Source: an uncultured archaeon
GTDB taxonomy: Archaea; Asgardarchaeota; Thorarchaeia; Thorarchaeales; Thorarchaeaceae
Assembly: GCA_964648855.1 (NCBI GenBank)
Contig: CAZYLT010000008.1
Location: forward strand, 81,156-113,155
DNA: 32,000 bases
Direction of reading: 5' to 3'
Part shown: piece after piece, positions 1 to 32,000 of the stretch
Numbering within the stretch: the stretch's first letter is position 1
How the letters are laid out: each line of letters begins with the position of its first letter
Program-made: the position numbers and the translations under genes
The notes under the pieces: generated by a model
The model's input: only the letters and a program-made list of their open reading frames with translations
The model's database searches: none
Told to the model about the DNA's origin: nothing

Positions 1-10327: not shown

Positions 10328-11365
10328 TCAGTCAAAGGTTGTTTCAATCTCATCAAGTAAGTCTGAGTGTCTGTCGAAATACTTCCTCGCGGGCTCAAGC
10401 ATCTCAATAAGATATTCACTCACCGCCTTTTTCACATCAAGCGGGTGCAATTCTCCAGAAGTATATGCGTTTTCAAACTCGGAGACTGTTGAGAACTCAA
10501 CGTCGCCTCCAAATTTCTTTTTTCGTGGGATCACTATTTTCTCAACCCGTGGAAAAATGATATACCTGACTGTAGATGTGATGGCATTATCTTGAAGGCC
10601 TTCAGCGGGACAATAAGCCTTCTTGATTGTCGACCTTATTTCTTCTGGGCTATCGGTTACTCTAATGTGAGACAAGGCGTCACTTGCGGACATTTTTGCT
10701 CCTCCACCCCGAAGAGACGGAAGCAATGGCATGAATATGTACGCTCCCTTCTTCCCTCCCACATCTTCAAGGAGCTCTCGACCAAGCATGTAGATATTCC
10801 TTTGATCTATTCCTCCAACAGTAACATCTGCATCCAAATACTTGACATCGAGAATCTGCAGAAGTGGATATAGCAACTCAGACACCTTAGCAGTCCCTTT
10901 CATTCTCACAACTTCACTTGCTGCTCGCTTTGCTCTGGTAGTGGTTACTTTGGCTGCTATCTTATACAAGTCTTCGATGTAATCCCGCTCATGCTGATAT
11001 GACGAGCCGCGAACGAAATCGAGCTTGCTGGAGTCTTTCCCCAATACACCCCGAATGCATTCCTCATAATAGGTCGAACGAATTTCCATCAGTTCAAAGG
11101 ATGTCTTTTGGCTATCCAAATGTGCATGGTAGTCTGCCAAGAGGATTGTCCCTTTGCCACCTATGTCTGCCAGCTGAATCAGTTTATTGAGGGGAATCAG
11201 ATAAGCAAAGTGAAATGGTCCCGTTGGTGCAGTGCCATAGTAGAAGTTAAACGTCTTCCGCGAGATGACCTTTTCTATTTCTTTCTTGGTCACAACCTCT
11301 TCTGCATTTTGCACCGCAATTTCGACATCACTATTATCTGGAATTGTTTGGTCTATTCCACTCAT
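10328..11365 (-). CDS. tyrS: Tyrosine--tRNA ligase (archaeal/eukaryotic type)
   Basis: YYGTAPTGPFHFAY (HIGH-like), LLADYHAHLD, LLYPLLQILD, GGIDQR, KMSAS (KMSKS-like), IKKAYCP, LHPLDVK. Confidence 0.96.
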   Translation of the reverse strand: MSGIDQTIPDNSDVEIAVQNAEEVVTKKEIEKVISRKTFNFYYGTAPTGPFHFAYLIPLNKLIQLADIGGKGTILLADYHAHLDSQKTSFELMEIRSTYYEECIRGVLGKDSSKLDFVRGSSYQHERDYIEDLYKIAAKVTTTRAKRAASEVVRMKGTAKVSELLYPLLQILDVKYLDADVTVGGIDQRNIYMLGRELLEDVGGKKGAYIFMPLLPSLRGGGAKMSASDALSHIRVTDSPEEIRSTIKKAYCPAEGLQDNAITSTVRYIIFPRVEKIVIPRKKKFGGDVEFSTVSEFENAYTSGELHPLDVKKAVSEYLIEMLEPARKYFDRHSDLLDEIETTFD

Positions 11366-11451
11366 CTACTTCACAACTTGCTGATTGATTATATTATCTC
11401 GATTTCTGTAATGCCTTCTATCTATCTGTGTTGAATCCAACTGGATTTGTT

Positions 11452-12492
11452 TTAAGCTTGCTGGGTTTGACATTCACGCTGACGGTTTCTTCTAGTGACG
11501 AACGCCAATGAAACGAATCCAACAATGACGCTGAACCAGAGAGTGACAAAACGAACCAAGAATATAGATGCGGTTGCGACAGCTGCCAGTATCCCAAATG
11601 TGGTCAGAACCCCTCTTGCGTAGATCTCATAGCCGCCTAGGCCTCCAGGTAGAAAAACAAGAATTGCACCAACAGCTGACGCACTAGCGTGAACAAACGT
11701 TGCTTGCGCGAGAAGGAACAATGAACCTGGCGTGAGAGCGGGGAGGCCTGCTCCCGTCACTATGCTCAAAAGCAACCACAGTTCCAAGCACTCCATGAAC
11801 CATCCAGGCACACTGACTAACGTACCTAGAATCATTGGTTTAGGTGAAAGGGTTCTCACCATCGTGTCTTCTACTTGGTCAACACTGTTTTCAAAACGTT
11901 TCAACGGACCGAATGTTGTTAGTTTCTTCAGTATCTTATTGTAGAATTTGCTATTTGTCAGAACGAGGGCTCCAACTAATACTAGAGCACCAGCAAATAG
12001 AACAAGAAGTAACTGATTTCCTGAAGTCAGAATTGCTGCAAAGGATAGGACTGAGATGATCACCATGGCCAAAAGGTCGGTAACTCTCTCGGATATAACA
12101 ACTGGGACACTTTTAGCAATTGGTGAGCCATCCACCTCCCTGCAAAAATATCCCTTTATTGCCTCGCCGATTTTCCCTGGAGTAACTGTCAAGGTGAATC
12201 CAGCTAGGAAAATGCTCAAGCTATCTATGTGCGAAATATTGACATCAATCCGTCGCAGATAGTACTGCCACTTGCTGTAACGAATCAAATAGTTTAGAAA
12301 TGAAAGTCCCATCATCGTGGGGATAATCCACCACCACTCAATCCCAGCAATAGTGGCTATTACTTGGTCCCACTGATCGACAATCGCCATAATGAGATAT
12401 ATAATCATTCCAACTATGACGAAGGCAACCAAGCGTCTTGTACTGATGAACGAATCGTCTTCTTGACTAACTTTTCCTTCACCATCCATCAT
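11452..12492 (-). CDS. Flippase-like membrane protein (LPG synthase TM / UPF0104 family)
   Basis: Multi-TM protein with R..KW, TPGKIGEAIK, ERVTDL, PGGLGGYE and RFVTLWF motifs typical of the family. Overlaps the PHP gene. Confidence 0.85.
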   Translation of the reverse strand: MMDGEGKVSQEDDSFISTRRLVAFVIVGMIIYLIMAIVDQWDQVIATIAGIEWWWIIPTMMGLSFLNYLIRYSKWQYYLRRIDVNISHIDSLSIFLAGFTLTVTPGKIGEAIKGYFCREVDGSPIAKSVPVVISERVTDLLAMVIISVLSFAAILTSGNQLLLVLFAGALVLVGALVLTNSKFYNKILKKLTTFGPLKRFENSVDQVEDTMVRTLSPKPMILGTLVSVPGWFMECLELWLLLSIVTGAGLPALTPGSLFLLAQATFVHASASAVGAILVFLPGGLGGYEIYARGVLTTFGILAAVATASIFLVRFVTLWFSVIVGFVSLAFVTRRNRQRECQTQQA

Positions 12493-13162
12493 ATGCCACT
12501 CTCCTCACTCTTTGCCAGATGAATGTAGGAATATGCACAAACAAGAACGAACAGTGCCCTGTTATCTGGGTTCTTCCCCTTCTGAGCTCTCTGTAGATAT
12601 CCTCTGATGCTGAGATGTCCTGAAGCCAAGTCCTTGCATTTCCCACCTCTAGGAAGGAGTGTCCGTCGCTTCCCGCTGTCATTGGTTTCCCAAGCTTATC
12701 TGCCAGATCTTGTGCCCATGTATTGAACAGGGGTATGAAGCATCTAGAATTGATTCCCTCAACGAAGTCAACATGCTTCTCAATAATCTGCTCTGGGAGC
12801 CTCTTTTTTATTGCAGTGTGTTTACGGACTGGATCGCAGGGGTGCGGTAAGATAGTGAAACCACCTTGGTCATGTACGTTTTCTGCAATCTCAATAAAGC
12901 TCCTGTTCTCAATATGTTCTTGAGTGAAAAGACCTATGAGCTCTCCATAATCGCTGGACTTGAATTCAGCTGCAGGAAGAATGAACCTGCCATCCTTTTC
13001 GATTACTTCGAGGGTTGATGCTCTCCAATGCTCAGTGAGGGCTATGCCTCTCAGCTTGTTTTTCCTCATTAGTTTGAAGAGATCTTTCGGTCTGTTCAGC
13101 CCATCCTTTGAATGCAGGCTATGTGTATGAAAATCAAAGGCTGAGAGACGGTCGTTCATCAT
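12479..13162 (-). CDS. PHP-domain metal-dependent phosphoesterase
   Basis: DFHTHSLHSKDG, ALTEH, LPHP, VEGINSR and AGSDGH motifs. Confidence 0.9.
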   Translation of the reverse strand: MMNDRLSAFDFHTHSLHSKDGLNRPKDLFKLMRKNKLRGIALTEHWRASTLEVIEKDGRFILPAAEFKSSDYGELIGLFTQEHIENRSFIEIAENVHDQGGFTILPHPCDPVRKHTAIKKRLPEQIIEKHVDFVEGINSRCFIPLFNTWAQDLADKLGKPMTAGSDGHSFLEVGNARTWLQDISASEDIYRELRRGRTQITGHCSFLFVHIPTFIWQRVRRVAYDGW

Positions 13163-13169
13163 TCTACAC

Positions 13170-14123
13170 CTAGGGACTTACCGGGGGAAAGAGGCCTTGG
13201 ATGAATATCAAGATAGGTCTCCAAAAGAAAAGAGTGATTCCGAGAGTTGCAACGAAGAGAATTGCTCCAACTAGAATTCCCTTGTCCTTTATTGCCAAGT
13301 GCGGTTTTCTTCCTACTGGACTGCCAATTTGAATCAGATACACGTATCTTAGGACGATACCCGCAACAATCGGAACAGTAAGCATAATCGGTTGTGCATG
13401 CATTACATCCACGAAGTTACGGTAACAATAGAGGGCATAGAATAGCACCACCCAAGTTGAAGACATCACAATGGCTTGATCGAGAATTGTCTCATTGTAT
13501 TGATTGAATACATACTTATGGTCAGCAGCATCCTCGCCTAACAGTTGAAGCTCATTTTTCCGCTTACCGAAACCTAGGACTAGTGCAACAAAGAATACAC
13601 CGATTATTAACCAAGAAGTAAACTCGACGCCTATCAAGAAAGTTCCTGCTACTGCTCTTAGAACAAATCCAACTGCTATTGTAATAACATCCACTACTGC
13701 CCATTTTCTCAGGAAGTAATTATACGCCTGTGAATTGATGACATATAGGATTACTATTAGAAAGAACACGCCGTTCAAAATGTAAGAAAGTGTTAGGCTA
13801 CCAATGGCTAAGACTGCAGCCAGTGAAAGGGCTGATGTTTCCGATACCGAACCTGAAGGTAGCGGGCGGTCTTTCTTCTCAGGATGTTGTGCGTCATGTT
13901 CCATATCCTTGAAATCATTTACAATATAGCCGGCACTCGACATCGCACACAAAGCCAAGAAACCAAGAATCAGCGGCGGGTAATTGCCAAGGTTCAATAC
14001 TGCCGGGACGGTTTCCCAAGGCCACTCGTTGGGTAGCTCAACAAATATTATTGCTAAAAACACCAAGAGGTTCTTATACCACTGATGTACTCGCATGAGT
14101 TTGATATAGTCAATTGCAGCCAT
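13170..14123 (-). CDS. UbiA-superfamily decaprenyl-phosphate phosphoribosyltransferase-like protein
   Basis: MRVHQWYKNLLVF, YIVNDFKDMEHDAQHPEKKDRPLPSG, GFVLRAVAG, GFGKRKNEL: signature of the DPPR-synthase (Rv3806c-like) subfamily. Confidence 0.88.
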   Translation of the reverse strand: MAAIDYIKLMRVHQWYKNLLVFLAIIFVELPNEWPWETVPAVLNLGNYPPLILGFLALCAMSSAGYIVNDFKDMEHDAQHPEKKDRPLPSGSVSETSALSLAAVLAIGSLTLSYILNGVFFLIVILYVINSQAYNYFLRKWAVVDVITIAVGFVLRAVAGTFLIGVEFTSWLIIGVFFVALVLGFGKRKNELQLLGEDAADHKYVFNQYNETILDQAIVMSSTWVVLFYALYCYRNFVDVMHAQPIMLTVPIVAGIVLRYVYLIQIGSPVGRKPHLAIKDKGILVGAILFVATLGITLFFWRPILIFIQGLFPPVSP

Positions 14124-14134
14124 GTTTATGACCT

Positions 14135-15220
14135 CTATTCTTCTTCGTTATATGATTTCCAGAGCTCTCCCCAGTCTGTTTCCTCAAGGAACCAATTCAC
14201 CCATTTCTTTCCTTTGAGTGGTAACCAGATTCCATCATGGTATAATCCAGATAATTGGGTTGGAAGCCACATGAGCGGCGAGCGGAAGAGAAGTGTTTCC
14301 ATACCTGGAAATCTGAGAAAACCTCTATTCCATGCAATTACAGGGCTTTTCCCTGTGCTAAGATGGAAGTTGGGTAGATCCTCCCATGACTCGAAGTCAC
14401 CAACAATATCAATCTTATTAGGGTTCGATTCTCCAAGACCTAATTCATTCGCGATTTGCAATTTGCGTACCTTTCTTTGGTCAATACCCATTAATCGGGT
14501 TTGGACTGTATCTGCTGCAACCATGTCATTAGTTGCCAGTAAAACATTCCCAATTTTCGGTTCCATAGTTCTAGGACCTGCCCCATCACCAACAATGGAG
14601 CCATCCGTAAGTACGAACTCTGAGTGAGATATTGTCTTCTGGAGAAGCAGCAGGTCAACAAGAACTTCATGAATCTTAAGATGGGCAAGATGTCGATTTT
14701 TGGTAAGATACAGGCCAAACGAGTCCTTCATTGCGCCTGTCATCTCGGTGTGACCATGCGTCTTTATCGTTGGGAGGTGAATGATATTCGTGTCAAATAT
14801 CTCCTTCGGCGCAATAATCTCTCCGAATGTGTCTTCCAGAACGAGGGTCTCTCTCGGTAGCTCAACATCAACATATTCCGCCTTAGTTAGTGGCAAAAAT
14901 TTGATTTTGTGTTTCTTTATGACAGGATACCAATTATTGCCATGCATCCCCTGGTAGATATTCGTAACGACGGTTTCATTCTCTACAGCTTGGATTCTCC
15001 GGTTATCGAATCCATCAGCAATCATCTTTTGTAAGAGCCCATCGAAAATATATGGGTTTGTGGAGCACGCTGGATAGAACTTGCTCCATGAAAGATTGAG
15101 CTTGATGGTTGTCAAGACATCCTTTGACACATATTTCTCATATTCTGCCAAGTCAAGCAGTCTGGCGATATCGTCGAATACAGTTTTCGGAGATGTCTTT
15201 ACTACAGCAACCTTTGTCAT
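14135..15220 (-). CDS. DUF362 family protein
   Basis: IKLNL...STNP, IIHLPTIKTHGHTEMTGAMKDSFG, DGSIVGDGAGP, DMVAAD and ANELGLG match the DUF362 pattern. Confidence 0.82.
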   Translation of the reverse strand: MTKVAVVKTSPKTVFDDIARLLDLAEYEKYVSKDVLTTIKLNLSWSKFYPACSTNPYIFDGLLQKMIADGFDNRRIQAVENETVVTNIYQGMHGNNWYPVIKKHKIKFLPLTKAEYVDVELPRETLVLEDTFGEIIAPKEIFDTNIIHLPTIKTHGHTEMTGAMKDSFGLYLTKNRHLAHLKIHEVLVDLLLLQKTISHSEFVLTDGSIVGDGAGPRTMEPKIGNVLLATNDMVAADTVQTRLMGIDQRKVRKLQIANELGLGESNPNKIDIVGDFESWEDLPNFHLSTGKSPVIAWNRGFLRFPGMETLLFRSPLMWLPTQLSGLYHDGIWLPLKGKKWVNWFLEETDWGELWKSYNEEE

Positions 15221-15388
15221 TATTATCAGCCCGGAGTAATAATACCCTGAATGCTACCTTGTGATTTCAGACTCGGAGAATCTTGCTTCACTTAATAATA
15301 TGTCTTCGTAGCAACCATAGTACTATTCTTTTGTAGGTCTTCACTATACGCCCGTCAGTTTTGTATATGCTTGTTGCCTAAGCGGCAT

Positions 15389-16246
15389 TCACGCATCTAA
15401 TGAAATTACTTCAATTTTTCTTTCTTCATCAATTCTAAGGACTTTCGGAGTAGACTGTCCCTGGTATGATGCACTAAACACACTGAGTAATCCTCCATCG
15501 AAGTATTCCTGAAAACCCTCTCGAAAAGCTTCATGAGCTCGTACAATCATCTGTACGTTAATGGCTTGCGAGAATCTTTCGAATGCGCGTCTTCCATATG
15601 TTCTGGCTCTTGTGCTCCGCATGTTGGGTCTGAACCCAAAATCGGCCTCTTGAGGATCATTCCAGACCATCTGAAACAATATATCACTTGGAAAATTGGA
15701 ATGGTGCCGGTCTGGTTCCTGCAGTTCATCTAATGAGTTGGTCTTTTCTGGTATTCCGCCATGAACAGCGAAGATGTTGTTGGATGTCATAGCAGCCATT
15801 GGAATTGATGTGAAGACTCTGAGATAGTGATTGAATGTGTTTTGGTCAAACTGGCGACGAACCGCCATTTCAAAACCATATCTAGAGGCGATTTCTTCCG
15901 ACTCATGATTTCCTCTTAGAATGATAATTTTTTCAGGATTGAGAATATGGAGGGACAGAATTAGATTCATTGTTTCGATTTGTCTTGGACCTCTATCCAC
16001 GTAATCTCCAAGAAAAATGAAGCAGTAATCTCGGTATTTTCGTAGCATGGATTGCACTTTGAGTAGCGAATCTAGTTCGCCATGCAAGTCACCTACGAAG
16101 ATGATTTTGCTTTTTGGTGTTTTAACAACATTTGGCTTGCCATAATTGATGTCCATTACTTCTTTTGTTAGAATGTCGATTTCGTCTTTCGACACACTGA
16201 ACTCGTGACTCTCAATCTTCTCTGCAATGTTCCTTGCCGAGTTCAA
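15389..16246 (-). CDS. Ser/Thr protein phosphatase, PPP family
   Basis: GDLHG, GDYVDRG, LRGNHE, VHGG, WNDP, RAHE and SVFSASY motifs. Confidence 0.94.
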   Translation of the reverse strand: MNSARNIAEKIESHEFSVSKDEIDILTKEVMDINYGKPNVVKTPKSKIIFVGDLHGELDSLLKVQSMLRKYRDYCFIFLGDYVDRGPRQIETMNLILSLHILNPEKIIILRGNHESEEIASRYGFEMAVRRQFDQNTFNHYLRVFTSIPMAAMTSNNIFAVHGGIPEKTNSLDELQEPDRHHSNFPSDILFQMVWNDPQEADFGFRPNMRSTRARTYGRRAFERFSQAINVQMIVRAHEAFREGFQEYFDGGLLSVFSASYQGQSTPKVLRIDEERKIEVISLDA

Positions 16247-16254
16247 GCCTTGTC

Positions 16255-16749
16255 TTATTCTCCTATTTTTTCAAAAGCTATGCGGACTGCCTCTTCAGGG
16301 GTCTCCGCTCGATGAATCTTATCGCTTCTCCTATCATCAATCTTCTGACCTGCGAGCTTTTCGGCCCATCCCCCACTACTCGCAAGCGCAATCACTGGGC
16401 GGTCTGAGAACCAAGCAATTGCCATTTCGCTTAAGGTACCTGCTGACCCTGCTATGGCAATCACAGCTTCACCAGCTTTAGCAACTAGGAAATTTCGTGC
16501 ATAGCCAAGACCCGTTGGAAGGGCGATGTCAACATATTCATTGGCGTGTTCGCGATGCTCAGTTGGCAGAATCCCGAGAGTGACCCCATTTTCGGATTTT
16601 GCTCCTCTGCACACCGCCTCCATAACACCGCCCAATCCTCCACATGCAACGACACCGTTTCTCTTTGCTATCTCTTTTCCAATTATCTCTGCGTCCTTCA
16701 ATGCGGCATGACCACTCTCAGAACCGCCTATCACTGATATTACATGCAA
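16255..16749 (-). CDS. LOG/SLOG-family Rossmann-fold protein (TIGR00725-like)
   Basis: ISVIGG, CGGLGGVMEAVCRGA, GILP, TGLGYARN, GTLSEMAIA. Confidence 0.9.
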   Translation of the reverse strand: MHVISVIGGSESGHAALKDAEIIGKEIAKRNGVVACGGLGGVMEAVCRGAKSENGVTLGILPTEHREHANEYVDIALPTGLGYARNFLVAKAGEAVIAIAGSAGTLSEMAIAWFSDRPVIALASSGGWAEKLAGQKIDDRRSDKIHRAETPEEAVRIAFEKIGE

Positions 16750-16753
16750 ATTT

Positions 16754-17875
16754 CTATTCCTCCCTTCGGTCTTGGAACTTTCTGAACCAGTCTCTCAGAA
16801 TGCTGTATGCGTTCGTTGATAACGTATTCTCCTCCACCCTCTTCTTCGCAACATTTAACAAATCCGATTTCTTATTTCCTTCTTTTCTGAAATCGTCAGA
16901 TCCCCTTATTGAATATGAAGCTCCCTGCTCCCGGCGATGAAATGATGCACAACTCGAGGCATAGGTTATCTGATTCTTGACATCCAATGGGAATTCTCGT
17001 GATGAGAATGCATGAAGCTTTGACATCACGAGCAATGCCCTCTTGCCAAGTTCTCGTGATGACCACCCCTCATCAATGCCTACCACACATATCCTTGATT
17101 CACGTTTACAATCTCGCTCGCAATCACTGCAAATATTTGGTTTTAGACTAACTTCGCCGCTCACTAAGTTAATCCTGATTCTTCCTGTTTCCAAATCGAC
17201 AATGGCATTGCGCCCATTCAAATCAAATCCATTATCTTTCGCATATGCAGATAGCAACCCAAGCTCTTGTCCATTACACAAGCGAATTGAGCCAACCCTA
17301 GGTTGCGGTTCATAGGGTATAATGGCGTTTTCATCTAAGATGGAGAATCTTATTTTGCTTGGCCCTGGTTGACCTGAGACTAGGTCTTCTGCAATCTCAT
17401 CCATGATTGAGTGTATTCCCTCCACTTCTCTTACTTCGCCCATCGACAAATCCCATTTGCCAACCGTGTCCATCAAGTCACCTATCTCGGGAAATCGATG
17501 TTTCAATACGGCAATGTGAAATGAATGCAATCGCGAATTGTCAAACCAGCTCAAGATGTTCTCTAGTGCCGGAGAATTCAGGTCATCTACAATAACGATA
17601 ATCCCTCTTGTTCCGCGTGACATAGATGCATTGATTCCGAGGATTCTTTCTCCAACTGGCAAGGACCAAAGCTGCATTACAACTTCTGTCGTCTCATGAA
17701 CCCTTCTCCTAGCTACACCAAGGCCGATCCCCATGCTTGAATATAGCTGATAGGAGAGCTCTCTTCCAGAAACCTGTCTGAGAACACCTGCAAGTAAGGC
17801 GGGATTATCCCCAACAATTAGGACTTTTGCTATGAGTTTACCTGTGCATTTTGCGAATTCCTGCTGACTGCTCAC
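16754..17875 (-). CDS. Degenerate Ras/Rab-like small-GTPase-fold protein with Cys-rich C-terminal domain
   Basis: KVLIVGD...YSSMGIGL...MQLWSLPVGER...MSRGTRGIIVIVD follows Rab motif order and spacing, but lacks GKS/T and DxxG. The C-terminal part contains CSDCERDC(x6)C. Confidence 0.6.
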   Translation of the reverse strand: MSSQQEFAKCTGKLIAKVLIVGDNPALLAGVLRQVSGRELSYQLYSSMGIGLGVARRRVHETTEVVMQLWSLPVGERILGINASMSRGTRGIIVIVDDLNSPALENILSWFDNSRLHSFHIAVLKHRFPEIGDLMDTVGKWDLSMGEVREVEGIHSIMDEIAEDLVSGQPGPSKIRFSILDENAIIPYEPQPRVGSIRLCNGQELGLLSAYAKDNGFDLNGRNAIVDLETGRIRINLVSGEVSLKPNICSDCERDCKRESRICVVGIDEGWSSRELGKRALLVMSKLHAFSSREFPLDVKNQITYASSCASFHRREQGASYSIRGSDDFRKEGNKKSDLLNVAKKRVEENTLSTNAYSILRDWFRKFQDRREE

Positions 17876-17965
17876 AGGTTACATTACTACTGATTGTTAA
17901 TAATATATTGGGGTTATGAAATTGACCAGACATACAAAGGACATTCACCCTTTTTGCGTCTTTGA

Positions 17966-17984
17966 AAGAGGAAAGTTCTTAATA
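17966..17984 (+). promoter_or_regulatory. Putative BRE/TATA promoter of the small ORF
   Basis: Purine-rich AAAGAGGAAAG followed by TTCTTAAT(A), ~40 nt upstream of GTG 18022. Confidence 0.35.
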
Positions 17985-18021
17985 GGCTCGAGCAGGTAGA
18001 ACATAGCCGGGAGAGGTTTGT

Positions 18022-18159
18022 GTGAAAGGAAACAAATGGAATAAGCATATTATTCGAAAAGCAGGAGTACTGGCAAAAAACACTGACGATGACTTTCCTG
18101 AAGTGATTCCTGATTTGCCTGATTCTACAGGCAATATCGGCATAGGAGATGACAATTAG
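18022..18159 (+). CDS. Small 45-aa hypothetical protein (not in ORF track)
   Basis: GTG start preceded by GGGAGAGGT. Translates to MKGNKWNKHIIRKAGVLAKNTDDDFPEVIPDLPDSTGNIGIGDDN. Confidence 0.45.
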   Translation: MKGNKWNKHIIRKAGVLAKNTDDDFPEVIPDLPDSTGNIGIGDDN

Positions 18160-18370
18160 CTAGTTCTCATAAAGGGCTCGGCGGGTATTATCCAAAGAAT
18201 GCTGGAATACATCTGTTAGGAGAACTCTCGTTTGGAAGGCTGATGATGGCACGGGCTTGCTTCTCTACGATTAAAAAAAAGAAAACGCACATGAATTTAT
18301 CAGAGCATAGTACCAATTCTTGCGACCTGTTCAAAGGTTAATCAAGCTCTAGTGCTACTAAGACACTAGG

Positions 18371-18390
18371 GTCGAGAATAGAAACTCGAC
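18371..18390. terminator. Hairpin between two convergent small ORFs
   Basis: GTCGAG-aatagaaa-CTCGAC inverted repeat. Confidence 0.3.
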
Positions 18391-18440
18391 TCTAACTCAT
18401 GTGGGATTGTTGCCCTACAGTATCCGATCCATGTAAGTCA

Positions 18441-18599
18441 CTATGGTTGTTCTTCTTTCTCATCATGCTTTGCCACCACGAGATGAATCTTGGTGGGTTG
18501 AGGATCAGATGTCATTCTACTAACAATGGCTCCATTTCTATCGAGAGCTGGCCATTTGCTTACGGGAATTGGTGTGCTTACTATTTTCTTTTTACTCAT
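18441..18599 (-). CDS. Small 52-aa hypothetical protein (not in ORF track)
   Basis: ATG preceded by GGTGA, with AATATAT ~25-30 nt upstream. Translates to MSKKKIVSTPIPVSKWPALDRNGAIVSRMTSDPQPTKIHLVVAKHDEKEEQP. Confidence 0.5.
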   Translation of the reverse strand: MSKKKIVSTPIPVSKWPALDRNGAIVSRMTSDPQPTKIHLVVAKHDEKEEQP

Positions 18600-18901
18600 T
18601 ATTTTCACCATTTTAATCAGACAGATATATTGAGAAAAACGTAGGATTAGGCACTGCCTGATATTTCTATTGTAATTTCCTGCTCAATACTTGACAGGAA
18701 TGAACTTCATTCGTTCTCTGCCTACTTTTTCCTTAAGTTATGTGGTTATGTGTGCTTATATACATTGGGAGCTGTGTCCTTCTGATGCTAATAAAGCGAC
18801 CACTATGAAATCGGTTCTTGGCTAGAGACTTGTAATGTTTTTTCAAAAATCTTTGATAGGGAAGTTGTTTGTAAGAAACTAAAGTGGAATAGGCATGCAT
18901 G

Positions 18902-21082
18902 TCATATTTTTGGCTTATCCCGCCTTTTTTGCCAAACAAACACAGCTGTTGCAATAATCAGAATAGCGATGCTGGCAACTACAATTTCAGGGTATGCTAA
19001 TTCGGCAGAAGTTACTCCAAGTTCTACAACATCTGAGGAAACAGAATTCAATCCCCAATCACTTGCTTCAACCCAAATACGTACATACTCGTTATCAGGT
19101 ATGGGTCCAATATTCGCGAACCATTTTCTCTCTTGTCTTTTGCAAACGTGTATAGTTTCCGTAGAATCTATTTCTACATGGACAGTCACATTATCGACAC
19201 CTGACAACGCGTCCCAAACGCGAACCGAAACCAAGTTGCCTTCTTCCGATAATGACTCCTGAACCAACTCCCATTCTTCAATGATGGGCGACTCCTGGTC
19301 AATAGTGGAATAGATGGCTCTGGTTAGCCAATCATTCGCTTCCTTCAAGGCCGAGTAACAGGCCGACCAATTCATCTTATAATACGCATCGTGTGCTCTA
19401 TCCCAATACTGTAAGATTCTGTCGTGGGCATTCGCAGTCTTCTGCAGAGCCGATGCCTCGATATTTCCAGCATGTTCTTGGTATCTAGATATTAGCCTTC
19501 CCTCCATTTGATCTACGTAAGTGCTTTGAACCCAGTTTTTATCAAATGTGCCCGTGCCGTTGTAGCTAGCGAAATAGCCCATGGGACTCAGGCTGAAGTC
19601 ACCAACGTAATGATGTGTATCCCATGTGTGTCCGATTCCGATCGCATGCATTGTTTCATGGAGCTGCATATAAGAGATTCCTGACTTCGGTGTTATGCCA
19701 TCAGCACGATAGTACCGTTCCCAGGATTTCCAAATGCAGGTCTGGCCACTACCACCCAGTCCCGTGTATTGCCTACCATAGACATGCATCTCCATGTTCT
19801 TCTTGATGAAGACAACTCCAAAGACGTTAATGTCCTCAGCAAAGATGTCAACATACTGATATCGCATATTCTCGTAGATGTCATTGAACATGGCCAGACC
19901 ATCAACGATTATCTTCCCACCTGACTCGGTTGCGTGGTCGCAGAACAGCTCGTTCCATTCGGGGTAGTCTGCAATATCCAAGAATTCTATGTCTACATCC
20001 CAGTCTATGAATGGTAGCAGCTCATCAAGATGGCTCTTCTGCATCTCCGCATCAGTGACCCATCGTAGGCTATCGACTGATATTCCCTCATCAACATCCA
20101 TGCCAAAGACTAGGCCCTTTAGAAATCCTGAATCTACATAGGAACTGGGTGAGTTCTGATTCGGAAGGAAGAGATAATTCACCGGGTCATAGGCCCACTC
20201 ATTCAGATATGTGCTGAGTTTGACTGCTATTTGTGGGTCTTCCTGATTCAGGCTATTCATCTTGTCCTCTAAGTCCTTCGTGCAATACTCGGGGGAATTG
20301 CTATAGTCTGGACCCTCATCCCACCATATTCTTGCCCATTGCAAATACCATTGGTCTGCTGACGGGTCGATAACGAAAAAGTTGTACCTGCCACCAAAAG
20401 CAGGATACTGTAGCTTGACAGAGGGATTGAGGCTATTGTCCCACTCTAGCCGGAACCAGTCCTGTTTCTCTCCACTATCGGGGTCAACTGGGTGGTAATC
20501 GTACCAATGCTCTATTGAATGATCTGAAGAATCTAATTTTGAATAATTCAGGAAGTATAGAACGTATCCTGGCTCTGGCGATTCCACTACAGGATTGTCA
20601 TTCAACCAGTCTTCTACGGGATATGCATCTATGACTCTGCCATCTCGTGGATAGAATATCCTCTGGGGGTTGTTGGGATGGGCTTTCTGATATTCGAGGG
20701 CATCTTCATCCAATAGTGACCCTGTCTCCGGTCCACTGAATGAGTTTGCCATAATGACATCTTCCAAGTCGTTAGCAAAGCCCTGACTGGCAAATCTCAC
20801 ATCATAGTCAATGAAATACTCTATTTGCTCATCGCCAATAGCATAGGCTCTGTAATGAGGCAGATCCTCAAGAATCGTATCCTGGTCTATCAGGTCTTCC
20901 TTGTAATTCACAAAAACGAGTTCAACCTTCCATTCTCTTGATACCGAGCTGAATTCTCCTTGTGAGAGATGGAATGCATGCTCTTGATGTACTACTGTTT
21001 CATTGCCTGCAGTGGAAGGAATTGCCACAAAAAGAAGTACAATGATGAACGCCCAGTATTTCATATCGAATCTAACATGCAT
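18902..21082 (-). CDS. Secreted, C-terminally membrane-anchored metzincin-type zinc metalloprotease
   Basis: Signal peptide MKYWAFIIVLLFVAIPSTA (start probably at this Met). HETMHAIGIGH (HExxHxxGxxH) at 19628-19660 and Met-turn-like SPMGY. Ig-like domain, then TM IVVASIAILIIATAVFVW followed by KRR. Confidence 0.8.
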   Translation of the reverse strand: MHVRFDMKYWAFIIVLLFVAIPSTAGNETVVHQEHAFHLSQGEFSSVSREWKVELVFVNYKEDLIDQDTILEDLPHYRAYAIGDEQIEYFIDYDVRFASQGFANDLEDVIMANSFSGPETGSLLDEDALEYQKAHPNNPQRIFYPRDGRVIDAYPVEDWLNDNPVVESPEPGYVLYFLNYSKLDSSDHSIEHWYDYHPVDPDSGEKQDWFRLEWDNSLNPSVKLQYPAFGGRYNFFVIDPSADQWYLQWARIWWDEGPDYSNSPEYCTKDLEDKMNSLNQEDPQIAVKLSTYLNEWAYDPVNYLFLPNQNSPSSYVDSGFLKGLVFGMDVDEGISVDSLRWVTDAEMQKSHLDELLPFIDWDVDIEFLDIADYPEWNELFCDHATESGGKIIVDGLAMFNDIYENMRYQYVDIFAEDINVFGVVFIKKNMEMHVYGRQYTGLGGSGQTCIWKSWERYYRADGITPKSGISYMQLHETMHAIGIGHTWDTHHYVGDFSLSPMGYFASYNGTGTFDKNWVQSTYVDQMEGRLISRYQEHAGNIEASALQKTANAHDRILQYWDRAHDAYYKMNWSACYSALKEANDWLTRAIYSTIDQESPIIEEWELVQESLSEEGNLVSVRVWDALSGVDNVTVHVEIDSTETIHVCKRQERKWFANIGPIPDNEYVRIWVEASDWGLNSVSSDVVELGVTSAELAYPEIVVASIAILIIATAVFVWQKRRDKPKI

Positions 21083-21134
21083 CTCCGATTATTAAGTTGG
21101 TCTTTGCACTAATGAGAGAATCCCATACGTAACA

Positions 21135-21168
21135 ATATCATATATATGGATATATTATGATATCATAA
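21135..21168. promoter_or_regulatory. TATA region with palindromic operator candidate
   Basis: TATATAT at 21141-21147 and perfect 14-bp palindrome TTATGATATCATAA at 21155-21168. Confidence 0.5.
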
Positions 21169-21171
21169 CAC

Positions 21172-21368
21172 GCGTCGGCTGGATTACAGTGATACCCTTA
21201 ATTCCGTTGCTCGCCTGAGCAAACCCTCCGAAAGCGGTGATTTCTGCCGGCGCTTTTCCTATCCACCCATAACCCCTATCATCTCGGGAAGTAGGTCGAG
21301 CAGGTTCCAAAGATATTCATGAATAGGCTGCTTGACCTCTTCCTTCCACACTTACCAAATTAGCCAGC
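21172..21368 (+). ncRNA. Candidate ~200-nt structured non-coding RNA of unknown family
   Basis: Closing stem 21174-21182/21360-21368, hairpins at 21207-21222 and 21231-21256, long hairpin 21287-21303/21328-21343. G-U pairs favour the + strand. TATA lies ~26 nt upstream. Confidence 0.55.
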
Positions 21369-21468
21369 ATAGTCTGTTTCTATACAATGAATTAATCTCA
21401 AGACCACAAATATCACAGGATTTTTCTATGCTTTGTATATTACTAACCATAGAATATTGGTGACAAAG

Positions 21469-21711
21469 ATGAAAGAGATCGGAGAGGTTACGAACTACTT
21501 TGCGAACATTGGTGTTGCAGCAATTATGCTAAGTGAAAAACTTGCAGTCGGTGATAAAATCAAGTTTGAAGGTGCAACAACTGATTTTGAGCAAGAAGTA
21601 GAATCTATGGAATATGAACGAGAGGAGATAATAGAAGGAGAAGCTGGTCAAGAAATTGCAGTCAAGACCAAGAAACGAGTACGCGAAGGCGACAAAGTCT
21701 TTCTCCTGTAA
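21469..21711 (+). CDS. Small translation-factor-like beta-barrel protein (resembles U32 peptidase C-terminal domain)
   Basis: IGEVTNYFANIGVAAI...LAVGDKI.FEG.TTDFEQEVESM...GQEIAVK...VREGDKVF. ATG 21469 has GGTGA upstream and is preferred over the TTG at 21433. Confidence 0.8.
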   Translation: MKEIGEVTNYFANIGVAAIMLSEKLAVGDKIKFEGATTDFEQEVESMEYEREEIIEGEAGQEIAVKTKKRVREGDKVFLL

Positions 21712-21847
21712 TTCCATGACAGCCTACGGCTGAGGAAACCTGAATCAGAAGAACCTTATGTGGAACCTGTTGATTCTTGTTGCTTATTGGATTGCAGTTT
21801 GCCTAGGATTATAAGTGACGCCATTAGGACACTATAGGTGATATTAG

Positions 21848-23323
21848 ATGGTGGCATTGCTTCATCTCATCATACATGTGCTCATCTACTCGGGTTCTGG
21901 GCTTGTTCTCTACTCGTTGCGACGAAGAGCTTCTCTCATTCCTATCTATGTGCATCTTGGGATTCTTCTTGTCTTCACATCCATGATGAGCAGCTTCTAT
22001 ATCTTAGAGATAACTGAAGGAATTGAAGTGGGGGGCGGCAGCATTGCGTATGCCGCTGTCCTTTGGACAGTGCTGTTTGTCTATATCATGGAGCGAGACC
22101 TGTCAGCAATCAAGCTGTTAATCCTTGGCATTCTAGCCGTTCAGTTTGTGTTTCTCTTTTCGTATCCGTATTTTGGATATCTTCTCAGCTATGAGGGCGT
22201 GACAAATCCCCTTGCTATCCCATCTGAGCTGTTTAATGTCAGTTTTGGCATATTCTGGGTTGGCAATATCCTGGCGTTGCTGGAGATGGTTGTGATGATA
22301 TTTTTTGTGGAACGAATTAGAGAAAGACTCACGAGCATTCCATTGTGGATTATTGTGTCAGGAGTCTATATCTTGACCCTCATCCTTGATGGTGTTCTTT
22401 ACCCCATCTTTGCTTATCCGGTTACCCAATCAATATCAATCGTCCAAGGCATTTCATCGCTGTTAAGCAAGATACTCCTCGGTTTAGCATACAGTCTCAT
22501 GTTTTCTGTAGGTATCACATTGCTGAAGCCTAGTAGTGGGTGGAGCAAGGATAAGAAACATCTCACCCTTGGCGATATGATATCTATGCCTAAAACCAAA
22601 GTGATTGACGCTTGGGAAAAGGTTGTCAAGAATCAGAAGATGGTAAGCTTGCTGCTTCGAATACTAGGTCATGACATCCGTAACTACAATTCCATGACAA
22701 TCAGCGCTCTTGAGGCACTTCAGCTAGAGCATCCTGACCTAGATGGTGACGTTCAAACAATGTTAGCTGAGATAGAAAAACTCCAATACCAATCAACGGA
22801 GCTTCTTAGCAATACAGTAACTCTGGGAGCTCTTCAAGGTGGCGACATCGAGGTGATAGCAATAGAATTGAAGAAGAAACTGAATGAGGCAAAGGCTAGA
22901 GTTGATATTTCATATCCTGACATCCATGTTGAGTTAGTAGGTGGCAAGTCCCTTGACGGAGCGTATGTTCTGGGAAATGAGTTGATTGATGTGGCGCTTT
23001 ACAACATACTATCCAACATGGTCAAACACAGAAAGCCAAGTCAGTCAAAGGTCTTCGTTGATGTCGAATCAGAAATCAATTCGGGTTTTCTACATCTCAT
23101 ACTCTCCGACCATGGAGTCGGAATCCCAGATCATAGGAAAGAAAGCATTTTTGATAGCATCGAAGCTAGACCCCGGAATTCAGATTTTGGGCTTTTTTTG
23201 GTAAGGAGGATTTTGAGTTTGGCAGATGCGAAGATACATGTTAGAAATAGGCCTGATTCGCCTGATGACCACAACAAGGGAACTTCATTTCATCTCAGGT
23301 TCCCTCTATCAGAGGCCTGTTAG
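21848..23323 (+). CDS. Membrane sensor histidine kinase with VUT/YhhQ-like multi-TM input domain
   Basis: About 7 TM helices. H-box LGHDIRN, N-box YNILSNMVKH, G1 SDHGVGIPD, FGLFLV, GTSF. Confidence 0.85.
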   Translation: MVALLHLIIHVLIYSGSGLVLYSLRRRASLIPIYVHLGILLVFTSMMSSFYILEITEGIEVGGGSIAYAAVLWTVLFVYIMERDLSAIKLLILGILAVQFVFLFSYPYFGYLLSYEGVTNPLAIPSELFNVSFGIFWVGNILALLEMVVMIFFVERIRERLTSIPLWIIVSGVYILTLILDGVLYPIFAYPVTQSISIVQGISSLLSKILLGLAYSLMFSVGITLLKPSSGWSKDKKHLTLGDMISMPKTKVIDAWEKVVKNQKMVSLLLRILGHDIRNYNSMTISALEALQLEHPDLDGDVQTMLAEIEKLQYQSTELLSNTVTLGALQGGDIEVIAIELKKKLNEAKARVDISYPDIHVELVGGKSLDGAYVLGNELIDVALYNILSNMVKHRKPSQSKVFVDVESEINSGFLHLILSDHGVGIPDHRKESIFDSIEARPRNSDFGLFLVRRILSLADAKIHVRNRPDSPDDHNKGTSFHLRFPLSEAC

Positions 23324-23462
23324 CTTGGATAAGCTGTTCGCTTCCAGAGCTGAATAAAGCAACCATCCGAAAATAGAACAGCGCTCATTTGTTGGCAATA
23401 TCAAGTACAGGTTGCTCCCAATGGCTAGTATTTGCATTAGCGCTGATGAACTCGAAAATGAA

Positions 23463-23478
23463 GTGCCAGAAAAGGCAC
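23463..23478. terminator. Hairpin between convergent kinase genes
   Basis: GTGCC-agaaaa-GGCAC. Confidence 0.3.
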
Positions 23479-23505
23479 CGATTAAATCAGTCCAAGTCCT
23501 CAGAT

Positions 23506-25299
23506 TCATATATTATGGCGGGGAAAGAGCACCCGAAAATCAGCACCTTTGGAATGATCCCCAGGGATTCTATTCCGAACCTGTACAAATCCTCCATATT
23601 TCTCTGCTATCTGAGACACCTGGTGAAGACCCACTCCACCATATCTCCTATGTGGGTCGAAGATTTCTCCCCGCCTTATTTCAGAGAGACCTGCGCCGTC
23701 ATCTTTGACTGAAAGCTCGTAGCCTTTGATGCCTCTCTCAAGACGAACCCATACCCGCTTTTGTTCATGGGGATTATTCTCAACTGCATTTTCTAGAAGA
23801 TTTGACATCAAATATTCCAGGTTGTCATCTGCAAGAATGACTGGCTCTACAGGCTGAATCTCAACATCAATCTCTACGCGTTTATGCATGGTTCTAAATC
23901 CATTCACCGTGTTCAGAATCGCGGTATCAAGTCTTCGCGTTCTGAGAGGTTTCTTAGAGAGGTCCTCTGTTTGTTTTAGCTTGTCTATCAAACGCGCAAT
24001 CTTGTGGACCCCCTCACTTAATGCATTCAATGCGTCTTTATTCATTTCTTCGCCACTTGACCACTCCAACATGTCTGTTGCCATCGCGATTCCTTGGAGA
24101 TGATTTCGCACATCGTGGCCAAGCAGGTCAAGATAGAGATTTGCAGAGACCTCCGCCCTCTTAAGCTGGGTGATATCCCTAATTGACCACACTCGAGCAA
24201 CCACCTCTTCATCCTCTGCCAGAGCGCTGGTGTAGCACTCATAGGTCGTCCCATTTCTGTATCTCAACAGTGTTTTCCAATCCATATCTGAGTCCTGAAT
24301 ACCCTTGGCTTTTTCTAGGAATTGATTTCCATTCTCTATAAGCGACTTGAGAGCTGAAAATATGTCCTGGGCTCGCATCGTGTCAAGTTCAACACCAGGG
24401 AATGAGAAGTTGTCTTCAAATGATTTGTTCCAATACATAGGATATCCCGCAGAGTCAACAACAAGAATGCCTGAGTCTACTGCTTCAATTGTCGCTGCAT
24501 AAAGGCTCTCCACATTCTTGATAGCTAGTGCCGCTTCTTTCGTTTCTGAAATGTCTCGAATACCGGCAACAATGTGGCTGGATTCGGGATGAAGAGCAAG
24601 TGTTGCCGAGTAGTATTTTTCCCCATCGCCGCTATCTAATACGTACTCTAAGGTTTCTATGCCCCCGTGACTGCGTAATCTACTCATTACCTGAAGGTGT
24701 TGTCTTGCCACGTCTGGCGGAAGAACGTCTCGGATATGCTTTCCAAGGAATTCTGATGGTGGGGCATACAGGAGCTTTTCATCAGATGTGTAATAGTCAG
24801 AATAATGGTTGTTCTCATCTATTACAAAGACAATATCGTGCAAGTTCTCAATCAATTCCCTGAACTTTCGCTCGCTCGCTCTCAAAGCTGCCTTCACTTC
24901 TCTTTCCTGCCGCATCAACCTCTCTTTGACCAACGTGTCGTCCATAGTTTTTAGAAGATGCTCGATATCGAGAGGCTTGGTCATATATGCGACAGCATTT
25001 GTGTTAAGAGACTTGATAGCACTATCAAACGATGCATAGCCTGTTATCATAATTATCGGGATATCTGATTGCATCCGTTCAATTTGTCTTAGGAGTTCCG
25101 TCCCATCATAATCTGGCAAACGTACGTCAAGAAGCGCAATATCGAAACGCTCCTCCTCCATTAGTTGTAGAGCTTCTGTCCCCGTCCTAGCCACACACGT
25201 TCCATACCCCTCTCTCTTGAATATATGTTTCAAGGTTTGACATAGACTCTCGTTATCATCAATGACAAGGATATTGGCCGATTTACTGTAGTTCTCCAT
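23506..25299 (-). CDS. Hybrid REC-PAS-PAS histidine kinase
   Basis: ILVIDD...LLDVRLPDYDG...MITG...YMTKP receiver, two PAS-like domains, LGHDVRN, NLLENA, DDGAG, GGVGL. Start likely MENYSK (25299); the ORF track extends to 25365. Confidence 0.9.
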   Translation of the reverse strand: MENYSKSANILVIDDNESLCQTLKHIFKREGYGTCVARTGTEALQLMEEERFDIALLDVRLPDYDGTELLRQIERMQSDIPIIMITGYASFDSAIKSLNTNAVAYMTKPLDIEHLLKTMDDTLVKERLMRQEREVKAALRASERKFRELIENLHDIVFVIDENNHYSDYYTSDEKLLYAPPSEFLGKHIRDVLPPDVARQHLQVMSRLRSHGGIETLEYVLDSGDGEKYYSATLALHPESSHIVAGIRDISETKEAALAIKNVESLYAATIEAVDSGILVVDSAGYPMYWNKSFEDNFSFPGVELDTMRAQDIFSALKSLIENGNQFLEKAKGIQDSDMDWKTLLRYRNGTTYECYTSALAEDEEVVARVWSIRDITQLKRAEVSANLYLDLLGHDVRNHLQGIAMATDMLEWSSGEEMNKDALNALSEGVHKIARLIDKLKQTEDLSKKPLRTRRLDTAILNTVNGFRTMHKRVEIDVEIQPVEPVILADDNLEYLMSNLLENAVENNPHEQKRVWVRLERGIKGYELSVKDDGAGLSEIRRGEIFDPHRRYGGVGLHQVSQIAEKYGGFVQVRNRIPGDHSKGADFRVLFPRHNI

Positions 25300-25474
25300 T
25301 TTCGTCGTCAAAGAAGATGGCCTCCATATCCCCCTCTTCTGTAGCTTATGAAGATGCTGGTACATCTTGAAGCTGGATCTTCACTTGAGGATTCCTGTAA
25401 GCATTCATTTGTTCCTGCTGAAAGACTTTCTATCCGGAACGGCACAGACGCTCCAATAGCCGTCAAGTCTAGAG

Positions 25475-26233
25475 CTATTCAACTCGCCTCCTTGAAAATA
25501 TATCTCTCATCATAGAGAATAGCTTTTCTAGATCGAGCGGCTTTTCTAAACAGGCATAGGCCGAATGGAAAAGTGCACTGGCAACCTCTTCACTTAGCCT
25601 CGAATAGAAGCCTGTGATTAGAATAATAATGGATTCCGGGTCGTCCTCCCTCATCTTGAGAAAAGTTTGGAGTCCATTCATATCAGGCATGTTCATGTCC
25701 ATAAGGACAATGTCACAATCTTCTTTTCTAGCGATTTGAATGGCATTCCCGCCGCTGTCAGTTGTTAGTACAGTAAAGCCCTGACGCTCGAGTACTCTTC
25801 TAGATGATTCTAGAAATGATGTATCATCATCTACCACTAGGATTAACCCTTGCTGCTGAAGATTATTCACATTATTGATGAGCTCCAGAACTTTAGTGAA
25901 GTCTACTGGTTTGTGGAGAACACCGCCTGCGCCTTCCTCAAAGGATTCTCGAATGCGATCCTCAACCGAGTATGCGGTCATCATAATTACAACCACATTT
26001 GGAATAATTGGCTTGATTTCTTTAAGGGCTTCAACTCCATTCATACTTGGCATTCTGATATCCATGAAGATTATGTCAATATCGTGGTTCTGCTTAGCTA
26101 TTGCTATTGCCTCTGCCCCACTATTTGCAGTCTTGACTGAATGTCCTAGTCGGTTGAGGACCTGCGACATGGTCCGAACAATGCTTTGGTTGTCGTCAAC
26201 TATGAGTATATTCAAAAGCTTGGACATGGTCAT
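25475..26233 (-). CDS. Tandem double-receiver response regulator (no output domain)
   Basis: Two complete REC domains (IVDD/FMDIRMP/MTAY/HKP and VVDD/LMDMNMP/ITG/EKP). ATG at 26233 overlaps the upstream TGA. Confidence 0.9.
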   Translation of the reverse strand: MTMSKLLNILIVDDNQSIVRTMSQVLNRLGHSVKTANSGAEAIAIAKQNHDIDIIFMDIRMPSMNGVEALKEIKPIIPNVVVIMMTAYSVEDRIRESFEEGAGGVLHKPVDFTKVLELINNVNNLQQQGLILVVDDDTSFLESSRRVLERQGFTVLTTDSGGNAIQIARKEDCDIVLMDMNMPDMNGLQTFLKMREDDPESIIILITGFYSRLSEEVASALFHSAYACLEKPLDLEKLFSMMRDIFSRRRVE

Positions 26234-29200
26234 CAAGTCTCCTTGCGGAGCGGCAAATAGACAGTGAAACAAGCACCTTTGTTAGGGTTGTTTGATGCCT
26301 CAATTCTCCCCTGATGGGCTTCAATCATGGACTTCGCTATGGCAAGCCCAAGGCCAATTCCTTTGGTTTTTCTTGTGAAAAGGGGTTCGAAGATTTTCTC
26401 CAATTCATCTTGTGCTATGCCTGTTCCGGTATCAGCCACCGAAACAGCTACCTCATCTGTAGTAGTTTGCCGGATTTTGACGTCTATTTTACCCTCTCCG
26501 GATATAGATTCAATTGCGTTAGATATAATGTTCTCAAACACGGATTTGAGTTGAACTGGATCGGCCAGAATGGTTGATTTGTTAATTTTTTCTTCAATCT
26601 GCATTGTTATGTTGTCTGGAATGTCAATATCATCCATAACCTCTCTCAAGACATCTGTGATCTCAACTTTCTTCCTCGTCGGAGGCTCTGGACGCGCAAA
26701 GCTCAATAAACTTTCGATGATATCTACTGCATTATTAAGCTCCTTATCTATGATGTTGAGTGTTTCACGGACTTCTTCGTCGTGGCTGTCGATGGCCATT
26801 CGAAGGAAATAGACTCCATTACTGATTGAAGCCAATGGGTTTCTAAGTTCGTGTCCAATACCTCCGCTGAGTTTGCCTAAGGCAGCCAGTCGTTCTTTCC
26901 GAAGCAACTCATTTTGAAGCCGCCTCAATTCTGACATATCTCGTGCAACAACAATGAAGTGTATGGGTTTCCCCTTCTTATCTCTAAGGACACTAACATT
27001 CAGAAGCGAAGGAACTCTACTACCATCCCTTCTCAAAAGGTCATACTCAAGATTACGTAGACTCCCAACTTCTTTGATTCGTTCGTTGTTCCTGACCACC
27101 CTTTCCTGGTCTTCTGGAGCAATCAATTCTCGTCTATTTCTTCCGATCATCTCCTCATGACTGTCAAACCCATGAATCTTCAGAGCCATGCGATTAACTA
27201 TGACAATCTGCATGTTCAAGTCAGTGACAACAACAGCGACTGGGATGATTTCAAGCATTGTTCGATACAGCTCTTGGCTCTCGCGAAGCTGGATGGTTCT
27301 TTCCTCTATTCTTCTTTCAAGGGTTTCATTGAGTTCCTTGAGCTCTTTCTCCGCCTTCTTCTGCCTGGTGACATCAGTTGATAATACAAGAATTTGGTCT
27401 ACTTCGTTCGCGGTATTCCTGATCGGAACCGCTCTCACCAAAAAAGTTCTGTTGCCATATTCTCCCTCAAATTGCACTTTATTTCCATTGAGCACTCTTC
27501 CGTACTGCTCAGTTACAATCCTAGCAAAATCTTCAGGCAGGACCTCAAACACACTCTTACCCCGAAGTGCTTCATCGGAGAGACCAACTGATTGCAGCAA
27601 TTCACCTGCACTGAACAGGTACCTGAAGTTACTATCCATCACATGAACGATGCCGCCAGGGATGCTGTTTGCGATGATCTCATAGTTCTGTTCTAACTCT
27701 GTTCTTTTTGTGATATCTTGAACTTGGATAACGATCTGGTGGGGCTTTCCCTTTAAATCATGAACAATCGATGCGTTGACGATAACGAAGACATAGCCAC
27801 TATCTTTTCGTTTGAATATAGTTTCGAACGATACCCGTTCCTTCATACCATTGACTAGGGCTTGAATATCCGTTTTGCCTGTGCTTTTGTTCTCTTCAGC
27901 ATCCAGCTCCCATAGGTTCATTGTTAGCAGTTCTTCTTTCTGATACCCAACTAAATTGCAGAACGATTTGTTACTATCTAGAACCTCGCCCCTTAGGTTT
28001 GTAGCAACGATTCCGATTGCAGCTCCCTCGATTGCCATACCAAGAAGCTGCTCCCTCTCCTTGATCTCCCTCTGCATTTGCTCTTTCGACAATTCATGTG
28101 CAATGAGATTTGTCACCTCACGAATAAGTGACAGCTCTTCTTTCAAGAACGGACCGTGATCCTCGTCAGGTCGTTCTTCGGAGTATGCCACGGCAAGTTC
28201 TAATTCCTCCTCAGGATATATGAGTGCGTCCGACTTGAGAATCCAATCTGTTTCATGGAACCCTTCTGTCATCATACTCTGTTTTCCGTGTCGGATGCGT
28301 ACCTCTGTGATGTCCGGGAATTGCCACCCTTGTCTGATTGGCTCAAGTAGCTCTCTCATCCATTCCAATTCAGATTGGGTTTCAGCTCGCACGATTCTGC
28401 TAACGCTGTAAAGACAGGTTTGCTCCTTCACACGTTCTCGAAGAACATTATTTGCCTCTCTAAGCTCTTGTGTTCGATGTTGAACAAGTGATTCTAGCTC
28501 ACGATTCAACCGACGCAGGTCATCCTCAGCATGCCGTCTGGCTTGTTCAGACTGGTGTTTAGACCAAGCTATGGAGAGGTCAGCAGCAATCTCTCGTAGG
28601 AGTTCAATCTCCTGCTCATCTAAGGCCTTCCTCCTTCGTACGATAACCTGCAAGATTCCAATCGTATTTTCACTATCAGTGATGGGAATTGTAACAGTCC
28701 AAAACGGCTCTGGTCCACATTCCACACGATATGTACATTCGATGCAGTCACTTGCAGAATCAATAAGCTGTACCTTGCCTTGGGTGATACTATCTAAGAC
28801 GCAATCTGGCGCGTCGCCTTCTCCATGGGTCGTGGCTGACCAACTGACTTTCATCTGAGCTTCGCCTGCGTGAGCCTGGGGTCTGATCATGTCTCCCTCC
28901 TCTATTGCAAAGGCTATGGCACATCCAATGTATCCCCTGGCTTCGACGAGTGATGAACAGGTCTTCTCAAGCATCTTATTGAAATCCTGTTCTTGGACGA
29001 TAATCTGATTGACATTCCTGATAGCAAGAAGCAGAGAACTGACATGGGAACTCTGCAGCCAAGATTGAAGAGATTCAGACTCTGAGGCATCTGGGTCCGT
29101 GAGATTCTTGAATGACCAAAAGATTCCAACAGGGGTTTTTCCTTCAACCAATATGGAAGCATCGACCCAATAGCTAGTTTGGCGTCCTGCCGGAATATCT

Positions 29201-29451
29201 AGGACAACAACATCAGAATACTTACCCTTCTCTTGCACTGTGTCCAATAGAATCTGCATCTCTTCCGAATCCTTCATGAATTCGGTGATAGTGCGTCTCA
29301 GCAACCTGCTCTCTGGACACTCTAGATTCTTCAGGAGTACCGTATTGACCTTCTGAATTGCTCCCTTCAAATCAGTGACAACGACAGGAAAGGTCAAAGC
29401 ATTCAAAGGCATTCGATGGATGAGTTCATCAAGGTCCCGTTTTGAAGTCAT
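26233..29451 (-). CDS. Cytoplasmic multi-sensor histidine kinase (PAS-GAF-GAF-like-PAS-PAS-PAS-HisKA-HATPase)
   Basis: PAS/PAC ends (QDIT, TDVT, RDMS), ERLAALGKLSGGIGHELRNPL, NIISNA, DTGTGI, FEPLFTRK, GIGLGL. Confidence 0.93.
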   Translation of the reverse strand: MTSKRDLDELIHRMPLNALTFPVVVTDLKGAIQKVNTVLLKNLECPESRLLRRTITEFMKDSEEMQILLDTVQEKGKYSDVVVLDIPAGRQTSYWVDASILVEGKTPVGIFWSFKNLTDPDASESESLQSWLQSSHVSSLLLAIRNVNQIIVQEQDFNKMLEKTCSSLVEARGYIGCAIAFAIEEGDMIRPQAHAGEAQMKVSWSATTHGEGDAPDCVLDSITQGKVQLIDSASDCIECTYRVECGPEPFWTVTIPITDSENTIGILQVIVRRRKALDEQEIELLREIAADLSIAWSKHQSEQARRHAEDDLRRLNRELESLVQHRTQELREANNVLRERVKEQTCLYSVSRIVRAETQSELEWMRELLEPIRQGWQFPDITEVRIRHGKQSMMTEGFHETDWILKSDALIYPEEELELAVAYSEERPDEDHGPFLKEELSLIREVTNLIAHELSKEQMQREIKEREQLLGMAIEGAAIGIVATNLRGEVLDSNKSFCNLVGYQKEELLTMNLWELDAEENKSTGKTDIQALVNGMKERVSFETIFKRKDSGYVFVIVNASIVHDLKGKPHQIVIQVQDITKRTELEQNYEIIANSIPGGIVHVMDSNFRYLFSAGELLQSVGLSDEALRGKSVFEVLPEDFARIVTEQYGRVLNGNKVQFEGEYGNRTFLVRAVPIRNTANEVDQILVLSTDVTRQKKAEKELKELNETLERRIEERTIQLRESQELYRTMLEIIPVAVVVTDLNMQIVIVNRMALKIHGFDSHEEMIGRNRRELIAPEDQERVVRNNERIKEVGSLRNLEYDLLRRDGSRVPSLLNVSVLRDKKGKPIHFIVVARDMSELRRLQNELLRKERLAALGKLSGGIGHELRNPLASISNGVYFLRMAIDSHDEEVRETLNIIDKELNNAVDIIESLLSFARPEPPTRKKVEITDVLREVMDDIDIPDNITMQIEEKINKSTILADPVQLKSVFENIISNAIESISGEGKIDVKIRQTTTDEVAVSVADTGTGIAQDELEKIFEPLFTRKTKGIGLGLAIAKSMIEAHQGRIEASNNPNKGACFTVYLPLRKET

Positions 29452-30852
29452 TCAGACACTCCCACGTCGCTATTTTTCCTCAGTTCTCCTCAATCGTTTG
29501 TTACAATCTCAAATATGCACGAAAGCTTATTAGTGTAATTTGGATATCTTGCAGGAGTTTGCTTTAACTCAACTAGTGGTTCCATTGATTTTCCGACAAA
29601 GCATATCTTTACACCGCATGATAGAAGACATTATTGACGAGCTATTGCCTAGACCCCGAGTATTCTACGCATCGACCAATTCTGCTTTGATTCAAAACAT
29701 GCTTGGTCTCTGGGCACCAATGTGTATTGATAATCTTAGATTCAGAATAGAACTGGTTGAACTATTGCTTCACCCAAATTGAAGTATTCTCCCCGATAGC
29801 TAGTTACTAGTTTGCATAGGATTTGCGTTACAATCTCTGTGTATTCCAGAAAATATTCAACTCATTTTATTCCTAATTAGCTTCTCCGCTCCTGTCACTC
29901 AATACTCACGGTCACTTCCTCATCCAGCTCCAAGCTCAGTATTCCATTAGCCATATGATCCTACCTTAGAGCTTCCTTAGATAGGCAAACTTGGTCGCAC
30001 AGTGCAGGTTAGTTATAGCTGCCCCTATTTCCCTTCTCTATATTTCAGAAGATATTCTCTGAGAGTAGCCCAGCTTTCCCAAAAGGACCTGGTGTGCTTA
30101 TTTCAATGAGCGAAATCGACTGGTTACAGAAAACTACCAAATTCTGTACTATCGATGAACTTCGGTTCCGCTATTGGTTCTTTCCGAGATGTAGTTTGGG
30201 TAGTGATTACGCCCATCTTATAGCCATTCCATGTACAGCAAAATCAGCTCTCCCTTGCGCGAAAGTAGATGAATCTGCTAATAATTGTAAACTATGCTGA
30301 GAGCAAATTTCTGAATTACTATGAATGAAAGAATTGCATGCCGCTAGTTTCCAAATTTCCATTTTGGGTTGGAGAATACTATTTGTCTGAAGACCATAAT
30401 CATTAATTTGGACTCAAGCTATGACCATGTTGTTCTTGTATGAATATATCACTATTTGATTGCATAAAAATATTCTACAGGGAATTGGGAACGAGAAGTG
30501 AGTTCTATCCACGCATGGAGCAGTTACTTGGATTTCTTGAATTCCAGCAGTTAATGAATGTATTTCTGACCATCAAAGGCTTCACTTATCTAATGCTTGA
30601 CGAGGTAGATGGAGCCAATTCAAGTGAGTCCTCTCAATGCAGGCATACCCTGACCTATATTGCTTCTTGTGTACACCTCGGTCAAATGCAGTGCCTAACT
30701 CACAATCAGTCTACAACTTCATATGCTAGCCTATCTGTATAAGAAGAACGACACAGCCCCATCCCACGAAGACCACATATCTTCCTTGCGCAAAAATCTA
30801 ACCTTCATAGCCACGTCCTGCACATATACTACTATGAACAACGAATCCAGCT

Positions 30853-31128
30853 TTACAATTTGGCATATTCTTTTCCTTTCGAGGTTATTCGATAGACATG
30901 TGTTGAATGCCCCCTTCGCGAGCACTTCATTGTACAGCCCGCACACAACGAAGAACTCTCTGTTGAGAGAGGCTCCTGTGTTAGGTATCCCTTTCTCGTT
31001 AGGAGACTCATGATTTCAGATACTGATTTGCCATCAATGTCGAGTTCTTTAGCAATCTGCTCAATGCTCAGGTAACCTTTCTTCTGGATAGTGCAGATTA
31101 TTTCTTTTATCATGTTCTCAAACACCAA
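30853..31128 (-). CDS. FeoC-like winged-helix protein with Cys cluster
   Basis: LSIEQIAKELDI...LTRKGYL wHTH and CAGCTMKC motif. Overlaps the end of feoA. Confidence 0.7.
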   Translation of the reverse strand: MVFENMIKEIICTIQKKGYLSIEQIAKELDIDGKSVSEIMSLLTRKGYLTQEPLSTESSSLCAGCTMKCSRRGHSTHVYRITSKGKEYAKL

Positions 31129-31516
31129 TCCCTTGGTTGGAGTGTAGTTGTTTCACAATTACCATGCTCGCCATGCCTCTCCCTAGAGCAAGCTTGCAGT
31201 CCCTCACTCCGAGAAGGATGGGTCCATGTTCTTGTAGGTTCAGAACTTCAACATGTGTGCCGGGAGTAAGCCCCATTTCCATTAAACGGTGTCCGGCACT
31301 TCCATGAAACCTTCGTCGCGGCTTGTGGTGCTGAACAAAGAGTGTGTTCGGGTTAGAAGAACAATGACGAACATGTCCGCATGGATTGGATTCATTAATT
31401 CTGATGATAATGCACTCGTCACCTATGTTCAATTCGGAAAGATTCATGTGACTCGTAGCAGGTGATTCTACTACTTTGTCTGAGCTTGCTATGAATGTTT
31501 GGTCCATTTTCTTCAC
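31118..31516 (-). CDS. feoA: FeoA family protein with His/Cys-rich insertion
   Basis: LSELNIGD...RLMEMGLTPGTHVEV...GPILLGVRDCKLALGRGMA. True start may be MNLSEL (31447). Confidence 0.85.
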   Translation of the reverse strand: MKKMDQTFIASSDKVVESPATSHMNLSELNIGDECIIIRINESNPCGHVRHCSSNPNTLFVQHHKPRRRFHGSAGHRLMEMGLTPGTHVEVLNLQEHGPILLGVRDCKLALGRGMASMVIVKQLHSNQGIGV

Positions 31517-31553
31517 ATCGGAGTCTTCTTCTCGGCGCTAAACAGGGATTAAT

Positions 31554-31691
31554 TTAGATATGACTTAATTATTTAAGTATGTCTAATTGTACGCATAATG
31601 ATTACCGACCTAATTTAGTCAAGACCGCCATTTGATAACAGAAAGAAATATAAGCGGTTTAGATTGGACTAACATTATTACATTAATCTAA
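31554..31691. promoter_or_regulatory. Divergent feo promoter with four TTAG-N6-CTAA-like boxes (DtxR/MntR-like operators)
   Basis: Boxes start at 31554, 31573, 31659 and 31678. BRE/TATA GAAAGAAATATAAG at 31641-31654. Confidence 0.6.
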
Positions 31692-31709
31692 ATCTGGAGT
31701 TGAAACACA

Positions 31710-31949
31710 TTGGAACAAAAACTAAGCAATTTGAAGGCTGGTGAGGCTGGTACTGTCGCGAAAGTGAAAAGTACTGGGCAAATCAGGAAACGAATACTGG
31801 ACATGGGTATCACAACCGGAGTCCGAGTCGAAGTGATTCGCGCTGCCCCATTGGGAGATCCCGTTGAGTTTGAACTCAGGGGCTACTTGCTGACACTCAG
31901 GAAGGACGAAGCAGATACAGTCATCGTATCAACGGAGGAAAGTGCATGA
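31710..31949 (+). CDS. feoA: Ferrous iron transport protein A
   Basis: RKRILDMGITTG...APLGDPVEFELRGYLLTLRKDEA. GGAG upstream of the TTG start. Confidence 0.93.
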   Translation: MEQKLSNLKAGEAGTVAKVKSTGQIRKRILDMGITTGVRVEVIRAAPLGDPVEFELRGYLLTLRKDEADTVIVSTEESA

Positions 31950-32000
31950 CTGTGCGTGTGGCTCTCATTGGCAATCCCAACGTCGGGAAAAGCGTCGTAT
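31946..32000 (+). CDS. feoB: Ferrous iron transport protein B, N-terminus (truncated by window)
   Basis: MTVRVALIGNPNVGKSVV G1 motif. ATGA overlap with feoA. Confidence 0.88.
   Translation, partial: MTVRVALIGNPNVGKSVV

Follow-up and report, generated by a model that had tools for sequence, protein, structure and literature searches.

Comparison of sequences across Thorarchaeota points to a real, uncatalogued family of small RNAs, which is confined to one Asgard family among the genomes searched. The copy described here is very probably a stand-alone gene for a small non-coding RNA, driven by a TATA box and located on the plus strand of the window (the whole 32,000-nt stretch of DNA that was analysed). 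The window comes from a Thorarchaeota genome, and the same-genus relative G001 is the record Ca. Thorarchaeota TEKIR_14. An earlier note on this DNA had proposed an independent plus-strand small RNA with its own promoter, and the proposal is supported by family-wide conservation, covariation, TATA spacing and the single copy. All the sequences listed in that note are present where it had placed them. No description of the RNA was found in Rfam or the searchable literature, and the searchable literature gave no description of small regulatory RNAs of Asgard archaea.

The core of the RNA is closed by P1, an 8-bp stem formed by 21172-79 and 21246-53. P1 is both the lowest-energy closing helix (probability 0.95 here) and the family-wide one. 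The positions of the features are listed in Table 1. Judging from the TATA spacing, transcription would start at or just before 21172, and the transcript would extend from ~21172 to 21345-70. The long 3′ hairpin downstream of the core probably belongs to the transcript.

Table 1. Features of the RNA locus and its two flanking genes.
Feature	Position	Strand	Basis or remark
Divergent gene for a membrane-anchored metzincin-type protease	18902..21064	-	HETMH zinc motif, SPMG turn (Met-turn), hydrophobic N- and C-termini
TATA box of the protease gene itself	21089-96	-	Context, outside the RNA
AT-rich inverted repeat overlapping the promoter	21135..21163	.	From sequence
TATA box of the RNA gene	21140..21147 (TATATAT at 21141-47)	+	Spacing kept across homologues
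P1 closing stem, 5′ strand, GCGUCGGC; putative RNA 5′ end	21172..21179	+	Pair probability 0.95-1.0 in three species
Variable interior	21180..21245	+	Weak helix 21181-87/21237-43, hairpin 21207-22
Interior motifs of this copy	CCCUCC (unpaired) 21224-29; GAUUUC (adjoining P1) 21239-44	+	Predicted fold
P1 closing stem, 3′ strand, GCCGGCGC	21246..21253	+	Pairing probability, double changes, sister-species identity
Unpaired C/U-rich linker, candidate pairing seed	21254..21286	+	Unpaired in the predicted fold
Long 3′ hairpin (16-bp helix of the earlier note)	21287..21343	+	Conserved arms; not present in all genera
Distal segment able to pair with 21177-85 (alternative fold, this genus only)	21357..21365	+	Of 9 pairs, 8, 8 and 9 can form in the three species
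Downstream 80-aa EF-Tu-domain-2/U32-C-like gene	21469..21711	+	Context, outside the RNA

Conservation within the genus was judged from three distinct sequences, those of this genome and two sister species. The 82-nt core is identical at 78-79 of 82 positions (about 96%), whereas only 31 of 71 four-fold degenerate sites of a neighbouring gene (44%) are identical in the same species. The comparison of the core with these neutral sites indicates that the core is under strong purifying selection. Within it, the small hairpin that the earlier note had written as UUGCUC-gccu-GAGCAA lies at 21207-12/21217-22 and is invariant in all three species, as is the interior CCCUCC. The linker of this genus contains UCCACCC at 21262-68; most other genera carry CUCCUC there. 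The 16-bp helix pointed out earlier is likewise present, and its arms are conserved in the three species at 8-9 of 9 and 8-9 of 10 positions. Its inner part is identical at only 15-21 of 38 positions, yet folds in each species, and the pair 21296/21333 is C-G, A-U and G-C across the three. This inner part (21296-21333 and its equivalents in L298 and L293) is exactly 38 nt long in the three species at 40-55% identity. A bulge-helix-bulge-like motif occurs at its base in G001; none is seen in this genome.

Homologues were reached by reading upstream of the protease orthologues, where the same TATA box and closing stem appear in most genera. A promoter-plus-stem pattern then matches 58 of the 86 family genomes, while a reversed-pattern control matches six of 86. 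The collection comprises 58 distinct members from 15 of the 16 genera of the family, with the stem consensus GCGUCGGY with RCCGACGC and a core of 70-114 nt; the interior enclosed by P1 (54-98 nt) is highly variable. Covariation, a check suggested in the earlier note, supports P1: double-sided changes occur in four of its eight pairs (17 cells), a result reached in none of 500 shuffles, and slid controls are 22-53% paired. P1 is paired in 99.5% of cases across members, a figure that is inflated because members were selected with the stem pattern. Four lines of evidence do not depend on that pattern: the family was first found through synteny, double changes occur, the reversed control rarely matches, and two divergent members (G042 and G095) were picked up by the covariance model alone. 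Covariation extends to two interior hairpins in the largest genus, with double changes in 13 of 20 pairs. The plus strand folds better than the minus strand in 49 of the 58 members, and the G-U pairs favour it too, in agreement with the strand assigned previously.

The interior cannot be aligned between genera, and hairpins are gained and lost in it. Among its unpaired bases, C makes up 37%, A 34% and G 7%. The recurrence of ACCC, which had been remarked on in this copy, disappears at the family level (10.5 observed against 10.7 expected in the interiors), and the idea of an ACCC or template-like element is not supported. Among interior hexamers, GAUUUC with its variants shows the strongest enrichment in the family and usually lies beside the P1 3′ strand. 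On the 3′ side the stem is followed by a pyrimidine-rich linker; CUCCUC is found within 45 nt of P1 in 34 of the 58 members (genus-weighted 6.5 of 15, against 0.6 in shuffles) and in one of 31 tRNA trailers. After the linker, many genera have a strong 3′ hairpin; the largest genus has a U-rich tract instead. In this largest genus (g5; L325:2481-2605 and relatives), the interior of the RNA is four-way and cloverleaf-like, and one hairpin loop, UUUCCGCAG, is nearly invariant there and absent from other genera.

The RNA appears to be non-coding, as had been thought. No reading frame is conserved across the family: members have open frames about as often as chance predicts, and their lengths show no preference modulo 3. 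An antisense frame of 51 codons (21155-21310) is open in two species and interrupted upstream in the third, and was rejected. An intron in the core was rejected as well, there being no consistent bulge-helix-bulge; the length differences resemble gain and loss of hairpins.

The covariance model, built with the promoter and tail, gives a single hit in 59 of the 86 family genomes (19 of 23 of good quality) and never two; most of these hits are sequences used for training or their close kin. The model gave no match in 79 other Asgard genomes or in genus g10. A diverged stem would escape the model, so that absence here means not found among the genomes searched. Two single-contig family genomes, G044 and G082 (86% and 77% complete), match neither the RNA nor the protease. 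DNA BLAST recovered only the same-genus copy and nothing beyond the genus; apart from TEKIR_14, exact-word searches of collections of metagenomes and genomes turned up chance matches. The matches of a loose phylum-wide pattern were lost in noise, and two pattern matches on viral contigs were set aside as chance, their covariance model score being nil. The combination of a fixed, acceptor-like clasp with a free interior explains why ordinary sequence search missed the family.

The folding of this copy is only modestly better than that of shuffled sequences for the core (z -1.79), which would also suit a DNA element or mobile-element remnant that is not an RNA gene. Such an element is highly improbable: copies are strictly one per genome, G-U pairs suit one strand only, compensatory changes are present, and the core is far better conserved than neutral sites. 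The whole 197 nt, when compared with shuffles, gives z -2.28 (4/200) on the plus strand and +0.89 on the minus strand, so that folding beats the shuffles on the plus strand only. No second copy was found in this genome, and a MITE or IS remnant was rejected since there is one copy per genome rather than multiple dispersed copies.

Known RNA classes were compared in turn. Rfam 15 gave no match at the gathering score in the window, nor over the RNA in eight homologous loci, so the Rfam check proposed earlier returned no family; a mir-144 match is spurious, caused by the AT-rich inverted repeat. SRP, RNase P and 5S RNA are rejected, the true copies of this genome lying on other contigs, and the earlier exclusion of the first two stands. 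The likeness to a retron msr-msd is not supported: no reverse transcriptase is recognisable beside the RNA, as judged by Pfam in the window and by protein termini at the other loci; the nearest genes are the protease, a CoA-binding-type protein, the 80-aa protein and assorted others. A box C/D guide RNA was rejected because the box-like words of this genus are not kept in others; a guide-target search gave no long match to 16S rRNA; 23S rRNA is absent from the assembly. Resemblances to the 3′ end of 16S rRNA and to the peptidyl-transferase region of 23S rRNA are limited to this genus and were dropped. With vault RNA in view, a search for major vault protein matched none of 26 genomes, and the control genomes likewise gave no match.

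The locus is flanked by a minus-strand gene of 720 aa (start 21064) and the plus-strand 80-aa gene (21469-21711). From its conserved position, the protease start is apparently 21064, not 21082. The RNA is richer in GC (45-57%) than its flanks (25-33%), as noticed at first reading; the genome average is 44.7%. The upstream TATATAT reported earlier is confirmed, and across the family a TATA-like hexamer starts 29-32 nt upstream of the first G in 53 of the 58 homologues. The promoter region is identical to those of the two sister species at 27-28 of 32 positions. The inverted repeat overlapping it might serve both this promoter and the divergent one of the protease as a regulator site. Elsewhere in the window, 146-10290 (+) and 21848-29451 hold two very long ORFs, of 824+ and 2557 aa, together with a histidine kinase and receiver gene cluster with PAS, GAF and VUPS domains.

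In 51 of the 58 members the RNA and the protease gene are arranged head-to-head, and one of the other seven is on a short contig; the RNA thus lies away from that gene in up to seven members, and the protease also occurs without the RNA. The metzincin-type protease itself is widespread in the Thorarchaeal family (63 of 86 genomes) and has no Pfam match. The genes downstream of the RNA vary between genera and are often on the opposite strand. Since the RNA and the protease are separable and the downstream genes differ, the RNA is taken as an independent gene and not a leader.

In the ~200-nt multibranched architecture of the earlier note, both the second hairpin and the end-to-end helix are excluded by P1. 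The proposed pairing of the ends (21174-82 with 21360-68) is available as an alternative but is not a conserved architecture, only 6-7 of 9 pairs being kept in the sister species; a shifted register, 21177-85/21357-65, keeps 8-9 of 9. For the AAAG-CGGUG hairpin, the AAAG/CUUU extension is broken in both sisters, and one double change (G-C to A-U) is found in one of them. The multibranched fold as a whole is better described as a genus-specific alternative, 4.4-6.4 kcal/mol less stable in the three species. The simulated chance of the shifted pairing being retained is 0.01-0.13 (post hoc). A two-state cis-acting leader, in which the RNA of this genus would switch between the P1 fold and the multibranched fold to control read-through into the 80-aa gene, would draw on this alternative and on the double change just mentioned. 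This leader is very unlikely. The downstream gene differs between genera and often lies on the other strand; a promoter-like element precedes each of the two neighbour genes, that of the 80-aa gene being a conserved one near 21418-27; and orthologues of the 80-aa gene in other genera have no RNA upstream. Furthermore, the signal comes from three sequences only, and the family as a whole gives no signal for the alternative pairing (10% of members at p<0.1).

As to function, masking of Shine-Dalgarno sites by C/U-rich single strands is tentatively the best mechanism in our analysis. The first ~82 nt would be clasped by P1, and the clasp, together with the 3′ hairpin or U-tract, would hold the C/U-rich linker single-stranded. 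The linker and the C-rich interior strands might then base-pair in trans with the GA-rich Shine-Dalgarno sites of several mRNAs, so that ribosomes could not load. In this genome, GAGGAG, the complement of CUCCUC, ranks among the most frequent hexamers ahead of start codons, where the most frequent pentamer is AGGAG. Precedents for such masking by C-rich seeds are sRNA41 and sRNA154 of Methanosarcina mazei (PMC5867862) and RsaE/RoxS of Firmicutes (PMC6158497). Like these, the present RNA is stand-alone, ~100-200 nt long, and has unpaired C-rich motifs between stems, often with a 3′ hairpin, the motif complementary to Shine-Dalgarno sequences being found in 34 of the 58 members and only as a variant in this genus; unlike them, it has a fixed end-to-end stem and a seed that varies between genera, and there is no sequence relation.

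Several observations weaken the pairing model. The anti-RBS idea of the earlier note gains some support from the CUCCUC 3′ of the stem, but this genus and several others lack CUCCUC (UCCACCC and the interior CCCUCC are found here). The best-conserved part is the paired stem and not the seed, unlike in most pairing sRNAs. Pyrimidine-rich trailers also serve as ordinary archaeal terminators. A duplex scan of start regions gave no convincing target, and a 16-nt perfect antisense match was rejected, as it falls inside a reductase-like coding region with a chance expectation of about 0.26.

Since the sequence of P1 is conserved as well as its pairing, a protein probably reads P1. A possible, if doubtful, function that we consider nearly as likely as Shine-Dalgarno masking is that of a Y-RNA-like protein scaffold or decoy, in which one protein reads the stem while the C/A-rich interior tethers or titrates nucleases or KH/Sm-type binders. 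The modular plan of Y RNAs, a 5′/3′ stem with variable loops (10.1101/312249), agrees with a 70-114-nt core whose stem sequence is nearly fixed while interior hairpins come and go. The likeness to Y RNAs, including bacterial YrlA (10.1101/312249), extends to the end-paired stem closing a variable, loop-rich domain, to size and to a tRNA link, with the proviso that the end pairing holds for the core and the transcript probably reaches further 3′. On the other hand, the stem is short and unbulged, the 3′ extension is long, there is no YrlA-type D/T-loop module, and Ro60/TROVE was found in none of the 41 Asgard genomes searched, with positive controls. A linked partner gene is also missing, the sole constant neighbour being a secreted protease.

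The stem sequence itself has a counterpart in tRNA. The RNA carries a seven-pair, acceptor-like stem whose sequence is that of archaeal tRNA-Gly acceptor stems, and archaeal tRNA-Gly genes, for example in Haloferax and Woesearchaeota, have the same seven pairs and a similar TATA spacing. When the strict promoter-plus-stem pattern was run on 225 non-family Asgard genomes, all six hits were tRNA genes (five Gly, one Ser). A T-arm-like motif just 5′ of the stem 3′ strand is common to the RNA and tRNA-Gly genes. The RNA differs in lacking a cloverleaf, the D and T loops, an anticodon and CCA, its interior is unalignable between genera, and ARAGORN called no tRNA at the locus; the earlier statement that it is not a tRNA holds. 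A tRNA-Gly acceptor arm may be the origin of the clasp, though a GC-rich stem starting with G could also reflect convergence with tRNA-Gly.

These features might also suggest an acceptor-stem mimic of tRNA-Gly, trimmed by RNase Z, CCA-tailed and acting as a substrate or competitor of tRNA enzymes (GlyRS, CCA enzyme). Besides the shared stem and the pattern matches outside the family, the GAYUYC motif preceding the 3′ strand looks like a T arm's 3′ half, and the base following the stem is A in 33 of the 58 members. Even so, the mimic is quite unlikely: the T loop, D loop and an encoded CCA are lacking, while the tRNA genes found in this genome encode CCA (bar one doubtful call); 3-4 members have A-U as the third pair; the discriminator varies; and the three tRNA-Gly genes elsewhere in this genome have a different stem.

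Some peculiarities of stable RNA genes in this genome are recorded here. Most tRNA genes contain small introns at varied positions, and the T arms of tRNA-Lys(UUU) (G000:C2:2645) and tRNA-Gly(CCC) (C4:73470) carry insertions. At G000:C21:11862, ~350 nt upstream of the intact tRNA-Gly(UCC), there is a 5′ half resembling tRNA-Gly, which may be a fragment, a pseudogene or a heavily interrupted copy. The 16S rRNA gene (L071, G000:C19:30672 onward) contains at least three short hairpin insertions resembling small introns, one near position 1310 and two in the last ~100 nt, one of these just before the anti-Shine-Dalgarno tail.

A further scenario, which we regard as unlikely, joins the Y-RNA-like plan with the tRNA link: a tRNA-Gly gene would have been recruited in the ancestor of the Asgard family as a Y-RNA-like scaffold, its acceptor stem becoming the handle for a protein other than Ro60 and its interior left free. 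If true, the 'tRNA-derived tether' design would have arisen independently in archaea. Being confined to one family in the genomes searched, the RNA has no bearing yet on eukaryote origins. Its retention across 15 genera suggests that it probably has a standing job, and the RNA family offers exact predictions of start site, stem and seed.
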